The notes: generated from the sequence alone by a model not told the origin. Counted from the stretch's first letter, positions 1 to 64,000 are shown. The stretch: 64,000 bases of DNA from an uncultured Planctomycetota bacterium (GCA_963849325.1 CAWKHF010000004.1:320001-384000), one strand, 5' to 3'. Made by a program: numbers and translations.

Positions 1-323
1 ATCGGAAAGCGCAGCTGCCTTGAGACTCTGGCCAAGTGGCATAGACGGCAGTTGCCCTCGCGCAAACGGAATGCCCGCAAGCTTTTGGGGGAGTCGGGTG
101 TGTTTGCCCCCCCTCTCCGCCCCGGCAAGGTGACAGACAGACGCAGACGGACGGACAGCAACGACCCCAAACGATTTGCCCACCCGCGACTTCTGGCGGT
201 TCGTCGAATCGCGCGGCTCTTCGGGCCACTGCGAAACGAAAACGCCGGTGAGCGCGTGACACGCCGGTCACGCGGGTGCCTAAGGGGGGATAGGCACGTC
301 TAACCGTGGAAAGGAGTTCGGTC

Positions 324-3300
324 ATGGTCCTCCTCTGTCCGCGTCTGGTCCTCCCGGCACTGCCGGTCTTCCTGGGGCTGGCGCTGTCCGCCGCACCGCT
401 CTCCGCGGCCGCTCCGCCGGCGTCCGCGAGCTGCGCATCCAGCAGGTCGGCGATGTCACCTATTTCCACGTCCAGTTCGCCACGCCGCGAGGGATGACGC
501 CGGGCGGCGAGACGCGCCTGGTGCCGCAGGACGGCCAGGCCAACCACGTCTGCCGGCGCAGCGATGATACGAGCGGCCAGGCCGCTTCTCCTCGGGGTGT
601 CCAGCCCATCGAGACAAAAAGCGACACTCCTCCCGGTCGCCAGCCCTCGCCGGCGCCTCGTCGCCCTGTGCCGGTCGATGGCCTGGAGTTCACCGGCCGT
701 CTGAATGGCAAGGGCGAGATCCCGTTCGTCCTGCTGTACACGATGGAGAATCCGCTGCCACGCCTGGGACTCTTCCGTTCGCAGATATTGCGTGGCCGGC
801 AGCGCCTCAACTGGGTCGAAACGCCCGTCGTGCTCGATTTTCGCAAGGCCGAGAAGGTTGCTCTGCCCGCCGAGGCCAGGGAACGCGCAGACCGAAGCGG
901 GCTAAGAAGAAAGCCGCTCCAATGGCCGGTGCGAGATGACCTCGAAGGATTGTGGGCCGTGGCCCAGAATGACGAGTTTGGCCGACTCCAAGCCGAGGTG
1001 ACGGAGTTCGGTTTCTACGCCTTCGCCATCCGGGCCGGCGCAGCAAGTATCACGTGCCCGTCAACCTTCACTGGAATCGCAGCATTCCTCCTCGCGGCTT
1101 CGCCAGGCCTCCCATTGATGCGCAACTGTACGAAACCACCACCGGAGCGGCCGCCATCGCCGAGTCGCTGCAATTGCAGCGCATGAGCAACGCCAACTTC
1201 CGCGACAACGGCAAGCGCAGCGTCGCCATCGACAAGATCGAGGGCATCGACATCGCCGAGCACCCGTGGGACAAGATGATGGGCGACAAGAAGCCCGCCC
1301 CCGAGCCGATGGCCCGCCTCATCCCCGACGACAACTACTACCTGCATTTCAAGAACATCCGCCAGTTGATCGAGTTCTCCGACCTGCTCGACCATTGGGG
1401 CACGAACCTCATCCGCGCCTACGAGGTCCACAGCCGCGATCACCGCCTCAAGGATCGCTATCAGCAACAACTCTGCCTGCGGAGCACGGAGCTGGGCCGG
1501 AAGTTCGGCCCGCTGGTGCTGCGCGGCGTCGCCGTCACCGGCAGCGACGGCTACCTGCGCGAAGGCTCCGACGTGGCGATCATCTTCCACGTCGCCAACC
1601 GTCCGCTGTTCCTCGGCGCCGTGCAGCCGTTTATCGAGGAGGCGCGCAAGAAGTTCGGCGACCAGCTCAAGGAGAGCAAGGCCGAGGTCAACGGCGTCAC
1701 CATCGAGAGCTTCACGACGCCGCTGCGCGAGGTCAGCCTGTACCGGGCGGTTGTCGAGGAGTACGTCATCTACGCCAACTCGCCGACCGGCCTGCGGCGC
1801 ATCCTCGACACCTACCAGGGCCGGCGCAAGGCGCTGGCCGACGCCCGCGATTTCCAGTACATGCGGACCATCTTCCGCTACGACGACAAGGACGAGGCCG
1901 GCTTCGCCTACCTGTCCGACGCCTTCATCCGTCAGCTGGTCGGCCCGGCCAGCAAGATCAAGGAGAAGCGACGCCTCGAAGCGCTGACGAGCATGTACAT
2001 GCTGACGGAGGGCGCCCTGTACCACGCCTGGCAGTCCGGCAAGCCGCCCGCCGACTATGACGCCCTGCTCGACGCCGCCGGGCTACGGCCGGAGGAGGTC
2101 TATCTGCCCGAGGGCCGGCCGCTGGTCTGGAACGCCGCCGCGACAGGTCGCCGTTTCCGACGTGTACAACACTCTCCACTTCGCCACGCCGTTGATCGAG
2201 CTGCCCATCGAGCAAATCACCGAGGCGGAGGCGCAGGCGTACCGCCAGTTCCGCGCTGCAGTATCTCGGCCTGTGGCGGCAATACTTCGATCCCATCGGT
2301 ATGCGCATCGCCCTCGACGATAAGCAGCGTCCGGCTCGATACCTACATCCTGCCGCTGGTAGCCAACAGTCGTTACAACGAGTTGCGCCGCGTCACCGGC
2401 GACGGCGTGGTTCGCCTGGACCTCGGCAGCATCGCGCCGCAAACGATCGCGCAGTTCATGATGCACCTGTCGCCCAACGTCGGCGACCGCGGCGGCGCAC
2501 TGGGCCTGCTCGGTTCGGGCGGTTCGGCCGGCGATCTCACTTCGCTCGTCGCCTGGGCGCTGGACCCGGTCGGCAAGTGGGTGCTCGTTCGCGCCGACGA
2601 CAGCCCGGTCTACGGTCAGCTGGCCGACCTGCTGGAACGTATCGACGAAGGACAAAATGTCGATGCCGAACGCATTGCTCGTCTGGTATTTCAGATGCCG
2701 GTCATGGTCGGCATGGACGTGAAGAACTCGTTGACGTTCGCCGTCGCCCTCGCTGCCGCGCGGACGAGCGTGATGAAGTCGCTCCCCGGCGCCTTGACCT
2801 GGGAGCCGCTGGAAAAACCCTACAAAGACGTGTCGATCGTGCAGATCAAGGCGACGCCAGCCGGCATGCGGCAGCGTACCGCTTACTCCAGCGAACACCG
2901 GCAAAGACCCGTTCCTGCCCGCCGTGTATTACGCCATGATCGACGGCGCTTTTTACCTCACGTTCAGCGAGCCGATGCTTCGCGACCTCATCGACCGCTC
3001 GCAGGAGAAGCGCGAGGGCGAGTCCCAGACGGTCGAGGTCAATAGCTCGCTGTACGTCTCGCCCGGCGCGGCGCAATTGACGCGCGGACTGGTTCAGAAA
3101 TATCTGGAGAAACAGGTCCACGACCAGGCGCTGGCGAGCGCGCCCGTGTGGTATCCCCTCTACCACAGCGGCCTTCTCGCCGAAGGGACGAGCCGCGCCG
3201 AGGCAAACACTCTGGCCGAGAGATATTTCGGTTTTGTTCCGGTCAGTCCGGACGGCGCCGCTTTCGTCTACGACCGGCGCACGGACGAGGTGCGCAACGA

Positions 3301-3466
3301 GCGGCACGGTTCGCCGGCGCGGCCGAAGACGCACAAGACACTGGCCGAGAACGCCCAAATCAAGCAACTGCTGGAGCAGCTGCGCTCGATCCGGGCCGAT
3401 CTGCGCTTCCGCGAAGACGGTATCCACACGACGCTGACGATCGATCGCAACGTCCCGGAGAAGTAG
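324..3466 (+). CDS. Large exported hypothetical protein, split by several frameshifts
   Basis: RBS (aggag) before ATG 324 and a signal-peptide-like start (VLPALPVFLGLALSAAPLSAA). High-GC3 coding continues through ORFs 494-1186, 1054-3045, 2057-2323 and 2924-3466. Confidence 0.6.
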
Positions 3467-3479
3467 CTTATCCGCTCCC

Positions 3480-3530
3480 AGCCGCTTTCGACTTAGCGCG
3501 GCAGCGGCCAACGCTAAGCCGCAAGCGGCT
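3480..3530. repeat. Palindromic intergenic repeat / bidirectional terminator (GCCGCAAGCGGC family)
   Basis: agccgcttt...ttagcg / cgctaagccgcaagcggct between convergent genes. A related copy lies at ~26385-26421. Confidence 0.6.
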
Positions 3531-3573
3531 GGGGCACCTGCTTTCCCACCTGGAGCAGCCGTCGCGCTGTTGT

Positions 3574-5491
3574 TCAGAACGTCCAACTCCTCGGCCACCG
3601 CTCGCGCCGCCTTGTCCATGATGAAACGATAGCGCTGCGACGGATCCTTGCCCAGCAGATCGACGAATGTCTTGTCCGTTTCCAGGTTCGAGTCGATCTG
3701 CACTTGCAGTAGTGTGCGATTGCGCGGATCGAGTGTCGTCTCGGCGAGCACCTTCGGGTCCATCTCGCCCAACCCTTTGAAGCGCGAGACCTCGGGCTTG
3801 GCGTTGGCGCGCAGGCCGGCGAGGATTTCTTCTTTGTGGGCATCGTCGCGGGCCCAGTAGGTCTCCTTGCCGACGTCGATGCGATACAGCGGCGGCTGGG
3901 CCAGGTAGACGCGGCCCTTGCGGATCAACTCGGTCATGTGCCGGAAGAAGAACGCCAGCATCAGCGTCGTGATGTGATGGCCGTCCGCGTCGGCGTCCAT
4001 GAGGAGGATGATCTTGCCGTAACGTAGACCGTTGAGGTCGAATTTGTCGCCGGCGCCGGTGCCGATCGCCGAGACGAGATCGTTCAACTCTACATTGGAC
4101 AGCACCTTGCTGAGCGGCAGCCCTTCGGAATTGAGGACCTTGCCGCGCAGCGGCAGCACTGCCTGCGTCTTGTTGTTGCGCCCCTGTTTGGTCGAACCGC
4201 CGGCGCTGTCTCCTTCCACAATAAAGATCTCTGATTCGTCCAGGCTAGTCGATTTGCAGTCGGCGAGCTTGCCGGGCAGGTTGAGGCGGCGCTGCGTGAC
4301 CGACTTGCGCTTGACCTCGCTGGCTGCCTCGCGTGAGGCGAGGCGAGCTTTGGCGGCGAGCACGATACGACCGACGATCTGGTCGGCGGCGGTCTTGTTG
4401 GCGTTCAGCCACGATTCCAGGGCCGGCCGCACCCAACCGTCCACGGTCGCCGTCATCTCCGGGTTGTTCAGCTTCTCCTTGGTCTGTCCCTGGAACATCG
4501 GCTCGCGCACGAACACCGACAGGATGGCGACGATGCCCTCGCGGATGTCCTCGGCCGTGATGGTCAAGCCCTTGACCTTGACCTCGTGCGTCTCCATGTA
4601 ATTGCGGATGGCCTTGGCGATGCCGCCCTTCAGTCCGTTCTCGTGGGTGCCTCCCGCCGACGTGCGGATGCCGTTGACGTAGGAGCGGATGGCCTCGTCG
4701 GTGGACTCGGTCCACTGCAAGGCCACCTCCATTTTTTCGCCGTTGTTGCGCGCCAGCGTGAAAGGCGTTTCCGTCACCGGCGGCTTCTGTCCCTCGACCA
4801 CGAGACGCTGCAAGAACTCCGGGATGCCGCCGGGATGCGTCAGATCATACGTCTCCTTGGCAATCTCATCCTTGAAGGTGATCTTCAGACCGCTGTGGAT
4901 GTACGACATGCTTTCCAGATGTTCGCGGATCCACTTGGGATCGAGCTGCGTTGTCTTGAAGATGTCGGCGTCCGGCTCGAAGTAGATCGTCGTACCGTGG
5001 CCGCGGAAGGGGCCGACCTTCTCCAACTCGCCGGCCGGTTTGCCGCGCCGGAACGTCTGCCGCCACTCGAAGCCGTCGCGGTGGATGGTAGCAATCAATT
5101 TGCGGGACAGGGCGTTGACGACCGACGAACCGACGCCGTGCAGGCCGCCGGAGTGGAGGTAGCTATCGCCATCGCCGAACTTGGCGCCGGAGTGCAGCGT
5201 CGTCAGGATCAACTCCAGGGCCGGCCTCTTGTGCTTGGGGTGCAAATCGACCGGGATGCCGCGGCCGTTGTCGCTGACGGTCACGGCGTCGCCGGACTTG
5301 TGCAGCGTCACCGTAACGGCGTCGGCGTGGCCGTTGAGGTATTCATCGACGGCGTTATCGACGATCTCCCAAACGAGATGGTGCAACCCCTTGGCGTCCA
5401 CGCCGCCGATGTACATCGACGGCCGCTTGCGCACGGGTTCCAACCCTTCGAGAACCCCAATGTCCTTGGCGGTGTAAGTGGTAGCGCTCAT
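3574..5491 (-). CDS. parE: Type IIA topoisomerase subunit B (topo IV ParE-like / second GyrB paralog)
   Basis: Motifs LEPVRKRPSMYIG, EIVDNAVDE, DNGRGIP, SGGLHGVGSSVVNALS, EGDSAGGS, PLRGKVLN, DADADG, RFKGLGEM. Recognisable sequence ends at EELDV. A TGA one base out of frame at 3574-3576 suggests the extension to 2846 is an indel artefact. Confidence 0.88.
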
Positions 5492-5555
5492 CAGCAAACC
5501 CATAAAACAGAGATCCGTAATCCCCTTCGGCCCAGCGTCCTCGTGAGAGGAAACT

Positions 5556-5805
5556 CACTGCTCATATCGCTTCGATAGGATCGCCCCATTGGTGGAATCG
5601 ATCAGATAATGGGGAGCCCCCCATTCCAGAGAGGGTTCTTCAAATCGTAATCGACGTGCCAACCATCATCCTCAAGAACCAGCGTGACGCGATACGACGT
5701 GAGATCGCCATACGCTTTTTCCGCATCCAATCGAGCAATGTGAAGGGCCTGATCCGAACTGATTGCCGTTCGCTTCGGAAGTTGTGCCGATGTTGTGGGA
5801 GTCAT
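5556..5805 (-). CDS. Small protein, possible PepSY/NTF2-fold immunity-like (frameshift in a G-run)
   Basis: ORF 5602-5805 (ISSDQALHIARLDAEKAYG...WHVDY). Shifting frame in the G-run near 5620 gives GAPHYLIDSTNGAILSKRYEQ*. Confidence 0.6.
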
Positions 5806-5887
5806 TTGCTTGTACCCTGTTTCAGCATACGAATCGTTTGAAGTTCACCCTCATCCAATGAGTTTTGCCTTAGATGCTCTCTCTTTT

Positions 5888-5948
5888 TGGTGAGCCGAGA
5901 CCGTGAGGGAGCGGTCCTGTCCCGCTCCCTCACGGTCTCGGCTCACCA
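5888..5948. repeat. Long perfect hairpin (REP-like)
   Basis: tggtgagccgagaccgtgagggagcgg / ccgctccctcacggtctcggctcacca. Confidence 0.8.
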
Positions 5949-5960
5949 GGGGGTTAGCTC

Positions 5961-6398
5961 TTATGGTGGAAACCCCGGCCCGCCCACCAATCCTCCTCGC
6001 CTCGTCCTTGGGCCAGACAGGTGGATGCCATCATCCGCCTGAATCAGATCCGGGACGCCATGAAGATCGTCTACACGTCGATCGGCGGCGCTAGGCCTTG
6101 AATTCCAACCCTCCGCGCTGGGATGAGGATGTGTATGAAACTTGCCGACCACAATCGATCCCGGCACGAGAGGAGGGGCGCTGAGATCAATAGCAGCAGA
6201 AAGGCCTCGCACCGCACGCCGAACGGTGAGGTCACCCGTGGACAGGTCCATGTAAATCCATCCACCTTCTTCATGACGCTGCGAAGGATCGTTTGCCTGA
6301 GAATCAATCCATGCTTGGGCCATTGCCCGGGTGACGACGGCAGCATATAGCAACTCCGCTGCCGTGGGCGGCTGCCTGGGTAGATTAGGGGCGGCCAT
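5961..6398 (-). CDS. JAB/MPN+ family metalloprotein (toxin-like)
   Basis: HEEGGWIY ... VVGKFHTHP ... PSAAD matches the JAMM E...HxH...SxxD signature. Confidence 0.7.
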   Translation of the reverse strand: MAAPNLPRQPPTAAELLYAAVVTRAMAQAWIDSQANDPSQRHEEGGWIYMDLSTGDLTVRRAVRGLSAAIDLSAPPLVPGSIVVGKFHTHPHPSAEGWNSRPSAADRRVDDLHGVPDLIQADDGIHLSGPRTRRGGLVGGPGFPP

Positions 6399-6480
6399 GC
6401 CACTCTCTCAATCAAACATCCTTCTCTCTCTTCGTTCCTCGCCAACCGTGCCGTCGAATGACGACATCCCCCGGTGTATC

Positions 6481-6714
6481 TCACCGAGACTCATGACTCG
6501 GCGTTTCATCCTCCAGGGTGTAAATGTCTTCTCTCGGATCACTCCAATCCTCAGCCCAGGAATGATTGATCAGGGCTTGCCAATCGCCCTCCTCATCCTC
6601 CTCGGTTGCCGGCCGCACCGTGATCTTTACTGGACCGGGCTGCACTTCGGGCGGCAACTCGACATGGAGCCGATGTTGCTCGTCAATGTGTCCAATCAAC
6701 TCAACGGGCTTCAT
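6481..6714 (-). CDS. Small acidic antitoxin-like protein
   Basis: MKPVELIGHIDEQHRLHVELP...DWSDPREDIY, with RBS gaggga/ggagga just after the parC stop. It overlaps a short downstream ATG ORF. Confidence 0.6.
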   Translation of the reverse strand: MKPVELIGHIDEQHRLHVELPPEVQPGPVKITVRPATEEDEEGDWQALINHSWAEDWSDPREDIYTLEDETPSHESR

Positions 6715-6728
6715 AATTGATTCCTCCC

Positions 6729-9122
6729 TCACTCGAACAGCGATTTCTGATCCCCGTTCGTCTCCGTCTTGCCGTTGCGCTCCCCGGCGCGGCCCTCGAC
6801 CTGGTCCCAATCGACCAACTCGATCGGCGGCGGCACGACGCGGACGAACGAGGTGCGTTTGACTGCCTCGAAGCCCTTGCCCCCGCGGCTGGCCATTTCG
6901 CGGCTACCGTAAAACTCCATCTGCTTGCCGCCGCTGGTCTCGATGACGAGCGCATCATTCTGATTGCGCACCAGGGCGCCGCCCAGGCACGTATCGCCTT
7001 GGCCCAGCTTGATGCCGATGACGCCTTTGCCCACGCCGGAGAGGACGTTGATCTCCTCGATCGGGAAATGCAACACGTGTCCCTTCGCCGAGGCCAAAAA
7101 GAGACTTCGCTGCTCCGGTTTGAGCACCGTCGCCATCACGACCTTGTCGCCCTCGGCCAGGCGAACGTAGCGACGGCCGACCTTCGTGGACGCGGTGCGG
7201 AACGGCGCCAGCGGCGTGCGCAGCACCTGTCCCTGCGCCGTCGCCACCAGCAGATAGGGACCGGCCGGTTCGCCGTTGGCGGGAGGCTGATCCATCGGCG
7301 TGAAACGCTCATCTGTCGTCACGGCGGCGACGATACGCACCTGATCGGCCAGACGGAAAAACTTGACGATCGGCTCACCGTAGCCGGACGAAGCGGGAAC
7401 CTCGCTGATCCGCATGGTGTACGACGTGCCGTCATCGGCAAAGAAGATGACGTAGTCGAGCGTGCTGCCCGGCACGACGGCCAGTACTTCATCTCCTTCG
7501 CGGACGCGCGTTCCCTCCACCGACGCCAACCGGCCGACGCGCTTGATCCAGCCGTCGCGCGTCAGCACCACGTTGGTGTTCTCGCGGACGATGTACGCCT
7601 CGGGATCGAACTCCGGCGCGTCCTCCGCCGATCCCATGCGCGTCCGCCGGCGGTCCTTCGCTCCGTACTTCTCTCCCAACTCGTTCAGTTCGTCCTTGAT
7701 GACACCCCACAGTTTCTTCTCGGAGCGCAGGATGCCCTCGATCTTCTCCGCCTGCGCCGTCTTCTCCTTCAGTTCGTCGAGGATCTTTTTAATCTCCAGT
7801 TGCGCGATCTTGTACAGCTGCACGTCGAGGATGGCGGCGGTCTGCTCCTCATCGAGCTTGAACGCCGCGATCAGGCGCTCGGCGGCGTCGGCCTTGCCGT
7901 CACTGTCGCGGATGATCTTGATGGCCCGGTCCAGGGCGTTGAAGATAATGCGGAAGCCTTCGAGGAGGTGGATGCGCCGCCGCAGTTGCTCCAGTTCGTA
8001 CTCGAAACGCCGGCGAACGGTCGCCAGGCGGAAATCGAGGAAGTAACGCAGGATGGCCTTCAAGCCGAGCCGCTCCGGCCGCGTCCTCTCCTTGCCCTCC
8101 GCGTCCGCCACCGGCACCAAGCACGTCATGTTGTAGGCGAAATTGTCCTGCAATGCCGTGTGCTTGTACAGGTAGGCCATCACCAGGTTCGGATCGGTCC
8201 CCGGCTTCATCTCCAGGGCGATGCGGATGCCTTCTTTTTCGTTCGACTCGTTGACGAGATTGAGCAGATGCGGCAGCTTGCGCGTGGCGATGATCTCGCC
8301 GATGTCGGACTCCAGCTTGCCCTTGTCCACGCCGTAGGGAATCGAGGTGATGACGATTTGAGCGCGCTTGCCGGACTCCTCGACCTTCCACTCGCCCTGG
8401 ACCTTGATGCTGCCGCTGCCTTCCTCGTAAATCTTGCGCAGCGCGGCGCGATCGGTGACGACCTTGCCGCCGAGCGGGAAGTCCGGCCCCTTGATCTTGT
8501 CGAGCAATTGGGCCGTCGTCGCCTCCGGGTTTTCGATGAGGAAGATCGCCCCCTTGATGACCTCGCCGAGGTTGTGCGGCGGCATGTTCGTCGCCAGGCC
8601 GACCGCGATGCCGGAGGTGCCGTTGACCAGCAAGTGCGGCAGCTGCGCCGGCAGCACGACCGGCTCCTCGCGCGTGTTGTCGTAGTTGGGCCGCATCGCC
8701 ACGGTGCGCTGCCGCAGTTCGACGAGCAGCGCCTCCGACACGGCCGCCAGCTTGGCCTCGGTGTAGCGATCCGCGGCGGGCGGATCGCCGTCCACCGAGC
8801 CGAAGTTGCCCTGACCGTGAACCAGCGGAGCACGCATGACGAAGTTCTGCGCCATGCGCACCAGCGCTTCGTAAGCGGCCGCTCCGCCGTGCGGGTGATA
8901 ATTGCCCGTCACGTCGCCGACGATCTTGGCGCACTTGCGCGGCCGGCCGTCGAAGGTCAGGTGCAGGTCGTGATACATCGTGTAGAGGATGCGGCGCTGC
9001 ACCGGCTTGAGACCGTCGCGCACGTCCGGCAGGGCGCGCGACATGATGACCGACATGGCGTAGTTGAGATAACGCTCCTCGGTCTCCACGCGCAGGGCAA
9101 CCGGCTCGATGGTTTCCGCCAT
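6729..9122 (-). CDS. parC: Type IIA topoisomerase subunit A (topo IV ParC-like / second GyrA paralog)
   Basis: [32 protein letters not shown], catalytic [13 protein letters not shown] and a beta-pinwheel CTD. No canonical GyrA-box in the first blade. Confidence 0.88.
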
Positions 9123-9330
9123 GAAACTACCTCAGAAACAGAACAAACGATCATTTCTCCCAGAATTGTAGCAGCGCCGCAATCCCAAACCCAGGTCAGT
9201 TCTCCGCCAGGACATTAAACATAAGTATAGCATAAATAGATACTTACGAACGAGAAGCCGTCCCGGCACCCGGGAAATACTATTCATCCATTCAGTATAT
9301 CGTCGGAACGCGACAACGTCGGCAAAGAAT

Positions 9331-9384
9331 CCGAGCCTGAAGCGTAAGCGAAGAGAATGCTCTTCGCTTACGCTTCAGGCTCGG
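9331..9384. repeat. Perfect palindromic repeat / terminator
   Basis: ccgagcctgaagcgtaagcgaagag-aatg-ctcttcgcttacgcttcaggctcgg. Confidence 0.8.
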
Positions 9385-9417
9385 AAAGATTCTCCCTGGC
9401 CCCTTGCATGATACGGA

Positions 9418-10326
9418 TCATTTTCTCGGCGGCGGATACGCCTTGGCGATGTCGGTCAGCATTTGCTCGTAATCGGGCGAGACATCCTCGAAGCTGGTGA
9501 TACGGCACATCTGCAATGTCTGCCGTCCCTGGCGACTGGCCTTGGCGGCCAGCAGGCCGGCGCGGAAACGCTCGACCAACTCCTCGCCGATCTTTCCCGG
9601 ATAGTAGCCAATGACCGCGCAGGGGAATGCCTCCGACTGCTGCAACACCCGGACCTTGGCGAAATACTCCGGGTAGCGCGTCCGGTAGGCGGTCAGTTCC
9701 GTGTCGTCGATTACCGCGGCTTGCGCCGACCCGTCGATCACGTCATCGATGGCGTAACAGGCATCGCGCGGTGTGGAGACGCGACCGAAAAAGTTCTCCG
9801 GCGTGGTTCCGGGAAGAACACAGCGGCGCTGGAGATAGAGCCAGCAGTGCTCCCGGCTCATGTACGGCAGGGCGACGACCTGCCCTTTGAGGTCGGCGAG
9901 GCCGCGGACCTTGCCGTCGTTCCGGACTACCAGGTGAGCGCGGAGGAAAGGTTGCTGATTGACCGCCAGCAGCAGCGGTTTCAACTGCGGGACCTGGCGG
10001 CGCGCCCAGGCGAACTCCACGCCGTGGAAGACGCCGAGGTGAACGTCTCCTTCCTGGAGCCGCTGAGCGAGGTGGTTGGCGTCTCCGCCCGCCACCAGCT
10101 GGCCGGTCATCCCGGTCTGCGCCTCCAGCAGCGCCCGAAACGGCCGCATGATGACCTGCATGAGCGGCTCGGACGTATCGCGGAACAGGCTGGAGACCAG
10201 GCCGATGCGCACGGGTTGGGGCGTCTCGTCCGCCGCCCGCCCGCTCGATGCCGTCAGGCCCAGGACCAGTCCCAGCCCCGCGACGAGCCATCCCCGTTTG
10301 TTCCTCTGGCCGTAACTCATGCTCAT
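9418..10326 (-). CDS. PhnD/SsuA-family substrate-binding protein
   Basis: Signal peptide, VRIGLV, LADLKGQVVA, VIDGSAQAAVID, SEAFP. Confidence 0.75.
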   Translation of the reverse strand: MSMSYGQRNKRGWLVAGLGLVLGLTASSGRAADETPQPVRIGLVSSLFRDTSEPLMQVIMRPFRALLEAQTGMTGQLVAGGDANHLAQRLQEGDVHLGVFHGVEFAWARRQVPQLKPLLLAVNQQPFLRAHLVVRNDGKVRGLADLKGQVVALPYMSREHCWLYLQRRCVLPGTTPENFFGRVSTPRDACYAIDDVIDGSAQAAVIDDTELTAYRTRYPEYFAKVRVLQQSEAFPCAVIGYYPGKIGEELVERFRAGLLAAKASRQGRQTLQMCRITSFEDVSPDYEQMLTDIAKAYPPPRK

Positions 10327-10424
10327 TCCCTCCCCTGTCGGTTGGCGTGGAATCCTGTTCAATCCGGTGTCTGTCCGTTCCGCCCCGGAACCTCATCGCG
10401 GTACCGAGACGCTGCGCCCTGGGA

Positions 10425-11764
10425 TCATTCCTTTTTCATCGGCTCGCCCGGAAGGTCGAGCAATCCCTCTTCACAAGCTGGGGCCGCGTCGAAATCCACG
10501 GCGAACCCGCCCGCTGTCGCTCGTTCCAGGGCCACCAGGGCCAACAGAGACTGGTAGTGGGCCTCCTTCCAGTCCAGCTGCAAGCGCGACGTGACGAGAC
10601 CGGCGTTGATGACCTCATCGATGTTGGGATAGGCGGGCGTCTTGGGATTGAAGCTAGCCTTGACCTTCTCGGAGAACAGCACCGATTGCCGATACGCTAA
10701 CTCCAGATAAACCGCTCGCTGCGCTCGGTCCAGCCAGCGGCGATACAGGTCTTCCACCTCCAGCGCGATCAGGTTGCGCGTCTTGACGACGGCGATCTCG
10801 GCGCGCTCGAAGTAATCGTGGGCCAACTGGACGCGAGCGGCGCGCGAACCGTTGAGCGTGGTCGGCATGTCCGGGCCGATGGGCGCGGGCCGATACTCCA
10901 GTCCCTCGACGGTGCCGGTTGGGATGGGGTTGGCGTGGAGGTCCGAACCGGAAGCGAAGGTCCGCAAGCTGGGCCGGCAACTCGTGTTCTGCGCCTCGAT
11001 CTCCAGACAAATGACCTGGGCCAGCGTGTTGACCTGGACCAACTCGGCGCGGCGAGCCAGGGCCAGGGCCGTCAACTCCTCCAGCTTGGGATCGACGCGC
11101 GGACACGGCAGGTTGCGATCGGGCAGTTCGAGGACGAAATCCGGCCCGACGCCCATCGCCTCGCGCAGGGCAGCCCGGGCGCGCTGGTAGCCCTGATCCG
11201 CTTCCTGCACGCGGCCGGTGACCGTGTGCAGGAAGGATTTCACCAGGTTCAGGTGTTCCTCCAGGACGACATCGCGCCGCTGCTTCCCCTTGGACACCTC
11301 CGTGACCAAGGTCGCAAGGTCGCCCAGTCGGGGCCGAATTTGCTCGTTGACGAGGCGGACCTGCTCGGCCGCATTCAGGGCGGCCAAGTACGTATAGGTG
11401 ACGCCGTAAACGGTATCCACCTCCGCCCGGGCGACGCCGGCCTGGGCGATGATCACGCCCAGGCTGGCTTGCTTGCGACGGACGGGCAACTCGCGGCCCA
11501 GCAAGGGGGGGCGCGTAGATCCTGCACGGCCTTGACACGGTCGAGCGACGTCTTCAAGGTGGCCTGGGCCGCGGCGATGGATGGCTGATTTTGCAGGGCG
11601 ATTGCTCGGCACGCCTGGATCGACAGGGTCGGCTTGTTCGGCGAATCGGTCTTGGCGGGCGGGGCGTCCGCGTAGCCGCGGAGCGCCAGACACAGCAGAA
11701 CGGTCACGACGCCGGCCGCGACGACCGGCCCGGCGCTTCGCCGGTGCAATCGACAACTAGTCAT
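10425..11764 (-). CDS. TolC-family outer membrane protein (frameshifted near 11510)
   Basis: Signal peptide, TLSIQACRAIALQNQPSIAAAQA, LEELTALALARRAEL, C-terminal ALVALERATAG. Confidence 0.75.
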
Positions 11765-12059
11765 GGATCCTTCCTCGATAGTTGCACAGAGGGGGGCCGC
11801 GAGGCTTCCTGCTCGCCAAGTCCCCCTGCTCGCGTCGATCCGGACTCGTAAGTATAGGATCGGTAGACAAGTGGCGAATCTCGAAATTGTGTGTTTCGAC
11901 GGTTCGCATTCCGGGTCCGTGAGGGAGGATCGCTCGGATTTCGCGGCCTTGACGCTTTAGCGAAGCGGGCGCTCTTCCGTCGATTGGCGAAGTTGGCGGA
12001 GATAAACCGAGGTGGTCCCTCCCTGCTGAAGGCCGCATCCTTGGAGGCTTCTTGCCATC

Positions 12060-13569
12060 ATGCTGCCCGAATTCACACCGGCCGTCGCTCGCGCTTTGGA
12101 AGTAGCACAGGCCCACGCCCACGCGCTGGGCGCCGTGGAGATCCTCCCCCTCTACCTGGTGCATGGCCTGCTGGCGGAAGAAGAAGGGCGGGCCTTCGCG
12201 CTGGCGGTCGAGGCCGGGCTGGATGCCGTCGCCTTTCGAGCCCGTCGCACCTCTTGCGATAGCCCTCCTCCCTCCGAACGATCGCCGTTGCCGCTGCACC
12301 CGCGCGCAGTCGGCCTTTTTTGTTGCTCGGGATGTGGCCCGCGAGGCGACCGGCGAGAGTACGGTCGTCAGCGAAGCGCTGCTGCTGGCGCTTCTCCGCA
12401 CGGATGAGACGTTGGCCGCCGAACTGGAATCGTTCGGCCTGCGTCTGGCTGATCTGGAAGCCAGCATCCTTTCGCGCCGCCCGCCGCCCCCCCAGATCGA
12501 GGAGCCGCTTCACCTGGGCGACGTCACCGAGCACGTGGACACCGCCCGCATTCTCGATGCCTGCGCGAACCGCGCGCGGGAGGGGCTGCGCGTCGTCGAG
12601 GATTATTGCCGTTTCGTCCTCGACGATGCGTTTCTGAGCCGTTCCTTGAAGGAACTGCGCCACGATCTCACGTCGGTCCTGGCCGACCTTTCCGCCGACC
12701 TGCTTCTGGAGTCGCGCGAGACCCAGCGCGACGTCGGCACCGCGTTGACGACGCCGTCGGAGTTCGACCGCGCCTCGCTGCGCGACGTGGTAGGGGCCAA
12801 CTTGAAGCGATTGCAAGAGGCTTTGCGCAGCCTGGAAGAGTTCGGCAAGGTGCGCAATCCTCTTTGCGCTCAAGTGCTGGAGCAGTTGCGTTATCGCAGC
12901 TACACCCTGGAACGTGCCATCGTCCTCGGCGCGACGGCGCGTCATCGACTGGCAGGAGCGCGGCTCTACGTGTTGCTGTCGCGGTCCCGGTGCGCGGCCT
13001 CTCTCGACTGGACCATCGCCGAGGCGGCCGCCGGCGGGGCGCAGGTCGTGCAGTTGCGCGAGAAGGGCTTAACTGATCGTGAACTGCACGAGCGCGCCCG
13101 AGAGGTACGACACTGGACGCGGCAGGCCGGCGTCCTGTTCATCCTCAACGATCGTCCCGACATTGCCCGCCTGGTCGAGGCCGACGGCGTCCACCTCGGC
13201 CAGGACGATTTGCCCATCAAGGAAGCGCGTCGCATCCTCGGTCCCGATGCGCTCATTGGCGTCAGCACGCACAACCTGGAACAGCTGCGCCAGGCAATCC
13301 TCGACGGGGCCAGCTATGTCGGTGTCGGCCCGACCTTCCCGTCGGCGACCAAGGACTTCACGGACTTGGCGGGTCCGGAATTTGTGCGTCAGGCGTTGGC
13401 CGAGACGACGTTGCCGGCCTTCGTCATCGGCGGCGTCAATCCGAGTACGATTGATGCGGTCGTGGCGGCGGGAGCGCGTCGTGTGGCCGTCGGCCAGGCG
13501 ATCACCGCCGCGGACGATCCGCGCAGTGTGGCGTCGGCCCTGCTGGCCGCGCTGCCGACGGGCGCCTGA
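12060..13569 (+). CDS. thiE: Thiamine-phosphate synthase with N-terminal Clp-N-like and ThiD2-like domains (frameshift ~12250-12320)
   Basis: RILDACANRAREGLRVVED, VQLREK, ILNDRPDIA, GVHLGQDD, GPTFPSATK, IGGV. The N-terminus FTPAVARALEVAQ...LVHGLL resembles a Clp repeat. Confidence 0.85.
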
Positions 13570-13609
13570 GCGACGACCGAAAAGTTCACGCCGAATGAGG
13601 GCTTTTCCG

Positions 13610-13637
13610 TTGACAGACTTCTTCGCCGTCCTATAAT
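13610..13637 (+). promoter_or_regulatory. Consensus sigma70 promoter of the tRNA unit
   Basis: TTGACA (13610-13615), 16 bp spacer, TATAAT (13632-13637). Confidence 0.85.
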
Positions 13638-13682
13638 TCACTCTGCCCAACTGTCCCCCGGCACTCGTTGGTTGAGGTGTCC

Positions 13683-13721
13683 ATGGTTTTGATCTCCATC
13701 CACTCCGGCAAGACGAGGTGA
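13683..13721 (+). CDS. Putative attenuator leader peptide MVLISIHSGKTR
   Basis: GAGGTG at 13674-13679, then ATG GTT TTG ATC TCC ATC CAC TCC GGC AAG ACG AGG TGA. Confidence 0.55.
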   Translation: MVLISIHSGKTR

Positions 13722-13751
13722 AGCTCTATCCTTCCATCCCGAGCGGATAGG

Positions 13752-13779
13752 GCCAAACCTGTGTAGGTTTGGCTTTTTT
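13752..13779 (+). terminator. Intrinsic terminator between the promoter and tRNA-Ile
   Basis: GCCAAACCT-gtgt-AGGTTTGGC followed by TTTTTT. Confidence 0.75.
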
Positions 13780-13794
13780 GTTTACTAGACAACC

Positions 13795-13868
13795 GCGGGC
13801 ATAGCTCAGTTGGCTAGAGCGCAGCTCTGATAAAGCTGAGGTCCCAAGTTCGAATCTTGGTGCCCGCA
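13795..13868 (+). tRNA. tRNA-Ile (GAU)
   Basis: Acceptor GCGGGCA/TGCCCGC, anticodon arm CAGCT-CT GAT AA-AGCTG, GTTCGAAT T-loop. CCA is not encoded. Confidence 0.96.
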
Positions 13869-13916
13869 TTAGGTGGTGTATCGAGGAAATACTTGCGGTG
13901 GGACAAGGAACGCCCC

Positions 13917-14354
13917 ATGTCGAGACCAATAAACCCGCGTCCTCCGTGCCCGACCTGCGGCAAAACGATGAGTTGGCCTCGATCCCGCTTTTGCTCTCCA
14001 AAATGTCGCTTGGAATTGGATTATCAACGGTATATTGCACGGTGGCTTCAAGGCGAGGTTTCCGGCGGCAGGGCAGGCGGTAGAGTTTCTAGCCATGTGC
14101 GCCGTTGGCTTTTTGAAAGAGCCGAAAGCAAGTGTGAGCAGTGTGGCTGGAGTCGAGTTCATCCGATCACAGGACACATACCACTTGCTGTCCACCACAA
14201 GGATGGTGACTCGGAGAACCATCAGCCAGATAATTTGGAGTTGCTCTGTGGTGGTTGCCACATGCTGACTCCCAACTACGGAAAATTGAATCAAGGTCGA
14301 GGTCGCGCCAGACGGGTGGAGAAGTTGAGGCTGTTGGCAGTTGCGGGGATGTAG
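13917..14354 (+). CDS. HNH endonuclease with N-terminal Cys4 zinc-binding module
   Basis: CPTCG...FCSPKC; CEQCG...VHHKDGDSENHQPDNLELLCGGCH. Lower GC than the flanks. Confidence 0.88.
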   Translation: MSRPINPRPPCPTCGKTMSWPRSRFCSPKCRLELDYQRYIARWLQGEVSGGRAGGRVSSHVRRWLFERAESKCEQCGWSRVHPITGHIPLAVHHKDGDSENHQPDNLELLCGGCHMLTPNYGKLNQGRGRARRVEKLRLLAVAGM

Positions 14355-14417
14355 CTCAGTTGGGAGAGCGCGTGATTTGCATTCACGAGGTCAGGGGTTC
14401 GAACCCCCTCATCTCCA
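14345..14417 (+). tRNA. tRNA-Ala (UGC)
   Basis: GGGGATG/CATCTCC acceptor with G3:U70, anticodon arm CGTGA-TT TGC AT-TCACG, GTTCGAAC. Confidence 0.96.
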
Positions 14418-14420
14418 CAT

Positions 14421-14480
14421 AAGAAAAAATCAAAAAAAACAGCGGAGGGCATTGACAGAGAGAGAGGACATCGCTAGGAT
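14421..14480 (+). promoter_or_regulatory. rRNA-type promoter with A-tract UP element
   Basis: A-tracts 14421-14439, TTGACA 14452-14457, 17 bp spacer, TAGGAT 14475-14480. Confidence 0.7.
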
Positions 14481-14688
14481 TATCAATCCCAAATGGATGG
14501 GGAGAAAAGACTTAGGTCATAAAGTCTCCGTCCGTTTCTTGTCTGGGTGAGAGTCGCTGCACGGGTCTTCTGATTGGCGTGCATCGACTCCCGATCAGCA
14601 AGACGAGGGTTCTAAGACCTTCGATTGTTCGGGTCGGGATGGCCAGTTCAACAGTTAGCGTCTCTGGCGCGGTTGACTGGTAGCCGTT

Positions 14689-14700
14689 TGTTCTTTGACA
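14689..14700 (+). promoter_or_regulatory. boxA antitermination element
   Basis: TGTTCTTTGACA upstream of the 23S processing stem. Confidence 0.65.
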
Positions 14701-14927
14701 ATTTGGCAGCGGTAGAAGTTGCAATTCACGAGCAACGGCGGCACAGCGAGCTTTGGCAAACTGTGCTGACGTTTCTTGCGATCTCTGCATGAGCCCGAGA
14801 GAGAGTAGGATCGTTACTCCTCCCACCCGACGTTGGCCGCCTGGCCGCGACGAGGTGGGGCGGTAACTTGGAAGCGATGCCGGCTTCGGTACGGTGGGTC
14901 TCCACCAGCCCGAGGGCGGGATCAATG

Positions 14928-17809
<2,882 letters not shown>

Positions 17810-17908
17810 ATTGATCCTGCTCTCGGACCCCCACCAGGGTCCGATCCTGGACGGACCATGCAGAGAGAATTGCGACTTCGACCGCTGCCAGATGATACAC
17901 GCAGAGCT

Positions 17909-18020
17909 TTCCCGGTGAGCAGACCTGGATGGCCCCACCCGTTCCCATTCCGAACACGGCCGTTAAGCATCCAGGGCCGATGGTAGTCCTTCGCGGGCGA
18001 GAGTAGGGTATCGCCGGGGA
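17909..18020 (+). rRNA. rrf: 5S rRNA
   Basis: CCCGTTCCCATTCCGAACACGG, GATGGTAGT, GAGAGTAGG; terminal stem cccggtg/tcgccggg. Confidence 0.95.
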
Positions 18021-18025
18021 TTTTT

Positions 18026-18061
18026 CGACGCCCCCCTGAATACAAAATCAGGGGGGCGTCG
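18026..18061. terminator. Terminator hairpin after 5S
   Basis: cgacgcccccctga-atacaaaa-tcaggggggcgtcg. Confidence 0.75.
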
Positions 18062-18163
18062 CCGTTGACTGAACCACATCAAGAATTCACTCCCAATTAC
18101 ACTTCTCGGAATCGAAAACCTTCTGGGCGTGCAACAGTCTCATTCGTTGATGAACATCCAGCG

Positions 18164-18934
18164 TTAGAGATGCCAATGCCAATCGCGCATCTGCTCCAGA
18201 ATGGCGAGGTGCGTCAGATCGAAGCGTAGCGGCGTCACGGTGATCCAGCCATCGGCCAGGGCGGTGACGTCGGAATCGGGGTGCGGATCGGGACAGCGAA
18301 AATCGGGGTTCGACCAGAAATACATACGGCCGCGCGGATCGATGCGGCGGTCGTAGGTCTCGATGTAGGCGGCCAGGTTCTGCGGAACGGTGCGGATGCC
18401 GCGGATCGGGCCACGCTCCGGACTGGGGATGTTGACGTTGAAGAGCGTGCCAATGTCCGGTTCATGCGCGAGCACCTGCTCGATGACACGACGAGCGAGG
18501 TCCGCACCGCGGGCGAAGTCCAGGGGCTGGAGCTTGGTATATTCCAACGAACAGGCGATACTGGTGCGGCGGAAGAAAGCGCCTTCGATGGCCGCCGCCA
18601 CCGTGCCGGAATAGAGCACGTTGATGCCGGCGTTCGAGCCGGCATTAAGACCGCTGACAATCAGGTCCGGTGGCTCCGGCAGCAGTTCGCGTAAGGCCAA
18701 TTTCACGCAGTCGGCGGGACGCCCCTCGACCGCCCAGCCCATCGGCTGGCGGTCTTCGTCCAGCACTTCTTGCACGACTAAAGGGGTCGTCAATGTCACC
18801 GAATGGCCGACGGCGCTCTGCTCCGTGGCGGGTGCGACCACGATCACCTCGCCGAGCTTGCGCAGCTCCGGTCGCAGCGCCCGCAAACCGGGAGCATAGA
18901 TACCATCATCATTGGTCAACAAGATGCGCACCAA
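18164..18934 (-). CDS. surE: 5'/3'-nucleotidase SurE
   Basis: RILLTNDDGIYAPG, VAPATEQSAVG, GRPADCV, SGLNAGSNAG, YSGTVAAAIEG. Confidence 0.95.
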   Translation of the reverse strand: MVRILLTNDDGIYAPGLRALRPELRKLGEVIVVAPATEQSAVGHSVTLTTPLVVQEVLDEDRQPMGWAVEGRPADCVKLALRELLPEPPDLIVSGLNAGSNAGINVLYSGTVAAAIEGAFFRRTSIACSLEYTKLQPLDFARGADLARRVIEQVLAHEPDIGTLFNVNIPSPERGPIRGIRTVPQNLAAYIETYDRRIDPRGRMYFWSNPDFRCPDPHPDSDVTALADGWITVTPLRFDLTHLAILEQMRDWHWHL

Positions 18935-18943
18935 CGTCTCCCT

Positions 18944-20289
18944 TTATTCTTCCAGCTTCTTGCGCCGCAGGATGTGGTGATAGTGCTGAGCGAAGCGATG
19001 GGCCTCGTCGCGGACGTACTGCAACAGCCGCAGCGCCGCTGCGTGCCGACTCAGCCGCAGCGGCTCGGCCTCGCCGGGACGATAGATCTCCTCCTCGCGC
19101 TTGGCCAGGGAGATCAGACAGGGCGGCTCGACGCCGAGCACCGCAAAGGCGTCGAGGGCGGCGTTGAGCTGGCCCTTGCCGCCGTCGATGAGCAAGATGT
19201 CGGGAAAGACCTGCTCCTCCTCGCCGGCCCGCGGCGTGGACGTGACGAAAGCGGCGTGTCACCACCTCGCGGATCGAGGCGAAATCATCGATGCCATGCA
19301 CCGACTTGATGCGAAAGCGGCGATAGCCGGGCTTGAACGGCAAGCCGTCGATGAAGTTCACCAGGGACGCTACGGTGTCACTACCGCCGAGGTGAGCGAT
19401 ATCCACGCCTTCAATGGTGCGCGGCGTCTTCGCCAGGCCGAGCACCTTGCGCAGTCCGGCGAGTCCCTTCTTGGGATCGATGGGAAAGACTTCCGGCTGC
19501 ACATCGCGCTGCACGTCGCCGCGCTGCCCCAGCGCCTGCAGCGCCGCGATGTCGTCGCGCAGCCGGTGCCGCCTTCTCGAACAGCAGCGACTTGCTCGCT
19601 TCCTCCATCTCCTGCTCCATCTCGCGGATGAGCCGGTCCTTCTTGCCTTCGAGCACCATGCGCAGCGAACGAATCTGCTTGCGATACTCCTCCTTCGTCA
19701 CCCGGAAATTGCACGGGGCGGTGCATTGGCGGATGCTGTGCAGCAGGCAGGGGCGGAACCAACGCCAGCGGCTGTCGTCGGCCTTGATGTCCAGCGAGCA
19801 GGTGCGAAACTGGAAGATGCGTTGCAAGACGCGGATGGCCTGACGCAGTGTGCGGGCACTGGTGAAGGGGCCGTAGAGGCGGACGCCGCGGCGCCGCGGC
19901 TGGCGCGTGAACTCGACACGCGGGAAGTCTTCACGAATGCGAATTTGCAAATAGGGGAATGTCTTGTCGTCCTTTAGCTCGACGTTGAAGCGTGGCTGGA
20001 TGTCCTTGACGAGCCGCGCCTCCATGAGCAGGGCATCGACCTCGCTGTCGGCGGGTAGGAAATCGATGTCGGCGATGAGCGGCACCAGGTCGGCGGTGCG
20101 CGGATCGTCGATGGCGGCCTTCGTGAAGTAATGCGAGGCGCGGTTGCGAAGGTTCTTGGCTTTGCCGGCGTAGAGGACAACTCCGCGAGCGTCCTTCATG
20201 AGATAGACGCCGGGTGTGGTCGGGAACTGTTTGACCTTCTCGGCGGGCGGCAAGGCGGTCGAATCGGCCGGCGGTTCGGTGGTGGACAT
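18944..20289 (-). CDS. uvrC: Excinuclease ABC subunit C, short form lacking the HhH tail (frameshifted)
   Basis: GIY-YIG (PGVYLM...YAGKAKNLRNR), UVR domain, IEGVDIAH, LIDGGKGQL, RDEAHRFA. Confidence 0.9.
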
Positions 20290-20386
20290 GGCGCCTTCTC
20301 CTGGACGCGGAACTCCTCGGAGGGCCACCCGTCCTCCACGGCCCCTTCTTCATGATATACGAACGATCATGGGATGAGGGTCCGAC

Positions 20387-21690
20387 TCAGGAGTTTGTGC
20401 GCGGGCCGATGCGGTCCTTGCCCATCCACGGCCGCAGCACTTCCGGCACGACGACGGAGCCGTCGGCCTGCTGGTTGTTCTCCAGGATGGCGAGCAGGGC
20501 GCGCGTGACAGCCACGGCCGTGCCGTTGAGGGTGTGGACGAAGCGCGTGCCCTTCTGCTCGTGCGTCTTGTAGCGGATGTTGAGACGGCGGGCCTGGTAG
20601 TCGGTGCAGTTCGACGTGCTCGTCACCTCGCCGTATTCGCCGCCCTGGCCGCGTCCCGGCATCCACGCCTCCAGGTCGTATTTGCGGTAAGCCGGACCTC
20701 CCAAGTCGCCGGTGCAGGTGTCGATGACGTGATACGGCAATCCGAGTCCCTGGAAAATCTTCTCCTCGATGTCCAGGAGTTCCTGATGGTGATGCTCGCT
20801 CTGATCGGGAGTGCAGAAGACGAACATCTCGACCTTGGTGAACTGGTGGACGCGGTACAGCCCGCGCGTATCGCGGCCCGGAGCGCCGGCCTCGGTGCGG
20901 AAACAGTGCGACAGGCCGACGTACTTCTTCGGCAAATCCAGCTCGTCGAAGATGTGATCGCGGTGCATGCCGCCGAGCGTGATCTCGGCCGTGGCGATCA
21001 GGCACAGGTCGGTATCGCTCAGCGAATAGATCTGCCGTTTCTCCGGGTCGGGGTCGCGCGGATGAAGCCGATGCCCTCCAGCACCTCGACGCGGGCCACG
21101 TCCGGCGTGATGATCGGCGTGTAATCCGTCGCCGATCAGCGTCTGCATGGCGTACTGCACCAGGGCCAGCTCCAGCAGCACGGCCTCGTTCTTCAGGTAG
21201 TAGAACTTCTGCCCGGCCACCGAGGCGCCGGCCTCGAAATCGACCAGGTTGCAGCGACTCGGCCAGGGCGACGTGGTCCTTGGCGGCGAAGTCGAACTTC
21301 GCGCGGCTCGCCCCACTGTGCGGATGACCTTGTTGTCCTCCGCGGTCGTGCCGACCGGGGCGTCGGGGTGCGTCATGTTGGGGATGGTCAAGAGCGACGT
21401 CGTGCAGTTGGTCCTGGATCGTCTTGAGTTGCTTTTCTCCACCTGCTGGCCTCTTCGCGGAGTCGCTTGCCTTCGGCGATCAACTCCTGCTTGCGAGCGG
21501 GGTCTTTCTCCTTGGGGATGAGCTTGGAGACTTCGTTCTGGCGCTGCTGAATCGCCTGCGTTTGCTGGATCAGGCGCTTGCGTTCGTCGTCGAGCTGGAC
21601 GACGCGATCCACGTCGGCCTTGACGTTGCGATGGCGGCAGTTCGTCTTGACGGCGTCCAGGTGCTCACGAATGAAGGCGGCGTCCAGCAT
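20387..21690 (-). CDS. serS: Serine--tRNA ligase (frameshifted)
   Basis: MLDAAFIRE, LIATAE, CFRTEAG, RVHQFTKVEM, YDLEAWMPG, STSNCTDYQARRL, HTLNGT. Confidence 0.95.
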
Positions 21691-22185
21691 GGGAGGACTC
21701 GACTATTTCAGAGAAAAACGGCGGCTCGGGGAAGGCCGTGGATCCGGTCACGTTCGGGAGATTTTACGAGGTGATCCGCAAACCATCAACACGGCTGCCA
21801 GCAGGCGTTCCTAACACGCCGGAGGGGCTGAAAGTCCAATCATCCCCCTTCCCCGCGATCCCCAGCCCTTCCGAACAGGGTGCAAAGGTGGGCGTAAGTT
21901 GTTGAGACAAGGAGAGTTCACGGTCCTGACCGTCTCCCTTGGTCATTGCCACTCTCCAGGAGAACGAGTACCCTCCCTCTCCATCTTCACCGAATGGGCT
22001 GAGCCGTTCCCTGGGCATCTTCACGTCGATCATGCTCCGGCTCAAACCCTCCTTCTCCTAGTTCCCAAGCGGAGCTTGGGCACGAGGTGAAAGTTTCTCA
22101 TTTCTCCGTAAAGAAATAGGCGAAATCACCTTTGCTGTTAACGGACTTTTTTTGACGAGCCGAGGAGTGACCTCAATTACGGGGA

Positions 22186-22915
22186 TTATCGTTGGCGGAG
22201 CGTTAGCTGCCTCATGTAGCCAGCACCGACTGTCCCAGTGTGCTGAGAGTTGGATTGGATCCGCACCGCCTTGATCGCCGGAGCATCTCCTGCGTGCAGA
22301 CGAGTGAAATCCTTGCGCAAATCCCGTGTCACCTCAACCCACTTGCCCAACTCACTGGCACCAGAGTTCACGACCAACACTTTGATCTTGGCTACAAAAA
22401 GGACGGATTCCTCCGTCACCGTACCCGCCGGCGCAGTTGTGTCCCAAACGTAGCTGACCACCTTGCCACCATCGAAGTAGACTAGTATCTGTACGCGCTT
22501 GGTCGTTGGCAGAACTCCGACGCACATCGCCGCCAGCGGGCAGTTGCTCAACCTTCCATGCCCAACTCAGATACCTTGACATCCTCGCTTCCGGAGGCAA
22601 CTCGCGGTTCAGTGAAAAGGATGCCTTGTCACTCTTCAAGTAAACGACCGACCCGTCGACCTGATCAGCGTTCTTGACAACTTGCACAACAGGTTTCCCC
22701 TTGTTTACCATCAACACCCATGGCCGTGGTATACTCTCAGTTGACAGCGGTCCATCAAAATCTAGGGTAACGGTCGGCTCTGGATCGGTATCAGCCCCGC
22801 GGGGTGTCGGTTGGCTGCAACCGCCTAAGACTAGCAAGCACAGGGTGGCTACGGATGCTCGTACCGGTGCGTTATCCGTGTGTGAATCAAGCATCGCTCG
22901 CATTTGTATCCACAC
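22186..22915 (-). CDS. DUF3047-like exported protein (frameshift ~22500)
   Basis: Lipobox-like VLGGC, YLSWAWKVEQLP, SYVWD, WVEVTRDLRKDF, IQSNSQHTG. Confidence 0.7.
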
Positions 22916-22941
22916 TCCCGAAGATGGTTGCGCCGTCAGAC

Positions 22942-24264
22942 CTATTGCGGACCGGGTGGTTCGGCAGTGGCCTCGCCGGTTGTACTGCTGATGGAACGCA
23001 TAGTCTTCGTGAATTCATAGATGGCAATGCCCAGGACGATCCCGAAAAGGTAAGGCATCAAGCGGAACCATACGAGCCCGGCCCCGCAAAGCACAATCCC
23101 GATCCAAAGCGTGTTGAACCTCGGGTAACGAAAAGGCCAGAAATCCATATCCTTGAGTATTTGCTGGGCCGCATCGGGGTTCAGCTTGAAAGTGGCTTGG
23201 AACTCATCTGAAGACATTTGCTGGCAGATCGCTTCCATGTAAGAATTGGCTCTCCGAGCCGCGCCCGAGAGTACCACGCACGGTAGAATTAGCCCAACGA
23301 CGACGATGATAAATACCGCACCAAGGAGCACCCACCCGATGGAGTAATTAATGATGATGTCGGGTACGAGCACTTGCGCAATTTGCTTCTGCGCGGCAAG
23401 TCCAACGGGCTGTAACACCATTTGCAGTATATTCTGATCGGCAGAGGCAAGGTACATGTTCTGTAGAGTACTCAGGTAAAACACCAGGTAGAAACCGATG
23501 GCGTCAATCAGCATGAATATGCCGACCGGCTCGAAACGCTCGAACCCTCGCCGTCGATCGGGGTCGCTCAGGTCGGGAACGAACTGGACCTCGGACCACC
23601 ACGTATGCTTCATGGTAAAGAAGATGAATGCTGCGCAAACGGCGAGGAACAAGAAAAATATGGCAACCGCTACGCCCTGCATCGAGAACGCCAGGAACGA
23701 GAAGACCAGGTTGGTATACTTCTCCACTCCGGGGTTGAGCAGGTGACCGACCGCCCAGTCAATCTCGACCGTTTCCGCACCCTGCTGTTTGTTCGCATCC
23801 TCCAATGCGGCCAAGTTCTGATACATGCACAGCGGCCGTGCGGAATTCGTATACCACTCATAGATGCTAAGTAAGTATCCGCCCAGGGCGAATAAGAACC
23901 AAATGACGAGCGCACCACCCAAGCAACTTTCCCAACTGGCCTTCACCTCGTGGGGTCGTTTGACAAATGCACCGCGGCGAAAGAGCATGTGTGTTTTCTG
24001 TAGCTCGACGATCATCGAGTCAATGGCCTTAAGGATCACGAGTATTCCGCACATCACAATGGGAAACACGATGATGAAGGAGATCGTCCAGTTAACGGCC
24101 GGCATGTAACCGACCTCTTTCGTAATTTGCCCTCTGCGATAGTTCAGGAGGTGCAAACCTAGCGGGTAGCTGAGGACAAGCATGAAGGTGGCTCCCAGCC
24201 AAAAGAATAGGGGCAGAAACCAGATCTTTCCGCCTTTCAGGGCTTGTACTAATCGATTGAGCAT
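22942..24264 (-). CDS. Polytopic membrane protein of unknown function
   Basis: 440-aa ORF with ~8 hydrophobic segments and atypical lower-GC codon usage. Confidence 0.7.
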   Translation of the reverse strand: MLNRLVQALKGGKIWFLPLFFWLGATFMLVLSYPLGLHLLNYRRGQITKEVGYMPAVNWTISFIIVFPIVMCGILVILKAIDSMIVELQKTHMLFRRGAFVKRPHEVKASWESCLGGALVIWFLFALGGYLLSIYEWYTNSARPLCMYQNLAALEDANKQQGAETVEIDWAVGHLLNPGVEKYTNLVFSFLAFSMQGVAVAIFFLFLAVCAAFIFFTMKHTWWSEVQFVPDLSDPDRRRGFERFEPVGIFMLIDAIGFYLVFYLSTLQNMYLASADQNILQMVLQPVGLAAQKQIAQVLVPDIIINYSIGWVLLGAVFIIVVVGLILPCVVLSGAARRANSYMEAICQQMSSDEFQATFKLNPDAAQQILKDMDFWPFRYPRFNTLWIGIVLCGAGLVWFRLMPYLFGIVLGIAIYEFTKTMRSISSTTGEATAEPPGPQ

Positions 24265-24522
24265 GACGGCGATTCCTGCAACCTGTCCAGGGTGCGCAGA
24301 CAGCCGTGCAGGCTGTCGGCCCATCCAGCGCCGAGACGACCGTTCCTCCACCCAGTATCCAAGGCAACTCGGGTCAACTGCTTGGCTGCGTTCTGGGCCA
24401 GGCGGACTCGCACCAGGAATCTGGTTGGGGCTTCCCCCTCGATTTCGATTATCTCATGCCGCGGCCCCACGGTAAAGAAGAATGGACGGAAACTCCCGCC
24501 TACGGAAAGAAAAAGAGAAGAA

Positions 24523-24590
24523 GGCGAGCGGGGTCGCGTCAGCGCCCGAGTGCGACGAGTACTCGGGGCGCTGACGCGACCCCGCTCGCC
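24523..24590. repeat. Palindromic REP-like element
   Basis: ggcgagcggggtcgcgtcagcgccc / gggcgctgacgcgaccccgctcgcc. Confidence 0.8.
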
Positions 24591-24715
24591 AGGGTCTCTT
24601 TCGCCCGGCTCGAACGTCGTCGTCTTGGAAGTACTCCTAGCGAAGCGGGCGGCACACGAAGCACGTGCAACATCGACCTCGCCTGTACGCTCCGTTCTAG
24701 CGCACCGCATTATCC

Positions 24716-24785
24716 TCGTTTCGCCGCGACGCGCAGCGGAGCGCGGGAGCAATGCCACGCTCCGCTGCGCGTCGCGGCGTAACGA
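24716..24785. repeat. Palindromic REP-like element (second copy at 39913-39977)
   Basis: gccgcgacgcgcagcggagcg / cgctccgctgcgcgtcgcggc. Confidence 0.85.
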
Positions 24786-24915
24786 ATCATCTCGGTTGCT
24801 CAAGAGTTTCCCGGTCGGCCCCTCGATCCAGGCATACAAACAACATCAGGGTCCGTTCTCGGCCCGCGCGGTGCGGGCGTGCGGCCCGGACATTCGATCC
24901 TCGTGGAGCTTGAGC

Positions 24916-26379
24916 ATGACAACCGCAACCTCGGGCGCGACGCTGCGGCGCCTGTACATCGACGGCCGATGGTGCGACGCGGACAACGGCCGAACGCTCG
25001 GCGTCATCAACCCCGCCACGGAAGAAGTCATCGCCGAGGTCGCCTACGGCGGCCGCGCCGAGGCACGCCGCGCCTTGGAAGCCGCCCAGCGGGCCATGCC
25101 CGCCTGGATGAAGCAAACCTCCTGGGACCGCGCCAAGGTCCTGAAAAAAACCGGCGAGCTGATGCGCGAACGCGCCGAGGCTATCTCGCGCACCCTGACC
25201 ATGGAGCAGGGCAAACCGTTGGCCGAATCCAGGGCCGAAGTGCTGCACTCGGCCGACACCTTCGAGTGGTTCGCCGAGGAGGGCAAGCGCGCCTACGGCC
25301 AGCTCATCCCCAACTCGGTCCCCGGCAAGAAGCACGTCACGGTCAAGCACCCCGTCGGCGTGGTGGCGGCGATCAGCCCGTGGAACTTCCCGGTGACGCT
25401 GCAAGCGCGCAAGATCGCCCCGGCCCTGGCCGCCGGCTGCACCATCGTCTGCAAGCCGGCCAGCCAGACGCCGCTGTGTCTGATCCAGGTCTTCGAGTGC
25501 TTGATCGAGGCTGGCGTGCCCGCCGGCGTCGCCAACCTCGTCATCGGCCCGGCCCAGGAGATCGGCGACGAGTTTTTGGAGAACCCGATTTGCCGCAAGG
25601 TCAGCTTCACCGGCTCCACCGAGGTCGGCAAGCACATCATGCGCGGCTGCGCCGAGCACATGAAGCGCGTCAGCCTGGAGCTGGGCGGCCATGCTCCCTT
25701 CATCGTCTTCCCCGACGCCGACCCCGAGATGGGAGCGAAGATCGCCGTCACCGGCAAGTTTCGCAACAACGGGCAAGTGTGCATCGCTCCCAGCCGCTTC
25801 TACGTCCACAAGGACGTCCAGAAGAAATTCACCGAGGCGGCCGTCGAGTTCGCGCGCGGCCTGAAGCTGGGCAACGGTCTGGAAGCCGGCATCGAGATCG
25901 GCCCGATGTTCGAGAAGAAGGCCATGCAGCAGACCCTCGACCTGGTCGAGGACGCTCGCCAGTGCGGCGCCAAAATTCTGACCGGCGGCAATCGCAGCGA
26001 TCGCTTCGAGAAGGGCTACTTCTTCGAGCCGACCGTGCTGACGAACGTGAGCGACAAGGTTCGGCTGATGACGGAGGAGCCGTTCGCGCCGGTGATGCCG
26101 CTGCTGGACTTCGGCAAGCTCGACGACGTGATCCGGGCGGCGAACAACACGCGCTACGGTCTGGCGGCCTACGTGTTCACCAACGACCTAACGGTGGCAT
26201 GGCGGATGGCCGAGGGGTTGGAGGCGGGCATCATCGGCATCAACGATCCGGTGCCGGCGACGCCGCAGTGTCCGTTCGGCGGTATGAAGGAGAGCGGCCT
26301 GGGCCGCGAATTGGCCCACGAAGGGCTGGAAGCGTACCTGGAGACGAAATACGTCTCGTTCAAGTTGCGCGAGGGTTGA
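24916..26379 (+). CDS. gabD: NAD(P)-dependent aldehyde dehydrogenase, succinate-semialdehyde dehydrogenase-like
   Basis: LYIDGRW, SPWNFP, SFTGSTEVG, LELGGHAP, catalytic GQVC, EEPFAPV, PFGGMKESG. Confidence 0.85.
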   Translation: MTTATSGATLRRLYIDGRWCDADNGRTLGVINPATEEVIAEVAYGGRAEARRALEAAQRAMPAWMKQTSWDRAKVLKKTGELMRERAEAISRTLTMEQGKPLAESRAEVLHSADTFEWFAEEGKRAYGQLIPNSVPGKKHVTVKHPVGVVAAISPWNFPVTLQARKIAPALAAGCTIVCKPASQTPLCLIQVFECLIEAGVPAGVANLVIGPAQEIGDEFLENPICRKVSFTGSTEVGKHIMRGCAEHMKRVSLELGGHAPFIVFPDADPEMGAKIAVTGKFRNNGQVCIAPSRFYVHKDVQKKFTEAAVEFARGLKLGNGLEAGIEIGPMFEKKAMQQTLDLVEDARQCGAKILTGGNRSDRFEKGYFFEPTVLTNVSDKVRLMTEEPFAPVMPLLDFGKLDDVIRAANNTRYGLAAYVFTNDLTVAWRMAEGLEAGIIGINDPVPATPQCPFGGMKESGLGRELAHEGLEAYLETKYVSFKLREG

Positions 26380-26455
26380 TGATCGCGCCGCTTGCGGCCT
26401 GGCGCGAGGCCGCAAGCGGCGTCCTTTCACCTCGAAAAGATGGGGAGCGACAGCA

Positions 26456-27058
26456 ATGGCCTATGCGGACTTCACTCTGGAAAGCGCGGAGGCGGAGTTG
26501 GGCGTCGTCGTTCATCCCGGTGTCCTCTTCCCTGGTCTGCAGCCGCTGACGGTGCCGGTATGGCTGCAAGACCTGCTTGTCCGCGGTATGCGGCTCGCTC
26601 TCCTCAGCGAGAAGTCACGTGGCGAATTTATCGTGGCCCCGATTCTGTTGGCCGTTCGCGAATTATCCGGGGACCGGATCGCTATCCTGTCCGGTCAACG
26701 TCTCGACGTCGATCCGGACCGCCGGCTCGTGGGGGAGTGTGACTTCATTCTAGCCCTGTCCGAGCCGGTGCCGCTCTTGCGGGCGCCGCTGCTGACCATG
26801 GTAGAGGCCAAAAAGCACGACATCGAAGCCGGATTGGGACAGTGTCTCGCTCAGATGGTAGCGGCTCAAGTTTACAACGAACGCGCGGGGTTGTTGCTCC
26901 CCGCCATCTTCGGCTGCGTCACGACGGGCGAAAGTTGGCAGTTCCTGCGGCTCACCGGGAAGACAGGGACACTCGACCAGGACCGATTGTACATCAACAA
27001 TGTGGGCGGCATCCTGGCAGCCCTTCGGGCCGCCATTCCGCCCGAGAAGGAAAGCTGA
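26456..27058 (+). CDS. Hypothetical protein with PD-(D/E)XK restriction-like fold
   Basis: E(FIVAP)...GECDFIL...VEAKK...GLGQCLAQM...VTTGESWQF. Confidence 0.65.
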   Translation: MAYADFTLESAEAELGVVVHPGVLFPGLQPLTVPVWLQDLLVRGMRLALLSEKSRGEFIVAPILLAVRELSGDRIAILSGQRLDVDPDRRLVGECDFILALSEPVPLLRAPLLTMVEAKKHDIEAGLGQCLAQMVAAQVYNERAGLLLPAIFGCVTTGESWQFLRLTGKTGTLDQDRLYINNVGGILAALRAAIPPEKES

Positions 27059-27061
27059 ACC

Positions 27062-27511
27062 TCAGCCGCCTCCGCTCTGCTTGACCACGGAAATGCCGCC
27101 GTTGCGCTCGACGACGGCGTACTTGATCTGCTCCAGACGCTCGATGCCCTGGCCGCGCGCCGCGGCCATCACGTCCTGCTCGTGAACGCGCAGCCGCCTC
27201 ATGCTCTCGCGTTGCCAGCCGCCTTTGCTAAAGATAATGACCGGCGTGCCGTCCACGATGCGGCCGAAGCAATCCGACCAGCCCTTCAACGACGCCACCA
27301 GGACGTGCATCAGGACGACGGTGCTGATGCCCAACAGTGCGTTGGTCAGCGAGTGATCGTTGCCGACGATCGCTTGCATGCCCATGCCGCCCATCATAAA
27401 GAGTAAAATGATCTCGAAAGGAGTCATCATGTTGGGACCGCGCCGGCCGATCAGTCGAAAGGCGAACAGCAATACCCAGTAAATGATGGCCGCATAGAGG
27501 ATGGTGACCAT
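27062..27511 (-). CDS. DUF421/YetF membrane protein
   Basis: RLIGRR...MTPFE, DGTPVII, AARGQGI, YAVVERNGGISV. Confidence 0.85.
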   Translation of the reverse strand: MVTILYAAIIYWVLLFAFRLIGRRGPNMMTPFEIILLFMMGGMGMQAIVGNDHSLTNALLGISTVVLMHVLVASLKGWSDCFGRIVDGTPVIIFSKGGWQRESMRRLRVHEQDVMAAARGQGIERLEQIKYAVVERNGGISVVKQSGGG

Positions 27512-27526
27512 GCCGAGTCCCTTCGC

Positions 27527-28045
27527 TCAGGGGTAAACGAATTGACGGAAGCGCACGGGTTCCGCGCCTTCCACGGCCACCTCGCCGTCGATAATGCCCG
27601 GCCGCGACGGATCCTCGATAAAGACGATGGTGGCCGAGTCGTGCGTGGGATCGGTGCGGAAAGTGAAGCGGGCGCCGTCGGACAGCGGCTCGGTAGACAG
27701 GGGGTCGGGCACGATGTCCTTGAGGCGCAGCCGCTCCACCAGGTCGCGGTTGAGGCGGATGCGGACCTGGCCGGAGGCGATGGCTCGTTTGTCGAGATGC
27801 AGCTCCAGGATGGCCGGCGTCTCGCGCCGGGCCAGGCGGTCGTAGCGGACGCGCATTTCGCCGCCGGGCGGTTCTGCCGTCGCCTTGCTGAGCGGCCCGT
27901 TACCGAATAGTCCGGCTACCCCGCCAACGAGCAGTAAGGACAGGGCGACCCAGCAGCCGCGCTGGATACGTCCCCAGCGGCATTCAAAGCACGGATCGCA
28001 CCCCGCCTCGATGTCGTCCGTGCGGCTTACGGTTTCCACAGCCAT
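27527..28045 (-). CDS. Membrane-anchored hypothetical protein, likely co-transcribed with the DUF421 gene
   Basis: One TM segment followed by [18 protein letters not shown]-terminal QFVYP. Confidence 0.7.
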
Positions 28046-28188
28046 CCTCCGCTCTCTCCCGTCTAACCCGAGCGCAGGAAATTCATGCAAATGGCGCGCC
28101 TCGTTTCCTCTTCCGCTCCTCCCTTGTGGCGCATCGGCACGACGGCTACGATAGGCCCAACTTCGTTCCGAGCGCGATTGCGAAAAGG

Positions 28189-29145
28189 ATGCTGCGTGTC
28201 CCCAACATCCGTGAATCCCCTCTCGTTGCTGCGGCCCGGCGCAAGCCCGTGGGCATGTCCGCGATCCTGCTGCCCTTCACGACGGGCGGTGGCGTGGACT
28301 GGCCCGGCTTCCGCGCTCACGTCGCCCGCACCGCCGCGGCCGGACTGACGCCGGCCGTCAACATGGACACCGGCTACGGCAATCTTCTCGATGACATCAC
28401 CCGCCTTCTCGTTCTCGCCGAGACGCGAAGCACACTCGACGGCGGAGCCTTCGTCGCCGGCGCCTTCGTCGCGGACCATCCGGGTGATCCGTGTGACCTC
28501 GACGCTTATCGGCGGGCCATCAATGCGATCCAGGAGCACGGCGGTCTGCCGATCCTCTTCCAGTCGCATGGCCTCGTTGGGCAGCCGGCCGACCGTCTGC
28601 TCGATGCCTACCGCGCCCTGGGCCGTGATTGCCCGCGTTATCTCGCCTTCGAGTTGGGCCAGGCGTTCGCGCCGTTCGGGGCCATCTACGACCTCGAAAC
28701 CTATGCCGGCCTACTCACCATCCCGGAGTGCATCGGCGCCAAGCACTCGTCGCTGAGCCGTGTCCTCGAATGGCAGCGTTTGTCCCTGCGCGACCAACGC
28801 CGGCCCGATTTCCTCGTGCTGACCGGCAATGATCTGGCCATCGATATGATTATGTATGGAAGTGATTATTTGCTCGGCCTGAGCACGTTCGCTCCGGACC
28901 TGTTCGCCCGCCGCGACACCCTGTGGGCGGCGGGCGATCCGGCGTTTTACGAGCTGAACGACTTGCTGCAATATCTCGGCTTCTTCGCCTTTCGCCCGCC
29001 GGTGCCGGCGTACAAACACAACGCGGCGCAGTTCCTTCAGCTGCGCGGCTGGATCACCTGCGACGACACGCATCCCCAAAGCCCGCAACGGCCCGCCAGC
29101 GACCGCGACGTCCTCCGCGACATCGCCGACCGCCTCTTGGAATAG
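28189..29145 (+). CDS. Dihydrodipicolinate-synthase/class I aldolase family protein
   Basis: SAILLPF...[22 protein letters not shown]. Confidence 0.75.
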
Positions 29146-29226
29146 GGAATAGGGAATAGGGAATAGGGAATAGGGACGAGAGAAGAAGTTTCTGCCCTAT
29201 TCCCTATTCCCTATTCCCTATTCCCT
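29139..29226. repeat. Heptamer tandem repeat (GGAATAG)5 with inverted (CCCTATT)4
   Basis: Read directly. The arrays form a long hairpin, and the first unit supplies the upstream stop codon. Confidence 0.9.
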
Positions 29227-29242
29227 TTTTGGAGCCGATGCC

Positions 29243-30684
29243 ATGACCACGTATCGCCGAGTGGCCCAGCTGAAAACGGCCGACGACTTCCGCACTCATC
29301 TCGCCACCCTGGGCATCTCCATCCCCTTCGACGAGGAACTGCGTCACGGTCCCGAATCGCCGCTAGCCCAACCGTGTGTCGTGGACGGAGGGACGATCGG
29401 GAATCGCTTCGCCGTGCTGCCGATGGAGGGCTGGGACGGTACGCGCGACGGCCGACCGACCGAACTGACACGGCGGCGCTGGCAACGCTTCGGCGCCAGC
29501 GGCGCCAAGCTCATCTGGGGTGGCGAGGCCGTCGCCGTCCGCGCCGATGGCCGCGCCAACCCCAACCAACTGCTGCTCAACGACGACACGCGCGCCGACA
29601 TTGCCGGCCTGCGCGAAAGGCTCATCGCCGAACATCATCGATGCTTTGGCCGCACCGAGGATCTGCTCGTCGGTCTGCAACTGACGCACTCCGGCCGCTT
29701 CGCCCGCCCACGCGACAAGGGCCGGCTCGAACCGATCCTCGTCTATCATCATCCGCTACTCGACCGCAAGTTCGGCGTGCCGGCGGATCAGCCCGTCTTG
29801 AGTGACAACGACGTGTCACAACTCGTTGATGATTTCGTGCGCGCGTCGAAGCTCAGCCAGCAGGCCGGGTTCGCCTTCGTGGACATCAAGCACTGTCACG
29901 GCTACCTCGGCCATGAGTTCCTTCAGCGCCGTCGATCGGCCCGGCCGTTATGGCGGCAGCTTCGACAACCGTACACGGTTCCTGCGCGAGATCGTGGCCG
30001 GTATCCGCGCCGAGGCGTCCGGACTGGGCGTCGCCGTCCGCGTCAGCGCCGTGGACTGGCTGCCCTTCCGCGAGGGTCCGGATGGTCGAGGCGAGCCGGA
30101 GACGCCGTCCGGCGCATCCTACCCTTATGCTTTCGGCGGCGACGGCACTGGCATGGGCATCGACCTGACCGAGCCGTGTGCCTTCCTCGATCTGCTCGAC
30201 GCGCTCGGCATCCGCTTGGTGTGCATCTCGGCCGGCAGTCCCTACTACAACCCACACTTCCAGCGACCGGCGCTGATTCCCGCCGTCGGACGGCTATCTG
30301 CCGCCGGAAGACCCACTTGTCGGCGTCGCCCGGCACATCGCCATCACAGCCGAGCTGAAACGCCATCGCCCGTCGCTGGTGGTCGTCGGTTCGGGCTATT
30401 CGTACTTGCAGGAGTGGCTGCCGCACGTCGGACAAGCGGTGGTGCGCGGCGGCGGCGCGGATTTCGTGGGGCTGGGGCGGCTGGTGCTGAGTTATCCGGA
30501 CCTGCCGGCGGACGTGCTGGCGGGCCGGCCGCTCGATCGCAAGCGACTGTGCCGCACCTTCAGCGATTGCACTACCGCGCCGCGCAACGGCCTGGTTTCG
30601 GGCTGCTATCCGCTCGACCCCTTCTACAAGGAGCGTCCCGAGGCACGAGCGTTGTCGCAGATCAAAAGAAGTTCGGAGTTCTGA
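29243..30684 (+). CDS. NADH:flavin oxidoreductase (old yellow enzyme family), frameshifted
   Basis: [62 protein letters not shown]. Confidence 0.85.
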
Positions 30685-30725
30685 GTGACTTTCACTCAGA
30701 ACTCCGAACTCCGAACTCCGAACTG
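30670..30725. repeat. Heptamer repeats (GAACTCC / TTCTGAG family) in inverted arrangement
   Basis: agttcggagttctgagtg / cactcagaactccgaactccgaactccgaact. Similar arrays lie at 34291-34342 and 47373-47534. Confidence 0.75.
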
Positions 30726-30941
30726 GAAAGATGGGAGCGAGTCGAGATGGGCGATCGTTGCCATTTTCCTCTGGCTCTTGTATTCTGACTTAATCGAGAA
30801 GGGCGATTGCTTGTATCCTTACGGGTGTACAAGCGTTTCGCCGATCCCCCCGTATCCACAAGAAGCCGGATCGGCCGCGTCGGCCCCAAACAGCTCCGTG
30901 TCGTTGACGCCCTTTTTCCCTCTCCTGTCCGGGCACCTCCC

Positions 30942-31823
30942 ATGAGACCCCCCAAGACCAACTGCCGAAGAGCGTTCACGCTGATCGAGTTGTTGGTAGT
31001 GATCGCCATCCTCGCCGTGCTGATCGGCCTGCTGCTGCCCGCCGTGCAGATGGTGCGCGAAGCGGCCGCTCGCTCGCAGTGCCAGAACAACCTCAAGCAA
31101 ATCGGTACGGCCCTGCACATGCATCACAACACCTACGAGTTCTTCCCCACCGGCGGCAGTGCCAATGCCATGATTCCCACTACCACGGGCGGCAGCCCCG
31201 CCGTCGGCCCTTCCCAGGACTGCGGCTGGTTGTATCAAATCCTGCCTTACATCGAACAATGGGCGGTCTGGAACAACTCTTCTACCGCCGCGCAGGCAGC
31301 CATCAAGACCTACCTTTGTCCCAGCCGGCGCGGCTCGGCGATTCTCCGTGGTGGCGCGCACGCCGGCAACGGCGAGTGCGATTATTCCGGATCGGCCTGG
31401 AAGGCGCCGATCCCGACGTTCTTCCAGTTCAACCCGAACATCGTCCGCATCGCTCAGATTAGCGATGGCACCTCGAACACGCTCGCCGTTAGCGAGAAGA
31501 ACCTCTGCCTGACGACCCTGGGCAGCGGAATGGACATCAACGATGATGATGGCTACATCATCGGTTCGGATGACGATACGCTGTCTTTCCTGCCCGTCAA
31601 GGACGCCAACGGCAACCTTATCTATCAACCGGCGTTCGACTTGATGGGTAATTGCACTTCCGGGACGGGCGGTTTCGGCTCCTCGCACCCCGGCCGCTTC
31701 GGGGCGCTGTTCGCCGACGGCTCGGTCCACGGCATCAGCTATTCGATCTCTCTGCTGACCTTGAACGCCGTCTGCGGAATTAACGACGGCATCGCCCTCG
31801 GCGACGTGGACAACCTCCAGTAA
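30942..31823 (+). CDS. DUF1559 prepilin-type protein (planctomycete)
   Basis: [43 protein letters not shown]9-DG ([14 protein letters not shown]). Confidence 0.95.
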
Positions 31824-31856
31824 CTGCCTGTCCCGGACGCCCTGCGAGGAAGCGCC

Positions 31857-34261
31857 ATGAGCAGCTCTCCCTCTTCGCCGCAATCCTCCGATCCGCACCG
31901 GCCCGTTCCGGCGGAGGCGGCCGGCAGTCCGTCTCCAGTCGCCGAGTCGGCATGGAACCAGCAGACTCAAGCGGACGTACGGATCGACTCCGCCTCCGAC
32001 GGTGCCCCAGAGGAAGGACGAGCGCGGTTCGCCTTTTTGGCGGAAGCCCGCGGCCCGGAGGAGATGGGTTGGCTCGGCCCTTATCGCATCCGCGGCGTCC
32101 TGGGCGAGGGCGGCATGGGCGTGGTCTTCGACGCTGAGGACAGTCAGTTGCGCCGTCGGGTGGCGCTGAAGGTCCTCAAGCCGGAGTTGGCCCTGACGCC
32201 GGTCCTCCGCGAGCGGTTCTTGCAAGAGGCTCGCGCCGCCGCCGCCCTGCCGTCCGATCACGTCGTCGTCATCTACCATGTCGATGCCGAACGCGACGTA
32301 CCCTTCCTGGCCATGGAATATTTGCACGGCGAATCGCTGGAACAGTGCTTGCATCGAGTTGGCCGGCTGCCCGAGGCCGAGCTGGTCCGCATCGGTCGGG
32401 ACATTGCTCGGGGATTGGCCGTGGCTCACGAAAAGGGCTTGATCCACCGCGACATCAAGCCGGCCAATATCTGGTTGGAAACGATGCCGGGCGGGATGGC
32501 TCCGCGCGTCAAACTGCTCGATTTCGGCCTGGCCCGCGTGACCGGCGAGGTCCGCAACCTGACCGCGACGGGAATGATCGTGGGCACGCCGCATTATCTG
32601 GCGCCCGAGCAGGCTCGCGGCCAGGCGCTGGACGTGCGCTGCGATTTGTTCAGCCTCGGCTGCGTTCTCTATCGAGCCTTGACCGGCGTGCTGCCGTTCA
32701 ATGGACCCGATCTGATTAGCTTGCTCAGCGCACTGGCCCTGGATGAGCCGCGTCCCCTCCGCGACCTCGCGCCCGAGACCTCATCGGAGTTGACGGACCT
32801 GATTCGTCAGTTGTTGTCCAAGTCGCCGTCCCAGCGGCCGGCGACCGCCCGCGAGGTTGCCGAGCGGCTGGCGCCTCGGACGAGGTTGTGTCGGGACCGG
32901 CAATCCCATCCGTGCTTCCCGCGAGCAGCGCGGCGCCCCTCTCACCGCCTCCACCGCGCCCCGCCGCGTCCGGCCGTTTCGGCCTGGGTCTACTGCTGGG
33001 CGGCGTGCTGGCGTCGATGCTTCTGATCCTGGGCGCCTGGGGCTGGCTCAAGAGGAGCGCAGCGCCGGCCAACATCGATTGCTCGCTCCAGGGCCATCCG
33101 ATTCCGGTCGGCGTGCTGCAATCGCTCTCCGGTCCCCTGGTCACCGCCAGCACCTCCATCACCGAGGCCACCGAGTTGGCCATTGACGAGATCAATCAGC
33201 AGGGCGGCGTGCTCGGCAGCCGCGTCGAGCCGATTCGCGTGGACGGCTCGTCCGACGAGTCAGCCTTCGCCGGGCAGGCCCAGCGCCTCATTCTGGAGAA
33301 CCACATTTGCGCTCTGTTCGGCTGCTGCTCGTCAGTCGGCCGCAAACACCTCTCGGCGGTGGTCGAGAGGTACGATAACCTCTTGTTTTATCCGCTGCCG
33401 TGTGAGGGACTGGAACAATCGCCGAACATCGTGTATCTCGGCACCATCCCCAACCAGCAGGTCTTGCCGGGCGTGCAATTCGCCATCGGCACTCTCCACA
33501 AACGACGGCTGTTCCTGGTCGGCTCCGACCACGTTTATTCGCGGACGGTCCACGCCATCCTGCGCGACGCCTTCACCGAGCCGCGTGACGTGCACATCGT
33601 GGGCGAAGAACTATTTCCGCTGAGTGGCGGCGACGTTGACGCCGTGGCCGCGAAAATCGCGGCCGGCGAGGCGGACCTGATTGTCAATACGATTCGCGGC
33701 GATACCAATGGGGCGTTCTTCCGCGCCCTCCATGTCGCTGGCGTGTCCCCGGAGAAAACGCCCACCCTCTCGTTCACCCTGAACGCCGACGAACTGTGCA
33801 CTCTGCCCATCGAGCCAGCGGATCGGCGACTACGTTGCCGGGAGCTTTTTTCCCAGCATCAGCCGGCCGGAGAACACGGCTTTCATCCACAAGTTCCGAG
33901 CGCGTTTCGGCGCCCATCGCGTGGTGACGGACCCAATGGAGTCGGCCTATGTCGCCGTCCATCTGTGGGCCCGTGCGGCGACGGCGGCGGGCGATACCCG
34001 GCCAGCGACGGTACGCCAGGCGATCGAGGGCTTGCGCTTCAACTGCGCCGGGCGGTCCCGTGCGGATCGATCCCGCCACACGCTACGCCTGGAAGGTGGC
34101 GCGGGTCGGCCGAATCGACGAAGGAGGGCAGTTGCGGATCGTATGGAGTTCCGAGGAACCGCTCCAGCCCGAGCCGTTCCCGCCGACTCGCAAGCGTGCG
34201 GAGTGGCGGCGATTCCTGGATGGGATTCTATCGAGACCTGGGTGGCCGTTGGGGACGTTGA
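31857..34261 (+). CDS. Hanks-type Ser/Thr kinase fused via a TM helix to a urea/amide-type periplasmic binding domain (frameshifted)
   Basis: GEGGMGVV, VALK, HRDIKPAN, DFGLAR, GTPHYLAPE; TM; then VGVLQSLSG, LFGC, LLFYP..EGLEQSPN, PNQQ, LVGSD. Confidence 0.85.
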
Positions 34262-34324
34262 GGCTCCTTCCCTCGCCGGCGCGAACCAAAAAGTTCCAAG
34301 TTCTGAGTTCTAAGTGCCTTTCAC

Positions 34325-35239
34325 TCAGAACTCCGAACTTGGAATCTCATTGGCCCAATCGCGCGGCTTGAGGTAAACCTCGTACAGCTCCGCTTCGCGT
34401 GACCCCGTCTCGGGACGATAATCGTAGACCCAGCGCACGTGCGGCGGCAGCGACATCAGGATCGATTCGATCCGCCCGCCCGTCTTCAGGCCGAAGAGCG
34501 TTCCACGATCGTACAGCAGGTTGAACTCGACGTAACGGCCGCGACGGTACTCCTGAAAGGCCCGCTGCGCTTCCGTGTACGGCTCGTCCTTGCGCCGCCG
34601 CGCGATGGGCAGATACGCCTCCAGGAAATTGTCGCCGCAGTCGCGCACGAAGGCAAACAGCGCTTCGCCGTCGCCTTCGAGGTAATCGAAGAAGATACCG
34701 CCGACGCCGCGAGCCTCACCGCGATGCGGCAAGAAAAAATAATCGTCGCACCATTTCTTCAGATGGGCATAATCAATCGGCGGGGCGTGCCGCGTGCAGA
34801 CATGCTGCCAGACCTTGTGGAAGTGAATGACGTCTTCGCGGTAGGGGTAGTACGGCGTCAGGTCAGCGCCGCCGCCGAACCATTGACGCGAGCCCTTGGT
34901 CAGAAAACGGAAGTTGGCGTGTACGGTCGGCACCATCGGGCTGCGCGGGTGCAGCACCAGGGAGATGCCGCAAGCGGTGAAGTCGCGGCCCTCGCCGGGG
35001 ACTTGTTGGGCAAACTCCTCGGACATGCGGCCATGCACGTCGGAGAAATTGACGCCGGCCTTCTCGAAGACGTTGCCCTCAGCCAGGACCCGCGTCCGTC
35101 CTCCTCCGCCGCCTTCGCGCTGCCAGGCATCCTCGCGGAAGCGCCCGCGACCATCAAGTTGCTCCAGGTCGGCGACGATGCAATCTTGCAGATCGCGGAA
35201 GTAATGGCAGACGCGGTCGCGCAACGGCTCGCTGGACAT
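34325..35239 (-). CDS. hemF: Oxygen-dependent coproporphyrinogen III oxidase
   Basis: GGGGRTR, FEKAGVNFS, HPRSPMVPTVHANFR, WFGGGADLTP, RGVGGIFFD, RRGRYVEFNLLYDRGT. Confidence 0.96.
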   Translation of the reverse strand: MSSEPLRDRVCHYFRDLQDCIVADLEQLDGRGRFREDAWQREGGGGGRTRVLAEGNVFEKAGVNFSDVHGRMSEEFAQQVPGEGRDFTACGISLVLHPRSPMVPTVHANFRFLTKGSRQWFGGGADLTPYYPYREDVIHFHKVWQHVCTRHAPPIDYAHLKKWCDDYFFLPHRGEARGVGGIFFDYLEGDGEALFAFVRDCGDNFLEAYLPIARRRKDEPYTEAQRAFQEYRRGRYVEFNLLYDRGTLFGLKTGGRIESILMSLPPHVRWVYDYRPETGSREAELYEVYLKPRDWANEIPSSEF

Positions 35240-35258
35240 AAAAGGTTCCCTCTCTTAG

Positions 35259-35459
35259 CTCGACTTGTGCCCTTTTTTCGTAGGGGGTGAAGCCAGAATA
35301 ACTGCGAGGAATGCAAGGGGTTTTCGGTTTTGGAAACCCCGGTCGTTTCAAAACCCCAATGGTTGAGCTTGAGCACCGAACTTTCGGCGCTCGACAATAA
35401 CCGAGTTTCGGCGCTGAAGCTCAACCATTATGCAACTAAGAAAAAGGGCACAAGTCGAG
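35259..35459. mobile_element. MITE, 201 bp, 19-bp perfect TIRs, CTTAG target duplication
   Basis: CTCGACTTGTGCCCTTTTT (35259-35277) and AAAAAGGGCACAAGTCGAG (35441-35459); CTTAG at 35254-35258 and 35460-35464. Confidence 0.8.
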
Positions 35460-35580
35460 CTTAGACGGCGGCGAACATTCGGCGCCTATTGTAGCGACCG
35501 AAAACGACGGCGGGGCTGCCCCGTTTCTCGGGACGGCCCCGCTCGCGTTCGCCTCGTCTTTGTACCGTTGGCTATTCTTC

Positions 35581-36189
35581 TCACCAGGGGGTCACATAGA
35601 GGGGAACGTACCCGAAGCGACGGAGGTTCGGATAATTCGGCCAATTCCGGCGGTCGTAGTAGTAATCTTCTCGCCAGGGAGCCGGCGCGGCGGGGTCGAT
35701 AAGCAAGGACGGCCGCGGCCGCATCCGGGTGCCTTCGACGGACTCCCCCGCCCTCAACTCGGCGGCGTCGAGAAACGGCCCCGTCTGGGCTCGCGTCTGG
35801 GCGCCGGCAACGAAGTCGAGGGCGATCCGGGCGCCGGGCCGGAAGGAAACGCGGCGCTGACGTTCGACGATGCGGCTACCCTCTCTCCAGCGGACCTTCA
35901 CGTCATAGTAGCACCGCTTGTCGGGACGAAGGAGCGGCGTTGTGAAGCGACGCTCGACGCCTGTCGATTCCATGCGGGCGTCGTCGAACCATACGGCAGC
36001 ATCGTTCGGCACGCGCAAAACAAACTCCGTCGCCACACCGTCCGGCACCGGAACAGCGCGCTTCTCCGACGGCGGGGCCGCTGTTGGCTGAGATGGAGGC
36101 GCAGCTTGCGCCGCACCGAGGGCCAGGCTCAGCGGGACCAGTGCGAGTTTCACAAGGAAGCCGGCTCGTATTCGCTGTTGAAACATCAT
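35581..36189 (-). CDS. TIGR03000 planctomycete domain protein
   Basis: Signal peptide, then VP.DA.VWFD...TGVERRFTTPLL...YYDVKVRW. Confidence 0.85.
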   Translation of the reverse strand: MMFQQRIRAGFLVKLALVPLSLALGAAQAAPPSQPTAAPPSEKRAVPVPDGVATEFVLRVPNDAAVWFDDARMESTGVERRFTTPLLRPDKRCYYDVKVRWREGSRIVERQRRVSFRPGARIALDFVAGAQTRAQTGPFLDAAELRAGESVEGTRMRPRPSLLIDPAAPAPWREDYYYDRRNWPNYPNLRRFGYVPLYVTPW

Positions 36190-36466
36190 GGTTGCCTCCT
36201 CTATCAACATCTCCCCGGAAGGAGAGATCCATAACATATCCCTTGACTCCATCGCTCGCAGCGACTTCACCTTGTCTTAACTATGCTGCGAATGGCGTGC
36301 CGAAATCTCGCGGCAGGGAACGGCGCAGACCAGAGAGGCGCGGCCCGAAAGCATCGGTGAGCTTCTGATTTTTCGCCCGTCGTCTCTTGTCGATCCATTA
36401 CAATAGGGCCATCGGAAAGTGCTGGGCCGAAGGGCCGCCGGTGCCTTCCGCAACGAGAACGATGCC

Positions 36467-38411
36467 ATGCGATACGATTGGCGGCGTTGGATGCTTGGCA
36501 GCGTATTCCTCCTCGGCCTGTCGCTCCTCTCCCCGTCCAGAGAACCTCCCGTGCAGAGGAGCCGGCCGCAGGTTTTCGCCGCCGTTCCGAAGGTCGAGGC
36601 AGTCACGGACCCCAGCGGCTGGTCCACAAACCCTATCGATGGCTTCCTTCGAGCGAAACAGCATGAGCACGGCGTGGGACCGTCCGGCCCGGCTGCCCGA
36701 CGCACGCTGATTCGCCGTGTCTGCTACGATCTCGTCGGCCTGCCGCCGACGCCCGCCGAGGTCGAGGCGTTCTTGCGCGAGGAAACCTCGCACGCCTACG
36801 CTCGGCTGGTCGAGCGTCTGCTCGCCTCGCCGCGCTACGGCGAGCGTTGGGGCCGACACTGGCTCGACGTCGTTCGCTACGCCGATACCGGCGGCTTTGA
36901 GTCCGACCCGCGCTACCCCAGCGCCTGGAAGTATCGCGATTACGTCATCCGCTCCCTCAACGACGACAAGCCCTTTGATCGCTTCATCCAGGAACAGGTC
37001 GCCGGCGACGAACTATGGCCGGAGGATGCGGACGCGGTCTGCGCCACCGGCCTGTACTGCGTCGGCCCGGTGCTGCCGGAGTCGGCCATGGTGAGCGATC
37101 AGCTCGAATACGAATGGCTGACCGACGCCGTCGATACCACCGGGTCGGCCTTCCTCGGTCTGACGTTTGGCTGCGCCCGCTGTCACGATCACAAGTACGA
37201 TCCGATCGCACAGAAAGATTATTTCGCGCTGCAGGCGGTATTCGCGGCCAGCGATCGGCCCTATCCCGGCAAGGTCCGCCAGCTCCGCATCAAGGCGCTC
37301 AATGGCCTGCTCTCCGACGCGCCGGTGCCGAAAGCGTTGGAGCGAGACTCGCGCTGCACCGTGCGCACCGAGGACGAGGCCGGCTTTCGCCTCTTCCACC
37401 GCGCGCGTCCGCTGGGAGGTCCACCGGCTCCATCGCGGCGAGTTGAACAAGCCGCGCGAGGTAATGGGCCCGGCCCTTCCTGGGTTCCTGCTCCGCGGCG
37501 GCCGGAAGCCGGACTTCGTCGGCGTACCGGCCGGCCAGAGGCGGGCGGTGCTGGCGCGATGGCTCACGTCGCCGGACAATCCGATGACGGCGCGGGTGCT
37601 GGTCAACCGTGTCTGGGGCTGGCACTTCGGCCGGGCGATCGTACCGACGCCGGGCGACTTCGGAGCACAAGGCGAGCCGCCGACGCACCCGGAACTGCTC
37701 GACTGGATGGCGCGCGATTTCATCGAGAACGGTTGGAGCCTCAAACGGCTGCATCGACTGATCCTGCTCTCCAGCACTTACCGCATGAGCAGCGTGGCCG
37801 AGGGAGCGGGCCTGCAAATCGATCCGGACAATCGTCTCCTCTGGCACTTCCCGCGCCGGCGACTGGAAGGCGAATCCATCCGCGACAGTCTGCTGGCCTG
37901 CGCCGGCACGCTCAATCCGAAGCTATATGGCCCGCCGGTGGTGCCGCCGCTGAGCGGTTCGGAGCTAACGGGCCTGTTCGATGCGCGCGGCAAGTGGCCG
38001 GTGACAAAGGACGCCGCCGAGCACACGCGGCGCAGCGTCTATGTGCTGGTGCGGCGCACCTTCCTGCATCCGCTGCTGGCATCGTTCGATCCGCCCGAGG
38101 TGATGACCAGCTGTCCGCGGCGGATGCAGACGGTAGTGCCGGCGCAGGCGCTGGCTCTGCTCAACAGTTCGCTGGCGCGCGAGCAGTCGGCCGCCTTCGC
38201 CGGACGACTGCTGCGCGAGTGCGGCGAAGAACCTGTTGAGCAGCTGCCCCGCGCCTGGATGCTGGTCTTCGGCCGCCCGCCGACGCCGGCCGAGACGGAA
38301 CGCGCCCTGGCGTTCCTACGAAAACGGGCCGCCTCCGCGTCACGGGAAACGGCGCTGGCCGAGTTGTGCCTGGCCCTGTTCAACACCAACGAGTTTGTCT
38401 TTGTGGACTGA
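36467..38411 (+). CDS. DUF1549/DUF1553 planctomycete protein (frameshift ~37410)
   Basis: NPIDGF, GLPPTP, YGERWGRHWLDVVRY, CARCHDHKYDP, ARVLVNRVW, PTHPELLDW, RRSVY. Confidence 0.92.
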
Positions 38412-38420
38412 AAACGAGCC

Positions 38421-39891
38421 ATGAACCATCGTTTTTATCCCTTATGGATTTCTCGCCGCGAGATGCTCTGTCAGGCCGGGCTTGGTTTCGGCTCCTGGGC
38501 CTTGCTCGATCTGCTGACGCGCGATGGCCGACTGACTGCGGCAACACCAATGGTTGGCAGCAATCCGCTGGCCGCTCGATGTCCGCATTCGCCGGCGCGG
38601 GCCAAGCACGTGATCTTCCTGTTCATGCAAGGCGGACCCAGCCACATCGACACCTTCGATCCAAAACCGCTGCTGAACAAGCTCCACGGTCAACGGCTGC
38701 CCGACAGCGTCATCGAAGGCCATCAGCTCCAGTTCACCAAACGGGACGCGGCCATTCTCGGCTGTCCGCAGACCTTCCGCCGATGTGGCCGGTCGGGCCT
38801 GGAAATCGCCGATACCTACCCGCACTTGCAGACCTGCGCCGACGAGCTGGCCGTGGTACGTTCGTGCTACCATGACTCGTTCAACCATGCTCCGGCGCAG
38901 TACGTGCTGAACACCGGCTCGGCGCGCATGGGTCGTCCCTGCCTCGGCTCGTGGGTGACGTATGGCCTGGGCAGCGTATCGGAGAACTTGCCCGCCTTCG
39001 TTGTCATGGCCACGACCGGCGACGTCAAGGGCGGCCCGCCGGTCTACGACCGCGGCTTCCTGCCCGGCACCTATCAGCCGACCGTCCTGCGCAATGCCGG
39101 TTCGCCGATGCTGTACCTGGACGCGCCCGCCGGCCACGGCAACGCCGGCCAGCGCGACGTGCTCGATCTGGTGCAGTCGCTCAATGACGACCACCGCACG
39201 GCCCGCGGCGGCGACGTGAGCGATCTGTCGGCGCGCATCGCCTCCTACGAGTTGGCCTTCCGCATGCAGAGCGCCGTGCCCGACGCGGTGGACCTAGCTC
39301 GGGAGACCGAGGCGACGAAACGGCTGTACGGCCTGGACGACAAGATGTCGGCGAAATTCGGCACCGACTGTCTGCTGGCGCGGCGGCTGGTGGAGCGCGG
39401 CGTGCGCTTCGTACAGATTTTCACCGGCAGCGCCGGTGCTGACGACTGGGACGCGGCCCACGCCGACAACGACCGCACGCACCGCGACATGGCTCGGCGC
39501 ATCGATAAACCGATCGCGGGCCTGCTGAAGGACCTCCAAGCGCGGGGTCTGCTGGACGAGACGCTGGTGATCTGGGGCGGCGAGTTTGGCCGCACGCCGG
39601 TGGCTGACGGCCGCTATCCCGACAAGCGCAGCCGGCCGCGACCATAACCCCTACGGCTTCACGATCTGGTTGGCCGGGGGCGGCGTCAAGGGCGGTCGGG
39701 CCATCGGCGCCACCGACGAGTTCGGCTTCCGCGCCGTCCACGACCGCGTCCACGTCAACGACTTGCACGCCACCATCCTGCGGCTGCTCGGCCTGGACCA
39801 CGAGCAGCTGACGTTCCTGTTCCAGGGCCGCCATCAGCGCCTGACCGACGTTGGCGGCCACCGCGAGTTCACCGAGCGCTTGCTCGCTTAG
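38421..39891 (+). CDS. DUF1501 protein, Tat-type signal (frameshift ~39630)
   Basis: [53 protein letters not shown]. Confidence 0.92.
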
Positions 39892-39912
39892 GGGCTTGTC
39901 CAAAGAAACTTC

Positions 39913-39977
39913 GTTTAGCCGCGACGCGCAGCGGAGCGCGGGGCTGTCCCGCGCTCCGCTGCGCGTCGCGGCTAAAC
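39913..39977. repeat. Palindromic REP-like element
   Basis: Same arms as 24716-24785; lies between convergent genes. Confidence 0.85.
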
Positions 39978-40019
39978 TTAGAACTTTTTGCTGGGCGGTC
40001 CCTGGGAAATCCGATGCCC

Positions 40020-43000
40020 TCAATCCCAATGTTTGATGTCTTCCAGTAGGTGCAGCACGTCGTTGCGGCGCTTCTCGAAGATGGCGAACAGCGTCAGAAT
40101 GGCCGCCCCCAGGACGATGCCGGACACCCACCACACCCACGTCTGATAGCGGTCCACGGCCGCATACCAGATCATGGTGAACACGTCGAGGAACAGGAAG
40201 CTGATGCCGAGGAACAAAAACGCCCGCACGCGGAAGAGAATGCCGAGAAGAATGCCGGCCAGCGACAGGACGGCCAGCACGATCGGCAGCCCGACCGAGT
40301 TGCCGAGTCCAGCGAGGAACAGGTCGGCCGTCGAGGACACGTAAATCATGCTGATGCCGAGGTAGCGCAGTCCGGTGCTCAGCTCGGGCCGTAGACGGTC
40401 GCGGTTGACGTGTTCGGAGGCCAGCACGATCAGGGCCAGCGGGATGAGCCAGCATTGCGGATGCAGGAGGAAGGCGATGCCGTGGTGCGTCAGCAGCGAC
40501 CACAGGGCGAAGTTGGCGGCCAGCGCCGCCAGCAGGGCGAAGCGGAACGAGCGCCGCGTCAGGGACACGACGGTATACAGACCGCACACGAGCAACCAGA
40601 GAAGGGCGTAAGAGTCGAAGGTTGGGACGGCTTGTGCAGTTCGGCGAGCAGAGGCGGCAAACCCGGTGCGGAGGGCCGCACCCAGAAGGCGAACAACGGC
40701 AACAGCGGCAGGAAGACGCCCGTGCGCTGCAACGGCTCGGCCAGCACCCGCAGCTTGCGCCACTCGAAGAATTCGCTCAGACCCACACCCAGGAAGGCAA
40801 TCAGCATCACGACGAACGGCCAGTATCGGCTGAGCCAGCCGTGGAACAGCTGCGGCACCGTGAGACGGAGGTGAACGAACAGCAGCACCAGGAGAAGCTC
40901 GATAGCGTAGACGTAGACCGTGCGGCCGCGCTCGGATAGTCCAAGGGGATCGCGGCCGGGCACCACGGCGAAGCGGATGCCGCTGACCATGAGCGTGACC
41001 AGCGCGGCCAGCACGACGAGGACGGCGGGCCAGGCCATCGGCGTGCGCCGCGTGGCGGCGTCGTAGAGCCGGAATTCCTGCACCAGCAGGACGAGCAGAG
41101 TCAGCGAGGCCAGTGCGCCGAGTACCGGGCCGAGGCGCCGTCCCCAGCGTACCCACTCGGGATCGCGGGCCAGACCGCGCGGCAGGGCGACGCCGTAGAG
41201 CGCCGTCATGGCGGCCAGGGACACCATGAGGAGAACATTGCGATGCAGCCCCGGCACCGGGCCGGCGGGGTCGGGACACGCCCAGCCAATCTCGGCGGCG
41301 GCCACGGCGCCGAACACCAGCGCCGCGGGACGCAACCAGTCGGCGAAGGGGAACTCCGGGGCAGCACGGATCAGCAGTACCGCGGCGGGAACGAGCAGCA
41401 GCACCGCTGCGGGACCGGCCAAACGATCGGTGAGCGCAGCGAAATCCAGGCACATCCACAGGCTCAGGGCGATCACGACGCCGGCCACGGTTGCCTGCGC
41501 CGGCAGGAACCAGCGGTCGCGGGAACGTTTGAAGGCGTGAGCAATCAAGCTGGCGAGGACGGTGTAGCCGGCAAGGGTCAGCGCGGCACTCCAACCCAGC
41601 CCCGTCGGCGTCCGCTTCAGACCGTGCAGCGCCAGGCCGACAGCCGACAGCCCCAGGAGGTAAAGTCCGGGTGGAGCGAACGGAGGCGCGGCGGTCCCAC
41701 AGACCCAGGATCAGGGCCACCCCCACGGTCGCGGCGGCGGTCCAGGCCAGCGCCGCGGAGACAGCGATCCCAGGTGGATGCAAGTCCGATCCTATCGCCA
41801 GAGTGACGACAAGGACCAGGAGGGCGAGAGCGAGATTGACGGCGAAGTGCGCAAAGGGCAATAAGGTAAGCCGGACTATCGAGCGCATGGTCGCATCCGT
41901 CGTCCCGGTCGAGACGGAGGGCGGCAAGAGCAGATCCACAGCCGTCCAGAACGCGGCGGCCGCTGCGAGACCGATAGCGTTGGTCAAGAGGAAGCCGATC
42001 GCGGTATCGGTCCCCCAGGCCGACCAGAACAACACGCCAATGAGATCCAGAAGCAGCCCCGAGATCCAGACGTAGTACGGGCGCCGCGACCAAATCGCCA
42101 GGGCACCGGCCATGAGGCTGACGATGAGGACGGCCGCGGCCGGGACCGTCGGCCGCAGCGGATCGCGCCAGCCGTTGCTCAGGACCAACAGGAGGATGGC
42201 CAGGCCGATGCCTTCCATCCAGCGACGGAGTTCTCGCGGCCCGAAGACGGCGGCGAAGCGGCGTGAGGGGGTGTCGCCCTGCTCCGCCGAGGTCAGACCG
42301 GCGGCGCGGAAGGAGAACGTCACGCAGCCGACGGCCGTGGCCGCCAGGCCGAGGCCGCACCAGGCGGACAGTAGGACGTGCAACGAAAGCCAGTTGCCGG
42401 TGTCCCACAGGCCGGCCGTGCAGGCGGCGAGGACGCCGGCCGACAGGCCCGCAATTCCCAGGACGTGGATGCGGCCGCGCGGCGTGCTGACAGCGAAGTG
42501 CCAGTAGGCCGCTATCGCCGACAGCAGTAGCGCCGCCCAGCCGGCGAGCGAGCCGAACTCGACGAAGAACGCGCCGGGCGGAGTGCCGGGATTTTCGTAC
42601 ACACGCAGAAGGGGCAAGAGCAGCAAGACGGTTTGGGCCGCGAGGGACGCTGTCGCCTGAATCGCCAGCAGCGGTCCCGACGGACGGTACGCCAACCCGC
42701 GCCGCACCCCCAGCCATACAAGGGCGACGCCGGCGCTGGCGATCACGTTGGCCTGCACAACGGCGAGCCACGAAGGCGGCAACGGGTGGTACAACCGCCA
42801 CACGAGCAGCGACACCGCCACGTTCGCCGCCAACCCGGCGAGGAAAGCCAACTCTTCGCCGCGCCGGTACACGGCGAGAAAGGCCGCGGCGATACCGCAC
42901 AGGGAGACGGCTGACGCGGCCCAGAGATATTCCTGGCGCGTGGCGGCCACGTTCAGCGACCACAAGATACCCCAGACGCAGGGCAGCAGCATCGCCGGCG

Positions 43001-46000
43001 AGGCTTGCTGGAAACCAGCGAAGGAGAGCCAGTCTCGATCCGTCGCCGGCACGGAGGACGGCAACCCTCCTCGGATCACCACAGGCATCATCGACCAGAA
43101 CAGCACATAAACGGGCCAGCCTAGCAGCACGAAGTAAAATCCCGCGCCGACCGCTGTCCGTTCGATCGTGCAGGCCAGCAAACCGACTGCGGCCAGTCCG
43201 CCAACGAAGAGCAGGCTCCACGGCAGCGCGAAACGCCGCTGCCTGTACCAGACGACCAATGCCGCCAGGCTCGCCAGCAAGGCCAGCCAGCCCAGCGGCG
43301 AGCCGGCGGCAGCGGACCACGCCGCCCATCCGTTCGTAAGATCGCCGAGAGCGAAGATGGCGACGCCGAGGAGCACGAGCTGCCCCGCCAGGGCCAGGCC
43401 AATCTGCAACCACATCAACGGTGTGGCCGTGGCCGAAGGAACATACTCGGAAGCGTCCGACATTTCCCGCCAGGCATACACCCAGCGCCGGCTCACTTGC
43501 CAGCCCAGCGCCCACAGGGCCGCCGAGAGACTGGCGAGCTGCAACAGGCAAACGATCTCGCTAGTACCCAGGTGACTACCGCCTGTCACCACCGCCAGGG
43601 CGTAGCCGCCGGTCACGCTGACGTTGGCGACGAGGCCGGCTGTGAAGGCATAGACCGGCGAGCGCTCGCGCACCGCATGGCCCACCAATCCGAGCGTGAG
43701 GAGGAGCAGTGGCGTCACGTTCGACACGACCCAGCCCATGTCCGCGAAGATCGAACCCGGTAGGGGGCCGGTGGGACGCATGGCGGCGAAGCCGAGCACC
43801 GCCACCTGTGCCGTCAACAACAGCACGGCGGCGGCGACGACGCCGAGCAACCCATGCGTCCACGGAACGGCGAGCGAATCCGCAGAGTAAGTGATGCCGA
43901 CCGACGCCGACAGGCGCGTCAGCGTATGCCGCAGCCACAGACACGCCGAGCAGGTCAGGTAGCACAGGGCCAACCCCCAGCGGAGCGCCGAGGCCGTCGC
44001 GCACGGGGATGCAAAGGGTCCGGCGGCGAGCACGGGCACCGTCACCGCCAGCACGAGCAGGCCGAGAAGGATACTGGCTCTTCCCCTCTCGCGCAGCGCC
44101 GCCAGAAGCACGAGCGCCAGCACGCCCAGCAGTGCCCAGGCGCCGGGTCCGTAAGCATGGGGTGCCATGGACGGCCAGGCGATCGAGGAGACATAACCGG
44201 CGGGGATCAGCTCGGCGTTGACGCCGGACGCGATGCCCCACAGCGCCAGCGCGAGCTGTCCGACGACGAGAGCGCCGAGCATCACACGGTCCAACGAGGG
44301 CCAGGGAGCTTGCCACAACCCCCGCACGCGCGGGTTGGCCGACAGGCCGGCGCGGGCGATGGTCCAGCCGAGGCCGAGCAAGCCCAGACCGAGGCCATAC
44401 GCCTGCAAACTTCGCGGATCGAACCAGTCCTGTTGTTCGGGAAGCCAAGCCGTGACCGCGAAGACGACGGCCGTGCTCAGGGCGGCCTGAAACGCCGTGA
44501 ACCAGGCCGGCGAACGCTGCATCCAGGCGACGATCAACCAGAGGACGGCGAGCCAAAGCGTGTACCCGGCGAGCGTCAGCGGCGTGACTCCGGGCAGAAG
44601 CAGCAGCGGCACGGCCAGCAGGGATGTCAGTTGGGCCGATTGCTCCAACGGCGCGCGGAGGGGAGAGTTGTCGTCCTCGCCACGGCTTTGCACGACAATC
44701 GCGCCAAGCAGGACAAGCGTAGCGTGAGTCAGCAGGGCCATCAGCAGCGGGCGCGGCACCGCCAGGGTGGCGAGATCCCAGATCCAGAGATGAGCCAAGG
44801 CGGCGAAGATCAACGTCGATCCGAGCCAGGCCAGCTCGCGGCGGCGGAGGACATGAGCGAGCAGGAACGCCGTTACGGCGAGGACGGCCGAGGTGCCGGT
44901 GTGAAGTTCCTGAGCGGGGAAACCCGGCGTGAGCAGGGCCAGCACGAGAGCGAGTACGGCCACAACAGCAGCGACATCGCGGCAGGCGCCTCGGAGCGAA
45001 TGCGGCCGCAAGGCGACCATCGCCAGGACGGCGGACTCCAGGGCCAGGATAAAGCTCCAGAGCGCGAGATTATCGGGCGCGATTGCCCACAATCCCCACA
45101 GGCTGGCGGCGGCGAGCAGACCCAGGCCGGTATACGGCAAAGCAGGGCGGCGCCAGCGGACGTACATCGCCAGGGCACAGGCCCCGGCCAAACCGTCTGC
45201 CAGCGCGGCGGACCCGGCGAATCGATCCCATGCCATGCCGTTGTCAGCAGAGCGATCATCCCAAGAGCCAGGCAGCCGAGCGCGTAGGCGGAGGCATGAA
45301 GGCGTTGGTTGGCGCGAGCAAGTCCCTCAGAGCCAGCGGCCAGGAGCAGCATGAGCACGGCCATCGTGACACCGCTCGACGGCGACAGCAGTTGACGAGC
45401 GAGCCACCAGCCGGGGGCCGTTTCCGGGGCAGCCACAAGGCCGCCCAGTGTAAACGTGACGGCGATCAGCACGGCCAGCGCCGCGCAGGGCAGGGCGACG
45501 GCATGGGCGAAGTGTTCCTGCCAGCGGAAAGCGACAGCGCTGAGGATGACGGCGTTGACGAGACAGACGAGGAACACCGCCAGAGGCTGCGGCCAGGCCA
45601 GGGCGACGGCCGACAGCATGATCGCCAGGCCGGTGAAGGCAACAGCCGTGCCCGCCGTGCGCGGCGCGGCATTCTCCTCCCTGGGCAGCCCACGGCGGAC
45701 CAGCAGACCCCCGGCCAGAATCGGCACCCCCGCCAGGGTCAACGGCACGGCCAGGCGCGGCAGCGCGGCCGCGAGGTCGGGGCTGCGCGACAGCAGAAAA
45801 CCGAGGGCGACGAACAGGGCGAAGCTCGCCAGGCCAAGAAACACGAACAGGGCGTTGACCTGACGAACCTCCAGGCGCTGGTTCTCGGTTCGCGCCCGCG
45901 CGCGAGCAAGTCCGGCGACGACGGCGCCGCACGCCAGCACCTGACAGGCGACCGGCACACAGCCCAGGACGACGAAGAGGACCGGATGCGGTTCGTCGAG

Positions 46001-47354
46001 CAGACGCGGCACGATCAATTGACTCCCGGCGGCGCCGACGATGGCCAGCATGAACAGCCAACGGCGATCGATCGGACCAGGCAAGACGCCGACGCCGATC
46101 AGATCGCGTCCGGCCAGGCGAATCATGCCCAGCGACAGAAACACGGCGGCCGACTTGAACGCCCATTCGAGCGCGGAATGGGCGTGTCCAAGCGAGGGGT
46201 CAGCGAGGACCAGCAAATTGAGCGGCACCAGCAAGAGGGCGATGACCAGCAGACCGCGGCTGGTGGATTCGAGCTTCCAGTGATGCAGCGTGTATTCACC
46301 GGCGCCGAACAGGGCGGCGGTGATGCAGGCGAAGATGAGGAAGGGGAAATACGGCAGTTCTTCCAGGCTGTGCCAGAGCGTGATGACCAGCGCGATGGAA
46401 CAGCCGACGATGAGCAGACCGCCGGTCAACTCGCCCCACAGGATGTTGCGCTCCTCCATGAACGCCGCCAGCACGTTCGTCAGCGACCGGCGCGGCCGGC
46501 GCGGGGCCGTAATCACCGGCGGCACGACCGGGATCGGGGCAGCGGATACGGAGCGGACAGCGACCGGAGAAGGCCGGACGGGAAGTCGCTTCGAGGACTT
46601 CGGCCGGTTCGACCACGGCGACGGCCGACGGCGCCTGTACGGACTCATCCACCCGGCCGAGCTGCGCCCGCGCCTCTTCGTACTCCGTCACCGACAGGAC
46701 GCCGGCGAGCGCCAGACGAAAGAAACGGTGAGCCAGATCGACTTGATCTTCGTGGAGGGCAAGGCGTCCGGCCTCCAGGGCCACCTGTGCGTGGCCGTCC
46801 AACTCGGGATGTTCGTCGAGCAGGCGGCGGTAGGTGTGGAGGGCGTGCGAAGTCATGCCGGCCAGGGCGAGCAGACGTGCCAGGGCCAGCAGCGTCGGCG
46901 GCTTCAGCGTGGCCCGCTGGCTGTTATTCAGCTGGCGATAACAGGCCAGAGCCTCTTGCCGGCGTTGGAGGGGCAAGTCGCGCGGATGGACCCCCTGTCC
47001 CAGCAACTCTTCGAGCTGGGCCACGGAACCGGCCGGTGCCAGGGGCGCCGGCTTCACAATGGGGGCGGTGTATTGCGGTCGCAGAGACCGGCGCCGGGCT
47101 TCCAGGCATTGCTCCAGGCGGTCAACGGTGGCTTGATCCAGTTCCCCGTTAGCCAACAAAGAGCGGATCGTCCGAGTTGTTATCTCCAGTTCGCGCAAGG
47201 GGAGATCGTCCGGGCGTTCGCGGACAGGCTCGACGTGCTGCCGGCGCGGCCCCGAAAACACGAGCCGGACCAGGGCGGCGACAGCCAGCCACATAAGATG
47301 GCCGACCACCATGACGAAGGCGAGAATCAGGATGAAGATGAGCAGAGCATCCAC
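40020..47354 (-). CDS. Giant (~2400 aa) polytopic membrane protein, split by several frameshifts
   Basis: GTG start with gaggagg RBS. Contiguous hydrophobic ORFs 46296-47354, 44873-46648, 40020-45236 and 40559-41548. Confidence 0.75.
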
Positions 47355-47372
47355 GTGGAAACTCCTCCTCAT

Positions 47373-47534
47373 CTGAGTTCTGAGTTCTGAGTTCTGAGTG
47401 AAAACAGAACTCAGGACTTTGGGAACGGCCCTGGATTCAAGGCACGGAGGCGGCGTTCCTGTCACGCTCCTTCAAGTTCGGAATTCTGAGTCAAGCATAC
47501 AATACTCAGAACTCAGAACTCAGAACTCAGAACT
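47373..47534. repeat. Inverted heptamer arrays (CTGAGTT)4 ... (ACTCAGA)4 bracketing a divergent promoter region
   Basis: 47373-47400 and 47504-47534. Confidence 0.85.
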
Positions 47535-47581
47535 TTGCAGCAATCCGGCACTCCCCAGTCCTCGTCTAGAAGGGTGACGGT

Positions 47582-48136
47582 ATGAGCAGACCTGCCACGC
47601 CTGCGTATAACCTGGCGACAAGCGACGGTCCCGTGCAGCCCAACCCCGGCGAGATCTTGCTGCGCACCTTCACGGACCTGCGCGACGAGCTGGTCAGCAC
47701 GCTCTGTTTCCTCCTGGGCAACGCCGACGACGCCCAGGACGTGGCGCAAGAGGCGTTCCTGCGCTGTTGGCGGACGCAGGAGGGCTTGCCCGAGGTGCAG
47801 AACCTGCGGGCCTGGATCTTTCGCGTGGGCCTGAACGCCGCCAAGGATCTGCAGCGCAGCGCCTGGCGTCGCCGGGTCAAACCGCTGCTGGGGGCCGATG
47901 CCATGCCGACGACGGAGACCGCCTCGCCGCTGAGCAGCCTGGAAGACCAGGAAACCCTGCAGCGCCTGCGGCAAGCCGTCTTGCACCTGCGGCCCGAGGA
48001 GAAGGAAGTTTTCCTCCTGCGCCAGAACGGCGAACTGACCTACGAACAGATCGCCGAGCTGTACGACCGCCCCGTGGGGACGGTCAAGACCCAGATGCGC
48101 ACCGCCCTCCAGAAGCTGCGCAAGATCCTGACCTGA
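47582..48136 (+). CDS. ECF RNA polymerase sigma factor
   Basis: DAQDVAQEAFL, RAWIFRVGLNAAKD, region 4 LTYEQIAE...VGTVKTQM. Confidence 0.93.
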   Translation: MSRPATPAYNLATSDGPVQPNPGEILLRTFTDLRDELVSTLCFLLGNADDAQDVAQEAFLRCWRTQEGLPEVQNLRAWIFRVGLNAAKDLQRSAWRRRVKPLLGADAMPTTETASPLSSLEDQETLQRLRQAVLHLRPEEKEVFLLRQNGELTYEQIAELYDRPVGTVKTQMRTALQKLRKILT

Positions 48137-48222
48137 CCTCCCTCGATGAGATCCCCCGGACCCGACTTTTATTCCCTCGCGTCGGGCCGAAGGACGATGA
48201 TGACCGCCGACCGGAGTAGACC

Positions 48223-51200
48223 ATGCTCAGCTGCGAAACGTGCCGCCCTCAGATGCTCGAATACCTCTACGACCTGCTCGAAAGCGACGAGCGTCAGGCA
48301 TTGGAGACCCATCTAAACGACTGCCCGGCCTGTCAGGCGGAGTTGGTCAAGGCCCGGGGCCAGCAACAACTCTTGGCGGCGGCCGCGAAGATGGACTTCC
48401 CCGAGGTACGTTTCACGCCTCCGGCCATCCAGCAGGGACCGCCCGCCCAGCGTGAAGCGGTCCTTTTGCCGCGCCAGCGTCGTCCTCGTCACGGACGCCG
48501 CTGGGCCGCTGCGGCGGCCGTGTTGCTCCTCCTCGGTGGGGCCGCTCCCGCCGTCTGGTTTGCCCACGATTACCACCGCACCCAGGAGATCGTCACGCAA
48601 GGCCGGCTCCGCATCGAGCAGGCGATGAAAGAGAGCGCCGCCGTCCAGACGCAGCTCGCTCGGCTGCCCGAGGAAAAGGACAGGCGGAAGGAAGCGATCC
48701 TCAACGCCCAGCGCGATTCGCAGCTCCAGGTGAAGGTGCAAGGCCCCGCCACGATGCGCGTCGGTGCGCCGACCGACTACCAGATTGAAACGGCGAACCT
48801 CAACGGCCAGCCGACGGCGGCGAAGGTGTCGGTGGAAGTGAAGGACCACGGCCAGCCGATCGGCAAGCCGATCGCGGTCGCCGCCGCCGCGCCGGGTGTG
48901 TACCGATTGACGTTGCCGGCGGATCTGCCGGTGCGGCCCGGCAGTCAGCCGGCCCTCGTGGTGTCCGCTCGCCGCGACAACGGCTCGCAGGCCGAGCTGC
49001 GCGAGGAGCTGCAGCTGGCCGCCCCCGTTTACGTCACGCACCTGGAGATCGACAAGCCGATGTATCAGCTCGGCGAGACGGTCCACTTCCGCTCGCTGAC
49101 CCTGGACCGATTCAGCCTCACGCCGGCCGAGCAGGACCTGAACGTGCAATACGTCCTGACGCTGCCCAGCGGTGAGCAGCGCGTCGTCGCGGGGGGCCGA
49201 ACGGCCGTGTATGCCGAGGGATCGGCCGCCGGCAAGGAACTGCTGGGACCGGACCAGAAACCACTGCGCGGCATCGGCGCGGGGTCGTTCCCTATCGACG
49301 CGGGCTGGAGCGGCGGCGAGTATGCGCTGACGGTGCGCGAGGTCAACGGCCGTTGTCCCGAGCAGCGCCGCAAGTTCCTCGTCAACAAGTACGAGAGGCC
49401 GCATCTGAACAAGGAGCTGGATTTCAGCCGCAAGTCTTACGGGCCCGGCGACGAGGTCACCGCCCGCTGCAAGGCGAAGTACCTCGACGGTCGGCCCGTC
49501 AAGAACTGCACCGTCCGGGCCAGCGTCAAGATCGACGGCCAATCCTACGGAGCGGACGGCAAGGACGGCGGAGCGTTCGCGTTCCAGACCGATGACGAAG
49601 GCGCCGTCAACGTCCGCTTCCAGCTGCCGGCGCAGATCGAGCGCGGCCTGGGCAGTGTCTCCGTCGAGTTCGCCGACCGGGCCATGCCGGATACGCTCGT
49701 CCGGCCCATCCCGATCGTGCTGAAAAAGCTGGACGTGGAGTTCTGCCCCGAGGGCGGCGACCTGGTGGCCGGCCTGCGCAACCGCGTGTATTTCCAGGTG
49801 CGCAGCACGCTCGGCAAGCCCGCCGACTTGCGCGGGCAGCTGCTCGAAGACGGCAAGCCGCTCGGCGTGACGGTCGAGACGCTGGCGAGCGAGAAGGATC
49901 CCGAACTGAACCAGGGCATGGGCCGCTTCGAGTTCACGCCGCGGACCGGACACAAGTACGAGCTGAAAGTCGAATCGCCGGTCGGTGTCACGCAGCCTTA
50001 TCCAGCTGCCGGCCGTGTCGGCCGGACGGCGTGGTGCTGAGCATGCCGCAAGGCGTGGTCCGCGCCGAGGAGGCGATCCCGGTGATCGGTGCGCAGCGCG
50101 GCGAAACGCTCGCTGCTGGTCGGCGCCTACTGCCGTGGCCGACTGCTCGATTCGACCGAGCTGGGCGCGGTCCACTTCCACGGCAATGAGGCCCGTGCGG
50201 TGCTCCAGCCGGCGAGCGGGGCTGGCGGCGTGTGCCGCGTGACCGTGTTCGAGGTGCTGCCCGGCGACGCGGCGCGGCGGACGCTGCAAGCCGGTGGCGG
50301 AACGGCTCATCTATCGCCGACCGGCCGAGCACGTGCAGCTCGCCCTCAAGCCGGACCAGAAGACCTATGTGCCGCGACAAACCGTGAAGCTGGGCGTCGA
50401 GGCGACGACGGAGAAGGGTGAGCCGGCGCCGGCGGTGGTGCTGCTGCGCGTGGTCGATAAGAGCGTGGTGACGCTGGCCGACGACAAGACGCTGCGGGCC
50501 ATGCCGACGCATTTCCTGCTGACGACGGAAGTGCGCCGCCCCGAGGATCTGGAGTACGCCGACTTCCTGCTGGGGCCGCATCCGCGCGCGGCCGAGGCGC
50601 TGGACCTGCTGCTGGGCACGCAGGGCTGGCGCCGCTTCGCCGAGCAGGATCCGGGCAAGTTCCGCAATGAGCAGAAGGAGGAGGCGGAGCGGCTGCTGGT
50701 GACCATCGGCCAGTCCCAGCCGCGAATGACGGACCTGACCGAGCAGGAACTGGCCCGCGTCGAGGAGGAATACGCTCGCCGCACCGCCGAGTTGAGGGAC
50801 CAGGCGGCCCAGGCCGGCAAGGACGAGGAGGACGCCCGCAAGGACACGGACTATCGTGCCGCCCTGGTCAAGCTGGCTGCCGACGACGACTTCATCGACC
50901 GGGCGCGTCTGGTGGGTGCCCCGGTGCTGGGTGCGCTGCTCGTGGTGGCGGCGGTCGTCTTCCTGCTGCTGGGTCTGTTCCGCAAGCTGGCTCGCGCCCT
51001 GCCGTATTACGCCGCCACGACCGCGCTGTGCGGTTGTTGTCGTGTTGCTGGCGAAGGCGAATCTGAGACTTCGAGCCGCTGGCCCCGCGTCATGCCCATC
51101 ACGAGGTCGCCCGGATGGCCCAGCGCCTGCGCCGGACGTGGAGGAGAGGAAGGAGGCGGAAAAGCTGGCCGAGAAGGCGGAGCGAGGGGACTTTGACAAG

Positions 51201-53815
51201 AACCAACCCATCAAGAAGGCCAAGATAATAAGACAGGAAGCCGCCATGCCCGCGGCGCCAGCGCTGGACGGCGCCAAGCCAGGCGGCATGCCGCTGCCCA
51301 TGATGGTGGGGGGGATGGCCAATGATCAGGCGCATGGCCGGGGTGCTTTCCGTCCACAGATGCAGGACGCGGAAGGCAAGGGGATGGCTTTGCGGAAACA
51401 GTTCGAGTTCCGCGGCCTGGAGAAGCAGAAGGACGCAGCGCCGCCTTCGGAATCCAGAAGGACGTGCCGATGGCCAAGGAGAAGGCCGACGGCTTCGCAC
51501 TCCCGGCGATGAGGAACGCGGAAAACCTGATGCGCGACAAGCGGATGCCGGCCCGCCCGCGGCGAACTGCTCGGCCGAAGGTTCATGGGCGCGGGCGACA
51601 AGAAGCCAATGGCCTGGCCGGCCATGCCGGTGCGCGTGTTCGCCCACGCCCGTGCCAGCGGCCCCGCCGAGGTGCGCTACGACTTCGCCGAGACGCTGTA
51701 CTGGCACCCCGTCCTCGTGCTGCCCGGCGGCAAGGCGGACGTGTCCTTCGACCTGTGCGATTCGCTGGGCGCCTTCGAGGTGACGGCCTTCGCCCACACG
51801 CTGGACGGCCGGCTCGGCTCGGCCACGCAGACGCTCACCGTCGCGTCTGCCGTTCACCGTCGCAGCCGCGCACGCCGCTGGAGGTGACGGCCGGCGACAA
51901 GATCGACATCGCCCTGGCCGTCGCCAACAACACCGGCGAGGGCCGCACCGCCCACGTCTCCGTCACGGAGCACGCCAACCTGTCCCTCCTCAGCGGCACG
52001 CCCGCTACGGACGTGTCGGTGCCCGCCGAGTCGTCGGTCCGCAAGCTGTATCGCTTCCGGCCGACGGTCCAGGAGGGCACGGCCACGCTGACCTTCACCG
52101 GCAAGGCCGATGGGTTCCCCGCCGACAGCGTGCGCACGACCTTCCGCATCGTGCCCGAGGGCTTCCCCATCGTCGCCGCGCACAGCGACGTGCTGGAGAA
52201 GTCGGCCTTGACGGACGTGGTGCTGCCCCAACCTGGATCAAGGGCACTCTCGAAATGCCAGGTCCAGGTCTATCCCTCCACGCTGGCCGATCTGCAAAAG
52301 GGCCTGGAAGGGCTGCTGCGCGAGCCGGGCGGCTGCTTCGAGCAGACCTCGACGAGCAACTATCCGAACCTGCTCATCCTGCGACTATCTCAAGGAGAGC
52401 GATCAGGCCAAGCCGGAAGTCGAACGCCGCGCCCGCGAGCTGCTCGACCGCGGCTATCAGAAGCTGACCTCGTTTGAGTGTACCAACACGGCCAAGCACA
52501 CGAAGGAAGGCTACGAGTGGTTCGGCGGCACCGCTCCGGCCCACGAGGCGCTGACGGCCTACGGCCTGATGGAGTTCCGCGACATGGCCCGCGTCCACGA
52601 GGTCGATCCGGCCATGCTGAAGCGGACGCAGCAGTATCTGCTCGATCAGCGCGACGGCAAGGGCGGCTTCAAGCGCAATGCCCGCGCCCTCGACACGTTC
52701 GGCCGCGCTCCCGAGCACATCACCAACGCCTACATCGTCTGGGCGCTGACCGAGGGCGGCAAGGACGACGACATCACCAAGGAACTGAACGCCCTGCAGC
52801 GAACAGGCGAAGACGTCGAAAGATCCTTATTTCCTCGCTCTTGTCGCCAATAGCCTCATCAACCGGGCGAAGACGGCCGACGCCGCGGTCCTGCTCCACA
52901 AGGCGGCCGAGCTGCAAAAGGCCGACGGCCATCTCGACGCCGAGCAGACGAGCATCACCGGCTCGGGCGGCCGCGACTTGCAGATCGAGACGACGGCCCT
53001 GGCGGTGCTCGGCTGGCTGAAGGCCAACCCCGGCGAGTTCAACGCCGCATCCAGAAGGCGATCCACTGGATCGGCCAGCAGCGCGGCGGCTACGGCGGCT
53101 TCGGCTCGACGCAATCGACCATCCTGGCGCTGAAGGCGCTGATCCTGTACACCAAGGCCAACAAGAAGACGCCGGAAGCGGGCGAGCTGCGGCTGTTCGT
53201 CGGCGAGAAGCAAGTCGCCGCGCTGCCGTTCGCCGCCGGCGCGACGGAGACGCTGACCCTGAAGGTGCCCGACGCCGAGACGACGTTGAAGCCGGGCAAG
53301 AACCCGGTGCGCGTCGAGATCACCGGCAAGAACGTCTTCCCGTACACGCTGACCTGGTCGTATCAGACGCGGCAGCCGGCCAGCGCCGACAACTGCCCGG
53401 TGAAGCTGGCGACGAAGCTCGACCGCACCGAGGCCCGCGAGGGCGAGACGGTGCAGCTGAACGTCCGCGTCGAGAACGCGCAGCGGCAAGGGCCAGGGCA
53501 TGACGGTGGCCATCCTCGGCCTGCCCGGCGGCCTGACCATCCCGGAGGACATGAAGCAACTGAAGGACTACACGCGGCAGCCGACGGACGGCGAAGCGGC
53601 CGCTGGTGAGTTACTTCGAGATCCGCGGCCGCGAGCTGGTGCTGTACTGGCGCGACCTGGCTCCGGACCAGAAGATCGAGGTGCCGATCGACCTGATTTG
53701 CCGCGTGCCGGGCGAGTACAGCGGCCCCGCCAGCCGGGCGTATCTGTACTACAACGCCGACCGCAAGCACTGGGTCGAGCCGCTGAAAATCGGCATCGCG
53801 GCCAAAGCGGAGTGA
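48223..53815 (+). CDS. Zinc-finger anti-sigma / alpha-2-macroglobulin fusion protein (many frameshifts)
   Basis: N-terminal C...HLNDCPAC (ZAS), TM helix, MG domain DKPMYQLGETVHFR, DFAETLYWHP, thioester GCFEQT at 52331-52348, GYEWFG, GGFGSTQST, C-terminal SRAYLYY. Confidence 0.85.
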
Positions 53816-53891
53816 GCGCAACAGCGCTGGCAACCAAGAAAGGACAGCCGAATCGGGATACCTATGCTATCCTGGCACAGAGGAGGGAGTC

Positions 53892-54047
53892 ATGATCGAA
53901 CTCACCTACCTTTCCGATGACGCCGAATGGACGGAAGACGAGCTGCGACTCCAGTTGGCCCGATCCGCCAAGGAGAATGGCTGGGACGAAGCGGGTATGG
54001 AGGACTACGACCGTTACGATGAGGAACGGCGCAAGCGATGTCCGTAA
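53892..54047 (+). CDS. Small acidic antitoxin-like protein
   Basis: Strong RBS (aggaggg), then MIELTYLSDDAEWTEDELRLQLARSAKENGWDEAGMEDYDRYDEERRKRCP*. Confidence 0.55.
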   Translation: MIELTYLSDDAEWTEDELRLQLARSAKENGWDEAGMEDYDRYDEERRKRCP

Positions 54048-54109
54048 ACTGCGACGACGTCATCCTGACCTATGTGTCGAACGTCGGTAGTCCCAACGGC
54101 AGGGGCTAG
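54038..54109 (+). pseudogene. Truncated PemK/MazF-like toxin remnant
   Basis: Overlapping start; MSVNCDDVILTYVSNVGSPNGRG* resembles the MazF N-terminus (RGDVVLV..P...G.K.RP). Confidence 0.4.
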
Positions 54110-54840
54110 GGCGCCCTCGCCCACTCCAAGACGACCGGCAGCCTGAGTTGTGCTTCTCGAACCCTCTCGATGCGCTTGGGAATATTTCGTATGGCCTCTT
54201 GTTCCCACCGTATATTCTCCGCGACAACCCTCTTACGCCCTTCGAGAGATTCTCGCATGACCGGATCGTCGGGTATCGGCTCCTGGTTCAGGCGTGCCAG
54301 GCGGGCTTCCAGATAACGAACCGATTTCATCGCTCGTTCTTGCATCTTCTTGAGCTGCACCTCCAGAGCCTTGCCTCTCCCCCTGGCGAAAAACGCCTTG
54401 TCCCAGGCCCGGACCACAGCGTTGATGAAGGCAGCCTGCTCCTCAGCACTGCCATCGACCAACGAAACCCGGACGATGCCCTGTTTTCCCGCCAGTACGG
54501 GCCGCAAGACTTCCGGCTCATCCAATAGCTCGACCCGCAGGGTGTTCTTCAGCCATCGCTTGCCGCGCCAGAAGCCCAGGAAATTAGCGACAGCGGGATC
54601 TTCTAGGGCAGGCTGAAGGACGTTTTCCTCGTCGCGAAATTCACTCGCGCGGAATTGGAACACTTCGGCGCGGTCCTTCCCTTCTCTATACGGCGAGAAG
54701 CGAATGGGATCGCCGAGCCACACCAAGGCGTACACGGTCGGTTCCTTTGTCTTGCCAGTTCGCGCCAAGTCGAAGCAGCCGCAAGATCCGGACAGGGAAG
54801 CAGCGAATACCAGAAAGATCGGTAGCTGGAAGCGGACCAT
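54106..54840 (-). CDS. Exported hypothetical protein with coiled coil
   Basis: Signal/lipoprotein-like start MVRFQLPIFLVFAASLSGSCGC; AAFINAVVRAW followed by a coiled coil. Confidence 0.6.
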   Translation of the reverse strand: MVRFQLPIFLVFAASLSGSCGCFDLARTGKTKEPTVYALVWLGDPIRFSPYREGKDRAEVFQFRASEFRDEENVLQPALEDPAVANFLGFWRGKRWLKNTLRVELLDEPEVLRPVLAGKQGIVRVSLVDGSAEEQAAFINAVVRAWDKAFFARGRGKALEVQLKKMQERAMKSVRYLEARLARLNQEPIPDDPVMRESLEGRKRVVAENIRWEQEAIRNIPKRIERVREAQLRLPVVLEWARAP

Positions 54841-54910
54841 GACAGACCTCCGCGATGGAAATGCCCGGAACGCAAACCCGGCCGCTACACGCGCCAGATA
54901 ATGAGTCAAG

Positions 54911-57514
54911 CTAGACGCCATAGCGCCGAAACAGCACCTGGACCACCCCATTCTTCAAGGCGTTGTCGTCCACCAACAATGTATAGCCTCCCCATAGCTT
55001 ATTGGGGGGTAGGGGAGAATAAGGACTGGCTTGGGGGATCGGCCTGGCGCCGGCCTCGGTCACGTCCTTAGTGGGTAAAAGCGGAATTACCACCTCCCAG
55101 CTCGAGCCTCCCCGGCCCCAACCGTTGGCGGCGTTGTTGATAGTGGCAAGTTGGATGACGTTACCAGTCCCCCAGTTCACGGTGGTATTGCCGTTGAGGA
55201 GAACGATTTGGTCGCAAAAGTTGTTTTTCGCACCATTGACATGGACATCGAGTTCGCCGTTGAAGTTGATGGTGGCGGCATTTATGGAGATAACGCCGTG
55301 CGGTCTAGTATCTCCACTATAAAGGAAGGCTACCTTGCTACCGGACCCGATCGTTACCGTGCCACTCCCATCACCGGCTTGGAGAGTTGCAGCGCCGGCA
55401 CTATTGCTGCCGTGGGCATCAAGGAGAGTGGAATTCCCCTCCTGATCGTAGCCGGAGGCGGCGACCAGGGTGATGCCTTGTAGCGAAGTATAACCATTAT
55501 TTTCGCCGCTGGAATACCACGACACGTTGGGATTGGGTAACGTCGGGTCCGTGCCTGTCACTGTCAGAATGCCCCCGTCGCCTTTGGCGGTGAAGTCGCC
55601 GGCATTCCAGACCGGAACCTCAATACGGTCCGCTGCCCCACCAGAGCCGCAAAAGTAGACAGAGCCGCTGAAGTTGCCCACGGCGCTATAGCCGATCGAT
55701 AAGCTCTCCCCGCCCTTCCCGTCGCCGGTGATAAAGGTGGTGGCGAAGCCTTTATCATTCAGGTCCAACTCACCTCCCGAGGACACCAGGATGTAGCCGC
55801 CATTCACCAGGTTGATTGGGTTGCTGTTGGCGACGGAATTGTAGACCATGGCGCCGCCGTCCAGCTTGAGTTCATCGCTGATACTCATGTTGTAATTTCC
55901 GCCAACCGTCACGGCGCCGCCGGACAGGTGGACGATACCATCTCCCGTGAAAGCCCAGTTGTACCAAGTCTGGGAGCCTCCGGCCAGCACCAAGGAAGAA
56001 CTGGTGTCGGGCACGCTGATGTTGATGAGCGTTCTGCCGTTGCCGTCTTCCTGAATGTCGTTGTTGACCGTAAGGGTCGCATCCACGAGCGTCTGCGCGG
56101 CGTTGTAGCCGGCGGAGAGGTTCATGGCGGTCAGGCTGGCATCCTCCGTCCAGTTGATCGGGCTATTACTGGTCGTCGAGTAATTGCCCACCAGCAACAC
56201 CGTGACATTATTGGTCGTGTTCGGGGCTATCACCCCCTGCTTTGTCTGCGATACGTCATACCAGTTTCCTGCCAGAGAGCCATCCTGGCTTAGTACACCA
56301 TTGATAACTTGCGGGTTCCAGATCAAAGTATCCCCATCGGTCGGCGTAGGCGTCGGAGTCGGTGTGGGCGTAGGCGTTGGAGTCGGCGTGGGCGTAGGCG
56401 TTGGAGTTGGCGTCGGAGTTGGTGTCGGCGTAGGCGTTGGAGTGGGTGTGGGCGTCGGTGTTGGAGTGGGCGTCGGAGTTGGTGTGGGCGTCGGGGTTGG
56501 TGTAGGTGTGGGCGTCGGAGTAGGCGTGGGTGTCGGCGTCGGAGTTGGCGTCGGTGTGGGTGTAGGTGTCGGAGTTGGTGTAGGTGTGGGCGTCGGAGTA
56601 GGCGTGGGCGTAGGCGTTGGAGTTGGCGTGGGCGTAGGGGTTGGAGTGGGTGTGGGCGTCGGTGTCGGAGTACCGCCGCTGCTGCTCGTCGTGCCACCGC
56701 CGCCGCCACCGCCACTGCTACTCGTCGTGCCGCCACCACCACTGCCGCTGCTGCTCGTGATACCGCCGCCACCCCCGCTACTGCTCGTGATGCCGCCACC
56801 TCCACCGCTGCTACTCGTGATGCCACCGCCTCCACCGCTGCTACTCGCGATGCCGCCACCACCGCCGCTACTACTCGCGAGACCGCCACCGCCGCCGAGG
56901 GCCATCCCCGCAGCCATTACCGAAGCCGATGGCCGAATCTCCGAAAGGACCGATGGCGAAGCCGAACGAAAGATTCGGCCCGCGTTGCTGCCGAACTCGG
57001 CCTGCCAGACCGACACGGCCAGCGGCACTCCGGCCGGAGACAAGAGATGTGCGTCGTCGGGACCGCGGACGGAGCCAACGGCCGAAGGATGCTCCCCCTC
57101 TCGCCATTGGATCTGCACCGCCGTCTTCGAGGAGGAGGGCAACGCCGGCAGCGCCGACTGGGCCGCGTGCGTTTCCTCATGGAGGGCCTCATTCGCCGGC
57201 GAAGGCATCGACGGCTGCGCGTGCTGGGCCGCGAGGGCGGCCGGCGGCGCATCCACCAGCGTCGCCGAGGGCATCGCGCGCTCCTCCAATCCTTCCAGAA
57301 CCAGCCGCTGCGGCGGCTGGGGACGGCGACGTTTCGGGAGCTTCGGCGCGCTTGGGGCTTCACCGCCCAGCCACCATCGGCATACTTGTACCATTCTCCG
57401 CAGCCATCCAGACCACGAGATGCGCCCGAAGAATAAAATGGTTTGGTGGGGGCAAATGTAGCCATTTGCGTCTTTGCGGATGGTGCGAGTACGTGTCTTC
57501 AGCCAGGCGAACAT
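54911..57514 (-). CDS. Secreted surface protein: LEPR-XLL-type motif, Ser/Gly repeats, (PT)~55 linker, beta-helix-like C-terminal domain
   Basis: RLVLEGLEERAMPS; (SSSGGGGGI/T)n; PT run at 56341-56672; Gly/Asn/Thr-rich beta repeats. Confidence 0.8.
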   Translation of the reverse strand: MFAWLKTRTRTIRKDANGYICPHQTILFFGRISWSGWLRRMVQVCRWWLGGEAPSAPKLPKRRRPQPPQRLVLEGLEERAMPSATLVDAPPAALAAQHAQPSMPSPANEALHEETHAAQSALPALPSSSKTAVQIQWREGEHPSAVGSVRGPDDAHLLSPAGVPLAVSVWQAEFGSNAGRIFRSASPSVLSEIRPSASVMAAGMALGGGGGLASSSGGGGGIASSSGGGGGITSSSGGGGGITSSSGGGGGITSSSGSGGGGTTSSSGGGGGGGTTSSSGGTPTPTPTPTPTPTPTPTPTPTPTPTPTPTPTPTPTPTPTPTPTPTPTPTPTPTPTPTPTPTPTPTPTPTPTPTPTPTPTPTPTPTPTPTPTPTPTPTPTPTPTPTPTPTPTDGDTLIWNPQVINGVLSQDGSLAGNWYDVSQTKQGVIAPNTTNNVTVLLVGNYSTTSNSPINWTEDASLTAMNLSAGYNAAQTLVDATLTVNNDIQEDGNGRTLINISVPDTSSSLVLAGGSQTWYNWAFTGDGIVHLSGGAVTVGGNYNMSISDELKLDGGAMVYNSVANSNPINLVNGGYILVSSGGELDLNDKGFATTFITGDGKGGESLSIGYSAVGNFSGSVYFCGSGGAADRIEVPVWNAGDFTAKGDGGILTVTGTDPTLPNPNVSWYSSGENNGYTSLQGITLVAASGYDQEGNSTLLDAHGSNSAGAATLQAGDGSGTVTIGSGSKVAFLYSGDTRPHGVISINAATINFNGELDVHVNGAKNNFCDQIVLLNGNTTVNWGTGNVIQLATINNAANGWGRGGSSWEVVIPLLPTKDVTEAGARPIPQASPYSPLPPNKLWGGYTLLVDDNALKNGVVQVLFRRYGV

Positions 57515-57823
57515 GGGCCGGCTCCTTGGGGTGACTCCGGAAGCCGGGCAACGTCCCGACGACAGAACCTGCAATCGATCGCGTTAACGGATACGAGAAG
57601 GAGAACCCCTCTCCGGAATGCGTCCGTTTGTAGCAGGCCGAGCACCGAAAGGCAAGCGAATAGTTGGCGGGAAGAAAAATATTCTGACGTGTGAACGGGA
57701 ACCCGAACATCCCCGAGAGGACCGGCGCAACGAAGACTCACAGGCAGTCGAACCTGCCTTGTGGACAGGGAGCACGAATTGGCTTGCCTTTGCGAGGGGA
57801 AGTGCAATTCATAACAAGGAAGT

Positions 57824-58501
57824 ATGAGCATTACGACAATCGTTTTCGACTTCGGCAACGTCCTCGCTTTCTTCAGCCACCGCAAGGCCGCCGAGCAGCT
57901 GGCCGTCTACAGCCCGCTGTCGGCCGACGACATCCTGAATCATTACCTCGATCCTCGGCTGGAGGAGGACTTCGAGTCCGGCCGGGTGAGTCTCGCCGCC
58001 TTCCGCGACATCGTGCGCCAGCGCTGCCGGGTGACGTGCGGCGACGAGCAGTTCGACCGGGCGATCGCCGACATGTTCACGGCCAACGACGAGGTGTGTC
58101 GCCTCGTGCCGGCCCTGAAGCCGCGCTATCGCCTGGTGCTGTTGAGCAACACCAACGAGCTGCACGCCATCCACTTCCGCCGCCAGTTCGCCGACACACT
58201 GGCCCACTTCGAAGCCCTGGTCCTGTCGCACGAGGTCGGCCTGCGCAAGCCGTGTCCGGACATTTATGCCCACTGCTGCAAGCTCGGCCGCGGCTCGCCG
58301 TCGCAGTATCTGTTCATCGACGACCTGCCGGCGAACATCGAGGCGGCGCGGGCCTGCGGCTGGCATGGTATTGTTTATCAGCGTGGGCTTGACCTGCGCC
58401 ATGAACTGCACCAGCTGGGGGTCGAGCTTCCCCCTCACCCCCAGCCCCTCTCCCCCGAGTACAGGGGAGAGGGGAGCGATGGCCTGAACAGACGAGGTTG
58501 A
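57824..58501 (+). CDS. HAD-superfamily phosphatase
   Basis: [34 protein letters not shown]. Confidence 0.9.
58430..58476. repeat. Palindromic repeat inside the HAD 3' end
   Basis: cccctcacccccagcccctctcccc-cgagtaca-ggggagagggg. Confidence 0.7.
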
Positions 58502-58502
58502 C

Positions 58503-59747
<1,245 letters not shown>

Positions 59748-59783
59748 TACGTCTCCGTTCGTTGCCGATGGCACCCTCCGGCT

Positions 59784-62700
59784 TCAAGCCTTCCGGTTGA
59801 ATTCCGTCGGTTCGACTCCCCACCACTGGAGGACGTAGAAGAACACCGGCGTCAAGAAGATGCCGAACAGCGTCACGCCCAACATGCCGGCGAACACGGC
59901 GACGCCCAGCGAACGGCGCATCTCGGCGCCGGCGCCCTCGGCGACCACCAACGGCACGACGCCGAGGATGAACGCGAACGACGTCATGATGATCGGCCGC
60001 AGACGTAGCTTGCACGCTTCCACGGTCGCCGACCACGCTGGCACGCCGGATTCGTGCTGCTGCTTGGCGAATTCGACAATCAAGATGGCGTTTTTACTGG
60101 CCAGGCCCACCAGCACCACGAAGCCGATCTGCGTGAAGATGGTCACCTCCAGGTGGGCGATCTGTACGCCGAGCAGGGAGCAGAACAGGCACATGGGCAC
60201 GACCAGGATGACGGCCAAGGGCAGCTTCCAGCTCTCGTACTGGGCGGCCAGCACCAGAAAGACGAACACCACCGCCAGGGCGAAGAAATACATCGCGGTG
60301 TCGCCGGCCTGCAGTTGCAGGTAAGCCAGCTCCGTCCACTCGGCGACCATCGAGCGCGGCAATTCCTCGTCGGCGATCCGCTGCATCTGGGCGACCGCCT
60401 GCCCCGAGCTGACGCCGGGGGCGGCGTCGCCGGTGATGGCGATAGACGAGTACATGTTGTAGCGCAAGACCATCACCGGCCCGCTGGTGTCGCGCACGTC
60501 CAGCAGGGTGCCCAGGCGGATCATCTGTCCCTGGTTGTTGCGCACCTGAAGCCGGCGGACATCGGCAACGTCGCTGCGGAAGCCCGGCGCGGCCTGGATG
60601 TTGACCTGCCAGGTCCGGCCGAACTCGTTGAAGTTGTTGACGTAGTACGAGCCGAAGTAGACCTGCAAGGTATTGAAGACGTCGCTGACCTGCACGCCCA
60701 GGGCCATGCACTTGGTGCGGTCAATGTCCAGGTACAACGAGGGCGTGTCCGTGCCGGAGCTGTTGAACAGTCCCTGGACCTCCGGCGTGTCGGCGCCGTG
60801 CGAAACGATCGCCGTGCCGATCCGGCGCAGCTGCTCCGAACCGAGGTTGCCGCGATCCTCGACGATCAGCTTGAAGCCGCCGGTGTTGCCCAGACCGTCG
60901 ATCGGCGGCGCGCCGAACACGGACACGTTGGCGCCGCGCACCGCTCGGCAGCGCTCTTTCAGCGAAGCGGCGATGGCGTCAGCGCTCTGTTCGCGGCCGT
61001 GCCGCTGATCGAACGGCTTGAGCATAATGTACAGCGAGCCGAGGTTGGGCGCGTTGGCGTTGAGGATGAGAGATTGACCGGAGACGCCGACGGTATGCTC
61101 GACGCCGGGCGTCTCGCGGACCAGGGTGTCAATGCGAGCCATCATTCGTTGCGTGCGACCCACGGCGGCGGAGTCCGGCAACTGCACGTTGAGGATCAAA
61201 TAGCCCTTGTCCTGCTGCGGGATGAAGCCGCTGGGCGCGCGGGCGAATTGCCACCAGGTCATCGCCAGCAAACCGCCGTAAACCACCAGCACGATCAGGC
61301 TCAGACGCAGCACTCGGCCGACCGTCCAGCCATACAGGGTGGTCACGCGGTCGAAGAGACGGTTGAAGCCGCGAAACAGCCAGCCCAGCACGGCATTGAT
61401 CGGCCGGATGAACAACCAGCCGAAGAGCAAACCGGCCAGGGCGCCCGGCGTGAAGTAGATCGTCGAGATGGTCCACGTCAGCCAGGGGGGCGCCTCCTCG
61501 ACGTTGGCGACACCGAGCTGGGCATACAGGTCGAAACGGTCGTGGAGCAGGTCCGGCCCCAGCCAGGCGGTGGCGATCCCGCCGGCCACGCCGAAGATCC
61601 ACCACGGCAAGGCTTCCCGATGATGCGTGTGTTCCTTCCCGCTCGGATCGGACTTGAAGATGAGCACCGCCCGCGACGGCGTCATGGTGATGGCATTGAT
61701 GGCCGAGATTACCGTCGAAACCGCGATGGTCACGGCGAACTGGCGGAAGAATTGGCCGCTGACGCCGCCGAGGAAGCAGCACGGCAGGAACACCGAGGTC
61801 AAGACCAGCGTGATGGCCAGGACCGGGCCGGTGATCTCCTCCATGGCCTTGATGGTGGCCTCGCGCGGCTCGAGTCCGGTGGCGATCAAGCGCTCGATGT
61901 TTTCCAGGACCACAATGGCGTCATCGACGACGATGCCGATGGCCAGCACCAGGCCGAACAACGTCAGGTTGTTGAGCGTGAAACCCATCGCCGCCATGAT
62001 GGCGAAGGTGCCGATCAGCGACACGGGCACGTCGATCATCGGCAGGATCATGGCCCGCCAATCCTGCAAAAACAACAGCACGACGATGGCGACGAGGATC
62101 ACCGCGTCGCGCAGGGTGGCGAAGACCTCATGCACCGATTGGCGGATGAACGGCGTGGTGTCGTAAACGATCTGGTAATCCAGCCCCACGGGAAAGCGCG
62201 TTTTCAGCTCCTTCATCTTCGCTTTGACGCCGGCGGCGGTCTCCAGGGCGTTGGAGCCGGGCAGCTGGTAAATGGACAGGGCCACCGACGGTTGGCCGTC
62301 CAGGGTGCAGGACTGATCGTATTGCTGCGAGCCGCGTTCGACGCGGGCCACGTCGCGCAGACGGACGATGCCGGTGGACGCCAGCGTCGAGCTTTCCGGG
62401 ACGGAGGAGCTGCTCTGCGTCCCCAGCGGGTCCGAACTTTCCGAGCTGCTGGTGTCGGAGGAGGACGACGAACTGCTGCCGGTGGACGACTGGGCCAGTG
62501 GTTTGCCCGGCGTGGCCCTGAGAATGATGTCGGCGAACTCTTCCGGTTTGGAGAGCCGGCCACGAGTGTTGATGGTCAGCTGAAACTGCTGGCCGCGCGG
62601 CACCGGCTCCTGACCGATTTGCCCGGCGGCGACCTGGATGTTCTGCTGGGCGATGGCCGTCACCACGTCCATGGCGCTGAGGTTCATTGCTGCCAGTTTT

Positions 62701-63277
62701 TCGGGGTTGAGCCAGGGCGCAGACTGTAATCGCGTTGGCCGAGGTAGCTGATGCTGGCCACGCCGGGCAGACGGCCCAGTTCGTCCTTGACGTTGATGGT
62801 GGCGTAGTTGCTCAGGCCGATGTCGTTGTAGCTTCCGTCCGGCGAGATGAGGTTGACGATCATCAGCGTGTTGGGCGACATCTTCTTGACGTTGATGCCT
62901 TCACTCTGCACCAGGGCGGGAATGACCGGCAGCGCCAGCGACACGCGGTTCTGCACCAACACCTGCGCCATGTCCGAATCGGTGCCGAGCTTGAAGGTCA
63001 CGGTCAGCGCATATTTGCCGTCGTTGGTACACTGCGACGACATGTACACCATGCCCTCGACGCCGCTGACCTGCTCCTCGACCGGCGCCGCCACGGTGTC
63101 GCGCACGGTCTGGGCGCTGGCCCCCGGATAAAAGGCGGTCACCTGCACCGTCGGCGGCGTCACCTCGGGGTACTGCGCCACCGGCAGCGTGAACACGGCC
63201 ACGCCCCCCGCCAACACGAACACGACCGAGATGACCGTGGCGAAAATCGGCCGATCGATGAAGAAACGTGAAATCAC
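59784..63277 (-). CDS. HAE1-family RND efflux permease (frameshift ~62700)
   Basis: FFIDRPIFA, LPVAQYPEV, GIVVDDAIVVLEN, GLASKNAILIVEFA, RLRPIIMTS. Confidence 0.93.
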
Positions 63278-63286
63278 GTTCGAGCC

Positions 63287-64000
63287 TCAAGTTTTCCGCC
63301 GCAGCTGCCTGCCCAGGAGTAGAGTCAGCACCCACGGAATACCCAGGGTCAGAATGCCGACGCCGAACAACAGCACCGTGCCGATCCGGCGCATGCGCGG
63401 CGAGGCGAACAACGGCGCTTCGCTCGACCGCTGGATCACGTAGAAGAACACCGGCGTCAGGAAGATACCGAACAACGTCACGCCCAACATGCCGCTGAAG
63501 ACGGCGACGCCCAGCGAGCGGCGCATCTCGGCGCCGGCGCCGACGGCGACGGCCAGCGGGACCACACCGAGGATGAAGGCGAACGACGTCATCAGGATCG
63601 GCCGCAAACGCAGCCGCGACGCCCGCAGCGTCGCCTCGAAGCACGACAAACCTTCCTCGTGCAGCTGTTGGGCGTACTCCACGACGAGGATGGCGTTCTT
63701 GCACGCCAGACCGACCAGCACCACCAGACCGATCTGTACGAAGATATTGACGTCGCGGTGCGTGAACAGCACGCCGGATACCGAGCACAGCAGGCACAGA
63801 GGCACCACCAGGATGACGGCCAACGGCAACGCCCAGCTCTCGTACAGCGCCGACAGGGCCAGAAACACGCACACCACCGACAGCAGGAAAACGTACATGG
63901 CGCTGTTGCCGGCGAGCTTCTGGAGAAACATCAGTTCGGTCCAGTCCGGTTTCATGGAGATCGGCAGCGTCTCCAGGGCCAGGCGATCGATTTCCTGGAT
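63287..64000 (-). CDS. HAE1-family RND efflux permease, C-terminal part (5' end outside the window)
   Basis: ALYESW, GLACKNAILVVEYA, RLRPILMTSFAFILG. Confidence 0.9.
   Translation of the reverse strand: MQEIDRLALETLPISMKPDWTELMFLQKLAGNSAMYVFLLSVVCVFLALSALYESWALPLAVILVVPLCLLCSVSGVLFTHRDVNIFVQIGLVVLVGLACKNAILVVEYAQQLHEEGLSCFEATLRASRLRLRPILMTSFAFILGVVPLAVAVGAGAEMRRSLGVAVFSGMLGVTLFGIFLTPVFFYVIQRSSEAPLFASPRMRRIGTVLLFGVGILTLGIPWVLTLLLGRQLRRKT

What the first reader, a model, noticed from the sequence alone, without database searches (positions are those of the whole stretch)
13610..13868. Candidate Ile-sensing leader-peptide attenuator controlling a tRNA-Ile/tRNA-Ala unit
Seen in sequence, in order: a perfect TTGACA-16-TATAAT promoter; SD GAGGTG; a 12-codon ORF (13683-13721) opening Val-Leu-Ile-Ser-Ile, whose two Ile codons are ATC, read by the downstream tRNA-Ile(GAU); a 9-bp hairpin starting 2 nt after the stop (GCTCTATCC 13723-13731 / GGATAGGGC 13745-13753); and a U-tailed terminator (13752-13779) whose stem base overlaps that hairpin, 15 nt before the tRNA. 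Established: this is the geometry of amino-acid attenuators such as ilv, thr and trp, which normally precede biosynthetic or synthetase genes. Inference: a ribosome at the stop codon would mask the hairpin's 5' arm and allow termination, while stalling on Ile codons would free the antiterminator. tRNA-Ile supply would then feed back on its own transcription. I know of no leader-peptide attenuator on a tRNA gene. Weak points are only two non-adjacent Ile codons, short SD spacing and a 2-3 nt hairpin overlap.
Basis: partly seen in the sequence, partly recalled or inferred. Interest (0 to 1): 0.88.

Follow-up and report, generated by a model that had tools for sequence, protein, structure and literature searches.

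The report
Isoleucine-sensing leader before tRNA-Ile gene
A tiny isoleucine-rich reading frame, a hairpin and a transcription stop signal lie between a strong promoter and the main isoleucine tRNA gene in most Gemmataceae-like planctomycetes, so this tRNA probably tunes its own synthesis through how fast ribosomes read its codons.

Summary
The module is conserved. A covariance model of the hairpin and terminator hits the window's genome once. It hits 88 of 151 genomes of the family, 59 of 90 genera, once each. It hits 2 of 15 genomes of a sister family and nothing credible in 150 other genomes of the phylum.

Of 88 family loci, 85 carry an ATG-started upstream ORF of 7-18 codons (mode 12). Its stop lies 23-37 nt (mode 30) before the terminator. 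Ile makes up 182 of 967 codons, against about 3% in the genome. The codons are ATT 124, ATC 57 and ATA 1, and the in-frame/+1/+2 counts are 182/31/10. The peptides are otherwise unconserved.

The hairpin covaries and shares 5 nt with the terminator base. tRNA-Ile follows 14-72 nt later.

Folding supports a ribosome-controlled switch only moderately, and no experiment exists. Six literature searches found no leader-peptide attenuator on a tRNA gene.

This is a new variant of classical attenuation.

The parts
13610..13637 (+). Sigma-70-type promoter, TTGACA-16-TATAAT. The -10 and following sequence (TATAAT-TCACTCTG) resemble those of the unlinked 16S promoter.
   Evidence: 12 of 12 match. One search shows the 16S promoter TTGACA-N17-TATACT-TCACTCTG. 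A promoter-like site lies upstream of the upstream ORF in 81 of 85 family loci.
13644..13682 (+). Predicted 5' untranslated leader, with the SD GAGGTG at 13674-13679. The transcription start is inferred, not mapped.
   Evidence: Sequence. An SD-like motif lies at -16..-4 in 41 of 85 family loci.
13683..13721 (+). Leader ORF MVLISIHSGKTR plus TGA. The Ile (ATC) codons are at 13692-13694 and 13698-13700.
   Evidence: ATG-started ORFs of 7-18 codons occur in 85 of 88 family loci. Ile is 182 of 967 codons, with frame counts 182/31/10.
13716..13719 (+). AGGU, the last sense codon's GG plus the U of the stop. Before the terminator's 3' arm is made, it is predicted to pair with ACCU 13757-13760 as the outer helix of the antiterminator.
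   Evidence: window structures. GGT sits at -2 or -3 from the stop in 48 of 85 loci, and G at -2 in 68 of 85. The pairing is predicted at P>0.5 in about 27 of 84.
13723..13753 (+). Hairpin B, the antiterminator core: GCUCUAUCC 13723-13731 pairs with GGAUAGGGC 13745-13753.
   Evidence: 92.3% of cells paired, 6 of 9 pairs with changes on both sides, 0 of 500 shuffles as high; 87 sequences, 92.8% paired, 7 of 9 pairs compensatory, 85 such cells against 24.5 in shuffles.
13752..13783 (+). Intrinsic terminator T: stem 13752-13760 / 13765-13773, loop GUGU, then U6-G-U3. G13752 and C13753 are shared with hairpin B.
   Evidence: The stem sequence is unique in the genome.
13795..13868 (+). tRNA-Ile(GAU), which reads the AUC and AUU codons of the leader ORF.
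   Evidence: tRNA-Ile lies 14-72 nt (median 26) after the T stem in 77 of 88 family loci. There is a single match per genome, right behind the element, in 4 of 5 closed genomes.
14345..14418 (+). tRNA-Ala(UGC), the second gene of the unit.
   Evidence: The Ile-Ala gap is 7-97 nt in 28 relatives, against 476 nt here.
14452..14480 (+). Promoter-like site TTGACA-17-TAGGAT after tRNA-Ala, a candidate second promoter for 23S-5S.
   Evidence: 10 of 12 match. By a strict pattern, a similar site lies 18-64 nt after tRNA-Ala in 14 of 29 relatives.
14689..14701 (+). boxA-like TGTTCTTTGACAA ahead of the 23S gene. The same sequence stands in the 16S leader.
   Evidence: exact motif in 14 of 29 loci. The name boxA and its role in Nus-dependent antitermination are recalled knowledge.
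14929..18019 (+). 23S rRNA (14929-17809) and 5S rRNA (17911-18019). There is no 16S gene upstream, so this is a split rrn operon.
   Evidence: The 16S gene is on another contig.

Best explanation
This is a ribosome-mediated (leader-peptide) transcription attenuator. Its sensor codons are the AUU/AUC codons read by the tRNA-Ile(GAU) encoded just downstream.

Proposed sequence of events:
1. Transcription starts at the rrn-type promoter (13610-13637).
2. A ribosome translates the 12-codon leader ORF.
3. If charged tRNA-Ile(GAU) is plentiful, the ribosome reaches the stop codon (13719-13721). Its footprint then covers AGGU and the 5' arm of hairpin B, which begins 2 nt after the stop.
4. The 3' arm of B is released, and the full terminator (13752-13773 plus the U tract) forms. 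Transcription ends before the tRNA.
5. If the ribosome lags on the Ile codons, 18-27 nt before the stop here, or never loads, B forms first together with the AGGU:ACCU helix.
6. That structure holds G13752, C13753 and ACC of the terminator's 5' arm. The terminator is then cut back to a 7-bp stem set 2 nt away from the U tract.
7. Polymerase reads on into tRNA-Ile and tRNA-Ala, and partly into 23S-5S.

The tRNA would thus feed back on its own gene.

Shown: the sequence elements, their conservation, the Ile-codon enrichment, the covariation of B, and the shared nucleotides. Inferred: translation of the ORF, termination at T, the direction of the switch and the physiological signal.
For: (1) Conservation. 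The model R1 hits 88 of 151 family genomes (59 of 90 genera), once per genome, and once in the window's own genome.

(2) The leader ORF. 85 of 88 family loci have an ATG ORF of 7-18 codons, and 37 of those 85 have exactly 12. The stop ends 23-37 nt before T, and 56 of 85 fall at 29-31 nt.

(3) Ile codons.
- Ile is 182 of 967 codons (18.8%), against 3.1% in the long ORFs of this genome.
- ATH triplets by frame are 182/31/10.
- 84 of 85 ORFs have at least 1 Ile codon and 64 of 85 have at least 2.
- All but one are ATT or ATC, the codons of the GAU anticodon.
- ATT outnumbers ATC 124 to 57, although this genome prefers ATC about 4.7 to 1.
- Taking one representative of each of 55 peptide clusters, Ile is 113 of 638 codons, and 54 of 55 have at least 1.
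- An earlier, partly overlapping set gave 74 of 373 codons and frame counts 74/11/0.

(4) Only the Ile codons are kept. In 67 related pairs, Ile stays Ile in 90 of 156 cases, while other residues are kept in 180 of 572. Differences are spread evenly over codon positions (280/305/310), so the peptide itself is not selected. Ala, the other tRNA's amino acid, is 58 of 967 codons.

(5) Hairpin B is real.

(6) Overlap. A-G-R-G-C can pair either with GCUCU of B or with GCUUU at the foot of T, in nearly all of 36 sequences.

(7) The tRNA gene must be transcribed through T. It lies 14-72 nt after T (median 26) in 77 of 88 loci, and it is single-copy in 4 of 5 closed genomes.

(8) Folding.
- With the RNA ending at T's 3' arm, T is complete in 76 of 84 loci with a ribosome on the stop.
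- It is complete in 35 of 84 with a ribosome on the last Ile codon, and in 40 of 84 with no ribosome.
- The window's own sequence shows the predicted switch. Its refolding barrier is 10.7 kcal/mol (Ile-stalled) against 2.9 kcal/mol (ribosome on the stop).

(9) boxA lies downstream of the tRNAs, at 14689-14701. Polymerase crossing T would therefore not yet be modified for antitermination (the role of boxA is recalled).
Against: - No experimental evidence exists. The only RNA data are metatranscriptome contigs of relatives, which cannot show transcript ends or strand.
- At equilibrium, with the U tract included, T's two basal pairs form with mean probability 0.78 (no ribosome) and 0.80 (Ile-stalled), against 0.99 (ribosome on the stop). 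Only 27 of 84 loci differ by more than 0.2.
- Refolding barriers do not differ overall: median 6.1 against 5.4 kcal/mol, with 20 loci higher and 18 lower by 2 kcal/mol or more.
- The leader's folding energy is ordinary, z = -1.35.
- I found no conserved anti-antiterminator (the 1:2 helix of trp). An untranslated leader is therefore predicted to read through, unlike the textbook design.
- The T stem is almost invariant in sequence, which is unusual for attenuators. A passage of PMC2965389 uses such invariance to argue for a protein factor at the rimP leader. Note that 19 of the 36 sequences were picked by that very stem pattern.
- 20 of 85 ORFs have a single Ile codon and one has none. The Ile codons are rarely in long runs.
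- An SD-like motif is present in only 41 of 85 loci.
- The element is dispensable. In 4 of 4 family genomes examined that lack a model hit but have tRNA-Ile, a promoter abuts the tRNA. One genome of the same genus also lacks it (L013).
- Making more tRNA when isoleucine itself is short has no obvious benefit.
Confidence: 0.68

Rival explanations
1. General translation-capacity sensor. The same attenuator reports whether a ribosome arrives at the stop codon in time, that is, on free ribosomes and elongation speed in general. The Ile codons, mostly wobble-read ATT, serve only as slow codons that set the timing. tRNA and rRNA output would then be tied to ribosome availability rather than to tRNA-Ile in particular.
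For: Without a ribosome the folds predict read-through: T is complete in only 40 of 84 loci. No anti-antiterminator was found. The promoter resembles the 16S promoter, and the operon continues into 23S-5S. ATT is preferred over ATC, 124 to 57.
Against: The enriched codons are exactly those of the tRNA encoded 14-72 nt downstream. No other slow or rare codon class is enriched: Ile is 182 codons and the next are Arg 100 and Thr 94. 23S-5S seem to have their own promoter in at least 14 of 29 loci.
Confidence: 0.12
2. Factor-dependent attenuation. A protein, or a trans-acting RNA, recognises the invariant GCCAAACC/GGUUUGGC stem or the GCUCUAUCC hairpin and sets termination. The upstream ORF plays a minor or different part.
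For: The T stem is nearly invariant while its loop varies freely. B's 5' arm is also highly conserved in sequence. The rimP-leader precedent argues this way (passage of PMC2965389).
Against: It does not explain the in-frame Ile enrichment, the fixed ORF length or the fixed stop-to-hairpin spacing. The invariance can instead come from dual pairing duties: GC and ACC of the 5' arm each have two partners. No candidate factor gene is linked. Only the gene immediately upstream was checked, and it is a ThiD2/ThiE fusion.
Confidence: 0.08
3. Separate small gene. Promoter, ORF and terminator form an independent unit, either a small RNA like the attenuator-derived rnTrpL or a micropeptide gene. The tRNA is made merely by leak-through.
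For: The terminated leader would be a discrete RNA of about 130 nt with a 3' hairpin. Contigs from an RNA library of relatives cover 13671-13773 (weak). Attenuator RNAs acting in trans are reported for Sinorhizobium (abstracts listed).
Against: The peptide is not conserved and shows no third-position bias. The element is always glued to tRNA-Ile and occurs once per genome. An essential single-copy tRNA would be left without a promoter of its own.
Confidence: 0.07

Closest known systems
Enterobacterial ilvGMEDA and ilvBN leader-peptide attenuators (ilvL, ivbL) and the trp/his/thr/leu/pheA leaders (recalled knowledge)
   Same: A promoter, a short translated ORF enriched in the sensed amino acid's codons, a stop codon next to the first arm of an antiterminator, and a U-tailed terminator before the regulated genes.
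   Different: The regulated genes here are a tRNA pair (plus rRNA), not enzymes. The sensed tRNA is itself the product. The overlap is only 5 nt, plus an optional 3-4 bp helix. No 1:2 anti-antiterminator was found. The ORF is shorter (mode 12 codons) and has 1-4 scattered Ile codons.
E. coli pheST attenuator with the pheM leader (recalled). Also the Ile-codon leaders before ileS and cimA noted elsewhere in this scan.
   Same: Leader-peptide attenuation applied to a gene of the translation apparatus, or to Ile supply.
   Different: Those targets are proteins. The tRNA-synthetase cases adjust charging, whereas this one would adjust the amount of tRNA.
T-box riboswitches (recalled)
   Same: A cis-acting leader with a terminator/antiterminator choice that reports on one specific tRNA.
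   Different: T-boxes bind uncharged tRNA directly, need no ribosome, are much larger and precede protein genes. No Rfam family, T-box included, reaches its gathering score on the leader.
Bacillus subtilis trp leader (TRAP), where antiterminator and terminator overlap by 4 nt (recalled)
   Same: It shows that an overlap of a few nucleotides at the terminator's base can decide termination.
   Different: That switch is set by a protein binding the RNA, not by a ribosome.
M. tuberculosis ilvB1 attenuation (PMC13236596, abstract read)
   Same: Transcription attenuation that controls branched-chain amino acid supply outside the proteobacteria.
   Different: The target is an enzyme gene. I read no details of its leader.

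Membership tests
Classical leader-peptide (ribosome-mediated) transcription attenuators | A short ORF with a start codon, close behind a promoter and ahead of the regulated gene | tested here: met
   ATG 13683 to TGA 13721. Found in 85 of 88 family loci, with a promoter-like site upstream in 81 of 85. Translation itself is not shown.
Classical leader-peptide (ribosome-mediated) transcription attenuators | Enrichment of codons for the sensed amino acid in the leader ORF | tested here: met
   Ile is 182 of 967 codons, against about 3% background. Frame counts are 182/31/10. In 55 independent clusters Ile is 113 of 638.
Classical leader-peptide (ribosome-mediated) transcription attenuators | An intrinsic terminator between the leader ORF and the regulated gene | tested here: met
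   A 9-12 bp stem plus a U tract at 13752-13783, conserved. Sequence level only; no 3' ends are mapped.
Classical leader-peptide (ribosome-mediated) transcription attenuators | An antiterminator mutually exclusive with the terminator, whose 5' arm is masked by a ribosome at the stop codon | tested here: inconclusive
   A 5-nt shared segment and a GGU:ACC helix possible in 48 of 85. T is complete in 76 of 84 loci (ribosome on the stop) against 35 of 84 (Ile-stalled). Equilibrium probabilities and barriers are weakly discriminating or not at all.
Classical leader-peptide (ribosome-mediated) transcription attenuators | An anti-antiterminator or pause hairpin (the 1:2 helix) that enforces termination when the leader is not translated | tested here: not met
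   No conserved partner was found. A 5'-UTR copy of CTRTCC that can pair with B's 3' arm exists only in the window and two close relatives.
Classical leader-peptide (ribosome-mediated) transcription attenuators | The regulated genes encode amino-acid biosynthesis enzymes, transporters or aminoacyl-tRNA synthetases | tested here: not met
   The downstream genes are tRNA-Ile, tRNA-Ala, 23S and 5S.
Classical leader-peptide (ribosome-mediated) transcription attenuators | Read-through rises when the cognate charged tRNA is limiting | not testable with these tools
   This needs reporter assays or in vitro coupled assays.
T-box riboswitch | A specifier loop, the T-box sequence and a match to the Rfam model | tested here: not met
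   No Rfam family reaches its gathering score at 13560-13800. The best hit is 17.6 bits, against a cut-off of 50, for an unrelated sRNA family.
rrn antitermination leader (boxA/Nus) | A boxA sequence in the leader ahead of the structural RNA genes | tested here: not met
   The organism's boxA-like TGTTCTTTGACAA is found in the 16S leader and at 14689-14701, after the tRNAs. The GCTCT of hairpin B is not that motif.

The most novel reading that the evidence does not exclude
A tRNA controls transcription of its own gene by leader-peptide attenuation. The decoding speed of AUU/AUC codons by tRNA-Ile(GAU) on a 12-codon leader decides whether polymerase reaches the main tRNA-Ile(GAU) gene. This would be the first ribosome-mediated attenuator whose product is a non-coding RNA and whose effector is that same product. 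It would also link part of 23S-5S synthesis in a split rrn operon to translational capacity.
Probability: 0.6. Interest if true: 0.85.

Novelty: new variant of a known kind. Interest (0 to 1): 0.8.

Why it matters
Leader-peptide attenuation is a textbook mechanism, but all cases I know of (recalled) or found in six full-text searches regulate protein-coding genes. The same holds for this scan's earlier notes.

Control of tRNA genes is usually ascribed to promoter strength, growth rate and the stringent response. A cis-acting device in which a tRNA gauges its own supply would be a new route to tRNA homeostasis. It would matter most in organisms that have a single rRNA/tRNA-Ile locus and a split rrn operon.

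The idea is directly testable. The element is small, sequence-defined and present in cultured Gemmataceae-like planctomycetes. It could also serve as a compact sensor of tRNA-Ile charging.

Tried and rejected
- Rfam, gathering mode on the whole window and E-value mode on 13560-13800. Only sub-threshold chance hits on the leader.
- The idea that the terminator is a generic repeat of this genome. Its stem occurs once.
- The idea that GCTCT in hairpin B is boxA. The real boxA-like motif is elsewhere.
- The idea that T terminates the upstream ThiD2/ThiE gene. The conserved promoter lies between that gene and T.
- A similar leader on the 16S gene. There is none; it has two promoters, boxA and its own terminator.
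- The stem as a DNA operator for a dimeric protein. The spacing between the two half-sites varies from about 4 to 9 nt, which argues against it. Not tested further.
- A second ORF across hairpin B. It is in frame in some loci but not in others by eye, so I did not pursue it.
- Pattern scan of genome contigs. Most were chance terminators in unrelated phyla, and 22 had tRNA-Ile(GAU) downstream. It is therefore no census.
- Phylum-wide model search. It hit 1 of 150 other genomes, weakly, and that locus has no tRNA in 3 kb.
- RNA runs. All held under 0.07 of the words and are kept as contigs.
  - In one run (X1), contigs of relatives at about 88-90% identity cover 13671-13773 and bridge T into tRNA-Ile.
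  - Contigs cannot show ends, strand or level, and DNA may be present in the library.
  - Parts of the stretch without cover mean nothing.
- Direct-path refolding barriers as a test of the switch. They were not discriminating across loci.
- Whole-leader alignment of the 5' UTR. It aligned too poorly to test a conserved SD-sequestering hairpin.
- Supplements of papers were closed. They may hold leader or attenuator lists that I could not see.

Full report
**1. The observation.**
The sequence contains every element at the stated places.
- TTGACA (13610-13615), a 16-nt spacer and TATAAT (13632-13637).
- GAGGTG (13674-13679).
- ATG at 13683, opening MVLISIHSGKTR, and TGA at 13719-13721. The two ATC codons are at 13692 and 13698.
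- The 9-bp hairpin B (13723-13731 with 13745-13753).
- A terminator with a 9-bp stem (13752-13760 with 13765-13773), loop GUGU and U6-G-U3.
- tRNA-Ile(GAU) at 13795-13868.

The promoter is the only 12-of-12 site in 12500-15500. The terminator stem occurs once in the 8.16-Mb genome.

GAGGTG pairs with the CACCTC near the 16S 3' end. The effective spacing to the ATG is therefore normal.

The bulk folding energy of the leader is unremarkable, z = -1.35.

**2. Context.**
- The upstream gene (12163-13569) is a ThiD2/thiamine-phosphate synthase fusion.
- Downstream lie tRNA-Ala(UGC), 23S and 5S, with no 16S gene.
- The 16S gene is on another contig, with two promoters, a boxA-like TGTTCTTTGACAA and its own terminator, but no upstream ORF.
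- The same boxA-like motif stands at 14689-14701, after a promoter-like site at 14452-14480.
- By strict patterns, such a promoter-like site follows tRNA-Ala in 14 of 29 relatives, and the motif occurs in 14 of 29.

So 23S-5S probably have their own start, and the element most directly controls the two tRNAs. Because boxA lies downstream, polymerase crossing the terminator should not yet be termination-resistant. The role of boxA is recalled, not tested.

**3. Conservation.**
A BLAST of 13570-13870 against 41 related genomes aligned the leader itself in eight of them, and the terminator onward in three more. Reading the upstream regions showed the same module with quite different peptides.

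Of those, 22 had tRNA-Ile(GAU) just downstream. The 15 of these whose titles were shown are all planctomycetes, and nine are named Gemmataceae or Gemmata.

From 36 non-redundant sequences I built alignment A2 and model R1. One further locus, L029, was dropped because its stem lies 112 nt from the tRNA and it has no ORF.

R1 results:
- One hit in the window's genome.
- 88 of 151 family genomes, including the window's, covering 59 of 90 genera, always one hit each.
- In the order sample, 85 of 135 in the family and 2 of 15 in the sister family.
- 1 of 150 other genomes of the phylum, and that locus has no tRNA nearby.

Many misses may be unassembled rRNA regions. The element is nevertheless truly absent in some genomes. 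In 4 of 4 family genomes examined that lack a hit but have tRNA-Ile assembled, a promoter abuts the tRNA. A fifth match, in G114, was a tRNA-Arg and says nothing. One genome of the same genus also lacks it (L013).

**4. The leader ORF.**
I analysed the 88 family loci.
- 85 have an ATG ORF of 7-18 codons, and 37 of the 85 have exactly 12.
- The three exceptions are a stop mutated to TGG so that the frame ends inside B, an indel, and a TTG start (read).
- The stop ends 23-37 nt before the terminator, and 56 of 85 fall at 29-31 nt.
- Ile is 182 of 967 codons (18.8%), against 3.1% in the long ORFs of this genome.
- ATH triplets fall 182/31/10 in frames 0/+1/+2.
- The codons are ATT 124, ATC 57 and ATA 1, although this genome prefers ATC (27,323 to 5,837).
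- 84 of 85 ORFs have at least one Ile codon and 64 have at least two.

Taking one representative from each of 55 clusters (under 50% peptide identity), Ile is 113 of 638 codons.

In 67 related pairs, Ile is retained in 90 of 156 cases and other residues in 180 of 572. Substitutions show no codon-position bias, 280/305/310. What is selected is therefore the presence of Ile codons in frame, not a peptide.

Ala is not enriched, at 58 of 967 codons.

Of the 182 Ile codons, 124 lie 18 nt or more before the stop and 153 lie 15 nt or more. That is far enough for a stalled ribosome to leave the hairpin free.

**5. Structure.**
Hairpin B covaries.
- On A2, 92.3% of cells are paired, 6 of 9 pairs change on both sides, and 0 of 500 shuffles reach the observed value.
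- On the model-fitted alignment of 87 family hits, 92.8% are paired, 7 of 9 pairs are compensatory, and 85 compensatory cells compare with 24.5 +/- 3.8 in shuffles. Such an alignment leans towards its model.

The terminator is 98% paired but almost invariant. Note that 19 of those 36 sequences had been chosen by the stem pattern.

The segment A-G-R-G-C at the junction can pair with GCUCU (the start of B) or with GCUUU (the foot of the terminator and the first U residues) in nearly all sequences. That makes a 5-nt overlap.

G at -2 from the stop is present in 68 of 85 loci, and GGT ending at or next to the stop's U in 48 of 85. It is complementary to ACC of the terminator's 5' arm. Before the 3' arm exists, this helix is predicted at P>0.5 in about 27 of 84 loci.

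Dual partners for GC and ACC would explain part of the stem's invariance. That is my inference.

**6. Modelling the switch.**
I used ViennaRNA with a 28-nt ribosome mask.
- At equilibrium with the U tract included, the terminator's two basal pairs form with mean probability 0.78 (no ribosome), 0.80 (last Ile codon in the A site) and 0.99 (stop in the A site). Only 27 of 84 loci differ by more than 0.2.
- With the RNA ending at the terminator's 3' arm, as at the moment of decision, the stem is complete in 40, 35 and 76 of 84 loci respectively.
- Direct-path barriers do not separate the states overall.

For the window's own sequence the picture is clean. Without a ribosome, or with one on the first Ile codon, B keeps G13752 and C13753. 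The terminator is then a 7-bp stem, with G13772 and C13773 unpaired ahead of the U tract. With a ribosome on the stop, the 9-bp stem forms. The barrier is 10.7 against 2.9 kcal/mol.

Taken together this is moderate support. The switch would have to be kinetic.

**7. Necessity of read-through.**
tRNA-Ile starts 14-72 nt (median 26) after the stem in 77 of 88 loci. Five of the other 11 are cut by contig ends. In most loci that leaves no room for a promoter.

In 4 of 5 closed family genomes the gene has a single match, directly behind the element. The fifth genome's tRNA was too diverged for the threshold used.

The window's genome has a second tRNA called Ile(GAT), but it sits in an odd tRNA array and has a very different sequence.

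**8. What is known.**
Six full-text searches returned no leader-peptide attenuator on a tRNA or rRNA operon and nothing on Gemmata leaders. I read passages of PMC4833913, PMC3082878 and PMC2965389, and the abstract of PMC13236596. Subscription journals and supplements were not searchable.

Earlier notes of this scan describe Ile-codon leaders before cimA and ileS in other phyla, none before a tRNA. No look-alike of this sequence is on record in the scan.

**9. Verdict.**

The mechanism belongs to a known kind. What is new is the target, the self-referential loop and the minimal two-hairpin design without a 1:2 helix.

Open points are the direction and size of the effect, the reason for the stem's invariance, and the benefit under true isoleucine starvation.

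Noticed in passing
window 13869-14344 (ORF 13917-14354): The tRNA-Ile to tRNA-Ala spacer is 476 nt here, against 7-97 nt in 28 relatives. It holds a 145-aa ORF with weak HNH_3 and YacG-like zinc-finger matches, both below Pfam's cut-offs. A contig of a relative from an RNA library joins the two tRNAs without this insert. It looks like an inserted HNH-type endonuclease gene.
   Followed up: partly
G000 contig C5:674055-675605 (locus L152): The 16S rRNA gene is unlinked. It has two promoter-like sites, the boxA-like TGTTCTTTGACAA and its own strong terminator right after the 3' end.
   Followed up: partly
G000 contig C1:515300-515900: A tight array of tRNA genes (Leu-CAA, Glu-CTC, Glu-TTC, Ser-GGA, a second Ile-GAT with an unusual sequence, Val-GAC) spaced 4-8 nt apart. 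ARAGORN also calls a tRNA-Stop(TTA) and two odd-anticodon tRNAs elsewhere in the genome.
   Followed up: no
family loci L205, L212, L215, L216, L219-L222, L225-L234, L240: In one part of the family the leader peptides end in Ile-Pro-Pro or Pro-x-(Asp/Asn)-Gly (for example ...IPPQGG...IDPPNG...IHPSDG). Pro-Pro motifs are known ribosome-stalling sites, and the E. coli ilvL peptide also has IIIPPCG; both points are recalled. Not tested.
   Followed up: no
window 13752-13773 and all homologues: The terminator stem GCCAAACC/GGTTTGGC is almost invariant across 59 genera while its loop varies in sequence and length. Dual pairing may explain part of this. A binding factor is not excluded.
   Followed up: partly
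window 13651-13663: A 5'-UTR copy of CTGTCC (CTATCC or TTATCC in the two closest relatives) can pair with the 3' arm of hairpin B. It appears in the minimum-energy folds of the window's leader. It is not conserved beyond those relatives.
   Followed up: partly
family loci versus G000: The leader ORFs prefer ATT (124) over ATC (57), although the window's genome uses ATC about 4.7 times more often than ATT. ATT needs G-U wobble with the GAU anticodon. The window's own leader uses ATC twice.
   Followed up: partly
L013 (G007, same genus): A genome of the same genus has the promoter directly in front of tRNA-Ile, with no leader ORF, hairpin or terminator. This is an apparent recent loss, or a different strain or contaminant.
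   Followed up: no
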